DNA of 47,454 bases from Bifidobacterium breve (GTDB lineage: Bacteria > Actinomycetota > Actinomycetes > S36-B12). Shown here one piece after another: positions 1 through 47,454 of this stretch. The stretch lies in contig CAMAWO010000002.1 in the NCBI GenBank assembly GCA_945861925.1, forward strand, positions 1 through 47,454, written 5' to 3'. The notes beneath the pieces are model-generated. The model saw only the letters and a list, made by a program, of their open reading frames with translations. It was not told the DNA's origin and ran no database searches. The translations under genes were made by a program, and so were the position numbers. Numbering within the stretch: position 1 is the stretch's first letter; each line of letters opens with the position of its first letter.

Positions 1-129
1 GGCCGTCGAGACGAACCACTCGCGGCACTCCAACTCCGCCGTGTCGTAGGCGTAGCGACGATAGCCACCCGTCACGGCGAAACGCCCGATCGGCTCGAGT
101 TCAGCCCATAGGGTTTCGAACTCGGTCAC
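1..129 (-). CDS. M20 / carbamoylase-type amidohydrolase, N-terminal fragment (gene runs off window start)
   Basis: Own minus-strand translation from GTG at 129-127: [43 protein letters not shown]. This resembles N-termini of allantoate amidohydrolase / N-carbamoyl-L-amino-acid hydrolase enzymes. GTGA start/stop overlap with the upstream ATPase gene. Only 43 codons are visible. Confidence 0.4.
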
Positions 130-893
130 ATGAGCACCTTCGACAGGAATGACTTCGTTCGCTCGTGCTGGGGATTCACGAGGACATCGCGCGGGTGGCC
201 GCTCTCGATGACGACCCCGCCATCCATGAACACCAGGTTGTCGCCCACCTCTCGGGCGAAACCCATCTCGTGCGTGACAACGATCATCGTCATGCCGTCG
301 TCGGCCAGTTGGCGCATGACGTCAAGCACCTCGCCCACCAGTTCGGGATCAAGGGCCGACGTCGGCTCGTCGAAGAGCATGAGCTTCGGTTCCATTGCCA
401 GGGCGCGCGCAATCGCGACTCGCTGCTGCTGGCCACCGGAGAGCTGATTGGGATAGACATCAGCCTTATGCGTCAGGCCGACCCGATCCAGAAGTCGATC
501 AGCCCTTTCTCGAACGACCGCAGCACTTTCGCGCTTCACCCGGATGGGGGCCTCCATGATGTTCGCGAGGGCGGTCATGTGCGGAAACAGATTGAACGTC
601 TGGAAAACCATGCCGATTTCCCGGCGCTTGCGAGCAACCTCCCTCTCGTGCAATTCGTAGAGCTTGCCGCCGTGCTCGCGATAACCGATGAGCTCACCAT
701 CGACCGACAACCGGCCCGCATCGATGCGCTCAAGGTGGTTGATGCACCGCAGGAAGGTCGATTTGCCCGAGCCTGAAGGTCCAACGAGACAGAACACCTC
801 GCCCGTCGCAACCTCTAGCTCGATGCCGTTCAGCACCTGCAGGTGCCCAAAGCTCTTGTGCACCTGCTCGCTCTTCACCATTGGGGCAGTCAC
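126..893 (-). CDS. polar amino-acid ABC transporter ATP-binding protein (GlnQ-like)
   Basis: 255-aa ORF with Walker [13 protein letters not shown] signature [15 protein letters not shown] and Walker [13 protein letters not shown]. 4-nt overlap with the permease gene. Confidence 0.9.
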
Positions 894-1843
894 CTGATAC
901 CTCCGCTAGAACTCGTCACGCTGGGGGCAGGTACCTCAGGCCGAGGCGAGTGGAATGTGAAGAAATTCCGGCGGAGTCGCTGCCACGCGGTCGGCGGCAT
1001 GGTGCGCGCATTGCCCTTTGCGAAGTGCCGTTCGATGTAGTACTGCCCCACGGTCAGGACCGACGTCAAGATCAGGTACCAAAGGCTGGCGACGATGAGG
1101 AGCGGAATCGTCTGGAAGGTCCGAGAGTAAATCGACTGGGCTGAGTAGAGCAGTTCGGGTAGCGTCACGATGCTCACGAGCGACGTGGTCTTGAGCATGC
1201 CGATAGTTTCGTTGCCTGCTGGCGGGATGATCACCCGCATGGCCTGCGGCAGGACGATGCGACGCATCGTGAGCAGCCGGCGCATGCCGAGCGCGTGCGC
1301 CGCCTCGACCTGACCATCGTTGACCGACTGGATCCCCGCTCGCGAGATCTCAGCCATGTACGCCGCCTCATTTAGTCCCAGACCCAAGATGGCTGCGATG
1401 AACGGGGTGATCGCGGCATTCGTCTCGACCGAGAAGAAGGTAGGCCCAAAGGGAACGCCAATCGAAAGTTCGGGGAACAACGCCGCGAGATTGAACCAGA
1501 AGATGAGTTGTACGAGCACCGGAGTGCCCCTGAAGAACCAGATGTAGACCCAGCTGATGGTCGAAAGGACAGGGCTGGGCGATAGTCGCATCACCGCCAG
1601 GATCACGCCGAGCACGATGCCCACCACCATCGCAACGAGGGTGAGATAGAGGGTCTGGCCAACGCCCTTGAGGATCGTCTCGGAGGTGAAGTACTGCCCG
1701 ACGACACCCCACTGAAACAGCGGGTTGCTCACAAGCGCGTTGACGAACATGGCGGCCAGCACAAGCATGGCGGCTACTGTCAGCCAGCGCCCCGGGTGTC
1801 GCAGTGGTACGGCCTTGATCGGGCTCACCTCACCGGAACTCAA
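890..1843 (-). CDS. amino-acid ABC transporter permease (His/Glu/Gln/Arg/opine family)
   Basis: 317-aa multi-TM ORF with a typical EAA-like loop ([22 protein letters not shown]). Overlaps neighbours by 4 nt on both sides. Confidence 0.85.
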
Positions 1844-2952
1844 CTGATCTCCTCTGCCGCGCCCGTCGGTCCCGTTGCCTTGCTGGCAGCAGTCTGGCTC
1901 ACTCGAGTCCGGGGGAAGTGCAGAACTGGAAAGCCGAGCTCGGCCAACGACGTCCGGTAGGCAACGGCGATCCGGTCGAACGTCATCTGGAGTTCGGCGC
2001 CGAGATCAAGGGGCAGCCACTCCGGCCGTTGCCACTCCACGACGCGCTGGTCTTCCTCAAAGAAGGGGATGAATCCCGCATCAAGCTCTGGCCCGGTGTA
2101 GACCAGCGTGTTCGGAAAGGACGTCACCCAGAAGATTTTCGTCTCCTGAGCCGAAACCGGGCACATTGCGATGTAGGTGTAGTAGGCAATATCGTCTTTG
2201 CCAGCGCCCTTGATCCAGCAGGCGAAGGGGAGCTCAGCTCGATACTCGTAGTCGACGAACCTGGTCGCGGGCTTCCCATCAATCGGCGGCGACCAGCGGT
2301 CCCTCGTGAGGTACGGGAAATTGAAGGTGATCGAGAGATCGTCCATATTCGTGATCGGACGATAGGGCTCGACAATCTCAATATCGGGGTTGCCGAAGTT
2401 TCCCGCATGGAGCACGCCGAAGTGTGAGATGTCCAAGAAGTTCTCGACCATCCGCGGTGCCTGGCACTGCCATGTTGGCGGCGCTCCCGCGTACAGCCAC
2501 CAGTCGGGATTCGTGGCTTCCGGCACAACAGGGATACCTCGGCGCTCCTCGCCCTCCTGCGCAAGGCAGGTCCAGACCAGGCCCGCGTAGTCGACGACCC
2601 GATAGGCGGCAATCCGGACCTTCTCGGCGAGCGCCTGGTTAGAAACCTGTGGGATGCGTAGGCACTGGCCATCGGCGTCGTACTCCCACGCGTGGTACGG
2701 GCACCTGATGCATCCCTCGTCGGTGACCGTGCCGCCAGCGGAGAGCATCGTGCCGCGGTGGGCGCACAGGTCGTCGGTGAGGCCCAAGGTCCCGTCCGCT
2801 GAGCGCCAGAGTGCGAGGTCCTCGTCGAGGAGTCTCACGCCAATGACCTCACCGGACCCAACGTCGGCCGAGCGCGCGATCGGGTGCCAGTAGGGGCGAG
2901 CGGCATCGAGAAACAGTGCTTCGTCCTGTGGCGATCGGGCTGGTGTTCGCAC
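1840..2952 (-). CDS. Rieske [2Fe-2S] non-haem-iron oxygenase alpha subunit (no beta subunit adjacent)
   Basis: Rieske motif CAHRGTMLSAGGTVTDEGCIRCPYH and mononuclear-iron motif ENFLDISHFGVLH. Start chosen at GTG 2952, preceded by GAGG 5 nt upstream and 8 nt after the stop of the upstream gene. The ORF track's ATG at 2991 is an alternative. Confidence 0.8.
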   Translation of the reverse strand: MRTPARSPQDEALFLDAARPYWHPIARSADVGSGEVIGVRLLDEDLALWRSADGTLGLTDDLCAHRGTMLSAGGTVTDEGCIRCPYHAWEYDADGQCLRIPQVSNQALAEKVRIAAYRVVDYAGLVWTCLAQEGEERRGIPVVPEATNPDWWLYAGAPPTWQCQAPRMVENFLDISHFGVLHAGNFGNPDIEIVEPYRPITNMDDLSITFNFPYLTRDRWSPPIDGKPATRFVDYEYRAELPFACWIKGAGKDDIAYYTYIAMCPVSAQETKIFWVTSFPNTLVYTGPELDAGFIPFFEEDQRVVEWQRPEWLPLDLGAELQMTFDRIAVAYRTSLAELGFPVLHFPRTRVSQTAASKATGPTGAAEEIS

Positions 2953-2959
2953 TGCTACC

Positions 2960-3991
2960 TCACAATGTCGATGGGTCGAGTTCTTGGCCAATACTCATGA
3001 GGTAATTCCCGCGCACAACGAGCGGAGGCACTCGACGAGTTACGACCGTGCCTCCCATCTCGACGCGAACGGGCCGGGACCCCATATCCGGGTCGTCGAC
3101 AGCGTGTAGCCAACCAACGACATCCCCCGCTCCGACTCGGTCACCGAGCCCCACGGCCGGCTCGAAAAGCCCAGGACCGGGCGCCATCACTGACGAGCGC
3201 GAGTCATTGACATCGATGAATTGAGTGCCGGCCGTAGGCGGCGCGTCCGCCTCCCGAAGCACTCCCCAGTGATGGAGGAGCCGATTGAGCCCATCGCGGG
3301 CGGCCCTCAGCGTGTGCAGGTTGATCGTCCCTCCACCGGAGAGTTCAGTCGACACCATGACGACCCCGGCCTGATCGCAGGCAGTGTCCATCGCACGGTT
3401 CTCGGTGCACTCGTCGTAGACAAGTGTGTAGGGCAAACCCATGGCGACCATTGCAGCAGCCTGCGCTGCCGAATCTCGACCGTGGGGCATGCGGGTCATG
3501 AACCCGCACGGCACGTATTCCGAGGCCTTTCCTCCGGAATGTAGGTCAGCGGCGAATGTGCAATGCGGCAGCACGTACCGAGTCAGGTAGTCGGCGAGCG
3601 CATAGGTCGGCGTCCCGTCGGGATCTCCCGGGTAGGCCCGATTGAGGTTTCCGCCATCGAGAGGTGAGATTCGACTGCTGTCGAGCACCGCCGGCAGGTT
3701 CAGCGCGGGCATGATGATGATGCGCCCGCTTACCTGACTCGGCGTGAGCGTCCTGGCGAGATTCTGCAGGAGGATCTGCCCCTCGTACTCGTCGCCATGC
3801 GTGCCAGCCGTGAGGAGCACGGTCGGGCCAGGGCTCCCGTTGATGATCACAACGGGCACGGGGATGACGCCGTATTCAATCCCGGGGGTTGTCGAGTGGA
3901 CGAGGCCAATGTGGCCAACCGTGCGCCCGGGTGCATCGAGGTCGAGGGTGGTACTCGTGCGAGTCGGCGGGCCGAAATCTCTCGCTGTCAT
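2960..3991 (-). CDS. succinylglutamate desuccinylase / aspartoacylase (AstE/AspA) family zinc deacylase
   Basis: GTHGDEYEGQ and DLHSGG metal-ligand motifs. Start set at internal ATG 3991 (MTARDFG...), because the 395-aa ORF would otherwise overlap the upstream binding-protein gene. Confidence 0.75.
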   Translation of the reverse strand: MTARDFGPPTRTSTTLDLDAPGRTVGHIGLVHSTTPGIEYGVIPVPVVIINGSPGPTVLLTAGTHGDEYEGQILLQNLARTLTPSQVSGRIIIMPALNLPAVLDSSRISPLDGGNLNRAYPGDPDGTPTYALADYLTRYVLPHCTFAADLHSGGKASEYVPCGFMTRMPHGRDSAAQAAAMVAMGLPYTLVYDECTENRAMDTACDQAGVVMVSTELSGGGTINLHTLRAARDGLNRLLHHWGVLREADAPPTAGTQFIDVNDSRSSVMAPGPGLFEPAVGLGDRVGAGDVVGWLHAVDDPDMGSRPVRVEMGGTVVTRRVPPLVVRGNYLMSIGQELDPSTL

Positions 3992-4089
3992 GTCGGGTGC
4001 CTGCCTCGTCGGTGGGTGTTGGTTCTCTCGTGAGCAGGTGGCGGGAAGGCCGCTCGGCCTTCCCACCACCTCCAGCTCATCCGTTCGAT

Positions 4090-5043
4090 CTAGCCCTTTG
4101 CCGCGTTGATCGTCGCGGTCGTCACCTTGCCGGAGGACAGGCCCCACTTGTCGGCGATGGCCCCATACGTGCCGTCGTCCATCAGCCCTTGCAGGGCTGC
4201 GGATGCAGCTTCCGCCATGCCGCCACCCTTCTTGAACACCATGCCACCGGGGCCCGCGTTGATGAGCGGCCCCACTGCGATCTCAAAGGCCCCTGCCGAA
4301 TTCTGGGCGATGTAGGCGGCATTCCCGCTGTCGGCGATCGCCACGTCGGCGCGGCCGCTCTGAAGTGCGAGCGGAAGCTCCTCCGATCCACCGAGCGAAA
4401 GCACCTCAATTGGAGCCATGCCGGCGGCCTTGCAGTCAGCATCAATGGCAGGGATCGTGACGACCTCCTGGGTACTGCCCTTGAGCACTGCGGTCTTGAC
4501 ACCGCAAAGCCGGGTGTCGAGGGACAGCCCCTTCGGGTTGCCGGTAAGGACGAGTGCCGAATCGCCGGACTCGAAGTAGGTGACGAAGTCAACCTCCTTT
4601 TGGCGCTCCGGAGTGATGGAGAATGCGGATACTCCAGCCTCGTAGCGGTTGCTGGCGAGCGACGGGATGATCGAGTCAAATGCCGCGTCAACAATCACGA
4701 GCTGGAGTCCGAGGCGGTTCGCCATCTCAGTTGCCAGATCGACATCGAATCCAATCGGTGTGACGTTGTCAGTGTCCTTGTAGCCGAATGGCGGGTAGGC
4801 GACCTCCATGCCGACGGTCAGTGCCCCATCATCGGCAATACCCACCGGGAGCAGTGCGACTGCCGCCGCGTCAACACCGGCAGCAGCTGCCGAGGCTGCG
4901 GGCGCAGATGGTGATGCAGCCGGAGCAGTTGCTGAGGACTCCGCCGTAGTGCTGCCACCGCAGGCGGCTAGCCCCAGTACCAACGCTGCGGCCGAGACCG
5001 TGATGCAGGCGGCTCGCGCCCGCGTCGTGGAAGTTTTGCTCAT
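4090..5043 (-). CDS. amino-acid ABC transporter substrate-binding lipoprotein (SBP family 3)
   Basis: Start at ATG 5043, preceded by GGAGG. Signal peptide with lipobox LGLAAC. SBP_bac_3-like core (LTVGMEVAYPPFGYKD...GFDVDLA). Confidence 0.85.
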   Translation of the reverse strand: MSKTSTTRARAACITVSAAALVLGLAACGGSTTAESSATAPAASPSAPAASAAAAGVDAAAVALLPVGIADDGALTVGMEVAYPPFGYKDTDNVTPIGFDVDLATEMANRLGLQLVIVDAAFDSIIPSLASNRYEAGVSAFSITPERQKEVDFVTYFESGDSALVLTGNPKGLSLDTRLCGVKTAVLKGSTQEVVTIPAIDADCKAAGMAPIEVLSLGGSEELPLALQSGRADVAIADSGNAAYIAQNSAGAFEIAVGPLINAGPGGMVFKKGGGMAEAASAALQGLMDDGTYGAIADKWGLSSGKVTTATINAAKG

Positions 5044-5131
5044 TGTGCTGCCTCCTTGAAATGGCCGGGCGCGGTGCCCGGACCTGATATTTGCCCTGCG
5101 CGAGTGCGCTCTTGTCTTAAATGACGTGGGT

Positions 5132-6169
5132 CTAGTGAACTGCCTGCTTGACTTCGGAGATGCGCGCCTCAAGCTCGGCGGCAAGTCGCTGGGCGGATAT
5201 CCGTCTCGCCTTGGCCACGCCGGCATCTTGGGCGATCAGCACATCGTGCTCGTTGGCTGGCCTGCCTCGAAGGCCAATCTCCTGCCACTCGAGGGCGTCG
5301 GCATCCTCCTGCAGGACGGTCTTCAGGCCCTCAATCAGCTCGTCGGTCGCCCACTGCTGGTCCACCCCAAAGTTGCGTGAAAATGCATAGAAATACCAAC
5401 TGTTTTCAGCATCAATCGGCGTGATGCCGTTGAGGACCTTGATCAGGAAGCCCTCTTCTCTCGGGCGGCCTTCGCCAGTGATGCCCGAGTGAAGAATGTG
5501 GAAGCTCGGAATATGGAACTCCGTGCAGTGGAATCGGTCGTACAGGCCTTCGGTCGCCATGGTGCTCGCATACAGCGGTGGCGCAGCCACGCTCGGCATC
5601 AGCCTGTCGACGCTCACGACCTGCCCATCGACCTCGACGGTCACGCCGTGCTTGTAGATGTAATCATCGCCAACGGTGGACGTATGGATGAATGACTCGT
5701 GAGTAAGATCCAGCAGATTGTCATGGATGAGGTCCGCGCGGCACTTGAAATGGAAGCTGTGCGTCACGGTGGCCCACGCTGGATCATTCATCCAGTGGGT
5801 GTCGGGCACCATGCCCACGTCGGCCAGATCCCGGTCGCCCGTCCAGATCCAGATCCATCCATCCTTTTCGACCACGGGAAATGACCGCACCCGGGCGCGC
5901 TCGGGAATCGATTCCTGGGCCGGCACCCGCACGCACGCACCCTCGCAGTCGAAGGTGAAGCCGTGGTACCCGCACTCAATCGAATCGTCGACGACACGTC
6001 CGGCCGAGAGGGGAAACGCACGATGCGCACAGCGATCCTCGAGAGCCACTGCACCACCGTCGCGTTTGCGATAAAGCACTACCGGGATCTCGCAGATCAC
6101 CCTGCGGATCGGCTCGCGAATCACCTCTGTTGTCCAGGCCGCGACGTACCACGTGTTGAGGATGTACAT
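5132..6169 (-). CDS. Rieske oxygenase alpha subunit, VanA/demethylase-like
   Basis: Rieske motif CAHRAFPLSAGRVVDDSIECGYH and iron motif DNLLDLTHESFIH. Start at ATG 6169 (MYILNTWYVAAW), with GGAGG 4 nt upstream. The upstream in-frame extension to 6430 overlaps the divergent regulator region. Confidence 0.8.
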   Translation of the reverse strand: MYILNTWYVAAWTTEVIREPIRRVICEIPVVLYRKRDGGAVALEDRCAHRAFPLSAGRVVDDSIECGYHGFTFDCEGACVRVPAQESIPERARVRSFPVVEKDGWIWIWTGDRDLADVGMVPDTHWMNDPAWATVTHSFHFKCRADLIHDNLLDLTHESFIHTSTVGDDYIYKHGVTVEVDGQVVSVDRLMPSVAAPPLYASTMATEGLYDRFHCTEFHIPSFHILHSGITGEGRPREEGFLIKVLNGITPIDAENSWYFYAFSRNFGVDQQWATDELIEGLKTVLQEDADALEWQEIGLRGRPANEHDVLIAQDAGVAKARRISAQRLAAELEARISEVKQAVH

Positions 6170-6180
6170 GTCGCCTCCGG

Positions 6181-6207
6181 GATACATTGGATACATTGGA
6201 TACATTC
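6181..6207. repeat. 3 x 9-bp tandem direct repeat (GATACATTG, GATACATTG, GATACATTC) in a divergent promoter region
   Basis: Read directly from the sequence. On the minus strand it reads ATGTATCC(A/C) x3, immediately 5' of the GGAGG and ATG of the Rieske gene. Confidence 0.9.
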
Positions 6208-6295
6208 TGAAACCTAACAGCAGTCGATGCCCTTGCGAGGCACTATCGCAACATTGGTAAACAGAACATCGTTGAGAAGGAGCAGGATCGTGACC

Positions 6296-6982
6296 ATGTC
6301 GTTCGCCCGTCCGGCCGGCGGCCTCGCAAAGACTGCGCAAGACCCCCGCCCCCTCGCCGTCCGCGTGTACGAGAGCGTCCGCGACAGCATCGTGACCGGC
6401 CAGATCGAACCGAACACCCAATTGGTGCAAGAGCAGGTTGCGGAGGCCCTTGGCGTCTCACGCACGCCGGTGCGCGACGCGCTCCTCCGACTTGCCCACG
6501 AGGGTCTCGTTACTCGGATCTCCGGTGGCGGATACCTTGTGAACGACCTCGCCGAGCAGGACATCCACGACATTTTCGAGGTCAGGCAAAGCCTCGAGTC
6601 ACTCGCCGTTCGGCTCTCCTTCGGCCGCCACACTCCCGGTCAACTGACGCTCCTGCGCGCACTGGTCGACGAGATGGCCGAGCGGGCCGCCGATCCTGAT
6701 GCCCCCTGGTTCGAACTCAACCGAGACTTCCATGTGGCCTTAATCGCCCCGTGCGGGAATCAGGCGCTCATCTCGATGCTCGGTGAACTTTGGAACAAGC
6801 CGGTCAATCGCCTCATCACCCGGCAGTACGTGAGCGACCCCGGGCACATCCACCGCATGGTGGGCGAGCATCGAGCCTTGGTCGAAGCAGCCGCCTCAAC
6901 AGATGCCGACATCATGAACGCCCTGGCCCTCGAGCACCTGCAGCTGGGCTACGGCGAAATCTCCATTGAACGGCAACGCTAA
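6296..6982 (+). CDS. GntR-family transcriptional regulator (FadR/FCD-type C-terminal domain)
   Basis: Winged-HTH region QLVQEQVAEALGVSRTPVRDALLRLAHEGLV followed by a helical C-terminal domain. Divergent from the Rieske/ABC operon. An in-frame GTG at 6290, after GAAGGAG, is an alternative start. Confidence 0.85.
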   Translation: MSFARPAGGLAKTAQDPRPLAVRVYESVRDSIVTGQIEPNTQLVQEQVAEALGVSRTPVRDALLRLAHEGLVTRISGGGYLVNDLAEQDIHDIFEVRQSLESLAVRLSFGRHTPGQLTLLRALVDEMAERAADPDAPWFELNRDFHVALIAPCGNQALISMLGELWNKPVNRLITRQYVSDPGHIHRMVGEHRALVEAAASTDADIMNALALEHLQLGYGEISIERQR

Positions 6983-6983
6983 A

Positions 6984-7724
6984 TCAGGAGAAGTAGGTCT
7001 CGATGCCCGCTGCAATCCACTCGGCGTATTGCTGCTGGCCCTGACTTGTTGACATTCGCGCGGCGTCCGCCTTGTTTCGCATGTTGCCAAGTTCGACGAT
7101 CACCGTCGGGACGTCGCTGAAGTTCAGCGTGGTCTGATCACCGCGGATCGACAGCGTGCTCGACAGGTAGGTTGCGGGCTCGGCACCGGCGCGAGTCATG
7201 CCGCTGATCATCGCGCGGGCCAGCTGGCGGCCCGGCTTCGCGACGTCGGTCGTCCAGCCCTTAATGGCGCTAGGCGCAATGACGTGGAACCCGCGACCGC
7301 TCGCGGGGGCGCCATCGGCGTGGATGCTGATCATGGCGTCGGCCTTGGCCTCAGTGCCGATCCTGGCCCGGTCCCAGGTGCAGGGGCCCCAAGCCTCGCG
7401 CGAGTTCGACGAGCGAGTAAACACCACTGTCGCGCCCTGATCCTCGAGTAGCGCACGCAGTCGCTTCGCGACGCGCCAGTTGAAGGTCGCCTCGGGCAGC
7501 CCGGCATTCGTTGCGGTGCCGGTCGTGTTGCAGCCCTTAACTATCGAGCCGTTGAACTTTGTCGCGCTCACCTCCTTGGCGAACTTCGGGTTCGAGTTGC
7601 CGAGCTGATGGCCGGGATCGAGGACGATGATGCGCCCAGCAAGCGGCTTCTCGGCAGCAGCGGCCGGCGCCTGGAAAGCCAGTCCGAGCAGGGAGGCAGC
7701 AAGGACCGCGGGGATAAGCCTCAT
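6984..7724 (-). CDS. secreted N-acetylmuramoyl-L-alanine amidase (Amidase_3 type)
   Basis: N-terminal signal peptide ([23 protein letters not shown]). Motifs IIVLDPGH, ISIHADG and VELGNMRN are typical of Amidase_3. Confidence 0.8.
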   Translation of the reverse strand: MRLIPAVLAASLLGLAFQAPAAAAEKPLAGRIIVLDPGHQLGNSNPKFAKEVSATKFNGSIVKGCNTTGTATNAGLPEATFNWRVAKRLRALLEDQGATVVFTRSSNSREAWGPCTWDRARIGTEAKADAMISIHADGAPASGRGFHVIAPSAIKGWTTDVAKPGRQLARAMISGMTRAGAEPATYLSSTLSIRGDQTTLNFSDVPTVIVELGNMRNKADAARMSTSQGQQQYAEWIAAGIETYFS

Positions 7725-8230
7725 AGCACCAGCAGCATACGGTGGTTGCCGAGCGTGTTCGGCTTCGCACGCTCAAGCCCCAGCATCTCGGCGACACCCT
7801 CGTCATATGAGTCGAGCAACTGCTCGTACACCGCATGATCGACGGGCACACCGTCGATTTCCACGAACCCGTGGCGAGCAAAGAACTCGGTCGCGAAGGT
7901 CAGGCAGAACACTCGTTTGATGCCGAGGGTGCGAGCCCTCGCCAGCAATGCAAGCAGGACAGCGGACCCGATGCCAGTGCGCTGGGTGCCCGGCACGACG
8001 GCGACGGTGCGCACCTCAGCGAGATCCTCCCACAGGACGTGGAGCGCCCCGCAGCCGAGCACCTCACCACCTGAGGTCCCATCGACTGCCACGACGAATT
8101 CCTGCACATCCTCGTAAAGCGTCACCATGCTCTTCTTCAGCATCCGCGGGCCGTCGCCCGCAAAGCTGTCGACGAGCGCCCGAATCGCTCGGACATCACC
8201 GGTCTCGGCCGGCCGAATGATTGCGTTCAT
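7721..8230 (-). CDS. GNAT-family N-acetyltransferase
   Basis: 169 aa with the acetyl-CoA-binding motif [10 protein letters not shown]. 4-nt overlaps with lysS and the amidase gene. Confidence 0.8.
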
Positions 8231-9744
8231 CGCTCTGGTTTCACGAGCGGGAACAGGATGGTCTCGCGGATGCCGAGCCCAGTGAGCGTCATGAGAAGCC
8301 GGTCGATGCCGATGCCCACGCCTCCTGACGGCGGCATGCCGTATTCCAGTGCTCGCAGGAAGTCCTCGTCGAGGCGCATCGCTTCGGCATCGCCCCCTGC
8401 GCCGAGCGCGGCCTGCTCCACGAGCCGCTGGCGCTGGATGACGGGGTCGACGAGCTCGGAGTAGCCGGTGGCCTGCTCATAGCCGTTGACGTACAGGTCC
8501 CATTTCTCCACCTTGCCGGCATCCGTGCGGTGGTCGCGCACGAGCGGCGAGGTATCGACCGGGAAGTCCATGACAAAGACTGGTCGACCCTCGAAGGAGT
8601 CGATAACGTGATGCTCGAACAGCCCCTCCACGAGCTTGCCGGCAATCGCCGACGACTGCACCTCGATCCCCGCCTTCGAGCAGAGGGCGAGCAGTTCCTC
8701 CCGACTCGTCATCGGGGTGATCTCGACCCCGACGGCGTCCGAGGTCGACCCATAGAGCGAGATCTCCGGCCACACCCCCGAGAGGTCGTGGACCGAGCCG
8801 TCCGCGTGCACCACCTCGAGGGTGCCAACGGCCGCCAGGGCTGCCTCTTGGATGAGCTCACGGGTGAGCGCCGCTACGTCGCGATAGTCGGCGTAGGCCT
8901 GATAAAACTCGAGCATCGCAAACTCTGGTGAATGGGTGGAGTCGGCGCCCTCATTACGGAAGTTTCGGTTGATCTCGAAGACCCGCTCGATTCCGCCGAC
9001 GACTGCTCGCTTCAAGAACAGCTCCGGTGCAATCCGAAGAAAGAGCTCGAGGTCAAAGGCGTTGGACGTTGTCACGAACGGACGGGCCGTGGCACCGCCG
9101 TGCATCGTCTGGAGCATCGGGGTCTCGATCTCGAGGAACCCCCGGGAATCGAGGCTGCGGCGCAGGGCTGCCACCGCCGCCACGCGAGTGCGCGCCATCT
9201 GGCGGGCCTCCGGCCGCATGATGAGGTCGACGTAGCGCTGGCGGACCCGGGTGTCCTCGCTCAGGGGCTTATGGGAGACCGGTAGCGGACGCAGTGCCTT
9301 CGCGGCCATCGACCACGTGTCGGCGAGCACCGAGAGTTCGCCCCGTTTTGAGGTGATGACCTCACCGTGGACGAACACATGATCGCCGATATCTACCAGC
9401 GCTTTCCAAGAATCAAGCTGCTCCTCGCCGACATTTGCCAGCGACAGCATCGCCTGGAGTTCGACGCCCTCGCCGGAACGAAGGGTGGCGAAGCAGAGCT
9501 TGCCGGTATTGCGGACGAACATAACTCGCCCAGCGACACCCACCTTCTCACCGGTCGCCCCATCGGGTTCGAGATCAGGGTACGCCGCGCGAACACCGGC
9601 AATGGTCGAGGTGATCGGTACCTGGACCGGGTACGGATCTATACCCGCTTCGGTGAGGCGCTCGCGCTTATCGCGCCGGATCCGCATCTGCTCGGGAAGG
9701 TCTTCCTCCGGCTCGACGACAACCTCTGCCTGCTCAGTGCTCAC
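8227..9744 (-). CDS. lysS: lysine--tRNA ligase (class II)
   Basis: 505 aa with an OB-fold N-terminal part and class II core motifs including [23 protein letters not shown] and [13 protein letters not shown] start. Confidence 0.95.
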
Positions 9745-9906
9745 GAAGCACAGGGTATGCGATCGATGGAAGACCCCTCCTCACTCACGACGTGAGGGGT
9801 CTCGTGGGACAGGACCTTCGGCCATGGAGTCCCTACGAAGGTCACTATCTGACGCCCTGCGATCTACGCGACAGTGCACTCACCAAACCTAATGAGGAGA
9901 AAAACC

Positions 9907-10371
9907 ATGGCATCACAAGGAAAATCCCCCGCTGCATCCTGGATCTCCATCGTGCTGATCGTCGTGGGGGCAGTCTTGGCCATTACGGGCACCGTCAGCT
10001 ACGTAATGGTCGGCTCAACCCTCGCTGATGAGCGCATCACTGTCTCGGAGGATGCCTGCCTCGGCGGCAACACCGTGAGCGGACCCTTCCAGGCCTACTG
10101 CGAGGCCATGATCATCGAGGTCCATGCGACCGAGGCGACCGGCGGCAAGACCTACGCAGAGCTCGATCGTGAGGATCCGCTTCGCCAGACGGCGATGACC
10201 GGCTCCTTCCTTCGCGCCTCACTGTTCACCTCCGTGGTCGCCTTCGGGGTCTCGGCCCTCGTTGTCGGACTCGGCGCCCTGTTCATCCTCACCGGCTTCG
10301 GCCTGCGCAGTCTCACCGATCGCAAGGAGGACGCCACGCAGGCCCCGGCTCCGCCCGCAGCAACCGCCTAG
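9907..10371 (+). CDS. small membrane protein (2 TM), unknown function
   Basis: ATG 9907 preceded by GAGGAGA. Hydrophobic segments WISIVLIVVGAVLAITG and VVAFGVSALVVGLGALFILTGFG. Confidence 0.6.
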   Translation: MASQGKSPAASWISIVLIVVGAVLAITGTVSYVMVGSTLADERITVSEDACLGGNTVSGPFQAYCEAMIIEVHATEATGGKTYAELDREDPLRQTAMTGSFLRASLFTSVVAFGVSALVVGLGALFILTGFGLRSLTDRKEDATQAPAPPAATA

Positions 10372-10401
10372 TTGGTCTGTGGGCCGCACTACGCTCCCTC
10401 C

Positions 10402-11091
10402 ATGAGTCGCGCGGCCCACATTTGCATCCCACCCGTCAAGGGCGTCATCTTCGATATTCACTCAACCCTCATCGATCAGGGAAGCGCGAGCCATTGGCTC
10501 GATGCCGCACTTCTCAGGTCTCCGACCCCGCTTGCGGCCGATGAGCGCGCAGCACTCGGGTCCTTCCTCGACCTCATCTGGGAGGGCGCACGGATCAGCG
10601 ATCCGGAGAGCACACGAGACCTATCCTTCGCCGCCCATGAACGAGTGTTCCACGAACTCCTCGCTGCCGGCCCCGGCATCGACCCGGCGCTCGGTGCGGC
10701 CCTCTACGAGGTCATGCTCGACGTGTGGCACGCATATGAGGACACGGTGCCCACCTTGGAGGCCCTACAGGAGATGGGGGTCACGGTGTGCCTGCTGTCC
10801 AATGCCGGGGTCCCGATCCGGACGGTGCTCGATCGCGAGGGCCTCACACCGCTCATCAATGGAGTCGTCCTGTCATGCGAAGTGGGCCTGGTGAAGCCGG
10901 ATATTCGAATCTTCCAAACGGCCCTTGACGCAATCGCCTGCCCTGCAAACGAAGCGCTCATGGTTGGCGACAGCGGTCGCGATGACAGCGGGGGCACCGC
11001 GCTCGGCATCCGCACGCTCATCCTGCCGAGAACCAGCGGGCCAGTTCACGGACTGGGCGCTGTTGTGTCACTCGTGCGCCCCTGCCACTAG
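10402..11091 (+). CDS. HAD-superfamily hydrolase
   Basis: Motif I variant VIFDIHSTL (DxHxT rather than DxDxT), motif II LLSNAG, motif III K in GLVKPD, motif IV VGDSGRDD. Start at ATG 10402; the TTG at 10372 is an alternative. Confidence 0.75.
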   Translation: MSRAAHICIPPVKGVIFDIHSTLIDQGSASHWLDAALLRSPTPLAADERAALGSFLDLIWEGARISDPESTRDLSFAAHERVFHELLAAGPGIDPALGAALYEVMLDVWHAYEDTVPTLEALQEMGVTVCLLSNAGVPIRTVLDREGLTPLINGVVLSCEVGLVKPDIRIFQTALDAIACPANEALMVGDSGRDDSGGTALGIRTLILPRTSGPVHGLGAVVSLVRPCH

Positions 11092-11114
11092 GGCGTGTCT
11101 CCAATGTTGAGCGG

Positions 11115-11625
11115 GTGTCAGGCTTGATCACGAAGATTGCTCACGTATCCGCTGTTCTTTCTGAGGAGATGTGGGCTCCTATTGAGCCGTCGCTGCCACC
11201 GCTGAAAGGAGCGATGGGCAGGCCGATGCGGTCTCATCGCACGCTGATTGAGGGGCCGATCTAGCGTCTTCGAACGGCGAGATCGACTGGAACGTGTCGG
11301 TCGACTCCACGATCACCCGTGTTCACCAGCATGGGGCAACTGCTGCGACGTCTGACGTGAAGGTCACCCGCACACATCTCCCCGCAAGCTTTCGAGAGCA
11401 ACGCTTCTGCGCTTCTTCGTCGCTTCCTAGTGAACAAACAGGGCCTCTTCGGCGTTCCAGGCCGTGGCAGCACGAGCCGGCTGTACAGCGACGACCCTGC
11501 CGCCCAGTCTCAGGATCAGACGCGAGTCCGGCCATCCAGATCACTGTCCGAAACCCAAACTCTCCCCTGGCCCGGTACCAAAAAATCCACTTCATGAAAG
11601 GCTCCGACCAAAGAAACACGTGAAC
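11115..11625 (+). mobile_element. degraded IS5-family (IS427-like) transposase gene remnant
   Basis: Own translation: ...LSEEMWAPIEPSLPPLKGAMGRPMRSHRTLIEGPI*RLRTA, with an in-frame TAG at 11262-11264. It then jumps to a second frame, SVDSTITRVHQHGATAA (ORF 11294-11623). Both resemble conserved IS5/IS427 transposase blocks (LtdeqW..ieplLP..GRP and iDSTivRAHQHAAGA, recalled from memory). The roughly 80 aa normally between them are missing. No terminal inverted repeats were identified. Confidence 0.55.
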
Positions 11626-11910
11626 GTCACCCTCGCTCAGCGCGACATGTCCATGCTCGCGCCGCTCATCGGCGGACGTTGGGCCTGGTGCTCCTGTCCT
11701 TTCGACGAGAACCGACGCCGATACGCCGAGCGCGAGCGCCATCCGGGGCACTACGACGCCGCGCTGCTCCCCGAGTTGGACGAGGTACTCCGGACCGCTG
11801 AACCGCTGGGGCTTGGCGAAGTCCTCCGAGTGGAGACCGACCGCGACCTGGACGCAGTGAGCTTGGCGCGGTCTGTTCTGGCTGCCGCCCGGCTAGAACA
11901 GGAAGGCTAA
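11620..11910 (+). CDS. hypothetical protein (orphan ORF next to the IS remnant)
   Basis: Open frame from GTG 11620 (or ATG 11647) to TAA 11910. No recognisable motif. Support is frame openness only. Confidence 0.3.
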   Translation: MNVTLAQRDMSMLAPLIGGRWAWCSCPFDENRRRYAERERHPGHYDAALLPELDEVLRTAEPLGLGEVLRVETDRDLDAVSLARSVLAAARLEQEG

Positions 11911-11981
11911 GCGCCCAGCGAGGGGAGTGCGTAAGCCCGCCGACATCGACCTCCGCCCTACCGCTGTCCAGCACACCTGTT

Positions 11982-12010
11982 ACAGTTGCAGCAGTTGACA
12001 GTTGCAGCAG
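11982..12010 (+). promoter_or_regulatory. two 13-bp direct repeats (ACAGTTGCAGCAG, 16-bp period); candidate operator of the HTH/PIN operon
   Basis: Read directly: ACAGTTGCAGCAG ttg ACAGTTGCAGCAG, ending 8 nt before the AAGGAGG RBS of the antitoxin gene (ATG 12030). Confidence 0.4.
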
Positions 12011-12029
12011 CTGACACAAGGAGGTCGCT

Positions 12030-12509
12030 ATGCCGCGCCTACCAGCCGTTTCGCGCATCGAAGCTGAGCCTGCTGTCAACGCCGAGATCGTCGGGATGCT
12101 GGCCTTGCTCGAGTCCGACTCGAGGGTGCGTCTGGTCAGCGACGACGGAAGCGAGCGTGTCCTCCCACCGCAGATGAAGGTGATTCTCCGCCGAGCAGGC
12201 GAGATCATGGGTCAGGGCCACGACGTCGATGTGCTCGACGCCAGCAGTGAAACGCTCACCCCGAACGAGGCGGCAGACCTCATCGGAATCAGCAGGCCCA
12301 CCCTTCTCAAACTCATCGATGAGGGAGTGCTCACGGCGACCAATGTTCCTGGGAGCTCGCATCGCCGTCTCGACCGCCTTGAGGTTGAGGCTTTCCGGGA
12401 CAGCCGCCTCGAGATGCAGTCCGGGCTCAACGCCGCCGCGGCCGAGGCGCGCGCGACTGGGCTCTTCACTCGTTTACCTCGGAAAGCCCGGGCGCGGAAC
12501 GCTCGGTAG
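12030..12509 (+). CDS. helix-turn-helix (excisionase/MerR-like HTH_17) DNA-binding protein, putative antitoxin
   Basis: LTPNEAADLIGISRPTLLKLIDEGVLTA...HRRLDRLEVEAF is a typical excisionase-type HTH. AAGGAGG RBS. The stop TAG overlaps the GTG of the downstream PIN gene (TAGTG). Confidence 0.7.
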   Translation: MPRLPAVSRIEAEPAVNAEIVGMLALLESDSRVRLVSDDGSERVLPPQMKVILRRAGEIMGQGHDVDVLDASSETLTPNEAADLIGISRPTLLKLIDEGVLTATNVPGSSHRRLDRLEVEAFRDSRLEMQSGLNAAAAEARATGLFTRLPRKARARNAR

Positions 12510-13174
12510 TGAGCCGCCGGGTCGTCGTCTACGCCGACACGAACGTCCTGTACCCGTACTACATCTCCGACCTGCTGCTGTGGTTGGCGTCAGACGGGGT
12601 CATACGGCTCGTATGGACGCAGTACCTCGTCGACGAGGTCATTGACGTCGTTCCACGGAGGCGACTGACCCGCGACGTTGGGCGAGACGAGAGGTCCGTG
12701 CACAGCCAGTGGGACGCGGCTCGCGCGCACCTCAAGCGCGACGAGGTGAGCGAGGCTCAATGGCGGACGAAGATGAGCCTCACCACTGGACCGGATGCCG
12801 ACGACCACCCTCACCAGGCTGCGGCCATCTACGCGCAGGCCGACTACCTCCTGACTCACGACAGCAGGGGATTCCCTGTTGGTCCCCTGCGCGAACAGGG
12901 TGTCACCGTCACGAGTGTTGATGACTTTCTCTGCGGCATCTTGGCCGAGCAGCGGGATGACGTCCTAGACACCGTGCAGAATCGGGCCAGAAGCCTGAAG
13001 CATCCACCGATGACTCTCGAACGTTACCTAGAGACTCTCACGCTGCCAGCCCCTCGGTTCGCCGAACTCGCTGCCAGAGCATCGGACACTCACCTGTCCC
13101 GGCTCGCTCGACTACGCGCGCGTCTGCGCAGGAAGTCCTATTTGCGGAGATCCGCCATCAAGCGCCAGCCCTGA
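12509..13174 (+). CDS. PIN-domain protein (PIN_3-like), putative toxin with a long basic C-terminal extension
   Basis: VVVYADTNVLYP (first acidic residue), VDEV, and PDADDHPHQAAAIYAQADYLLTHDSRGF match the PIN_3 layout. 221 aa, with tail LRARLRRKSYLRRSAIKRQP. Confidence 0.7.
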   Translation: MSRRVVVYADTNVLYPYYISDLLLWLASDGVIRLVWTQYLVDEVIDVVPRRRLTRDVGRDERSVHSQWDAARAHLKRDEVSEAQWRTKMSLTTGPDADDHPHQAAAIYAQADYLLTHDSRGFPVGPLREQGVTVTSVDDFLCGILAEQRDDVLDTVQNRARSLKHPPMTLERYLETLTLPAPRFAELAARASDTHLSRLARLRARLRRKSYLRRSAIKRQP

Positions 13175-13229
13175 CTTGTGCACCGTTTCCCCCACCTGTC
13201 GCCGTAGTGGTCACGCCGGAGGGAAGGAC

Positions 13230-13988
13230 CTAGTCGGCGTTCTTCTCATAGAGCAGCCGCAGGCCGAGCAGGGTGAGATCTGGCTCATGATGGGTGATGG
13301 TGAGCGACTCAGGCACCACGATCGGTGCGAGACCACCGGTCGCGACAACCGCGGTCACGTCGCCAAGCTCCTCGATGATCCGGTCGACAAGTCCGTCGAC
13401 CTGTCCAGCAAAGCCATAGAGCGCGCCGGACTGGAGCGCCTCGACGGTGTTCTTGCCGATAACCGACTTGGGTCGGACGAGCTCGACCTTGCGAAGTTGC
13501 GCGGCGCGCTGGGCGAGTGCATCAAGGGAGATCTCGATCCCCGGAGCAAGAGCGCCGCCGAGGAACTCTCCCTTCGCCGACACGACATCGAGGTTCGTTG
13601 AGGTCCCAAAGTCGACAACGATGCATGGCCCGCCGAAAAGATGGTGGGCCGCAATCGTATTGACGATGCGATCGGCACCCACCTCCTTGGGGTTATCGGT
13701 GAGCACCGGCACACCGGTCTTGATCCCCGGCTCGACGATGACCGTCGGAACATCATCAAAGTAGCGCGCCAACATCATCCGCATCTCGCGCAGAACTGCC
13801 GGCACCGTGCTGCATAACGCAATGCCCGTCACCGGCTCCTGATCGGCGAGGAGCCCACGAAAGGTGAGGACCATCTCGTCGGCGGTCGTGCGGGCATCGG
13901 TCTTCGTGCGCCAGGAATTCAGGAGGATGTCTCCGTCGAAGAGACCTAGGACAGTGTTCGTGTTTCCGACGTCAATCGCGAGCAGCAC
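13230..13988 (-). CDS. coaX: type III pantothenate kinase
   Basis: MLLAIDVGNTNTVLGLF N-terminus and the ASKHA-fold motifs VVDFGTSTN and ATGGLA. Confidence 0.9.
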   Translation of the reverse strand: MLLAIDVGNTNTVLGLFDGDILLNSWRTKTDARTTADEMVLTFRGLLADQEPVTGIALCSTVPAVLREMRMMLARYFDDVPTVIVEPGIKTGVPVLTDNPKEVGADRIVNTIAAHHLFGGPCIVVDFGTSTNLDVVSAKGEFLGGALAPGIEISLDALAQRAAQLRKVELVRPKSVIGKNTVEALQSGALYGFAGQVDGLVDRIIEELGDVTAVVATGGLAPIVVPESLTITHHEPDLTLLGLRLLYEKNAD

Positions 13989-14876
13989 TCACGTCTCCTG
14001 TCGTAGGTCGGCGCCAATGTCGAGCACCGGTGCCGAGTGGGTGAGTGCGCCGACCGCGATGTAGTCGACTCCTGTCGCCGCGACCTCCGCCGCGTTCATG
14101 AGATTCAGGCCGCCCGACGCCTCAAGCCTGGCGCGACCGGCGGTCTGCTCAACCGCAGCGATCATTTGGGCGGGCGTGAAATTGTCAAGCAGGACAAGGT
14201 CGGCTCCCGCCTCGAGCACCTCGTCCAACTGCTCCATCGAGTCGACTTCGACCTCGACCGGGACATCGGGAAAGGCCCGCCGAACGGCCTCGAATGCCGC
14301 GGCAACCCCGCCCGCTGCGAGCACGTGGTTGTCCTTCACCAGCGCAGCATCAGACAGCGACATTCGGTGATTTTGCCCGCCACCGCACCGAACCGCGTAC
14401 TTCTCAAGCCGGCGCATTCCGGGTGTGGTCTTTCTCGTATCGCGGACAGCAGCCTTCGTCCCGACGACGGCATCAGCCCACGCCCTCGTCAGGGTGGCGA
14501 TCCCACCGAGGTGGCCGAGCATGTTCAAAGCTGGGCGTTCCGCGCGGAGAAGTTCATGGGTGAGCCCGGTCACCGAGATGAGGACGTCGCCCGGCTCGAC
14601 CCGGTCGCCATCGCTTGCGCCGAACATGATCTCGAGATCGTCATCGCCGCTAACCGCCATAAACACTGCTGCTGCAACGGGAATCCCCGCCGCAATGCCA
14701 GCGCCGCGAGCCACGAGGTCCAAGGTTGCGCGCTGATCCGGCGGGACTGTCGCCACAGTCGTGACATCGACTCCACCGTCAAGATCCTCCTCAATCGAGG
14801 CGAGAACCAACGCCTCGAGGGCTCTGGGATCAAGCTGCGCATCCTCGAGCATGAGCGACACCGTCGCACCGAACAT
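13989..14876 (-). CDS. nadC: nicotinate-nucleotide diphosphorylase (carboxylating)
   Basis: QPRTase motifs (RDTRKTTPGMRRLEKYAVRCGGGQNHR, LLDNF, ASGG). The stop abuts the coaX start. Start uncertain: ATG 14876 avoids overlap with nadB, whereas the ORF-track start at 14960 would overlap nadB by 47 nt. Confidence 0.85.
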   Translation of the reverse strand: MFGATVSLMLEDAQLDPRALEALVLASIEEDLDGGVDVTTVATVPPDQRATLDLVARGAGIAAGIPVAAAVFMAVSGDDDLEIMFGASDGDRVEPGDVLISVTGLTHELLRAERPALNMLGHLGGIATLTRAWADAVVGTKAAVRDTRKTTPGMRRLEKYAVRCGGGQNHRMSLSDAALVKDNHVLAAGGVAAAFEAVRRAFPDVPVEVEVDSMEQLDEVLEAGADLVLLDNFTPAQMIAAVEQTAGRARLEASGGLNLMNAAEVAATGVDYIAVGALTHSAPVLDIGADLRQET

Positions 14877-14913
14877 TGATGAGGCCGTCACATCGGGCCT
14901 CGGGCGGGCAGCA

Positions 14914-16593
14914 TTACTCGGGTCCTCCGATGGGCTCGGTTCTCGTTTGTAAGGCACCATTCTTGTCGATCGAGGTCACGAGTCGGGTCTGCCACCGAGC
15001 ATCGTCGCGCTCGGGGAAGTCCTCGCGCCAATGGGATCCCCTCGTCTCCTCTCGGAGTAGTGCATGACGAGTGAGGACGCACGCGAGGGCGTGGATGTTC
15101 GTTGTCTCCCAGTCCTCCGTGCACGGTCTGGCTCCCGTCGCTGCCGAGAGTGGCGACAACTCGCTCACGGCGAGATCGAGCGAGGTCTGGCTGCGTAGGA
15201 CACCCACATGCTCGTCCATCGTCTGCTGCATGGCACGCCGGACGCTATGGGGCAGCAACCCGGGACCCTGTTGGCCCGCAGCTGGATCGCGAACAACAGC
15301 CTCGCTTCCTGCGAGCACCTCACCGATCCTTCCGGCGAAGACCAACCCCTCGAGTAGTGAATTCGATGCCAACCGATTCGCGCCGTGCACGCCAGTGCAC
15401 GCGACCTCGCCGCACGCGAACAGGCCGGGGATCGAGGCCCGGCCCCAGTGATCCGTACGCACCCCGCCCGACACGTAGTGCTGAGCTGGAGCGACCGGAA
15501 TGAGATCGGTCACCGGATCGATGCCGCGCGTGCGACATGACTCCAGAATGGTTGGGAACCGGCTGATCCACATGTCAGCACCAAGATGACGCCCATCGAG
15601 CCACACATGACTCGATCCAGAGGCACGCATGCGACGCATAATCGCCTTCGCGACGACATCGCGAGGTGCGAGATCGGCCATCGGGTGCTCGGCTTCCATG
15701 AACCGGCTACCGTCCATGTCGCGGAGGAACGCGCCCTCCCCGCGCACAGCTTCTGAGACGAGGGGCTGCTGCCCCTGGGCCAAGGGTCCGAGCCACATGA
15801 CCGTCGGATGGAACTGCACGAATTCAAGATCGGCGATGTCAGCGCCCGCCCGCATCGCCAGGGCAACACCGTCGCCCGTTGAGACGTAGGGATTCGTCGT
15901 CTGACCAAAGACCTGACCAAACCCACCGGTCGCGAGCACGACATTCGGTGCGAGCGCCGCACCAACGCCACCCCGCTGACCGGTGCCCATCACGTGGAGG
16001 GTGACGCCCTGCGCAGCACCCATGCTGTCGAGGAGCAGATCGAGCACGAGCGCATTCTCGACCAGCTCGATACCGGCATCACGTGCAACCGCAGCCACGA
16101 GGGCCCTGGACACCTCCGCCCCGGTCGCATCACCACCCGCGTGCGCAATCCGGTCATGATGATGGCCACCCTCACGGGTGAGTGAGATCGCACCGGTGGC
16201 ATCGGTGTCGAATCGGGCGCCGAGGGCGATGAGCTGCCTCAGCGCGGGCGGCCCCTGGGTCACGAGGATCCGAACTGCCTCCTCATCACACAGTCCGACG
16301 CCTGCAACGAGAGTGTCGGCAAGATGCTCTTCGGGAGAGTCGTCGTCAGCGAGCGCCGCGGCGATCCCACCCTGCGCCCACTGGGTCGAGCCCTCGCTGA
16401 CTCGGGCCTTCGTCACAAGCAGGACGGTTTTCCCAGCGGCACGGGCATGGATGGCAGTGGTGAGCCCGGCAATGCCCGAGCCGACGACGATGACATCGGC
16501 TCTCGTGGTCCAACCCGGCTCATCAGCGGAGAGTCTCGTCGGGATCTGTCCCGACGGGAACAACTCAGGCACTCCCCCAAGATGCGCGCTCAT
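14914..16593 (-). CDS. nadB: L-aspartate oxidase
   Basis: FAD-binding VIVVGSGIAGL and succinate-dehydrogenase/fumarate-reductase flavoprotein-like core (HYVSGGVRTD, GEVACTGVHGANRLASNSLLE). ATGA overlap with panC. Confidence 0.92.
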   Translation of the reverse strand: MSAHLGGVPELFPSGQIPTRLSADEPGWTTRADVIVVGSGIAGLTTAIHARAAGKTVLLVTKARVSEGSTQWAQGGIAAALADDDSPEEHLADTLVAGVGLCDEEAVRILVTQGPPALRQLIALGARFDTDATGAISLTREGGHHHDRIAHAGGDATGAEVSRALVAAVARDAGIELVENALVLDLLLDSMGAAQGVTLHVMGTGQRGGVGAALAPNVVLATGGFGQVFGQTTNPYVSTGDGVALAMRAGADIADLEFVQFHPTVMWLGPLAQGQQPLVSEAVRGEGAFLRDMDGSRFMEAEHPMADLAPRDVVAKAIMRRMRASGSSHVWLDGRHLGADMWISRFPTILESCRTRGIDPVTDLIPVAPAQHYVSGGVRTDHWGRASIPGLFACGEVACTGVHGANRLASNSLLEGLVFAGRIGEVLAGSEAVVRDPAAGQQGPGLLPHSVRRAMQQTMDEHVGVLRSQTSLDLAVSELSPLSAATGARPCTEDWETTNIHALACVLTRHALLREETRGSHWREDFPERDDARWQTRLVTSIDKNGALQTRTEPIGGPE

Positions 16594-17441
16594 GGGCCCG
16601 CCACCGTGCAGGCCATGTTGTCGAGGAGCCGGGTCACACCCACGCGAACAGCGACGAGGGCTCGGCCGGCTCCCGGACGTGCCGCGCCTAGGGCCGGATC
16701 AGTGACGACAAGGTAGTCGACCTCAAGTCCTGGGCTCGCTGACAACAGTTCGAGTCCTGCTCGCACCCCGGCGTCCGCACCCTCGTCCTTAGATACGCGG
16801 ATAGTCTCCTCGAGAGCCCGAGGGACCACTGCCGCGAGGGATCGCTCCTTCGCGCTCAGATAGCGATTTCTGCTGCTCATTGCCAGCCCATCGGGCTCGC
16901 GCACCGTCGGGACTGGCACGACCTTCGTCGGGAAGTTCAACTGACACACCATTTCCGTGATGAGGATGAGCTGCTGGTAGTCCTTCTCCCCGAAGAGCGC
17001 GAGGTCCGGTGCGGTCAGGTGCAGGAGTTTCGCCACCACCGTAAGCATGCCCCTGAAGTGGCCGGGACGCGCGGCGCCCTCGAGAATCTCGCCCAAGGGT
17101 CCAGGATCGACAGTGATCGACGCGCTAATCAAACCCTCTCCGTAGACCTCGCCCACTGTTGGCGCGTAGACGAGATCCGCACCTGCAGCGCCCGAAATAC
17201 TCACGTCCGATTCGAGGGAACGTGGATAACGCTCGAAATCCTCACCTGCACCGAACTGCATCGGGTTGACGAAGTCGGTGACGATGACGCAGCCGCCAGC
17301 GCCGACCGCTGCGCGAGCCTCCCGCACGAGGACCGCGTGCCCCTCGTGAAGGGCGCCCATCGTCATCACGACGGCGGTCGACACCCCCGGGGAGTGCGCT
17401 GCCATGAGGGCTCCGTGGGACTCCACGAGCACGGCACTCAT
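16590..17441 (-). CDS. panC: pantoate--beta-alanine ligase
   Basis: MGALHEGH (HxGH) motif, FVNPMQF, and MSSRNRYL near the C-terminus. Confidence 0.92.
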   Translation of the reverse strand: MSAVLVESHGALMAAHSPGVSTAVVMTMGALHEGHAVLVREARAAVGAGGCVIVTDFVNPMQFGAGEDFERYPRSLESDVSISGAAGADLVYAPTVGEVYGEGLISASITVDPGPLGEILEGAARPGHFRGMLTVVAKLLHLTAPDLALFGEKDYQQLILITEMVCQLNFPTKVVPVPTVREPDGLAMSSRNRYLSAKERSLAAVVPRALEETIRVSKDEGADAGVRAGLELLSASPGLEVDYLVVTDPALGAARPGAGRALVAVRVGVTRLLDNMACTVAGP

Positions 17442-18328
17442 CGGCCCCTCCCCTCGCCGAGGACCTCGAGCAGGGCCTCGGCATCGCGCACCTTCAGCAG
17501 ACCGGCACCGACGGCGCGGTCAGCGGTAAGGCGCCCGAGCGCTCTGTAGGCGCTCGCAGCCTCCGACGACACCTCCTCGATCGCCCGAACATGATCTGCG
17601 ACCGACGCGGCATCACCACGCGCCACCGGGCCGGTCAGCGCCTGATCCCCCAACCTGAGTGCATTGTCGAGTGATGCGCTGAGGAGGGGCGCCACGAGAC
17701 GCTGCGGGTCTTCGAGCCCCGCGCGACGGAGCAGGTCTAGGCACTGGGCCACGAGCGTGATGAGGTAGTTGGAGCCGTATGCGAGGGCAGCGTGATAGGT
17801 CGACCGCTGCTCCTCCGGGACCCAGAACGGATCCCCGCCCATCTCGACCACGAGGGCCTCAGCCACCGGACGCAGCACCTCCGGGGCCGTCACCCCGAAG
17901 GGGCAGTCACTGAGCCTGCTCAAGTCCAGGCTCGTGCCGGTAAAGGTCATGACCGGATGAAGAGCAAGGGGCAGTGCGCCCATTCGCGTGGCCGGTTCGA
18001 GCACCTCGATGCCGAACCGCCCTGCCGGGTGACACCAGAACTGCCCCGGATGCACGTTGCCCGTCTCTGCGAGGCCCGCGATGAGGCCGGTCAGCGCATC
18101 GTCTGGAACGGCGACGAGCACGAGATCGACTCCGAGCACCACAGCAGGAAGATCGAGGAACGGCACACCGGGCAGCAGCGCCTCGGCACGAAGTCGCGAG
18201 ACATCCGACACTGCCGTGACCGCCACGAGTTCTTGACCGGCGCGGCGCAGGGCCGCGCCGAGGACCGCACCGACGCGTCCGGTGCCGATGACACCGACGC
18301 GCAGTCTCGGCGGGCCCAGATCGCTCAC
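17438..18328 (-). CDS. Rossmann-fold oxidoreductase-like protein with a DUF2520-type C-terminal domain
   Basis: N-terminal VGVIGTGRVGAVLGAAL dinucleotide fold. Position directly upstream of panC, as in other actinobacteria (recalled synteny). Confidence 0.7.
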   Translation of the reverse strand: MSDLGPPRLRVGVIGTGRVGAVLGAALRRAGQELVAVTAVSDVSRLRAEALLPGVPFLDLPAVVLGVDLVLVAVPDDALTGLIAGLAETGNVHPGQFWCHPAGRFGIEVLEPATRMGALPLALHPVMTFTGTSLDLSRLSDCPFGVTAPEVLRPVAEALVVEMGGDPFWVPEEQRSTYHAALAYGSNYLITLVAQCLDLLRRAGLEDPQRLVAPLLSASLDNALRLGDQALTGPVARGDAASVADHVRAIEEVSSEAASAYRALGRLTADRAVGAGLLKVRDAEALLEVLGEGRGR

Positions 18329-18362
18329 AGGTGGAGCCTAGAGCCCGGTAGCGTCAGCGGTC

Positions 18363-19235
18363 GTGCCGGATGAACTCACCCTCACAGATGCTTGGGAGGA
18401 GACTCTTATCGGGGATCGCTCGTTCTACCGTGGACCCGACGGCGACCCCTACCGGCACTTCGCAACCGACATAGCAGGCAGCGCCGAGATCCTTCCCCTC
18501 ATTCGTGAACTCCTTGCCTTCGCAGGCGATTGCGACGGTGGCCCGCTCACGGTCATTGATGTCGGGTCGGGCGCTGGAGGCCTTTTGGCCAGACTTGCGA
18601 TGACAGGCACCAACACACGACTCATTGGGATCGACCTTCGACCCCGACCCGCAGGGCTCGACACCGCCATCGAATGGATCACCGGAGACGCCCGGGTGGT
18701 CGCCGGCGAGATCCTTGGGATTCGAGGCGTGGTCGTTGCCCACGAGTTCCTCGACGACATCCCTTGCGCGGCAGTCGAAGTGGACGAGGACGGACGTCCA
18801 CGGCTGATCCGCGTGGACCCCTCGAGCCGCAGGCTCGTCGTCGGCGAACCGCTCGAGGACCCCGCCGATCTCGCATGGCTTGATCGTTGGTGGCCGGTCA
18901 CCCGGCCGTTTATGCGAGCGGAGATCGGCCGCAGCCGCGACGCGGCATGGGCCATGATCACCGGCATGCTCGACTCAGGCGCCGCCCTCGCAATCGACTA
19001 CGGCCACACCCGCCCCGAGCGGCTGGGCGGCACGTGGGACGGCGGCACCCTCGTCGGCTATCACGAGGGTCGGGTGGTCACCCCGGTTGCTGACGGCTCA
19101 TGCAATCTCACCGCCCACGTTGCGATCGATTCGGTTGCCGAAGCCGCGCCCAGGGCGCAATCGACGCGGATTGACCACTGGTCCTCAGCGCCCGGACGCG
19201 CAGACTTCGTCAGCCTCGTCCAGACCTTCACCTGA
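18363..19235 (+). CDS. MidA/NDUFAF7-family (COG1565, DUF185) SAM-dependent methyltransferase
   Basis: VIDVGSGAGGLLARL SAM motif, VVAHEFLDDIPC, LAIDYGH, GTLVGYH and CNLTAHVAIDS follow the MidA-family block order known from memory. GTG start, 34 bp from the divergent gene. Confidence 0.7.
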   Translation: MPDELTLTDAWEETLIGDRSFYRGPDGDPYRHFATDIAGSAEILPLIRELLAFAGDCDGGPLTVIDVGSGAGGLLARLAMTGTNTRLIGIDLRPRPAGLDTAIEWITGDARVVAGEILGIRGVVVAHEFLDDIPCAAVEVDEDGRPRLIRVDPSSRRLVVGEPLEDPADLAWLDRWWPVTRPFMRAEIGRSRDAAWAMITGMLDSGAALAIDYGHTRPERLGGTWDGGTLVGYHEGRVVTPVADGSCNLTAHVAIDSVAEAAPRAQSTRIDHWSSAPGRADFVSLVQTFT

Positions 19236-19247
19236 CACACTGGCCCA

Positions 19248-20372
19248 GTGACGTCACGCAAAGTCCTCGTCGCGCTCGGGGCAGCCCGTCACCTCGACGC
19301 AGATCTCGTCCTCGATCTCGGCGACCTCCACCCCGCCCAGCACGGCGCACTCCAACTGGCCCTAGAGCTCGATGACGACATCATCACCGCGGCCGATGCC
19401 CGGGTAGGCCTCCTGCATCGCAGCGCGGAAAAGCTCTTCGAGGCCCGCGACTATCGGCAGATCCTCATGCTCGCGAACCGGCACGACTGGCTGTCAGCCT
19501 TCTCCTCAGAACTCGGAGTCGCCCTCACCATCGAAGCGGCGATGGGCATCGTTCCCCCCGAGCGCGCCACCTGGTCGCGCACCCTGCTCGCCGAGGTGAA
19601 CCGCATCACGGCATCACTCCTGCTCGTCGGGGCGGCCGTACCCGAGGCCGCGCCGAGCCTTGCTGTGCGAGAGGAGCTCCAGGAACTCCAGGAGCGGGCG
19701 ACCGGCGGCCGCGTCCACCCGATGATCACTCGAATTGGCGGGCTCGCGCATCCGCTGGATACTCCTTGGCTCGACGATCTCGCGCGAGTGCTCGCAGGGC
19801 TCACCGCTCAACTGCCCACTGTCCGCGAGTCCGTGACTACCGCGATGCAGGCTCACGCAGGAGTCGCCGTGCTCACCACCGCCGATGCACTGTCCATCGG
19901 CGTGAGTGGGCCGGTCGCCCGAGCAAGCGGCGTCGACCTTGACCTACGTCGTGATGCGGCTCTCCTCGCCTACCCGGAACTCGTGTCGCTCATCGACGTT
20001 CCGGTCTCCATCGCCGGCGATATCTCCGCGCGTTACGAGGTCCTTCTCGGCCAGATACCCGTGAGCATTGCCCTCATCGCGGCCGCCAGCGCCCGGCTGC
20101 GCGAGCTCGGCGAGGGGCCGGTGAATGTGCCGCTGCCCAAGGTCGTTCGAGTCCCGGAAAGCACCAGCTACGGCGAGTTCGAGGGCCCGCTCGGACGAAG
20201 CGGCTACCTACTCAGCAGCGTAGGTGAGAAGACGCCGTGGCGGCTGAAACTGCGCACGCCATCATTCACCAACGTTCAGGCGCTTGCGCGAGCATTGCCC
20301 GGCACACCCCTGCATGCGCTCGGACCCGCGGTCACGTCCTTCTTCTTCGTCGTCGGCGACATCGACCGCTGA
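19248..20372 (+). CDS. orphan NADH-quinone oxidoreductase subunit D (NuoD/Nqo4/NDUFS2)-like protein
   Basis: LHPAQHGALQL, VGLLHRSAEKL, NRHDWLSAFSSE, VPPERA, and C-terminal WRLKLRTPSFTNVQAL...VVGDIDR align by eye without gaps to the Nqo4/NuoD N- and C-terminal blocks. No other nuo genes are nearby. Confidence 0.75.
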   Translation: MTSRKVLVALGAARHLDADLVLDLGDLHPAQHGALQLALELDDDIITAADARVGLLHRSAEKLFEARDYRQILMLANRHDWLSAFSSELGVALTIEAAMGIVPPERATWSRTLLAEVNRITASLLLVGAAVPEAAPSLAVREELQELQERATGGRVHPMITRIGGLAHPLDTPWLDDLARVLAGLTAQLPTVRESVTTAMQAHAGVAVLTTADALSIGVSGPVARASGVDLDLRRDAALLAYPELVSLIDVPVSIAGDISARYEVLLGQIPVSIALIAAASARLRELGEGPVNVPLPKVVRVPESTSYGEFEGPLGRSGYLLSSVGEKTPWRLKLRTPSFTNVQALARALPGTPLHALGPAVTSFFFVVGDIDR

Positions 20373-20384
20373 CGAATCGCGCCG

Positions 20385-20681
20385 CTACTTCTCGTGATCG
20401 CGAATGTAGGTCGCGAAGCGAGCCCGCAGGAGCGTCTCGGTCGTGGGATCGAGATCCTTGTCACCGAGCATCTCGCGCACTGCCCTGACCGTCTCGATGA
20501 AGGTGCCGCCAATCGCGCCGAGATCGCCGCCCTCACCCTCAATCGCGACCATGCCGGGCATGTGCGCGAACAGGTCGGTGAAGAAGCCGATATCGATGCG
20601 CCTCTCGGCCAGATGGAAGGCTCGGTGACGCAGCTCGTCGAAGGGCAGGTCCTCAAGGCTCGTTGCATCGCTCATGGTCAC
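20385..20681 (-). CDS. small acidic hypothetical protein (98 aa)
   Basis: ATGA overlap with the upstream DUF3180 gene suggests translational coupling at the end of the folate operon. No recognisable motif. Confidence 0.5.
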   Translation of the reverse strand: MTMSDATSLEDLPFDELRHRAFHLAERRIDIGFFTDLFAHMPGMVAIEGEGGDLGAIGGTFIETVRAVREMLGDKDLDPTTETLLRARFATYIRDHEK

Positions 20682-21175
20682 GAGCCTATACGCGCGATAG
20701 AGCCCCCCGTCCCATCGCGATCACCATCGACAGGGAGCCGACACATCCGCTCAAGCCACAGCGCCGACGCCACCAAGGCGAGTGACCCACATGCCGTGGT
20801 GAGGGCGGCCGCCACGGAGTCGCTGCCCGCCTCGGTCATCCTCGAGGGCAAGGTCCCGATCGCGATGCCCGCGTAGAACCCTGCGACGAGGGAGCCAGTT
20901 CGCGAGGCTGCCATGGCCAGCGCGGCTGTCCGCGCGGCGACGAGCGGTGGCAATGGTCGCGAGCCGGGCTTGCGCTGGAGTCGGGGACGGCTCAGGAGGG
21001 TCCAGATGAGCAGGGCCAGCGCGAGGAACCACATGGTCGCGCCCGCGAGCCACGGCACCGGGATCACCCGGCCCGACCAGCCCTCGACGAGCATTGCGGC
21101 GCCCCAGCCGACCGCCGCCGCGATCACGGCGAGCCCGGCGAGCAGCCGGATCCGCGTCGGAGTCATGGCATTCAC
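20678..21175 (-). CDS. DUF3180-like integral membrane protein
   Basis: 165 aa with about 4 TM segments. Conserved position immediately after folK in actinobacteria (recalled synteny). Confidence 0.6.
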   Translation of the reverse strand: MNAMTPTRIRLLAGLAVIAAAVGWGAAMLVEGWSGRVIPVPWLAGATMWFLALALLIWTLLSRPRLQRKPGSRPLPPLVAARTAALAMAASRTGSLVAGFYAGIAIGTLPSRMTEAGSDSVAAALTTACGSLALVASALWLERMCRLPVDGDRDGTGGSIARIGS

Positions 21176-21684
21176 CTGATGGACATCCCTTCACTCGATC
21201 CCCGCACCCCTGACGTATCGATCTCGAGCCCGCTGATCGGACCGTGGCCGGACAGCACCGCGTCAGGCTCGATCTCCAGCCAGGGCACGATGACGAAGCC
21301 GCGCTCATGCGCCCTAGGGTGCGGGAGCGTCAACGTTGGATCGTCGCTCACCTGGCCACCCACATCAATGATGTCGATGTCCAGGGTGCGAGGACCCCAG
21401 CGCTCCTGCCGCGTGCGGGCCCACTCAGACTCAAGTTCGTGCGCACGGTCGAGGAGCCCCCTCGCGGAGAGAGTCGATCTCACCCGGATCACGGCATTGA
21501 CATAGTCGGGCTGCTCTGGGCCGCCAACCGGATCCGTCTCATAGACCGACGAGATCGCTATGACCTCAAGCCCCGGGGTGGCTCTCAGCCCATCGAGCGC
21601 ACCCTGCAGCGCAGCCAAGCGGTCACCGAGGTTGGCCCCTAGGGCGATCACGGCATCTACCGGCGGCACGCGCTCCTCCTTCAC
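21172..21684 (-). CDS. folK: 2-amino-4-hydroxy-6-hydroxymethyldihydropteridine diphosphokinase
   Basis: ALGANLGDR N-terminal motif, RWGPRTLDIDI and HPRAHERGFV. Confidence 0.9.
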   Translation of the reverse strand: MKEERVPPVDAVIALGANLGDRLAALQGALDGLRATPGLEVIAISSVYETDPVGGPEQPDYVNAVIRVRSTLSARGLLDRAHELESEWARTRQERWGPRTLDIDIIDVGGQVSDDPTLTLPHPRAHERGFVIVPWLEIEPDAVLSGHGPISGLEIDTSGVRGSSEGMSIR

Positions 21685-22037
21685 GGCCGCGTGATGGTGA
21701 CTGAAACGTCGGCGAAAGGGACGACGATGGGTGCCGAGGGCTTGTGCACGGTCACCACGACGCCCTGCACACCGTTCATTGCCAGGAGCGCGGCAGAGAT
21801 GCGTTCGGCAACCGTCTCGATGAGATCAACTGGTTCGCCCACGAGGATGGCGTGGACTTGGTTTGCGGCGTCTCCGTAATCGACGCTCGCCGCAAGATCG
21901 TCGGTGCGGGCTGCGTCGCGGGTCGATACCTCGAGTGCGACGTCGGCGATGAACTCCTGACCCTCCCGCCGCTCATGGTCGAAGACTCCGTGGAACCCGA
22001 ACCCGCGGATTCCGGTGATCGTGATGCGGTCGCTCAT
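21681..22037 (-). CDS. folB: dihydroneopterin aldolase
   Basis: MSDRITITGIRGFGFHGVFDHERREGQEF. Start at ATG 22037, giving an ATGA overlap with the folP stop. Confidence 0.9.
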   Translation of the reverse strand: MSDRITITGIRGFGFHGVFDHERREGQEFIADVALEVSTRDAARTDDLAASVDYGDAANQVHAILVGEPVDLIETVAERISAALLAMNGVQGVVVTVHKPSAPIVVPFADVSVTITRP

Positions 22038-22903
22038 TCGAAGCCCCTTGCCCAAGCACGTCCCACGAGGACGGCGTCACGCGAGTTCGCGACGTCATGG
22101 ACCCGGACGCCCCAGGCACCCGCGGCTGAGGCGAGGGCTGACACGGCGTCGGTCGCAGGATCGCGGCCGCGCATGCCCCTCGGCTCCCCGGTTCCCCCGC
22201 CCTTCGAGTCAGCAAGGAGGGACCCGAGGAATCGCTTGCGCGATGCGCCCACGAGCACCGGGAACCCCAAGGTCTGCAGGGTTCCGAGATTTCGAAGGAG
22301 CTCCCAGTTGTGATCGGCCTCCTTCGCAAACCCAAGGCCGGGGTCGACGATGATCGATGCCGGATCGATGCCGGATGCGACGGCCTCGGCGATGCGAGCT
22401 CCGAGTTCAGCCACGACATCGGCGACGACGTTGTCGTACACCGCCAGTCGATCCATAGTGGTGCTCGGGCCCCGCCAGTGCATCACCACATACGCAGCTC
22501 CGAGCCCTGCGACGACGCGATACATCTCATCGTCGGCCATGCCACCGCTCACGTCATTGACGATGCAGGCCCCCGCGCGCACCGCTGCCACCGCGGTGCT
22601 CGCCCGCATGGTGTCGATGCTCACCACTACACCTGCCGCGACGAGGCTGGTCACGACTGGCAGCACCCGATCCTGTTCCTCCCCGGCGGTGATGCGCTGA
22701 GCACCCGGCCGGGTCGATTCACCGCCCACATCGACGATGTCAGCGCCCTGCAACGCCATCGCGAGGCCGTGCGCGATGGCCGCCTCGGCAGCGAGATGCT
22801 CCCCGCCATCGGAGAAGGAGTCAGGCGTGACGTTGAGGATGCCCATGATGAGCGGGCGATCGACGCCCGCCAGTACTGCCGGGAGACCTCGCAGCAGTGC
22901 CAT
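22034..22903 (-). CDS. folP: dihydropteroate synthase
   Basis: MGILNVTPDSFSDGG and GADIVDVGGESTRPG motifs. Confidence 0.92.
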   Translation of the reverse strand: MALLRGLPAVLAGVDRPLIMGILNVTPDSFSDGGEHLAAEAAIAHGLAMALQGADIVDVGGESTRPGAQRITAGEEQDRVLPVVTSLVAAGVVVSIDTMRASTAVAAVRAGACIVNDVSGGMADDEMYRVVAGLGAAYVVMHWRGPSTTMDRLAVYDNVVADVVAELGARIAEAVASGIDPASIIVDPGLGFAKEADHNWELLRNLGTLQTLGFPVLVGASRKRFLGSLLADSKGGGTGEPRGMRGRDPATDAVSALASAAGAWGVRVHDVANSRDAVLVGRAWARGFE

Positions 22904-22913
22904 GACAGGTGCC

Positions 22914-23525
22914 CTAGCGACCCTGGATGAGTGACATCGCCTCGGCGCGGGGCGCAGCCTCGCGGAAGATGCCGCGGACAGCGCTTGTCACGGTCTTCGA
23001 CCCCGGCTTGCGAACACCGCGCATCGACATACACAGGTGCTCGGCCTCAATCACGACGATCGCTCCGCGCGGCTCAAGGATGCGCATGAGTGAATCGGCG
23101 ATCTGGGTGGTGAGCCGCTCTTGGACCTGCGGCCGCTTCGCGTAGACGTCGACGAGCCTGGCGAGCTTCGAAAGCCCGGTGACGCGTCCGCTGTCGTTGG
23201 GGATGTATCCGATGTGCGCGACACCGTGGAACGGCACGAGGTGGTGCTCGCAAGTACTGTACATCTCGATATCGCGGACGATGACCATCTCGCCGTGGCC
23301 AATGTCGAAGGTTGTCGTGAGGACGTCCTCTGCCTTGGACCGAAGTCCCGCGAACATCTCGCCGTAGGCCCGCGCCACGCGAGCCGGGGTGTCCTGCAAG
23401 CCATCACGCGCGGGATCCTCGCCGATCGCGACGAGGAGATCGCGAATCGCCCGCTCGACCCCCGCCTCGTCATATGGCCCCGCCGGGACCTCTTGGCCAA
23501 GGGTCACCGGGTTGATGGAAGTCAC
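22914..23525 (-). CDS. folE: GTP cyclohydrolase I
   Basis: [18 protein letters not shown] and the C-terminal HLCMSMRGV motif. Confidence 0.93.
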
Positions 23526-25504
23526 GAAGAATCGTCGGCAGTCGTGTCGCCGCTCGGGTGGTGACCATTCGAGGACTCGACTGGCACGGCGAGGGTCTCG
23601 ATCGGGGTCAGCACGACGGTGGCGATTGGGCCACGTTCATCTGGCAACCGACGCGCTGACCCGGTCCAGGCCGGGCGCCGCTCGCGCAGAGTGAGCGCCT
23701 CGAACACCGCCTCGATCTGGGCCTTGTCGAGCGTCTCCTTCTCTAGGAGTTCGGCGACGAGAGCATCGAGGATGTCGCGATTGGCCACGAGGCAGTCGTA
23801 GGCCTCCTGATGCGCTGACTCGATGAAGGTCCTGACCTCCTCGTCAATGGCCGCCGCCACCTCCTCGGAGTAGTCGCGCTGATGGCCCATGTCGCGTCCG
23901 AGGAACACCTCGCCCTGCTCCTGGCCGTAGCGGATGGCACCGAGTCGCTCGGTCATGCCGTACTGGGTCACCATTGCCCGTGCGAGGGATGTCGCCTTCT
24001 CAATATCATTCGAGGCACCCGTCGTTGGGTCGTGGAAGATGAGTTCCTCTGCAGCCCTGCCCCCGAGCATGTACGCCAGTTGGTTTTGCATCTCGCTGCG
24101 GGTGGTCGAGTACCGCTCCTGCTCGGGAAGGACCATCGTGTAGCCGAGCGCACGCCCGCGCGGGAGGATCGTGATCTTGTGCACCGGGTCGTTGCCGGGC
24201 AACGCCGCTGCGACGAGGGCGTGGCCGGCCTCGTGGTACGCGGTGATCGTCTTCTCGTGGTCGTCCATTGCCCTGGTGCGCTTCCGCGGACCGGCGATGA
24301 CCCGATCGATTGCCTCGTCGAGTTCGGCATTATCGACGAACGAGCCGCCCTGTCGGGCGGTGAGGAGCGCGGCCTCATTCAAGACGTTGGCGAGGTCGGC
24401 GCCGGTGAACCCAGGAGTCCGCTTCGCGACGGCGCGCAGGTCGACACCCGGGGCCATTGGCTTGCCCTGCGAATGCACTTTGAGAATCGCCTCGCGGCCA
24501 TTGAGGTCGGGCCGGTCAACGGCGATCTGGCGATCAAATCGGCCTGGGCGCAGCAGTGCAGGGTCGAGGATGTCGGGGCGGTTCGTCGCCGCAATGAGGA
24601 TGACGTTTTGGCTCACGTCGAACCCGTCCATCTCGACGAGCATCTGATTGAGGGTCTGCTCACGCTCATCGTGACCGCCGCCAAGACCGGCGCCGCGGTG
24701 GCGGCCGACGGCATCAATCTCGTCGATGAAGATGATTGCGGGGGCGTTGGTCTTGGCCTGCTCGAAGAGGTCGCGGACTCGACTGGCACCGACGCCGACG
24801 AACATCTCAACGAAGTCCGAGCCCGAGATCGCGAAGAACGGAACACCGGCCTCGCCGGCAACGGCCCGGGCTAGGAGGGTCTTGCCGGTTCCGGGCGGGC
24901 CATATAGGAGGACGCCCTTGGGGATCTTGGCGCCGACGGCCTGGAACTTGGCCGGCTCGGCAAGGAACTCCTTGATCTCCTGAAGCTCCTCGACCGCCTC
25001 CTCGGCCCCGGCGACATCAGCGAACGTGGTCTGCGGCATGTCCTTGGACACCATCTTCGCCTTGGACTTGCCGAAGTTCATGATGCGGTTGCCGCCGCCC
25101 TGCATCTGGCCCATGAAGAAGAAGAGCAGGAAGATGACAAGGGCGATCGGCAGGAGCGACACGAGCAGGGTGACTAGGAGGTTCTCGGTCGGCACGACGA
25201 CGTTGTAGCCACCGGGCAGAGCTCCAGAGTCAGCCTTCTGCTGGAGCATCTCTTGGAGGTTCACGCCTTGGCCGGTGATGTAGGAGGTGCGGACCTTTGA
25301 GCCGTCCTTGAGGGTCATCTCGAGGACCTGATCGCGGTCGATGATGGTCGCGGTATCGACCTGGCCGCTTTGAATCTCGCCCACTGCCTGACTGGTGTTG
25401 ACCTGGTTGGGAGCACCAATGCCCGAGATCAGACTGGAGCCCAGTAGGACGAACATCACCGCCAGCAAGATCCAAAAGATCGGGCCTCGAACGAACCGCT
25501 TCAT
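23522..25504 (-). CDS. ftsH: ATP-dependent zinc metalloprotease FtsH
   Basis: N-terminal TM segments, AAA+ Walker [14 protein letters not shown], Walker [10 protein letters not shown], and the zinc site HEAGHAL. Start at ATG 25504 ([14 protein letters not shown]). Confidence 0.95.
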
Positions 25505-25584
25505 ATCCACCCCTTGAGGGTAGTACGCCGAAGCAAATCCTTCCGCCGGCCAAGGCACTGTCCGCGCAAAGCGAACCCCCCAAC

Positions 25585-25615
25585 TTCATCTGGCCCCGAT
25601 TCTGGGCCAGATGAA
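25585..25615. repeat. perfect 12-bp inverted repeat (TTCATCTGGCCC-N7-GGGCCAGATGAA) upstream of ftsH
   Basis: Read directly. Lies 81-111 nt upstream of the ftsH ATG. No T-tract follows it in the direction of minus-strand transcription. Confidence 0.8.
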
Positions 25616-25698
25616 CGAAAAAGCACCGGGATCGGCGACATTCGTTCATCCTGCCCATGGAGGGGACGATCCCTCGAGCAGAACCCCACGGTTTTGGC

Positions 25699-26841
25699 TC
25701 AGGACACTCTGTTGGGCTTGGCCTTGGCGCCGAGCTGGATCAACGTTGAGCTGAACGTGACGGAGGCCTGGCAGGTGATCAGCGAGCCATCGTCCTCAAT
25801 CCTCAGCCGGTACGTCCGCCTTGTCGCACCGGGAATGGGGACACCGTCACGTAGCCAGACCCGCACTGTCGAGGCCACGCTCCATGGAGAGCTGTTTGCG
25901 CTGGCGCAGGTCAGCCTCGAGCCGACCGTCGACCTCCCCTTGACCGACGTTGTCAAGAGTCTGCCTTTTCCGGTTCCTACCTTGGATATCCACGACGTGC
26001 CCTGCTCCGCAAACCACATCGCGCCATCAGTGCCCACCGCAATTCCCGCTGGGACCGCGGCGGTACTCGGAGTCGAGAACTCGGTGACGTCCCCCTTCAT
26101 GGTGATCCGGCCGATCTTCTCCCCCTGGAACTCGGTGAACCACATGGCATCATCAGGACCCGCGGCAATGAGGTAGGGCCCAGCCGCGGCGGTGGGAACC
26201 GAGTATTCGGTGATTGATCCGTCCATGGCGATCCGACCGATAGCGTTGCCCTTCCATTGGGTGAACCACATCGCGCCATCAGGACCAGCCGCGATACCGT
26301 CAGGTTGTCGGCTGTCCTTGGGCATCACAAACTCAGTGACCGTTCCGTTCATCGTGATCCGACCCACCCTGTTGCCGGCAGACTCGGTGAACCACATCGC
26401 CCCATCAGGGCCAAGTGCGATGTCATGCGGGATGGCATTAGCCGTCAGCACCGGGTACTCGGTGATCGTTCCATCCATCGTGATCCGACCGATCTTGTTG
26501 CCGTTCCACTCGGTGAACCACATCGAACCATCCGGTCCCGCCGCGATATCAAAGGGATTGGCGCCTAGCGTGGAAATCGGAAACTGAGCGACCCGACCGT
26601 CCATGGTAATCCGGCCGATGGCATTCCCTTGAAGCTCAGTGATCCACATCGCGCCATCGGGGCCTGCTGCGACCCCCCACGGTCCCGACCCGGCGAAAGG
26701 CGCCGGCTTGTAGGTCTCGAACGAGCCGAGGGGCATTCCCGAAGCAGCCTGTGCACCGGGAGCAGTAAGCACACCCAGCAGGCCCGCAAGAGCCAGAGTC
26801 AAGGCAAGTCGGCTAACCCGGGTGGTCTTCGACCTGCTCAT
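25699..26841 (-). CDS. secreted virginiamycin-B-lyase (Vgb)-like beta-propeller protein with a C-terminal Ig-like domain
   Basis: Signal peptide MSRSKTTRVSRLALTLALAGLLGVLTAPGAQA. About six 42-aa repeats of the form P.GIAAGPDGAMWFTE..GN.IGRITMDG.ITEY, matching the Vgb blade repeat recalled from memory. The C-terminal ~90 aa (GSRLTC...WLRDGVPIPGATRRTYRLRIEDDGSLITC) resemble an actinobacterial Ig-like module. Confidence 0.7.
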   Translation of the reverse strand: MSRSKTTRVSRLALTLALAGLLGVLTAPGAQAASGMPLGSFETYKPAPFAGSGPWGVAAGPDGAMWITELQGNAIGRITMDGRVAQFPISTLGANPFDIAAGPDGSMWFTEWNGNKIGRITMDGTITEYPVLTANAIPHDIALGPDGAMWFTESAGNRVGRITMNGTVTEFVMPKDSRQPDGIAAGPDGAMWFTQWKGNAIGRIAMDGSITEYSVPTAAAGPYLIAAGPDDAMWFTEFQGEKIGRITMKGDVTEFSTPSTAAVPAGIAVGTDGAMWFAEQGTSWISKVGTGKGRLLTTSVKGRSTVGSRLTCASANSSPWSVASTVRVWLRDGVPIPGATRRTYRLRIEDDGSLITCQASVTFSSTLIQLGAKAKPNRVS

Positions 26842-26853
26842 ATTTGCTCCAGG

Positions 26854-27220
26854 CTAGGGATCGGTGTGTGCCTCGACGACCAACTCGTTGTCCTGCGATG
26901 AAACGAGGTCCATGCATATGTGACCATCACCGTCCACGACTCGTGTGTCAAGCGCATTGCAAATGCAGTGATCTCTGCGTACGGTGCTGTGGGACCAGAT
27001 ATCGAAGTTGGCCATCCCGGCGAGGTCCTTGGTGGGGAGGTGAGCAGGGATTGCCTGCATGAATCATCGAGATCGAGTGCGATCCCCCTGCTTCGTCGGC
27101 ATCTCGTCGCCACTGCGGGAATGAAGGTCAAGCCCTTCCATGACGAGGTTGTATCCATCGTGAATGGGAAATCGGTCACGGGCAATTTCCTGCCAGGACA
27201 CGAATCGGTAAGGCCTCATG
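26854..27220 (-). pseudogene. possible frameshifted gene remnant of unknown family
   Basis: Own translation: MRPYRFVSWQEIARDRFPIHDGYNLVMEGLDLHSRSGDEMPTKQGDRTRSR* from ATG 27220. A protein-like continuation follows in another frame (ORF 26854-27060, ...HLPTKDLAGMANFDIWSHSTVRRDHCICNALDTRVVDGDGHICMD...). No family was recognised. Confidence 0.25.
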
Positions 27221-27257
27221 GGCGAATCCCGAGGGTTGGTACCGAGACGCGTACCAT

Positions 27258-27331
27258 GGACGAAATGACCAAAAACACAGCCTAATGACCAAATTCTTGG
27301 TCAGTCGAGCCGGATTCCGGACGAAATGACC
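27258..27331. repeat. two 13-bp direct repeats (GGACGAAATGACC) flanking an 18-bp palindrome (TGACCAA-attc-TTGGTCA)
   Basis: Read directly. Repeats are at 27258-27270 and 27319-27331, and the palindrome is at 27286-27303. All lie just downstream of the hpt stop. Confidence 0.8.
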
Positions 27332-27343
27332 GGGGGACGGGGG

Positions 27344-27898
27344 TTAGCCGCCGTAGACGTGTTTCGCTAGCGTTCCTACGCAGCGTAGGTTGCGGTACTG
27401 CTGGTCATAGTCGAGCCCGTACCCAACCACGAATTCATTCGGAATGTCGAAGCCGACGTACTTCGGCGAGACCTGCACCTTCATCGCCTCAGGCTTGCGC
27501 AGCAGCGTGAACACCTCGACCGACGCCGGTCCTCGGGAGGAGAGGTTCGTCATGAGCCACGACAGCGTAAGTCCTGAGTCGAGGATATCCTCGACGAGGA
27601 GGACATTGCGGCCCGCGAGATCGCAGTCGAGGTCCTTGAGGATCCGTACGACCCCACTCGACTTCGTGCCGGAACCGTACGACGACACCGCCATCCAGTC
27701 CATCTCTGAACTGCGACCGAGCGCACGGGCCAGATCAGCCATGATCATGATGGCGCCCTTGAGCACACCCACGAGGAGCAGATCCCGGCCCTCGTAGTCT
27801 TGGTCAATCTGCTTGGCCACCTCACCGATTCGCTCGAGGATCTGCTCCTCGGTGAGGAGCACGTGATCAAGATCGCCATCAATGTCTTCAGGTCGCAA
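27344..27898 (-). CDS. hpt: hypoxanthine phosphoribosyltransferase
   Basis: PRPP-binding motif [14 protein letters not shown] and C-terminal VGYGLDY. Confidence 0.92.
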
Positions 27899-27901
27899 GG
27901 C

Positions 27902-28918
27902 CTACTCCTGGGTCGGTGGGACGTCGGGTGCACGCAAACGTGGCGCTTTTTGCGCGACGCTAACCCATCCTCCTGCACGGCTCACCGTGATTCCACCCGG
28001 AAGGCTTGTCGGGCCCTGACCGCTCCACTCCGAGACCATCCGGTCGACCGTCACCACGTGGTCGTGCGACAGGTCCCCGGCCGGGCTGCCGGCCTCAATG
28101 CACATGCGCCGCAGCACCCGAGTCCGAACCGCCCGGGGCAGGGCTGCCAGGACGGCTACCTCAATACGTCCGTCCGAAGCCCACCGGTCGCCCTCTCGCT
28201 GGGCCCAATCATCGAGGGCATCGGCATCGTCACGCAGGAGCGAGGCCGAACGTGCGAGCCCTCCGACGATCCCGGGGCCGAGCGCACGTGCGAGCGTGTC
28301 CATCGACTCGCGCACCCGTACCCGTGCGAAGCGGGCATCAGCATTATGCGGATCGATCCAGGGCGTCTCGCCAACGGACACCAAGGCTTCTCGCGCCGAG
28401 GCATGCACAACAGCGCGCGACAGTTCCAGCAGCGGCCTGCGCCAAAGGCCGCTCCGAGGCGCCATCGCTGCCAGCGAACGCGCTCCGGACCCGCGCGCGA
28501 GCCGCAGAAGCACTGTCTCGGCCTGATCTTCCAACGTGTGACCAAGAAGCACGGCCACCGCACCTGAGCTCTGGGCCTCACTGAGCAGACCCTCGTAGCG
28601 GGCATCGCGTGCGGCCGCCTCAGGCCCACCCTGCGAGCCGACACTCACGGATCGAACCGCCACCGGAGCGAGTCCAAGCGTTCTGCACACCCCCGCCGCC
28701 CAACCGGCAACCTCACCGGAGCCAGGCTGCAGCCGATGATCGATGACGACACCACCCGCTCGCCATCCAACCCGTGGCGCCACGAACGCCGTCGCCGCGG
28801 CCAATGCCAGCGAGTCAGCCCCACCCGAGCAGGCAACGAGGACGAGTTCCCCCGGCTCGACATCGGCGAGGGCTCGACGTACCGCATCGCGAACTGCCAG
28901 CGTCGCTCGCTCCGCCAC
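27902..28918 (-). CDS. tilS: tRNA(Ile)-lysidine synthetase
   Basis: PP-loop motif VACSGGADSLALA. Position directly upstream of hpt. Confidence 0.88.
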   Translation of the reverse strand: MAERATLAVRDAVRRALADVEPGELVLVACSGGADSLALAAATAFVAPRVGWRAGGVVIDHRLQPGSGEVAGWAAGVCRTLGLAPVAVRSVSVGSQGGPEAAARDARYEGLLSEAQSSGAVAVLLGHTLEDQAETVLLRLARGSGARSLAAMAPRSGLWRRPLLELSRAVVHASAREALVSVGETPWIDPHNADARFARVRVRESMDTLARALGPGIVGGLARSASLLRDDADALDDWAQREGDRWASDGRIEVAVLAALPRAVRTRVLRRMCIEAGSPAGDLSHDHVVTVDRMVSEWSGQGPTSLPGGITVSRAGGWVSVAQKAPRLRAPDVPPTQE

Positions 28919-28924
28919 CGGCGA

Positions 28925-29962
28925 TCAGCCGGCCATTCGAGCGAGCCACAACTCCGGTGCCTTGATTTCGGCGCGGCTCGGCAGCGACTCCGGAGACGTC
29001 CAGATTTCGTTGAAGCCGCTCATCCCCACTGACTCGACCACCGTCCGGACGAAATCAGCCCCCTCGGTGTACTGCCGAAGCTTGACGTCCATCCCGAGCA
29101 CCTTGCGCGCAACCGAATCAATGGGCGACGGATTGGAGCGTCGCTTGGTGAACCGCTCCCGAATCAGCGCGACGCTCGGGATCACCTCCGGTCCCACCTC
29201 ATCCATGACGACATCGGCGTGGCCCTCGAGGAGCGACATGAGGCCGGTCATGCGATCGAACACCGCTCGCTGAGCTGGGCTCTGGATCGCCTCCACGAGC
29301 GGTTCCCTCGGCCCCCCACTCGGGCCTACGACACCCTTCACCACTTGGGTGAGGCTCTTGAGTACCTCACCAAACCCGAGTTCGGACGCTCCGACGAAAT
29401 CACCGACGAGGGAGGCGAGATAGTCGGCGAGCCACGGGACAGCGCCAAATTGCACCCGGTGGGTCTCCTCATGCAGGCACACCCACAGCCGGAAGTCACG
29501 CGAGGGGACCTGCAGTTGCTGCTCGACATGCACGATGGTCGGGGCGACGAGGAGGAGCCGGCCCTGCTCCCCCGGATCAGTGAAGACCTCGTACTGGCCG
29601 AGGACCTTGCCGGAGAGCCAGGCGAGTACCGCGCCGATTTGTAGCGCCGTTCCGCGGGATCCGAAGTCTCGGACGAAGACCGGTGGCTCGCGGCCATCGA
29701 CCCGGTCGAGGAGGGGGCCCATCGCGACACGCATCCCGGTGACGTTCGAAGCTATCCAGGCCGGACGATCGACGACGGCCGCTCGCCCGTCGCCGGGAAC
29801 CTCCAACCCGGTGACGCGACGGACTGCTTCGACTGCCTCCGAAGACAGGTCGCGCAGCATCGCGACCGCCTCGCGTGCCTGCACCCTCGAAAGTTCCGGT
29901 CCCTTCGGTGCCAGGCGCGTTGCAGTACTGACCGCCAGGCTCCAATCGACTGATTCGCCCAT
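28925..29962 (-). CDS. zinc-dependent metalloprotease (HExxH; Rv3626c-like family)
   Basis: LHEETHRVQF zinc motif. Conserved position between dacB and tilS in actinobacteria (recalled synteny). Confidence 0.75.
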   Translation of the reverse strand: MGESVDWSLAVSTATRLAPKGPELSRVQAREAVAMLRDLSSEAVEAVRRVTGLEVPGDGRAAVVDRPAWIASNVTGMRVAMGPLLDRVDGREPPVFVRDFGSRGTALQIGAVLAWLSGKVLGQYEVFTDPGEQGRLLLVAPTIVHVEQQLQVPSRDFRLWVCLHEETHRVQFGAVPWLADYLASLVGDFVGASELGFGEVLKSLTQVVKGVVGPSGGPREPLVEAIQSPAQRAVFDRMTGLMSLLEGHADVVMDEVGPEVIPSVALIRERFTKRRSNPSPIDSVARKVLGMDVKLRQYTEGADFVRTVVESVGMSGFNEIWTSPESLPSRAEIKAPELWLARMAG

Positions 29963-29965
29963 GGG

Positions 29966-31009
29966 TCAGCGGGGGTTGGCCGGGGAGTCGGGCGCGGGCG
30001 GTCTGCAGGCGACAGCCCTCGCGTCACCGTGGAGGTTCCAGGTCCCGGCCGCGAACGGGATAAGAGCGACGTCGCCGCGCGCCACCTCAATGGATGCCTC
30101 ATCCGAGTGGATGATGCCGCTGCCCTCAAGAATAAGGACGACGGAGAACCCAGCCTCGACCTCTACGGGGCCCGCACTCGTATCGATGCGGTGCGCCCGG
30201 AAGTAGGAGTCGGCCTGCGGCGGCATGACCGATGTCAGGCCGGCCCCCTCGATCTGCTCCTTGGTAAGAACGAGACGGTCGAGGTCGGCATCAGACACAG
30301 CACTTCGGTCGACCGCTTGCAGCGCCGTCTCAAATCCAAGGTCGAGGTGACCGTCCTTCACACCATCCACCGCGAAGTCCTGCCATTCGAGGAGGATCGA
30401 CAGATCGGTCGGCTCCTGAAGTTCGAGGACGAACACCCCCGACTGCACGGTGTGGGGAAGGCCCGCCGGAACAAGCATGGCGTCGCCCGGACGCACCACC
30501 TTGGTTCGCAGGGCTCCCAGAAGCGCCTCACTATCGCGGTCGCGAACCCAGTCGCTCACCTGCTCGAGGGACATCGTCTCCTTGAAGCCGACGCCGACCT
30601 CGGCACCCTCGGGCGCATCGAGCACGTACCAAGCCTCAGTCTTGCCGTGCGCAAGCCCGAGGTGGGCTCGGGAGAACTCGCGATTCGGATGCAGGTGGAC
30701 GGGGAGTCGCTGGTCGAGGTCAAGGAGTTTGATGAGGACCTCGGTGCTCGTGCCGTAGCGGGCAACATGATCTGGGCCGAGCCATGCGGCCGGATTCTCG
30801 TCTATCGCCTCGATGAGAAGTCGCCCGTCCGGCAGTCGACTGAATCCCTGGGGAGCCTGTCCGAAGCGCGACGTCGTCGAACCGATCCACTCCTCGGGCC
30901 GCTGAGGACCGCCCGGCCCACGCCGCAGCGCTCCGATGCGATTACCACCGCGGTAGTAGTGGTCGAACTGGTTCACCGGCAGCAGGACCGGAGCGGCGGA
31001 GTTAGCCAT
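29966..31009 (-). CDS. class I mannose-6-phosphate isomerase-like cupin protein
   Basis: KLLDLDQRLPVHLHPN and HGKTEAWYVLDA resemble type I PMI zinc-site motifs. Start at ATG 31009 (MANSAAP), giving an ATGA overlap with the dacB stop. Confidence 0.65.
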   Translation of the reverse strand: MANSAAPVLLPVNQFDHYYRGGNRIGALRRGPGGPQRPEEWIGSTTSRFGQAPQGFSRLPDGRLLIEAIDENPAAWLGPDHVARYGTSTEVLIKLLDLDQRLPVHLHPNREFSRAHLGLAHGKTEAWYVLDAPEGAEVGVGFKETMSLEQVSDWVRDRDSEALLGALRTKVVRPGDAMLVPAGLPHTVQSGVFVLELQEPTDLSILLEWQDFAVDGVKDGHLDLGFETALQAVDRSAVSDADLDRLVLTKEQIEGAGLTSVMPPQADSYFRAHRIDTSAGPVEVEAGFSVVLILEGSGIIHSDEASIEVARGDVALIPFAAGTWNLHGDARAVACRPPAPDSPANPR

Positions 31010-32394
31010 CAAGAACACCCACATTTCGCTAATCGGGAGGCAAACTGGTCGAGCTTTTCACGGGCCACTTCGAGTGAGGGCACGTCGTTGGCAAGGACGG
31101 CGAACACCAGGACACGTCCGTCGACATCCTTGACGGTACCCGCGAGACCCACGACACCGCTGAGCGTGCCTGTCTTCGCCCGGACGTAGCCGGCAGCATC
31201 CGCGGTGAGGCCGGTTGCGAAGCGATCCGACAGGGTTCCGGTAAAGCCAGCAACCGGCAGCCCGGAGCCGATGGGCCATAGCGCCGGATCGGACTGCCTC
31301 GACACGGCTACCAGAAGTTGAGCGAGGGCGATCGGTGGAACCTTGTCACGCCCAGATAGTCCGCTCCCATCGACGACGGACAGGCCGTCGACGGCGATCC
31401 CAAGTTTCGCCGCGGACTCCTGAACCGCTTTAGCGCCCGAGGCGAAGGTGAACTTGCCATTGGCCCGCCCACCGATCAGGTGACCGAGCGACTCAGCGAG
31501 GTCGTTCTCCGAGTCGGTCAGCATCCGCTCGACAAGATCTCGAATCGTCGGCGACTCAACCCTGCCGACCTCCTTTGCGCCCTCCGGCGCCGTCCCCTTG
31601 CCAACCATCGTGACGGTGAGGCCACGCTTCTTGAGCAGCCCGGCAAGAACCTGCGCGGCCTGGCGCGCGGGATTTTCGACCCTCGAGTCTGCCCCCGGAC
31701 GCACCCGCCCCTGATCGACCATGAGTGCCGTCACAGGTGCCACGACACCGTCGAGGGGGAAGGACGACGGCCAGCCGGGAGCGAGGACCGGGCCGGTGAA
31801 GAGTGAGTCGTCGTATTGCAGGTCAACAGCATTCGCTGCGACGTTTTGCTCAACCTGGTCGGCGAGCGACTCAAGGGTCGCCGCTTCGACACCGGGTTCC
31901 ATCTTGCGCGTCAGCGTTGCGTCGCCGCCCCCTACAACGGTAAGCGTCGTGTCCTTCAAGAGGACCACCGTCGCTAGTCGCTCGCTCGGGTCAAGGACGG
32001 AAAGGGCCGCGCTCGCGGTGAGCAACTTTATGGTCGATGCCGGGGTGCGCGGCCGTCCCGCGCGGACGTCAAGCAGGACCTGCTCGGTCGCCGGATCAAT
32101 GACAACCGCGCTGAACTGCCCAAGGGTGTTTGCCTTGAGCAGCGGAGTCACCGCCCTTTGGATGCCCGTAGCTGTTGGAGCGGGGGCGGTCGAGTTGGCC
32201 ACCGCCGTTGGTGTGAGAACGATCGGAGCTGGCGATGCAGGGGGACTGGACCCCGGTGCAACGACATTGTCAACGGACGCGGCCGGCTCGATGGACGCGA
32301 ACATAAGGGCGAGCACGATGACCGAGCCCAGGCCTCCCGCTCGTCGAACAGCGCTGAACCGGCGACCATGACCTCGCCGTCCTTGAACCCGCAC
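31009..32394 (-). CDS. dacB: D-alanyl-D-alanine carboxypeptidase/endopeptidase (PBP4, peptidase S13)
   Basis: Signal/TM segment, active-site SxxK in PASTIKLLTA, and C-terminal KTGTLSGV (KTG motif). Confidence 0.85.
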   Translation of the reverse strand: MRVQGRRGHGRRFSAVRRAGGLGSVIVLALMFASIEPAASVDNVVAPGSSPPASPAPIVLTPTAVANSTAPAPTATGIQRAVTPLLKANTLGQFSAVVIDPATEQVLLDVRAGRPRTPASTIKLLTASAALSVLDPSERLATVVLLKDTTLTVVGGGDATLTRKMEPGVEAATLESLADQVEQNVAANAVDLQYDDSLFTGPVLAPGWPSSFPLDGVVAPVTALMVDQGRVRPGADSRVENPARQAAQVLAGLLKKRGLTVTMVGKGTAPEGAKEVGRVESPTIRDLVERMLTDSENDLAESLGHLIGGRANGKFTFASGAKAVQESAAKLGIAVDGLSVVDGSGLSGRDKVPPIALAQLLVAVSRQSDPALWPIGSGLPVAGFTGTLSDRFATGLTADAAGYVRAKTGTLSGVVGLAGTVKDVDGRVLVFAVLANDVPSLEVAREKLDQFASRLAKCGCS

Positions 32395-32441
32395 CCGGTG
32401 TCCCCTCTCGCTTTAATCCCTCATGGTGAAGACTAGCCACC

Positions 32442-32948
32442 ATGACCCCCTTGGACTTTGACGTCACCATCGAGATCCCCGCGGGAAGCCGCAACAAGTA
32501 TGAGATGGATCATGCGACCGGACGGATCCGTCTGGATCGCATGCTCTTCACCTCGACCCGGTACCCCCATGACTACGGCTTCATTGAGAACTCGCTCGGC
32601 CTCGATGGTGATCCGCTCGACGCTCTCGTCCTCACCCAGGAACCCACGTTTCCCGGCGTCCTCATCCGCTGTCGCACCGTGGGCATGTTCCGCATGACCG
32701 ATGAGGCTGGTGGCGACGACAAGGTGCTCTGCGTGCCGGCTGGCGATCCCCGCATGGAGCATCTGCGCGACATCCATCACGTGCCCGAATTCGACCGCAT
32801 GGAGATCCAGCACTTCTTCGAGGTCTATAAGGAACTCGAGCCGGGCAAGAGTGTCGAGGGAGCCACATGGGCCGGCCGGGCCGACGCAGAGGCCGAGATT
32901 CACGCCTCCTGGGCCAGGTTCACCGATGGGGCCGGCACACACGACTGA
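32442..32948 (+). CDS. ppa: inorganic pyrophosphatase (family I)
   Basis: [12 protein letters not shown] and [10 protein letters not shown] motifs. Confidence 0.95.
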
Positions 32949-32952
32949 TCCT

Positions 32953-34011
32953 CTATGTCTCCACGGTGGTGAGGGCGTCCTCGACGACCTCGGTTCGGTG
33001 CAGGTAGGTCCCGACGAAAGCCTTCACCGTTGCGGCGAGCGGCAGGGCAAGCAGCGCCCCGATTGGTCCGAGGATCGCACTGCCCGCCAAGACGGATAGA
33101 AATGACACTGCAGTGTTCAACTCCATCGCTTTCGCGGAGACCCGAGGCTCGATCGTCAGATTCTCGACCTGCTGGTACGCCAGGATGAAAGCAAGCGTGC
33201 CGACACCTTGAAGTGGAGACTGCGCGAACGCTAGGACGACCGGGAGTAGGCCACCGAGATAGGTACCAATCGTCGGCACGAAGGCAGAGACAATCCCAGT
33301 GAAGGCACCGAGAACGAGTGCATTATCGACCCGGATGATGAACAGGAAGACTGTCGTTGCGGTGCCGCAGACGACGGCGAGGATGGATCGCGACACCAGA
33401 TAACTTGAGGTCTTGTCGATGGCCACCTCCCACACTGCGAGGAGTTCCCGCTGACGGGCCTGCGGGAACAGTGAGCAGACACTTCGTCGGAACCTCGGCC
33501 CGTCCGCGACAAGGTAGAAGGTGACGAGGAGAACGGTGAGCGACCCGAGGATGAAAGCAAGGAAGGAATCCACGATGCCCAGAACACTGTTCGCGATGGC
33601 CTGAATCGCGACATCCCAGTACTCGCTGATGAGGGTGCTCGGCTCCGGCAGTGTGATCCCGAAGGACGAGTCGACGAGGCCGCGAATGGCGTCGTAGAGG
33701 GCTGGCACCTCCCTCGCAAGGTTGATCACCTGCGTGATGAGCATGTTGCCGAAGAGCCCCACAAACCCTGCAATAACGAGGAACGCCACGAGGTAGATAA
33801 GCAACGTGGCCCGCGAACGCTTCCAGCCACGCGCGCTGAGTCTGTTGACCGTCGGTTCAATAGCGAAGGCAAGGAAGAAGCAGATCGCCACAGTGATCAT
33901 CAAGTCGGTGAGACGGGACGCCACGTACCACAGGCAGATGCTCAATGACACCGCGAAGATCACGTACCAGACACCCTTGATGAACCAAGGGGGAATGCGT
34001 GTGATGTCCAC
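32953..34011 (-). CDS. AI-2E family transporter (PerM/UPF0118)
   Basis: 352-aa polytopic membrane protein with the typical AI-2E layout (multiple TM segments, C-terminal ILGPIGALLALPLAA). Confidence 0.8.
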   Translation of the reverse strand: MDITRIPPWFIKGVWYVIFAVSLSICLWYVASRLTDLMITVAICFFLAFAIEPTVNRLSARGWKRSRATLLIYLVAFLVIAGFVGLFGNMLITQVINLAREVPALYDAIRGLVDSSFGITLPEPSTLISEYWDVAIQAIANSVLGIVDSFLAFILGSLTVLLVTFYLVADGPRFRRSVCSLFPQARQRELLAVWEVAIDKTSSYLVSRSILAVVCGTATTVFLFIIRVDNALVLGAFTGIVSAFVPTIGTYLGGLLPVVLAFAQSPLQGVGTLAFILAYQQVENLTIEPRVSAKAMELNTAVSFLSVLAGSAILGPIGALLALPLAATVKAFVGTYLHRTEVVEDALTTVET

Positions 34012-34031
34012 CCCTCAAGCGTACGTGCAGG

Positions 34032-35219
34032 TCAGGATGAAGGAGTCGCCGAACTGTCCCCCGTCGAGACGGTTACTTTCAGGGGAATGAATGTTTGAAC
34101 ACGGATTGGCTCCGGCATTGGCGTCAATCCGAAGGTCTCGAGAGAGCCTTGACCGGCGAGCCGTACGACATATTGCGCGAACGAAAGCGGCAGCACCTCA
34201 GCGGGATCATCGCAAATGAGCAGGTGGCCGTACCCCAGAACCGGCCAACCGATGAATGCCTGATCCTCGCCCAGGACGATCTTCGACGACGCAATGTCGA
34301 AGTTGCCCTCGATCGGGACGCCACCGATTGCCGGGCTGGCGAGGATGTTCCCCCTGTCGTCGGTGGTGATCGTCGTTGCTCCAGAGCCAACCTTGTAGAG
34401 CTGAACATCATCCGAGGTCACGACAACCTCGGTATCCGTTCCATCTTCCGCTATGACGATTACTGGCAGGTTCGCCACGGCAAGCACGTTGTTCTGCGCT
34501 TGGAAGATGGGGAGTACCGCGATCGCACCTTCAATGATGGTGAGTTCCCCGATGAGGTCGGTGACGCTCGGGAACTTTTGTCCGGCCTCCAGTGTGCCAA
34601 CAGTCCCGGCGCTCCATGCATCGGGCGCCAACTGGGAAGTCCAAGTCGTCATTGCCTCCACGGACCCTTGCGGGGATTCCACCGACATCAGGCTGATCGG
34701 CGGGAGGGCGCTTAGGTCAAAATCTGCGTTCGCCTCCGCGAGAATAGGGTCCTCCCAGGAGGTCACGGTGCCGCTCAGGATCCCTGCCACTGCCTCCGGG
34801 GTCATGACGAGGCCTTCGAGCCCAGGAACGTTATAGGCCATGCTCACCGGGTATCCGAATGCTGGCACAACGATGGTTTGGCCGGCGGCGCAGTTGGCGG
34901 TTCCGAAGGACGTGATGTCGGCCGGGGTCGGAGTGCGGTCGACGAGGGCTAGCGGCGCACTCTGTTCGGAAGTGACTTCGACAATCGTCTGGTCGGGACA
35001 GATCGACGTCAGAGCGTCACCGACAGCGCTCATGGAGCCGGCAAATGTCTCGGCTACGCCGATCTCAAGGGATCCGGGTGCGCAGACAATCTGCGATTCC
35101 GCCCGGGCCGCAAGAACGTCGGGGGGCATCGGTGGAGTGCAGGCTGCAATGAGCATCACTGCAAGAGGAACGAGGACGATGCCCCGGGTTCGCACAGACA
35201 TCCGGGGCATCGTCCTCAT
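34032..35219 (-). CDS. PstS-like periplasmic-binding-fold lipoprotein (divergent paralogue)
   Basis: Lipobox LIAAC. VAGILSGTVTSWEDPILAEANADF mirrors the PstS block IFSGVITTWNHPEIIKDNP. The phosphate-binding SDSSGTT block is replaced by VESPQGSVEAM. Confidence 0.6.
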   Translation of the reverse strand: MRTMPRMSVRTRGIVLVPLAVMLIAACTPPMPPDVLAARAESQIVCAPGSLEIGVAETFAGSMSAVGDALTSICPDQTIVEVTSEQSAPLALVDRTPTPADITSFGTANCAAGQTIVVPAFGYPVSMAYNVPGLEGLVMTPEAVAGILSGTVTSWEDPILAEANADFDLSALPPISLMSVESPQGSVEAMTTWTSQLAPDAWSAGTVGTLEAGQKFPSVTDLIGELTIIEGAIAVLPIFQAQNNVLAVANLPVIVIAEDGTDTEVVVTSDDVQLYKVGSGATTITTDDRGNILASPAIGGVPIEGNFDIASSKIVLGEDQAFIGWPVLGYGHLLICDDPAEVLPLSFAQYVVRLAGQGSLETFGLTPMPEPIRVQTFIPLKVTVSTGDSSATPSS

Positions 35220-35258
35220 CCTTACTTCGAGTGAGCGTTCTTAACGTTCAGAGTGCGA

Positions 35259-36314
35259 CTACTTGATCTTGGCGACGAGTTCCTTCGCCTTGGCCAGGAC
35301 CTTGCCCGCCACCGGCACGTAGCCGAGGGACGCAGCACGTGCGGGTCCGCACTTTTGGATCACGTAGTCCTGGAACTGACGGACACCGAGGCCATTGGCC
35401 CCCGAGCCATCCGTACGAGCCAGACCGTAGCTGAAGATCGACATCGGGTACGCGCCGGATACCGCGACCTTGTAGTCGAGCTGGACGAGGCCACGGGCGT
35501 CAATGTTGGTCTGATTGGCGAGGTTCTTCGCCGCTGAGGCCGACGAAGGCGCGATGAATTCGCCCTCCGCGTTCTGAATCCGCGCTGAAGGGTAGCCCTT
35601 GGCATCGCCGAGATCGACGTAACCAACAGTGCCCTCCTTGGCGAGAACGTTCGCCATGACACCCGAGTTGCCCTTGCCAGCTACCGAGTTTACCGGGGGC
35701 TTACCACCGGGGAAGGCGGTCGTCATGTCGTCTTGCACCTTCGGCCAAATCGTCGGAGCCCACGCATTGAGGTACTGAAGGAAGTTGTTCGTGGTGCCCG
35801 AACTGTCAGAGCGGTAGGCAATGGTGATGGGAGTTGCCGGAAGTGCCGCTGAAATACGCGGGTTGTCCTTGATGATCTCCGGGTGATTCCAGGTCGTGAT
35901 GACACCGGAGAAGATCTTCGCGAGGGTGACCTGCTTGAGCTGGATCGAGGAGCCGAGGGTCCGACCGGTCGTCGCGTTCTTCAGGTTGATCGGGGCGGTG
36001 ATTGCGCCACCGATGTTGGGGATGTACTCCCAGTCGAAGGAGGGCTCTCCTGATGAGTATTTCGAGTCCGTTTGGGCGAATACGAAGGTACCCTTGGTGA
36101 AATTGCCCTTGCCGGTGCCCGAGCCTGTAGATGTGTACTGAATCGTGAAGTTGCTCTGCGACGCATTGAAGTCTGCAGCGCACTGAGACATGAACACGTA
36201 TGGGAACGATGCACCGCCACCGGCGATGCTGTTGGCTGCGCTGGCCGGGGCGGCCAGGGCAACCGCTGAAGTTGCGAGAACGCTGCTAGCGACTATCGCG
36301 AGAATGCGACGCAC
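35259..36314 (-). CDS. pstS: phosphate ABC transporter substrate-binding protein
   Basis: YTSTGSGTGKG and AYRSDSSGTTNNFLQYL phosphate-binding blocks. Start at GTG 36314, preceded by AAAGGAG. The signal peptide ends ...APASA and has no lipobox cysteine. Confidence 0.88.
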   Translation of the reverse strand: MRRILAIVASSVLATSAVALAAPASAANSIAGGGASFPYVFMSQCAADFNASQSNFTIQYTSTGSGTGKGNFTKGTFVFAQTDSKYSSGEPSFDWEYIPNIGGAITAPINLKNATTGRTLGSSIQLKQVTLAKIFSGVITTWNHPEIIKDNPRISAALPATPITIAYRSDSSGTTNNFLQYLNAWAPTIWPKVQDDMTTAFPGGKPPVNSVAGKGNSGVMANVLAKEGTVGYVDLGDAKGYPSARIQNAEGEFIAPSSASAAKNLANQTNIDARGLVQLDYKVAVSGAYPMSIFSYGLARTDGSGANGLGVRQFQDYVIQKCGPARAASLGYVPVAGKVLAKAKELVAKIK

Positions 36315-36406
36315 GGTATCTCCTTTGTCATGGACGTTGCTTACAGACAAGAACCTACGAGCCGCTTCTTTACGATCGGGGTTGTTCTGGTGATGCTCTG
36401 TCGACG

Positions 36407-36436
36407 CCTCGGTGAACAACTGGGGCCGAGATGAAC
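36407..36436 (-). promoter_or_regulatory. two PHO-box-like units (GTTCATCTCGG and GTTCACCGAGG on the minus strand) upstream of pstS
   Basis: Read directly. They share the GTTCAyC core with the repeats upstream of pstC. However, spacing is 19 nt rather than the canonical 11 or 22. Confidence 0.3.
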
Positions 36437-36442
36437 GGCTGG

Positions 36443-37279
36443 TTAACCGAAACGTCCATTTACATAATCGAGTGTGCGCTCATCCTTGGGATTGCCGAAG
36501 ATCTCGGTGGTCAACCCCTGCTCGATGACTCGCCCTGGCTCATTCTCTGCCGCCAGGAAGAAGGCTGTGTTGTCAGCGACACGGACGGCCTGCTGCATGT
36601 TGTGGGTCACGATGACGATCGTCACCTCTTTGGAGAGTTGGCGGATTGTCTCCTCGATCTTCAGGGTCGACGCGGGATCGAGCGCCGAGCACGGCTCGTC
36701 CATAAGGAGCACGTGCGGCTGTACGGCGAGGGCCCGGGCGATCACGAGGCGCTGCTGCTGCCCGCCGGAGAGTTCGCCACCCGCGCGGTCGAGCCGATCC
36801 TTGACCTCGGTCCATAGACCCGCAGCCGTGAGCGTCTCCTCGACGATGTCGTCGTGGTTGCTGCGCTTCATCCCCGACAGTTTGAGCCCCGACAGAACAT
36901 TGCCGCGGATCGTCATGCTCGGGAACGGATTGGGCTTCTGGAAGACCATGCCTATCGCCAAGCGAATGTGCACCGGGTCGACGTCACGCGAGTAGATGTC
37001 ACGTCCCTCGTAGAGGATTTCGCCCGCCAGGGCGGAACCCGGGATGAGCTCATGCAACCGGTTGAGGGTCCGGATGAATGTCGACTTTCCGCAACCTGAT
37101 GGGCCGATAAGTGCGGTGACGGAATTCTTCGGAAAGGACATGTTCACGCCCTCAAGCACCTTGCGCTGGCCGAACCAAACGCTCACGTTCCGTGCTTCCA
37201 GCTCAGTCACCGCGGGAGGGGTGGGCATGGTCATCTCGGCCTCAAGGACATCAACACGTTCGGATTCGGCTGCGGACAT
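36443..37279 (-). CDS. pstB: phosphate ABC transporter ATP-binding protein
   Basis: Walker A GPSGCGKST, signature [15 protein letters not shown], Walker B LLMDEPCSALD. Start at ATG 37279, after GAAGGAG. Confidence 0.93.
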   Translation of the reverse strand: MSAAESERVDVLEAEMTMPTPPAVTELEARNVSVWFGQRKVLEGVNMSFPKNSVTALIGPSGCGKSTFIRTLNRLHELIPGSALAGEILYEGRDIYSRDVDPVHIRLAIGMVFQKPNPFPSMTIRGNVLSGLKLSGMKRSNHDDIVEETLTAAGLWTEVKDRLDRAGGELSGGQQQRLVIARALAVQPHVLLMDEPCSALDPASTLKIEETIRQLSKEVTIVIVTHNMQQAVRVADNTAFFLAAENEPGRVIEQGLTTEIFGNPKDERTLDYVNGRFG

Positions 37280-37293
37280 TGCGTGCTCCTTCT

Positions 37294-38376
37294 CTATCGG
37301 CCCAGACGCCCGCGACTGAGCACGCGGGCGAGGGTGAACAAAATGGCGACGAAAATCATGAGTGCGAGGGCCGCCCCCCAAGCCCGCGTCACGGCATCCG
37401 GGTACGGGAGGGCAACATTGTTAAAGATGTAGGTCGGAAGTGACGCGACCGGTGACCCCGTCGGGTTCAGGATCGTCTGGTCACTATTGCCCGCTGCGAG
37501 GAGAAGTGGTGCCGTCTCGCCGATGATTCGTGCGATACCGAGGATGATCGCGGTGACGATGCCGGTACGAGCTGCCGGGAGCACCACCCGAAAAACGGTC
37601 CGGGCGCGAGTCGAGCCGAGCGCGAGCGCACCGGTTCTCAGTTCATCCGGCACGAGGCGAAGGACCTCCTCGGCGGTTCGTGCGACGGTTGGCAGCATGA
37701 GGATGGCGTACGCCAGCCCACCAGCCAAAGCACTTTGAGTGAGCGCACCCGTGACGATGAGCGTCGTAAGGATGAACAGGCCCGCGACGACCGACGGCAC
37801 GCCACTCATCGACTGGACAAAGAAGCGGACGTACGGCACGGCGCGTCCGCGGACCTCCGTGATGTAGATGGCCGTCGCAATGCCGATCGGCACCGCGACA
37901 AGGGAAGCTAGGAAGACGATGAGCGCGGTGCCAAGAACCGCGTGCCCGATGCCGCCGTATTCCAGCGGTGTGCTCGGGCTGATGTAGATGTTGTTCTGGA
38001 GGAGGAAGGACGGAGACAGCGCCTCCCATCCCCGAACAATGAGGGAACCGAGGAGGGATAGGAGGATCACCAAACTGAAGACGGTCGCACCGATTGAACT
38101 CACGATGACGATTGAGTCGGCGATACCCCGTCGGCCGCGAGTGGCGAGGGAGGCGAGCGTGGATGCCACGAGTTGCAGTGGCAGGTAGATCGCCACCAAG
38201 AGCACCGGAGTGGGAATGCTACTCGTCTGCCATAGGAGCCCGGCGATTACGGCGGGGACCACGACCGCGAGTACGACCGACAACGTGAATTTGGGGGTTC
38301 GCTTGCGCCACGGCCGCTGCGGTCGCTGGTCTGCAAGATCTGGCAGTGTCGACGGATCAAGTGTCTGAGTGCTCAC
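37294..38376 (-). CDS. pstA: phosphate ABC transporter permease PstA
   Basis: 360-aa polytopic permease with an EAA-type loop (ALALGSTRARTVFRVVLPAA). Second permease in the operon; 4-nt overlap with pstC. Confidence 0.88.
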   Translation of the reverse strand: MSTQTLDPSTLPDLADQRPQRPWRKRTPKFTLSVVLAVVVPAVIAGLLWQTSSIPTPVLLVAIYLPLQLVASTLASLATRGRRGIADSIVIVSSIGATVFSLVILLSLLGSLIVRGWEALSPSFLLQNNIYISPSTPLEYGGIGHAVLGTALIVFLASLVAVPIGIATAIYITEVRGRAVPYVRFFVQSMSGVPSVVAGLFILTTLIVTGALTQSALAGGLAYAILMLPTVARTAEEVLRLVPDELRTGALALGSTRARTVFRVVLPAARTGIVTAIILGIARIIGETAPLLLAAGNSDQTILNPTGSPVASLPTYIFNNVALPYPDAVTRAWGAALALMIFVAILFTLARVLSRGRLGR

Positions 38377-39344
38377 TTCTGCAGCCGTCCCGTCCGGTTA
38401 ACGATCAGGTTTGCAATGACGTTGACGATGAGGGTCATGATGAAGAGGAAGAAGCCCGCGGCCAACAGCAGTTGAAGTTCGTAGGGACCGCTTATCTCCC
38501 CGAACCGCGACACAATCAGTGTCGCGACCGAGCCGCCACCGGACTCGATGATGTTGTACCAGTTCGTGTCGAACACGATCTTCAGGACGAAGAACACAGC
38601 AATGGTCTCGCCCAGCGCCCTGCCGAGCCCGAGCATGATGCCTCCGACGATGCCGCCGCGGCCATACGGCAGCGCGACGTACCGCAGCATGGTCCACATC
38701 GAGCAGCCCAGCGCCTCCGATGCGTTGACAAGGTCCGGGGGCGTCCTGCTTAGGACCTCCCGCGTCACCGAGGTGACGATCGGGATCATCATGATCGCCA
38801 GGACGAAACCGGCGATGAACGGCGTGCCAAGGAAATTGCCGGAGGTGTTTTGGAAGATCGGAATCCACCCCAGGTACTGGTTCAGGAGTTGCTGCCACAC
38901 CTCTGCTGTGGGGTTCAGGACGTAGAAGGCCCACAGTCCGAGGATGACACTCGGAATGGCCGCCATGAGGTCGATGAGGTTCGTGAGCATCGATGCCAGT
39001 CGCCGGGGCGCAAGGAACACCATGAAGATCGACATCATGAGCGAGGCAGGGACCGCGATGACGAGCGCGACTACCGCGAGCACGACGGAGCCGTAGAGCA
39101 TGCCCCAGATTCCTGCAGTGGGCGGATCTGTCTTGATGTCCCACGCGGTCGTGGTGAGGAAGGAAAGTCCCTGCGTCTGGAAGACGGGAATCGCCTGAGC
39201 ACCGAGGAAGATCGCGATGCCTGCGAGGACGATGAGCGCTGAGAATGCAGCCGCAGTGATGGTCCGGTTGAACACGCGATCACCGCGGTGGGCCGTTGCC
39301 GAGGCAGACAGGTTGCGTCGTTCGAGCAGATCAGGGTCGGCCAT
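38373..39344 (-). CDS. pstC: phosphate ABC transporter permease PstC
   Basis: 323-aa polytopic permease (SEALGCSMWTMLRYVALPYG). First gene of the pstCAB unit. Confidence 0.88.
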   Translation of the reverse strand: MADPDLLERRNLSASATAHRGDRVFNRTITAAAFSALIVLAGIAIFLGAQAIPVFQTQGLSFLTTTAWDIKTDPPTAGIWGMLYGSVVLAVVALVIAVPASLMMSIFMVFLAPRRLASMLTNLIDLMAAIPSVILGLWAFYVLNPTAEVWQQLLNQYLGWIPIFQNTSGNFLGTPFIAGFVLAIMMIPIVTSVTREVLSRTPPDLVNASEALGCSMWTMLRYVALPYGRGGIVGGIMLGLGRALGETIAVFFVLKIVFDTNWYNIIESGGGSVATLIVSRFGEISGPYELQLLLAAGFFLFIMTLIVNVIANLIVNRTGRLQK

Positions 39345-39383
39345 GACATGAGTGTGGCGACAATCAGCGTCCGACGAGTGGGC

Positions 39384-39427
39384 TATATGCGAACGCTTGC
39401 CAACAACTACGTGAACGGAAGATGAAC
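39384..39427 (-). promoter_or_regulatory. PHO-box-like array: four contiguous 11-nt units upstream of pstC
   Basis: The minus strand reads GTTCATCTTCC GTTCACGTAGT TGTTGGCAAGC GTTCGCATATA, 40-83 nt upstream of the pstC ATG. An 11-nt periodicity with a GTTCA core matches the actinobacterial PhoP direct-repeat-unit architecture recalled from Streptomyces. Confidence 0.5.
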
Positions 39428-39498
39428 GAGCTTCAGGCGCTCACGACGGTCACCGATTCCTCCTCAACAGCACTTTCCCCAACGGCTGCCCCGGCTTT

Positions 39499-40002
39499 CT
39501 ACGGCCGTTCGATTGTGTTCTTCACGCCCTTCGCACCCATGCTCACGACGAGCATCCGCACCGGCTCAGTGCCGGTGTTTGTTCCATTGCGCCAGGTGCC
39601 TACGGCTTCGAGTAGAGCGGTCCCGGCGCGATATTCCTTCACTATTCCTCCGTCGTATTCGACCGTAAGCGCGCCCTCGAGGACATAGACGTACATCGGC
39701 GTCGGGTTCTTCGCCCAGCCGGTCTCCTGGCCTGGCTCGATCACGATGATCGAACTGGAGATCTGTGCCTTGCCCTTGGTCGGATACCGGAGCGGCTGGT
39801 CGAGGACGGTAAGTCGCTGGCCCTCGAGGAGCATTCGCGAACCGCCCGTAGCGACGGCCTCCTGGCTCGGCACGCTCACGCCCGCGGGCTCGTCCGACCC
39901 GCAAGCCGTCACGGCCATCGCGATCAGGGCAAGTGACACGACACACAATGATGGAAATCTCCGCACATCCCGACGATAGCCGATCGCTTTCGGGACAGGC
40001 AT
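39499..40002 (-). CDS. cupin-domain lipoprotein
   Basis: Lipobox AVTAC. Cupin beta-barrel region (IVIEPGQETGWAKNPTPMYVYVLEGALTVEYDGG). Start uncertain: GTG 40008, ATG 40002 or GTG 39966. Confidence 0.6.
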   Translation of the reverse strand: MPVPKAIGYRRDVRRFPSLCVVSLALIAMAVTACGSDEPAGVSVPSQEAVATGGSRMLLEGQRLTVLDQPLRYPTKGKAQISSSIIVIEPGQETGWAKNPTPMYVYVLEGALTVEYDGGIVKEYRAGTALLEAVGTWRNGTNTGTEPVRMLVVSMGAKGVKNTIERP

Positions 40003-40011
40003 ACACACGCA

Positions 40012-40743
40012 GTGTGGTTGTATCCGCAGGTGGACATCCTCAGCTGGCTCAAGCCGGCACGTACTGTTCCGGTTACTCGCTGGCGCGCATCATCACGGTG
40101 GCGGGCCAAGCCTTCAACGCTGGCCATCCTCGTGCTGGGGCTCTACCTCTTTGGCACCGGCGATGCGCTGCTCGTTGTCTCAGGGCTTGGCGTGAGCCCC
40201 TGGACAGTGCTCGCTCAGGGGCTGGGAGATCAGCTGGGTATCTCGATCGGGCTCGCAACGTTCATCGTGAGCGCCGTGGTCCTCCTCTTGTGGATCCCGC
40301 TGCGCGAGGTGCCCGGTCTCGGCACAGTCGCCAACGCCATCGTCATCGCGATCGCCCTTCAGGTCGGCGTGACGTTCCTGCCGAGCCCCACAAACGTGTT
40401 CATCCAGTTCGCCTTCGTGATCGTAGGCATCCTCATCATTGGGCTTGGCAGTGGGCTGTACCTCACCACCCGCATGGGCCCAGGGCCGCGCGACGGCTGG
40501 ATGACCGGCATCCATCTGCGCACCGGGTGGCCAGTGAGCGCTGTCCGCCTCGGCATCGAGGTCGTGGTGCTCGCCGCGGGCTGGCTGCTCGGCGGAACCG
40601 TCGGCATCGGCACCGTGATGTTCGCGATCCTTATCGGCCCGTCGGTTGGCTACGGGCTCATGCTCGCGGGCGCAGTCGGAAGGGACCCGAATGCCGAGAG
40701 TCCCGTCGAACAGGACCCCGACTTCCCAGAACTCGACGCCTAA
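40012..40743 (+). CDS. YczE/YitT-like integral membrane protein
   Basis: GLYLFGTGDALLVVSGLGVSPWTVLAQGL is typical of the YczE-type family. About 6 TM segments. GTG start at 40012 is uncertain. Confidence 0.6.
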   Translation: MWLYPQVDILSWLKPARTVPVTRWRASSRWRAKPSTLAILVLGLYLFGTGDALLVVSGLGVSPWTVLAQGLGDQLGISIGLATFIVSAVVLLLWIPLREVPGLGTVANAIVIAIALQVGVTFLPSPTNVFIQFAFVIVGILIIGLGSGLYLTTRMGPGPRDGWMTGIHLRTGWPVSAVRLGIEVVVLAAGWLLGGTVGIGTVMFAILIGPSVGYGLMLAGAVGRDPNAESPVEQDPDFPELDA

Positions 40744-40756
40744 CCCCACCCCTCCC

Positions 40757-40788
40757 CCGTTTGTCCCATGACATGGGACGTTCGGCAG
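40757..40788. repeat. imperfect copy of the palindromic unit (CCGTTTGTCCCATgacATGGGACgttCGGCAG)
   Basis: Read directly. About 80 percent identical over 40 nt to the unit 60 bp downstream. Three central mismatches interrupt the stem. Confidence 0.8.
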
Positions 40789-40813
40789 AATCGAGGCCGA
40801 TTTGGGCAAAACT

Positions 40814-40848
40814 CTGCCGTTTGTCCCATGAAATGGGACAAACGGCAG
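40814..40848 (-). terminator. perfect 16-bp-stem hairpin, likely intrinsic terminator of the DEAD-box helicase gene
   Basis: CTGCCGTTTGTCCCAT-gaa-ATGGGACAAACGGCAG. On the minus strand it begins 6 nt after the helicase TAA and is followed by AGTTTTGCCC. Confidence 0.6.
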
Positions 40849-40854
40849 AGGGGG

Positions 40855-42351
40855 TTAGTTTGAGGTTCTGGGTGCCGGCTTGGTGCGCGGCTTCGCGCGC
40901 TTGGCCTGGAACCCTGCGGGCCGGCCGTCGTCGCGGCGATTCGTTGCCGGGAAGGCCTCGGCCCGACGCTCAGCGCGCGCCGGACGTGCCGGGCTCTCCG
41001 CGCGGGGCGGGCGGGCGAAACTGTCGGAGCGGGCCGGACGATCGGCGCGATCAGATCGCTCCGGACGGGACTGTCCCCCGCCAAACCGACTTGACCCACC
41101 CGGGCGGCTCGAGCCGCCCGCAGTGCGTCCGGTGCGATTAAATTCGCGCTTCGGTGAACGCTCCTTCGGCGGGTACCAGGCGATGCCCGAGGGCTCGCGC
41201 GCCCCGGTCACCTCAATGAGGTGCTCATCCCCCGGACGAATCCGCTTGACGGTCGGCTGAACACCAGCGCGACCGGTGAGCGCCGAGACCTGCCGCTGCT
41301 GCTTCGGCGAGGCGAGGGTGACAACCGTGCCTGACTCGCCAGCGCGTGCGGTGCGTCCGGCGCGGTGGAGGTAGTCCTTCGCATCATTCGGCGCATCGAC
41401 GTGGACGACGAGCGAGATCCCATCGACGTGGATCCCGCGAGCGGCAACGTCGGTTGCCACGAGCGCGGGCGTCAGGCCCTCGCGGAAGGCCGCCAGCGTG
41501 CGAGTTCGCACCGCCTGGGTCTTGCCGCCGTGCAGGGCGCCCGCGGCGATCCCCTTCGAGGTCAACTGGTCAGCGAGACGGTCAACGCCGGCTTGGGTGC
41601 GAACGAAGAAGATGGTCCGGCCATCGCGTGCTCCGATCTGCGCGGTGACCTCCTCCTTGTCACCGGGATGGACGATGAGGACGTGGTGGTCCATCGTCTC
41701 GACCGAGGCCTGCGCCGGTGCGAGCGAGTGCCGAGCTGGGTCCTTCATATAGGCGCGGATGAGCGCGTCGACATCACCATCGAGGGTCGCGCTGAAGAGA
41801 AGCCGCTGGCTGCGCGGACGCGTCTGGTCGAGGAGTTCGCGGACGATCGGCATGAACCCCATGTCTGCCATCTGGTCAGCCTCGTCAAGCACAGTGATGG
41901 CGACCTCGGAGAGATCGACAGCCCGACGGTCGACAAGGTCCTTCAGTCGGCCCGGGGTGGCAACGAGAATGTGCACTCCACGGTCGAGCGCCTGAATCTG
42001 CTTCGCGTAGGGCATGCCACCGACGATGAGGCGGATGCGCAGCCCACAGGCATCGGCGAGCGGCGCGAGGCCGTCACTCACCTGCATCGCGAGTTCGCGA
42101 GTCGGCACGAGGATGAGGCCATCGGGCTGTTGGGGGGTGGCGCGACGGCCCGAAAGCCGGGTGAGCATTGCAAGGCCGAATGCGAGGGTCTTGCCCGAGC
42201 CAGTCTGGGCTCGTGCGAGAACATCGCGGCCCGCGATCGCGTCGGGCAGGGTTGCCGTCTGGATGGCGAACGGCTCATTGATCCCGGCACGACTGAGCGC
42301 ACCGACCAACGATTCGGGCACGCCAAGGGAGGAAAATGACACAGAACTCAC
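40855..42351 (-). CDS. DEAD-box ATP-dependent RNA helicase with a basic low-complexity C-terminal tail
   Basis: Q motif region FAIQ, Walker A AQTGSGKTLAF, DEAD in LDEADQM, SAT, HRAGRTARAG. Start uncertain: in-frame GTGs at 42375, 42351 and 42342, and the ORF track starts at 42459. Confidence 0.88.
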   Translation of the reverse strand: MSSVSFSSLGVPESLVGALSRAGINEPFAIQTATLPDAIAGRDVLARAQTGSGKTLAFGLAMLTRLSGRRATPQQPDGLILVPTRELAMQVSDGLAPLADACGLRIRLIVGGMPYAKQIQALDRGVHILVATPGRLKDLVDRRAVDLSEVAITVLDEADQMADMGFMPIVRELLDQTRPRSQRLLFSATLDGDVDALIRAYMKDPARHSLAPAQASVETMDHHVLIVHPGDKEEVTAQIGARDGRTIFFVRTQAGVDRLADQLTSKGIAAGALHGGKTQAVRTRTLAAFREGLTPALVATDVAARGIHVDGISLVVHVDAPNDAKDYLHRAGRTARAGESGTVVTLASPKQQRQVSALTGRAGVQPTVKRIRPGDEHLIEVTGAREPSGIAWYPPKERSPKREFNRTGRTAGGSSRPGGSSRFGGGQSRPERSDRADRPARSDSFARPPRAESPARPARAERRAEAFPATNRRDDGRPAGFQAKRAKPRTKPAPRTSN

Positions 42352-42583
42352 GAAGAATCGTCCAATCGAAGACACATGCGTGTCTCGATAGCGATTCGGA
42401 TTCAATCGCGTTGGAGCCAAGACTCGCGTGCAGGTGCACAAGCACCATCGGGATACCACTGCGGCGCAGCGGCTAGCTAAAGGTACGCGAGAAGCGACGA
42501 ATCACGAAATCCAACGACGCGTAGGGTGTCGCCCGTGAGTGACGCGGCGACCGGGATCCTCGCGCACTCGGATCGGAGAAGTC

Positions 42584-43219
42584 ATGCACATTGAGGTCTG
42601 GTCTGACGTTGTGTGCCCGTGGTGCTACATCGGTAAGCGTCGGCTTGACGAGGCACTCGCTGGATTTTCAGGACGTGACGACGTCGCAGTCGTCCACCGT
42701 GCCTTCCAACTCGACCCGAGAGCGGTGAGCGAGGGGCGCCTCACCGTCGAGGTGATCGCCGACAAGTACGGCATGGACCTAGCCGGGGCTGCCGCGATGA
42801 TGGGCAACGTGAGCGAGGTGGCGGCCTCGGTCGGACTCGCCTACCACCTCGACGAGACGGTCAGCGGGAACACCCGCGACGCGCATCGCCTGCTGCTGTG
42901 GGCACAGTACAAAGGGCAATCGGCCGGCCTCCTCGAGGTGCTCTACTCCGGCTACTTTGAGTTCGGACGCGACATCTTCGACATCGACTCACTCTGCGAT
43001 CTCACATCCGAGTCTGGGCTTGATCCTGTCGCGGCGCGGACAATGCTCGAAGGCACCGGCTTCATTGATGACGTAGCCGCCGACCAGTCGCTCGCTGCCC
43101 AGTTCGGCGCGACCGGAGTCCCGTTCTTCGTCTTCGACCGCGCCTACGGAATCTCCGGAGCCCAGCCCCTCGAGGCCTTCATAGCGACCCTCAACAAGGC
43201 AGCCGAGGGCTCACCCTGA
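42584..43219 (+). CDS. DsbA/FrnE-family thiol oxidoreductase
   Basis: MHIEVWSDVVCPWCYIGKRR with a CPWC active site. ATG 42584 preceded by GGAGAA. Confidence 0.8.
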   Translation: MHIEVWSDVVCPWCYIGKRRLDEALAGFSGRDDVAVVHRAFQLDPRAVSEGRLTVEVIADKYGMDLAGAAAMMGNVSEVAASVGLAYHLDETVSGNTRDAHRLLLWAQYKGQSAGLLEVLYSGYFEFGRDIFDIDSLCDLTSESGLDPVAARTMLEGTGFIDDVAADQSLAAQFGATGVPFFVFDRAYGISGAQPLEAFIATLNKAAEGSP

Positions 43220-43818
43220 TGAGCCCTCGAATCTGGCTCATCCGACACGGCGAGACCGAGTGGAGCAAGGCCGGACGCCACACCGGCAGAACCGACATCC
43301 CCCTTACCGAGGCCGGCGAGGATCAGGCTCGGGTGGCAGGCAGGGAGTTGACCGATGTGTTGCCGGCACTCGTGCTGTGCAGCCCGCTCATCAGGGCGAG
43401 GCGGACCGCGGAACTCGCCGGGCTCACACCCGATGCCTTCGACGATGACCTCATGGAATGGGATTACGGAGCCTGGGAGGGCCTCACCACCACCGAGATC
43501 AGGATCCTTCGCGGTGATCCCGGCTGGCGGGTGTGGGACGAGCCGATCCCGCCGGGTGCCACCGCCGGATCAACACCCGGTGAACAGCTGAGCGATGTCC
43601 GAGTCCGGGCCGATCGCGTGATCGCGCGTTGCACGCCCGTCCTCGACGCCGGACGTGACTGCGTCCTCGTCGCCCACGGGCACCTGCTCCGAATTCTCAC
43701 CGCGACATGGCTTGACCTTCCTCCGGACGCGGCACGGCTGTTCGTCCTCGAGCCTGCGCATCGCTCCTCCCTAGGATTCGAGCGCGAGCAGCGAGTCATC
43801 ACGAGCTGGAACGCCTGA
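43219..43818 (+). CDS. histidine phosphatase (phosphoglycerate-mutase-like) family protein
   Basis: LIRHGETEWS RHG motif and a downstream VAHGHLLR. 1-nt overlap (TGATG) with the upstream gene. Confidence 0.8.
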   Translation: MSPRIWLIRHGETEWSKAGRHTGRTDIPLTEAGEDQARVAGRELTDVLPALVLCSPLIRARRTAELAGLTPDAFDDDLMEWDYGAWEGLTTTEIRILRGDPGWRVWDEPIPPGATAGSTPGEQLSDVRVRADRVIARCTPVLDAGRDCVLVAHGHLLRILTATWLDLPPDAARLFVLEPAHRSSLGFEREQRVITSWNA

Positions 43819-43879
43819 CTCGCACCCATGAGCAACGCATGACACACTCACGTCTCCCAATCTAGGAAGGCCCAGTCCG

Positions 43880-45508
43880 TTGAGCGACGAATACACGACC
43901 ATCCCCGAGCATCTGGTGCGCCGCTTTCGGGAGCTCAGGGTCGAACTCGGATTCGGTATCGTCGGCGATTACGCCCTACGACTATTCAGCGAGCTTGATG
44001 AACTGGGCTTCCCCATTCTCGTCACCGCTGACGAGCAGGGCGCCGGGTTCGCAGCCGATGCCTTCGCACGGCTGCGGGGATTCGGGGTCGTGGCCTGCAC
44101 CTATAGCGTCGGTGGGCTGAAGCTCGCGAATGCGGTCGCCAACGCCTGGGCCGAGCAAGTGCCCCTTCTTGTCATCTCCGGCGCCCCGGGGATGAAGGAG
44201 CGTGCGCCGGGCGCACTGCTCCACCATCGGGTGAAGGACTTCGACACCCAACTTCGGGTCTACCAAGACCTCACGATCGCGCAGGCCGTCCTTTCTGACC
44301 CGCGCATTGCCGCGAGTGAGATCGACCGCGTCATCGACCAGATTCTCACCGCGCAGCGCCCAGGATACTTGGAGATTCCTCGGGATCTCGTCGACACACC
44401 GATCACCAACGTCAGTGGGCCAATCCCCCGGACTTCCGCCGCTGTCAATCCTGAGAACCTCGCAGCAGCGGTCACCGATGTCGTTGACTCCCTCACCGCA
44501 GCCGGGACCACGGTGATCCAGGCGGGGGTCCTGGTGGGCCGCCGAGGGCTGAGCGAGCATCTCCTCGGAATCGCCGAACACCTCGGCCTGCCCGTTGCCA
44601 CGAGCCCGCTTTCCAAGGGCGTCTTCCCTGAGCGACACCCCCTCGCCATCGGTGTGTACCAGGGAGCGGTCAGCCCCGCCGATGTCGTCGAGCAGGTCGA
44701 AAGTGCCGCGCACATCATTCAACTCGGTGTTCTGCCGACCGACATGAACCTCGGGGCATACACGGCCCACCTCGACCCCAACCACCTCATCGATTGCACC
44801 GATGACGACGTCACCGTCGGGCCGCGCACCTACCGAAATGTCCCACTGGCCGCATTCCTTCCCGCCCTTCACGAGGCCGTCTCCGGCGGTAAAGATGCAC
44901 CGATGCCCGCCCCGCATGACGTACCGACCTTCACCCCCGACGGCGCGGCAGAGATCCACGTGGAGCGGCTCATCCACGCCGTCTCAGCGCACCTCGACGA
45001 GCGTCACGGAGTTCTTGTCGATCCGGGGGACTGCCTCTTCGCCTCGGTCGAACTTCCGGTGCCGGCCTGGTCGCTCGCCAGTGCCTACTACGCGACCATG
45101 GGCTATGCGGTCCCAGCGTCGCTCGGTGCCGGCAAGGCTGACCCAGACCATCGCCCGGTTGTGCTCACCGGCGACGGATCCTTCGCGATGTCGGGACTTG
45201 AAGCCGGATGGGCAGCCTTCAACGGCGTCTACCCGATCATTATCGTCATGGACAACAGCGGCTACGGGACCCAGCGGCCCATGCGTGACGGTCCATTCAA
45301 CGACATCGCACCGCTGAACATCTCCCGTCTTGTCGACGTCTTTGGCACCGGCCAAAGTTGGCGCGTGACGACCGAGGATGAGCTTGAATCAGCGCTCACC
45401 GACGCCTTCGCGAGCGATGGGCTCGCCCTCGTGCACGTCATCGTTCGCAAGGGATCGACGAGCCCCGCGCTCGCGAGGTTTGCCGCAGCACTGGCCAAGC
45501 GAGTCTGA
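43880..45508 (+). CDS. thiamine-diphosphate-dependent alpha-keto-acid decarboxylase (indolepyruvate/phenylpyruvate decarboxylase family)
   Basis: N-terminal Pyr domain (VGDYALRLF...DEQGAGFAADAFARL) and TPP-binding motif GDGSFAMSGLE...IIIVMDNSGYG. TTG start after AGGAAGG. Confidence 0.8.
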   Translation: MSDEYTTIPEHLVRRFRELRVELGFGIVGDYALRLFSELDELGFPILVTADEQGAGFAADAFARLRGFGVVACTYSVGGLKLANAVANAWAEQVPLLVISGAPGMKERAPGALLHHRVKDFDTQLRVYQDLTIAQAVLSDPRIAASEIDRVIDQILTAQRPGYLEIPRDLVDTPITNVSGPIPRTSAAVNPENLAAAVTDVVDSLTAAGTTVIQAGVLVGRRGLSEHLLGIAEHLGLPVATSPLSKGVFPERHPLAIGVYQGAVSPADVVEQVESAAHIIQLGVLPTDMNLGAYTAHLDPNHLIDCTDDDVTVGPRTYRNVPLAAFLPALHEAVSGGKDAPMPAPHDVPTFTPDGAAEIHVERLIHAVSAHLDERHGVLVDPGDCLFASVELPVPAWSLASAYYATMGYAVPASLGAGKADPDHRPVVLTGDGSFAMSGLEAGWAAFNGVYPIIIVMDNSGYGTQRPMRDGPFNDIAPLNISRLVDVFGTGQSWRVTTEDELESALTDAFASDGLALVHVIVRKGSTSPALARFAAALAKRV

Positions 45509-45556
45509 GACGGACGCGATGTATACTCAGAGACTGGAATGTACATCGGAGGTCCA

Positions 45557-45799
45557 ATGGCACTTCACATCGCGAACCCCAACGTCGTCTCGAAGGTCAA
45601 CCGACTTGCACGCGAACTCGGCCTGACGAAGACCGCTGTGATCGAGCAGGCCATTGACGAACTCGCACGAACAGCATCTTCAAGGGCTTTCACTTGCAGC
45701 CCCCCGTGGGAGGCCCTCCTCGTTGAATTCGACCGGATCCCCGATCTCGAGGATTCACGTGAGCCCCTCCTCTGGGATGCTCACGGACTGCCCGCGTGA
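45557..45799 (+). CDS. vapB: type II antitoxin, VapB / Rv0623-like family
   Basis: MALHIANPNVVSKVNRLARELGLTKTAVIEQAIDEL resembles the Rv0623-like antitoxin N-terminus. GGAGG RBS. The stop overlaps the vapC GTG (GTGA). Confidence 0.7.
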   Translation: MALHIANPNVVSKVNRLARELGLTKTAVIEQAIDELARTASSRAFTCSPPWEALLVEFDRIPDLEDSREPLLWDAHGLPA

Positions 45800-46236
45800 T
45801 CGTCGTCGACACATCCGCCATCAGCGCCATCGCCTTCGATGAGCCTGAGCGCCGCGAGTTTGTCGAACTCATCTCGGCCGCAGGCTCTGCATTCATCAGC
45901 GCAGCGACAGTAGTTGAGGCCAAAATCGTGATTCATGCTCGACGAGGATCAGCCGGCATCGTGCTTCTTGATTCACTGATCGGCCGAGCGCCTTTTGAGA
46001 TTGCGCCGACTAACGAACTAGAGGCCAGGATCGCCTACGAAGCGTTCATTATCTATGGCAAGGGCAACGGTCATCCGGCCCAACTCAACTTCGGAGACCT
46101 CTTCTCCTATGCAGTCGCCAAGGCTCGCGGCCTACCATTGCTCTTTAAGGGCAATGACTTCTCGCAGACTGACATCCTTGACGCGCGCCTCAACCGCCCA
46201 GCCCGTTTTCGTCCAGACGATAACGTCCTGAAATGA
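45796..46236 (+). CDS. vapC: type II toxin VapC (PIN-domain ribonuclease)
   Basis: MIVVDTSAI (Asp5), VVEA (Glu), FGDLFSYAVA (Asp) and LLFKGNDFSQTDI form the canonical VapC acidic quartet layout. Confidence 0.85.
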   Translation: MIVVDTSAISAIAFDEPERREFVELISAAGSAFISAATVVEAKIVIHARRGSAGIVLLDSLIGRAPFEIAPTNELEARIAYEAFIIYGKGNGHPAQLNFGDLFSYAVAKARGLPLLFKGNDFSQTDILDARLNRPARFRPDDNVLK

Positions 46237-46433
46237 CACTCGACGATGCCACGCGCCGGCAAATGCGATTTTCGCTGTTCCTCCAGGGCGCGGCCCTGCT
46301 CATGTTCACCGTCGCACTCATCGCACAGATCGTGACCGGAGGCGCACCGGCACTCATCTTGGTGTTCGGTGTCGGCGTCATTTTCGTGGCGCTGGCCATG
46401 GCCTTCACCTCAACGAGAATGCGGCGTCACTGA
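46233..46433 (+). CDS. small 2-TM membrane protein (66 aa), translationally coupled to vapC
   Basis: ATGA overlap with the vapC stop. Two clear hydrophobic helices (FSLFLQGAALLMFTVALIAQIV and ALILVFGVGVIFVALAMAF) with basic ends. Confidence 0.45.
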   Translation: MTLDDATRRQMRFSLFLQGAALLMFTVALIAQIVTGGAPALILVFGVGVIFVALAMAFTSTRMRRH

Positions 46434-46506
46434 AGCAATCGACACAGGCCCACGTGCTAACTGTCACCAGCGCCACCGGATCCGGGGTCTCTCGATAGGC
46501 AACCCG

Positions 46507-47112
46507 TCAGCGGGTGAGAGCAGCGGCGAGCAACTCCGCGACGAGAATCAAGTCGTCCTGAGTCGTTCCCTCGCCTTCTGGGATGCCCTTGATCCTCTTC
46601 AGCGTGCGATCACGCCCTTGCTCGAACCAGCGAAGCACATGCAGGTGAGCATCGTCCTTCAACTGCTGTCCAGCCGCGCGAAGGCCATCGACTACCGAAC
46701 GACTGGTAGTCGAGTCCGTGGTGAGGCGCACGATATCCAAAAGGTCCGAGCCCTCCTTTGCGGCTCCCCGGTTCATAGCGGACTGGAGTTTCATGGCCAC
46801 GAGAGCTGCGGGCTGAGCGACGAGAACATCGACGTGGGCCGAAGCATCAGATATCAGCGTCATGAGCGTGTAGCAGCATTCATCGATGACTATGTCGCGC
46901 GCCGTGGGATGAGTGGCAAGTGGAGTTCCAAGACGCAGGTGCAGCGCAAGGCCGACTTCAGACCATTGCGTGAGATTGCGATACGCGACAACCTGCAATG
47001 CCGCCACATGAACGCAATGCACCTGCGTGAATGCCTGCGCTGCGCTGGTACAGCTGGACGAGGCACCAGCCTGCGGGGTCTGCTGCGCACGATGCTCGTG
47101 TTCGGCCGGCAC
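46507..47112 (-). CDS. nucleotidyltransferase (AbiEii/AbiGii-toxin-like) family protein, possibly 5'-truncated remnant
   Basis: The C-terminal two thirds (HVDVLVAQPAALVAMKLQSAMNRGAAKEGSDLLDIVRL) resemble the AbiEii-type block K...R....kD..Di..L. The N-terminal ~60 aa look non-protein-like and overlap an open plus-strand frame. Confidence 0.35.
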   Translation of the reverse strand: MPAEHEHRAQQTPQAGASSSCTSAAQAFTQVHCVHVAALQVVAYRNLTQWSEVGLALHLRLGTPLATHPTARDIVIDECCYTLMTLISDASAHVDVLVAQPAALVAMKLQSAMNRGAAKEGSDLLDIVRLTTDSTTSRSVVDGLRAAGQQLKDDAHLHVLRWFEQGRDRTLKRIKGIPEGEGTTQDDLILVAELLAAALTR

Positions 47113-47247
47113 GCCGGGTACTTCACCCGCGACCAGGCTGAGCTGATCGACGCGGTTACCTGGACGCCGCCGGTCGGTTATGTGCGGCCACGGTCACGTC
47201 GTGATCAGGCGAAGTTGCACGTCCACATCGCCACAGGCGGTGAAGTC

Positions 47248-47454
47248 ATGACACACGATCAAGTCAAGTTATGGGCCAAGGCTTGTCAGAAGCATTGGGT
47301 TCACGGCTTTGCCTTCATTCATGCGTGTGCGTTGCTGGGGTTGCGGAGTGGGAAGGTGCGTCCGCTGACAGCAAGTGCTGAAGTTGCATTTTCCGGCAGC
47401 GGCAACCTTGTCGATCTCGATAACCACGTCGTTCGGATCCGTTGGCAAGCGACG
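47248..47454 (+). CDS. tyrosine recombinase / phage-type integrase, partial (runs off window end)
   Basis: Own translation: MTHDQVKLWAKACQKHWVHGFAFIHACALLGLRSGKVRPLTASAEVAFSGSGNLVDLDNHVVRIRWQAT. This fits the start of an integrase catalytic domain (lt.dqv..l..a ... tGlR.gE...L ... vdld...v.i). The frame stays open upstream to at least 46840, so the true start is unknown. GC appears lower here than in the core by eye. Confidence 0.5.
   Translation, partial: MTHDQVKLWAKACQKHWVHGFAFIHACALLGLRSGKVRPLTASAEVAFSGSGNLVDLDNHVVRIRWQAT

Follow-up and report, generated by a model that had tools for sequence, protein, structure and literature searches.

We find that a gene for a predicted methyltransferase of the MidA/NDUFAF7 family and a gene for a paralogue of the complex I subunit NuoD/NDUFS2, here called NuoD2, are associated beyond chance: dozens of independent genomes of actinobacteria have them in this arrangement. 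On sequence evidence and by analogy with mitochondria, we give about even chances to the proposal that the two genes form a conserved actinobacterial module, in which the enzyme would methylate arginine 58 (R58) of a non-quinone-reducing NuoD2 that docks on a NuoB-type Fe-S subunit.

A methyltransferase gene next to a nuoD paralogue

Both genes lie on the plus strand of the window (the whole 47,454-nucleotide stretch of DNA that was analysed) and both start with GTG. Gene 1 (18363-19235) encodes a predicted SAM-dependent methyltransferase of 290 aa, and gene 2 (19248-20372) encodes the 374-aa NuoD2. Read from the sequence, a 12-nt spacer (19236-19247) separates the stop codon of gene 1 from the GTG of gene 2. 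On the upstream side, 34 bp (18329-18362) lie between gene 1 and the divergent DUF2520 gene on the minus strand (17438-18328); on the downstream side, a convergent minus-strand ORF of 98 aa (20385-20681) is found 12 nt past gene 2. The first-pass annotation had reported the same two plus-strand genes and the same distances, and all were verified. No sigma-70-type promoter consensus was recognised in the 34-bp region, although this consensus is possibly unsuited to the host, an actinobacterium of 64% GC; a promoter and terminator scan, little suited to this GC content, returned nothing either. We considered the 98-aa ORF as a conserved third partner and rejected it: it is unrelated to the protein that holds the same slot in Propionibacteriales and Streptomyces, which is a membrane-anchored coiled-coil protein. 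Probes for E. coli NuoA-N across the 47-kb window gave gene 2 as the sole match (the probes being E. coli sequences, with NuoD as the only detection control), and when 25 ORFs of the window, among them gene 2, were scanned with Pfam, a nuo family was recognised in gene 2 alone. Gene 2 therefore sits outside any nuo operon, and the window holds no other nuo gene detectable by these searches, as had been stated from the first reading.

Gene 1 had been assigned to MidA/COG1565 on the basis of five sequence blocks. All five were found, with key residues invariant in a 16-sequence family alignment. The SAM-binding motif I VIDVGSGAGGLL (18552-18587, plus strand; residues 64-75) contains DVGSGAGG, has D66, G68 and G72 invariant and matches motif I of the structures 4F3N, 1ZKD and 5ZTZ. 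Three MidA hallmarks lie further along the same strand. AHEFLDDIPC (18738-18767; residues 126-135), in which A126, E128, L130, D131 and P134 are invariant, has its counterpart in 'NEvLDamP' and 'NEyfDvlP' of COG1565/DUF185 structures; AIDYGH (18990-19007; residues 210-215; D212, Y213 and H215 invariant) pairs with 'iDYG' of 4F3N, 1ZKD and 5ZTZ; and NLTAHVAID (19104-19130; residues 248-256; T250, H252, V253 and D256 invariant) pairs with 'diTAHVeF' and 'dlTAHVdF'. A Pfam search, suggested with the original assignment, matched gene 1 to PF02636 Methyltransf_28 (E=4e-16, 59.7 bits with a cutoff of 23.3), and a profile of the gene 1 family retrieved 4F3N (1.8e-14), 1ZKD (3.1e-11) and 5ZTZ, the Dictyostelium MidA (3.5e-4), from the PDB.

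The AF2 model of gene 1 (pLDDT 89.5, pTM 0.90) shows a seven-beta-strand methyltransferase fold that is closest to MidA/COG1565 structures. The top three Foldseek matches were 4G67, 4F3N and 5ZTZ_A (TMq 0.75, 0.73 and 0.69) and the next methyltransferase in the ranking had a TM of about 0.42; calculated by target length, the TM to solved MidA/COG1565 members was only 0.52-0.58. The full-length MidA architecture is absent: gene 1 has 290 aa as against 374-432 aa in the solved members and does not have the C-terminal helical region of canonical MidA (387-432 aa), a truncation that speaks against the proposed module. A C-terminal segment of about 35 residues is present in Streptomyces-type relatives and missing from the clade of the window. 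Judged by sequence, profile and predicted fold, gene 1 is a short MidA/NDUFAF7-family (PF02636/COG1565) methyltransferase.

The second suggested Pfam check matched gene 2 to PF00346 Complex1_49kDa (E=2.3e-40). A phmmer search of the PDB aligned both termini with NDUFS2/Nqo4 chains (about 1e-43), the nearest solved relatives being Arg-type NuoD/NDUFS2 chains, and the AF2 model (pLDDT 86.3) had a TMq of 0.81-0.86 to complex I NDUFS2/NuoD chains. The original reading of gene 2 as NuoD/NDUFS2 is thus upheld for family and fold, but the protein departs from an ordinary NuoD: Trp stands where a conserved Tyr is expected, and its score falls under every NCBIfam NuoD equivalog cutoff (best NF004739, 231 bits versus 360; TIGR01962, 214 bits, cutoff 459). 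The protein carries an internal deletion of about 20 residues and a shortened loop at residues 128-137, and its gene has the third-position GC (0.78) expected of coding sequence. Since the protein is devoid of cysteines, and so of the N- and C-terminal pairs that bind a NiFe centre, a reading as [NiFe]-hydrogenase large subunit or Fe-S protein was rejected; an NCBIfam hydrogenase model reached only E=0.015. Orthologues in Streptomyces (locus L001 and many more) have 380-390 aa, are 46-49% identical to gene 2 and have a Methyltransf_28 gene as neighbour. The Trp-type family comprises at least 114 clusters at 50% identity, with many invariant positions and a family-specific motif. By these sequence comparisons gene 2 is a member of a discrete family of Trp-type NuoD paralogues, called "nuoD2" in Streptomyces.

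Quinone-side and N2-side residues of NuoD2

The positions of the two quinone head-group ligands were located by alignment. HPAQHG (19329-19346, plus strand; residues 28-33) contains H32, which the alignment with E. coli NuoCD identifies as the equivalent of the quinone-ligand His (E. coli NuoCD H224, Thermus Nqo4 H38). His is found here in 71 of the 75 MidA-linked family members, while all 117 relatives of the Propionibacteriales branch have A, T or S; among representatives of the 50%-identity clusters the position is highly variable, with A, T, S, Q or P in many members. The idea that loss of the methyltransferase neighbour tracks loss of the His ligand was rejected, as the paired protein of locus L088 also has Ala there. 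The family signature RDYRQILMLANRHDWLS (19446-19496, plus strand; residues 67-83) contains W81 (codon 19488-19490), which replaces the quinone-ligand Tyr (E. coli Y273, Thermus Y87); canonical NuoD of Thermus and M. smegmatis reads 'RMDYL' in this region. Trp is present in 75/75 members and in 114/114 cluster representatives of the Arg+Trp type at 50% identity, which occupy every rank from 1 to 83. The Tyr has therefore given way to Trp throughout, and the His is kept in the window and frequently lost elsewhere.

The residues that face cluster N2, namely the Arg of HRGxEK and the His of RxH, are both kept by gene 2. GLLHRSAEKL (19407-19436, plus strand; residues 54-63) includes R58 (codon CGC at 19419-19421), the equivalent of the symmetrically dimethylated Arg of NDUFS2, which aligns with fly 'LLHRGTEKL' and with E. 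coli R250. Retention of the NDUFS2 R85 equivalent, noted at first reading, extends to the family: Arg occupies the position in 75/75 MidA-linked members and in all Trp-type representatives. Gly directly follows it in 65 of the 75 members; methylated Arg residues in general usually have Gly next, according to Carroll et al. (PMC3750175). In complex I this Arg lies 3.7 A from N2 and is required for N2 stability (PMC8042128). The residue serves a structural purpose in any case, and in E. coli it is retained without being methylated. The second N2-side motif, GGRVHPMITRIGG (19704-19742, plus strand; residues 153-165), contains H157, the equivalent of the His proximal to cluster N2 (E. coli H355, Thermus H169), which is conserved in 75/75 members and retained by all but 3 of the Trp-type representatives that cover the position. 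Residues 57-65 and 156-163 form the only two low-confidence loops of the gene 2 model, and the R58 loop is predicted to be flexible in free NuoD2. As far as alignments can tell, NuoD2 has lost the quinone head-group ligands and keeps the NuoB/N2-facing motifs HR58xxEKL and RxH157...RxGG.

Linkage across Actinomycetota

A neighbourhood survey, proposed with the first-pass annotation, was performed on 79 methyltransferase-anchored actinobacterial loci with enough flank, covering up to 10 kb around the gene. NuoD2 was present within 10 kb of the methyltransferase in 76 of them, and genomes with the pair include Streptomyces, Nonomuraea, Janibacter, Nocardioidaceae, Microlunatus and Nanopelagicales. 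The adjacency is thus found in many genomes and the objection that it might be unique to one strain fails. In 37 methyltransferase-anchored loci the two genes are directly adjacent on the same strand, with a junction that varies among relatives between a 13-nt overlap and a gap of a few tens of nt. With alignment-guided start calls, stop and start overlap (by 4 or 13 nt) in 15 of these 37, spanning distant lineages that include Streptomyces and Nanopelagicales-type genomes; the source gene calls give a 4-nt overlap in Streptomyces L001 and 4-nt gaps in L002 and L091. Elsewhere the arrangement is looser. Unrelated genes amounting to 0.6-7.8 kb lie between the methyltransferase and NuoD2 in 31 loci, and the two genes are on opposite strands in 9. 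The intervening genes (cytochrome P450, class-V aminotransferase, EamA transporter, bPH_2 protein, MmyB-like regulator) were considered as extra members of the module, but their identity differs between lineages and they were therefore treated as unrelated cargo.

Starting from NuoD2 instead, 5 of 10 loci have no methyltransferase gene in the sampled flanks, with R58 unchanged. The genes are accordingly coupled less tightly than their description as an operonic pair implies. The linkage is asymmetric: the methyltransferase is nearly always near NuoD2, and NuoD2 is near a methyltransferase in half of the NuoD2-anchored loci, just as would be expected for a substrate and the enzyme that modifies it. 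The methyltransferase is accessory, several lineages having lost the enzyme from the locus and kept NuoD2 with R58. NuoD2 is also the better conserved of the two proteins in L002 (59% identity versus 42% for the methyltransferase). That R58 is invariant even where the methyltransferase gene is absent from the sampled flanks counts against the proposed module, since the Arg is then conserved with or without the enzyme.

Across the surveyed loci the surrounding block, made up of nadB-panC-DUF2520 and DUF3180-folK-folB-folP, is itself conserved. The methyltransferase and NuoD2 genes both lie inside this deeply conserved panC...folK block, a further point against the proposal, as common descent may explain part of their co-localisation. 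Most loci of Streptomyces keep the two genes adjacent although about 5 kb of other genes lie between the pair and DUF2520-panC and the fol genes are rearranged. E. coli NuoA-N probes detected no nuo gene besides NuoD2 within 10 kb in 82 related loci, and none was seen in the Pfam-annotated neighbourhoods of the sampled loci.

Proposed role, alternatives and known systems

In the proposed module, the two genes are co-expressed and, in many lineages, translationally coupled, as their spacing shows. The methyltransferase would then dimethylate R58 of free NuoD2, as NDUFAF7 does with R85 of NDUFS2 before assembly, and methylated NuoD2 would dock on a NuoB-type Fe-S subunit, for which housekeeping NuoB and the NuoB2 of the partial nuo2 set in Streptomyces are candidates. 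Once docked, NuoD2 could act as an alternative or placeholder D subunit without quinone reduction and could stabilise or tune an N2-type cluster. The first-pass annotation had spoken of a stand-alone complex I assembly step; the protein families, the Arg and the orphan status of gene 2 agree with it, but the reading is too simple because gene 2 is a Trp-type paralogue without the quinone head-group ligands. More specifically, though we consider this unlikely, NuoD2 might be a methylation-dependent complex I pseudo-subunit, unable to reduce quinone, which occupies the NuoB/N2 site once the linked enzyme has dimethylated R58 and there serves as placeholder or assembly chaperone or, alternatively, as a switchable 'off-state' D subunit.

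The two genes might instead be neighbours by descent only, with NuoD2 working independently and the MidA-like enzyme having a different target, for example nucleic acid, housekeeping complex I or an arginine in another protein; a bacterial MidA expressed in E. coli was reported in 2025 to methylate DNA (PMC12455994). The conserved flanking block means that synteny alone preserves neighbours, and the interruption of the pair in 31 loci, its inversion in 9 and the enzyme-less half of the NuoD2-anchored loci, which have the same R58, are in line with such independence. We nevertheless hold it to be improbable, given the stop/start overlaps in 15 loci of distant lineages, the adjacency that persists in most Streptomyces loci though both flanks are rearranged, and the presence of NuoD2 near the methyltransferase in nearly all methyltransferase-anchored loci. 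Moreover, the one experimentally established substrate residue of the enzyme family is invariant in NuoD2 and missing in canonical mycobacterial NuoD.

Slightly more doubtful is a catalytic role for NuoD2 as the genuine D subunit of another complex I-like enzyme, the one encoded by the nuo2 set of Streptomyces, in which it would reduce quinone or another acceptor at a remodelled site with the methyltransferase as assembly factor. Studies of Streptomyces group nuoD2 with the D-less nuo2 operon (PMC3765725, PMC8388888), and NuoD2 keeps the N2-facing Arg and His and a complete fold, with Arg-type NuoD/NDUFS2 chains as its closest solved relatives. Both quinone ligands, however, are gone or dispensable, with Trp always present and the His replaced in many members; the nuo2 set as described is also without nuoC; and the E. 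coli probes found no nuo gene within 10 kb of NuoD2 in the 82 loci. NuoD2 occurs, in addition, in Nanopelagicales-labelled MAGs (L009, L030, L042), and since Nanopelagicales genomes are small, a second membrane complex seems unlikely there. Decay of a duplicated nuoD into a non-functional remnant would account for the scores below the NuoD equivalog cutoffs, the lost catalytic Tyr, the deletion and the further shortened loop in the window, but it is hardly credible for gene 2. Apart from a few exceptions (L057 and L082 give only fragmentary or frame-split matches), the 77 loci with both genes have an intact frame, the many clusters share invariant positions and the family motif, the predicted structure is confident, third-position GC is that of coding sequence, and NuoD2 is more conserved than its methyltransferase neighbour, as seen in L002. 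The conservation data effectively refute a remnant.

The pair in Actinomycetota provides independent genomic evidence for an enzyme-substrate relationship beyond the mitochondrial lineage. It brings the question of NDUFS2 methylation into organisms with routine knockouts and mass spectrometry, and would open a mitochondrial assembly step to experiments in ordinary bacteria. Retention of the N2 side together with loss of the quinone ligands suggests that a core complex I fold has a role not recognised before, for which alternative subunit, placeholder and assembly factor are candidates, and such a role would make sense of the so far unexplained label "nuoD2" in genomes of Streptomyces. Should NuoD2 be a pseudo-subunit, a dedicated system for protein-arginine methylation would exist in Actinomycetota, beyond Proteobacteria and mitochondria, and in genetically tractable organisms such as Streptomyces.

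In human cells, dimethylation of the NDUFS2 Arg by NDUFAF7 is needed for complex I assembly. The enzyme acts on the very Arg that corresponds to R58 (PMC3829151), and the pair described here resembles NDUFAF7/NDUFS2 in having a PF02636 enzyme with a fold match to 5ZTZ and a NuoD fold with the Arg of HRGxEKL conserved. It differs in that the bacterial genes are physically linked and that NuoD2 is an extra paralogue rather than the housekeeping subunit, has Trp for the quinone Tyr and is often without the His ligand; the putative gene 1 enzyme is about 100-140 residues shorter and has no C-terminal helical region. Paracoccus denitrificans is, to our knowledge, the sole bacterium in which this Arg dimethylation is confirmed. 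The modification is present there and absent in E. coli (PMC3750175; PMC11522691). Paracoccus resembles our case with its dimethyl-Arg65 in Nqo4 and a MidA homologue presumed, from bioinformatic and structural evidence alone, to be the enzyme (PMC9006661). In Paracoccus, by contrast, the target is the sole NuoD, a catalytic subunit encoded within the nuo operon, we found no midA-nuoD genomic linkage described in the literature, and MidA is described as alpha-proteobacterial in origin whereas the present case is from Actinomycetota. The COG1565/DUF185 structures 4F3N/4G67 (Burkholderia thailandensis) and 1ZKD (Rhodopseudomonas palustris) are the best profile and fold matches of gene 1 and share all hallmark motifs, but these proteobacterial proteins have 374-432 residues, an extra C-terminal domain and no known substrate.

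In the literature on NDUFAF7 or NuoD in bacteria and on nuo2 genes we found no description of the methyltransferase-NuoD2 pair. This agrees with the initial impression that the pair is uncharacterised in bacteria, with the qualification that gene 2 already bears the annotation nuoD2 in Streptomyces. There, nuoD2 is one stray member of a partial second nuo set beside a complete nuoA-N, the nuo2 set comprising nuoA2, B2 and H2-N2 with neither a D gene of its own nor nuoC (PMC3765725, PMC8388888). The alternative raised at first reading, that gene 2 is the only nuoD, therefore does not apply to Streptomyces, where nuoD2 is an extra copy. Although nuoD2 belongs to the same gene family as gene 2, these papers are silent on the methyltransferase neighbour, the Tyr-to-Trp change and the spread beyond Streptomyces (PMC3765725, PMC8388888), and the Trp-type NuoD2 proteins are a previously undescribed family. 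The NuoD of M. smegmatis (8E9G chain D) comes from the same phylum and has the same fold (TM about 0.82). With 'GYLHTGIEK...RMDYL', it has Thr at the methyl-Arg position, and so offers no Arg to methylate, and retains the quinone Tyr; it has 442 aa with an N-terminal extension, whereas NuoD2 is shorter and combines Arg with Trp.

The gene pair and its setting in the window

The two genes lie on the plus strand at 18363-19235 (gene 1, GTG start, 290 aa) and 19248-20372 (gene 2, GTG start, 374 aa), and the window sequence places 12 nt between them. Their neighbours are minus-strand genes of a standard actinobacterial housekeeping block: lysS, coaX, nadC, nadB, panC and a DUF2520 gene on the left and, on the right, a 98-aa ORF, DUF3180, folK, folB, folP, folE, ftsH, hpt and tilS, followed by a zincin peptidase gene and two more genes, the last being dacB. 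The DUF2520 gene (17438-18328, minus strand) is divergent from gene 1 across a gap of 34 bp, and the 98-aa ORF (20385-20681, minus strand) is convergent with gene 2 across 12 nt. The first-pass annotation had placed both plus-strand ORFs exactly, including their spacing, and its two flanking distances are borne out as well.

Gene 1 encodes a MidA-family methyltransferase, as had been proposed, with profile and fold in agreement. It matches PF02636 above threshold (E=4e-16). A single-sequence search of the PDB was marginal (1ZKD at E=0.015), and a profile built from 16 relatives retrieved COG1565 4F3N (1.8e-14), DUF185 1ZKD (3.1e-11) and Dictyostelium MidA 5ZTZ (3.5e-4), with the hallmark motifs FxT, DVGxGxG, (A/N)ExLDxxP, DYG(H) and TAHV all aligned between the gene 1 family and these matches. 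The AlphaFold model (pLDDT 89.5, pTM 0.90) has as its three top structural matches the COG1565/MidA entries 4G67, 4F3N and 5ZTZ (TM 0.69-0.75), compared with TM of about 0.4 for all other methyltransferases. At 290 aa against 374-432 aa for family members of solved structure, it is a minimal member; Streptomyces-type relatives keep a C-terminal helical segment, whereas the clade of the window is without it.

Gene 2 (NuoD2 hereafter, after the Streptomyces name for the family) is an orphan with respect to other nuo genes. E. coli NuoA-N probes, applied to the window and to related loci out to 10 kb (about 1.6 Mb in total), picked up the NuoD-like gene in 77 loci and no second nuo gene, and the Pfam-annotated neighbourhoods of NuoD2 likewise contain none besides it. 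Within the window the probes match gene 2 only, in line with the earlier remark that nuoA/B/C/H are missing there.

Several other features of the window, a metagenome-assembled contig of 64% GC, were recorded. The 98-aa ORF matches none of the Pfam or NCBIfam families; its protein is 74-91% identical among freshwater relatives, conserved above its neighbours, and it appears to be the terminal gene of the fol/DUF3180 operon. A membrane-anchored coiled-coil protein of Propionibacteriales and Streptomyces occupies the same slot and was rejected as a homologue. The DUF2520/Rossmann-like gene, immediately upstream of panC, resembles 2-dehydropantoate 2-reductase models weakly and below threshold (NCBIfam E=8e-4) and may be the ketopantoate reductase of the pantothenate cluster. 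An HTH_17 gene followed directly by a PIN_3-domain gene (12030-13174, plus strand), a toxin-antitoxin-like pair, is an opposite-strand insertion separating a HAD hydrolase gene from coaX. Between ftsH and hpt lies a Vgb_lyase-family gene (virginiamycin B lyase-like, beta-propeller; 25699-26841, minus strand); in the related locus L002 ftsH and hpt adjoin without it. At the left end, two Rieske/VanA_C-type oxygenase genes (1840-2991 and 5132-6430, minus strand), with an AstE/AspA-like gene between them, adjoin ABC transporter components. Another contig with identical synteny (L003, CALPZT020000166.1), whose proteins are 71-91% identical to those of the window, carries the record label 'MAG: Bifidobacterium breve' and is probably mis-binned or mislabelled.

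Conservation of the pair across Actinomycetota

Scanning the methyltransferase alignment against 185,579 species genomes returned at least 569 relatives. The loci of the best 80 are all from Actinomycetota, among them Streptomyces, Kitasatospora, Nonomuraea, Actinomadura, Herbidospora, Planotetraspora, Janibacter, Pedococcus, Oryzobacter, Nocardioidaceae, Actinoplanes, Nanopelagicales and freshwater MAGs. With two loci added from exact look-ups, a NuoD2 gene is present in 76 of 82, so the pairing noted in the first-pass annotation is not strain-specific; in three of the six loci without NuoD2, the contig runs out at the methyltransferase gene or no more than about 0.8 kb from it. The pair is conserved and often tightly coupled. 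Among the 77 loci with both genes, window included, 37 have them directly adjacent on the same strand, 15 of these with a 4- or 13-nt stop/start overlap by alignment-guided start calls (the 4-nt overlap in Streptomyces is also in the source's own gene calls). In 31 loci the genes share a strand with 0.6-7.8 kb inserted between them, and in nine they lie on opposite strands, seven of these being Streptomyces loci with a local inversion plus insertion. The conservation is, in this sense, loose.

The inserted genes vary by lineage, and we rejected them as pair-related: they are unrelated cargo, differing among lineages, with a cytochrome P450 recurring. In genomes of Intrasporangiaceae and Streptosporangiales the P450 gene separates the MidA-like gene from NuoD2, lying directly after the former and convergent with it (L022 10908-12383, L015 10694-11935, L073 10999-12207; same placement in L016 and L062). 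In the seven Streptomyces species (L034, L063, L064, L068, L072, L077, L081), an in-place inversion leaves nuoD2 convergent with the MidA-like gene, with stop codons ranging from a 36-nt overlap to 76 nt apart and 2.5-3.7 kb of additional DNA upstream of nuoD2.

Seen from the NuoD2 side, in a sample of 10 loci, the methyltransferase gene is adjacent in four (L002, L088, L091, L093), three genes away in one (Microlunatus L086) and absent from the sampled flanks in five. In three of these five lsr2 adjoins NuoD2 (L085, L087, L090), L087 and L090 lying on short contigs that extend less than 1 kb beyond NuoD2 on its upstream side. In the Propionibacteriales-type genome L089 a LacI-family regulator gene (8994-10004) takes the place of the methyltransferase and overlaps the start of NuoD2 (10001-11119) by 4 nt, and in L092, from the freshwater clade of the window itself, DUF2520 adjoins NuoD2. 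Linkage is therefore asymmetric: the methyltransferase is almost never away from NuoD2 (76/82), whereas NuoD2 is often without a nearby methyltransferase (5/10).

NuoD2, a discrete family with altered quinone ligands

Gene 2 encodes a NuoD-fold protein that is not an ordinary NuoD. The family call made at first pass is upheld by PF00346 (E=2.3e-40) and by a model (pLDDT 86.3) that superposes on NDUFS2/NuoD chains with TM 0.81-0.86. The protein falls under every NCBIfam NuoD equivalog cutoff by a wide margin (231 bits vs 360), contains no cysteines, and NuoD2 has a deletion of about 20 residues ahead of the C-terminal sheet.

We aligned 75 family members to E. coli NuoCD. The HRGxEKL arginine, equivalent to the dimethylated bovine R85 (R250 in E. 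coli, Thr in Thermus), is Arg in 75/75 (R58 in the window), and the histidine close to N2, the terminal iron-sulfur cluster of complex I (E. coli H355, Thermus H169), is His in 75/75 (H157). The quinone head-group tyrosine (Y273, Y87) is replaced by Trp in 75/75 (W81, inside a NuoD2-specific motif, RDYRQIxxLANRHDWLS), and its partner aspartate (D325, D139) is mostly Glu (61/75; E133). A second quinone ligand, H32 in the window, is freely exchanged across the wider family (Q, A, T, P, D, N, M, S) and is A, T or S in 117/117 Propionibacteriales-branch relatives. The N2-facing residues are kept and the quinone ligands have decayed: with R58 and H157 invariant and the ligands replaced, strong constraint acts on the NuoB/N2-facing side but not on the quinone head-group site. 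Model confidence is low in just two segments, the loops bearing R58 and H157. Since these loops pack against the NuoB-type subunit in complex I, their ordering probably needs a partner.

The Trp-type proteins form a discrete family. When 1.84 billion cluster representatives were searched exhaustively, those covering the sites at ranks 1 to 83 all carried Arg and Trp, and no canonical NuoD of the Tyr type came before rank 84, where the first stands (about 190 bits); the Arg and Trp type amounts to 114 clusters at 50% identity.

A proposed enzyme-substrate pair and known systems

The mechanism that we propose for the pair is wholly inferential. The methyltransferase would dimethylate R58 of NuoD2, and NuoD2, docked on a NuoB-type Fe-S subunit, would serve as D subunit, placeholder or assembly factor while not reducing quinone. 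R58, W81 and H157 are invariant in NuoD2 of the five loci where the methyltransferase is missing from the sampled flanks; modification of R58 might be an accessory refinement, abandoned by some lineages. The leading alternative is that descent alone keeps the genes side by side, within a syntenic block of great age, while the enzyme acts on something else. As late as 2025 the function of prokaryotic MidA was 'only inferred in silico'; for Wolbachia MidA, DNA methylation has been proposed as an activity (PMC12455994). On the side of R58 as target, symmetric dimethylation of NDUFS2 Arg85 by NDUFAF7 is needed for human complex I assembly (PMC3829151); the modification is known from mammals, yeasts and P. 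denitrificans and is absent in E. coli despite the Arg (PMC3750175).

A second rival makes NuoD2 the working D subunit of a Streptomyces Nuo2 complex. Streptomyces nuoD2 is the sole outlying member of a partial nuo set (A2, B2, H2-N2), in genomes that also have a complete nuoA-N (PMC3765725, PMC8388888). Against this reading stands the loss of both quinone ligands, the second of them in much of the family. As for the interpretation first offered for the window, the observation was confirmed and the reading is supported in part: both families and their linkage stand, whereas a complex I assembly step is too simple a description for a gene 2 that is not an ordinary NuoD.

With this pair, arginine methylation of complex I could be studied in a tractable bacterial system, and NuoD2 defines a NuoD-like family so far unstudied. 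The Streptomyces nuoD2 papers mention neither the methyltransferase neighbour nor the altered residues (PMC3765725, PMC8388888), and the literature searched, which did not include the 2018 Cell Reports MidA study, contains no description of the pair. Canonical subunits show the reverse of NuoD2: M. smegmatis NuoD (PDB 8E9G_D; 'GYLHTGIEK...RMDYL'), mycobacteria being the only source of this contrast with housekeeping NuoD within the phylum, and Thermus Nqo4 ('GYLHTGFEK...RMDYL') share a Thr at the methyl-Arg site and retain the Tyr. In Thermus, an Arg of the NuoB-type subunit occupies that space beside N2 (PMC8042128). What would be new here is a MidA-NuoD relationship in another phylum, with the genes linked and a remodelled paralogue as the proposed target.
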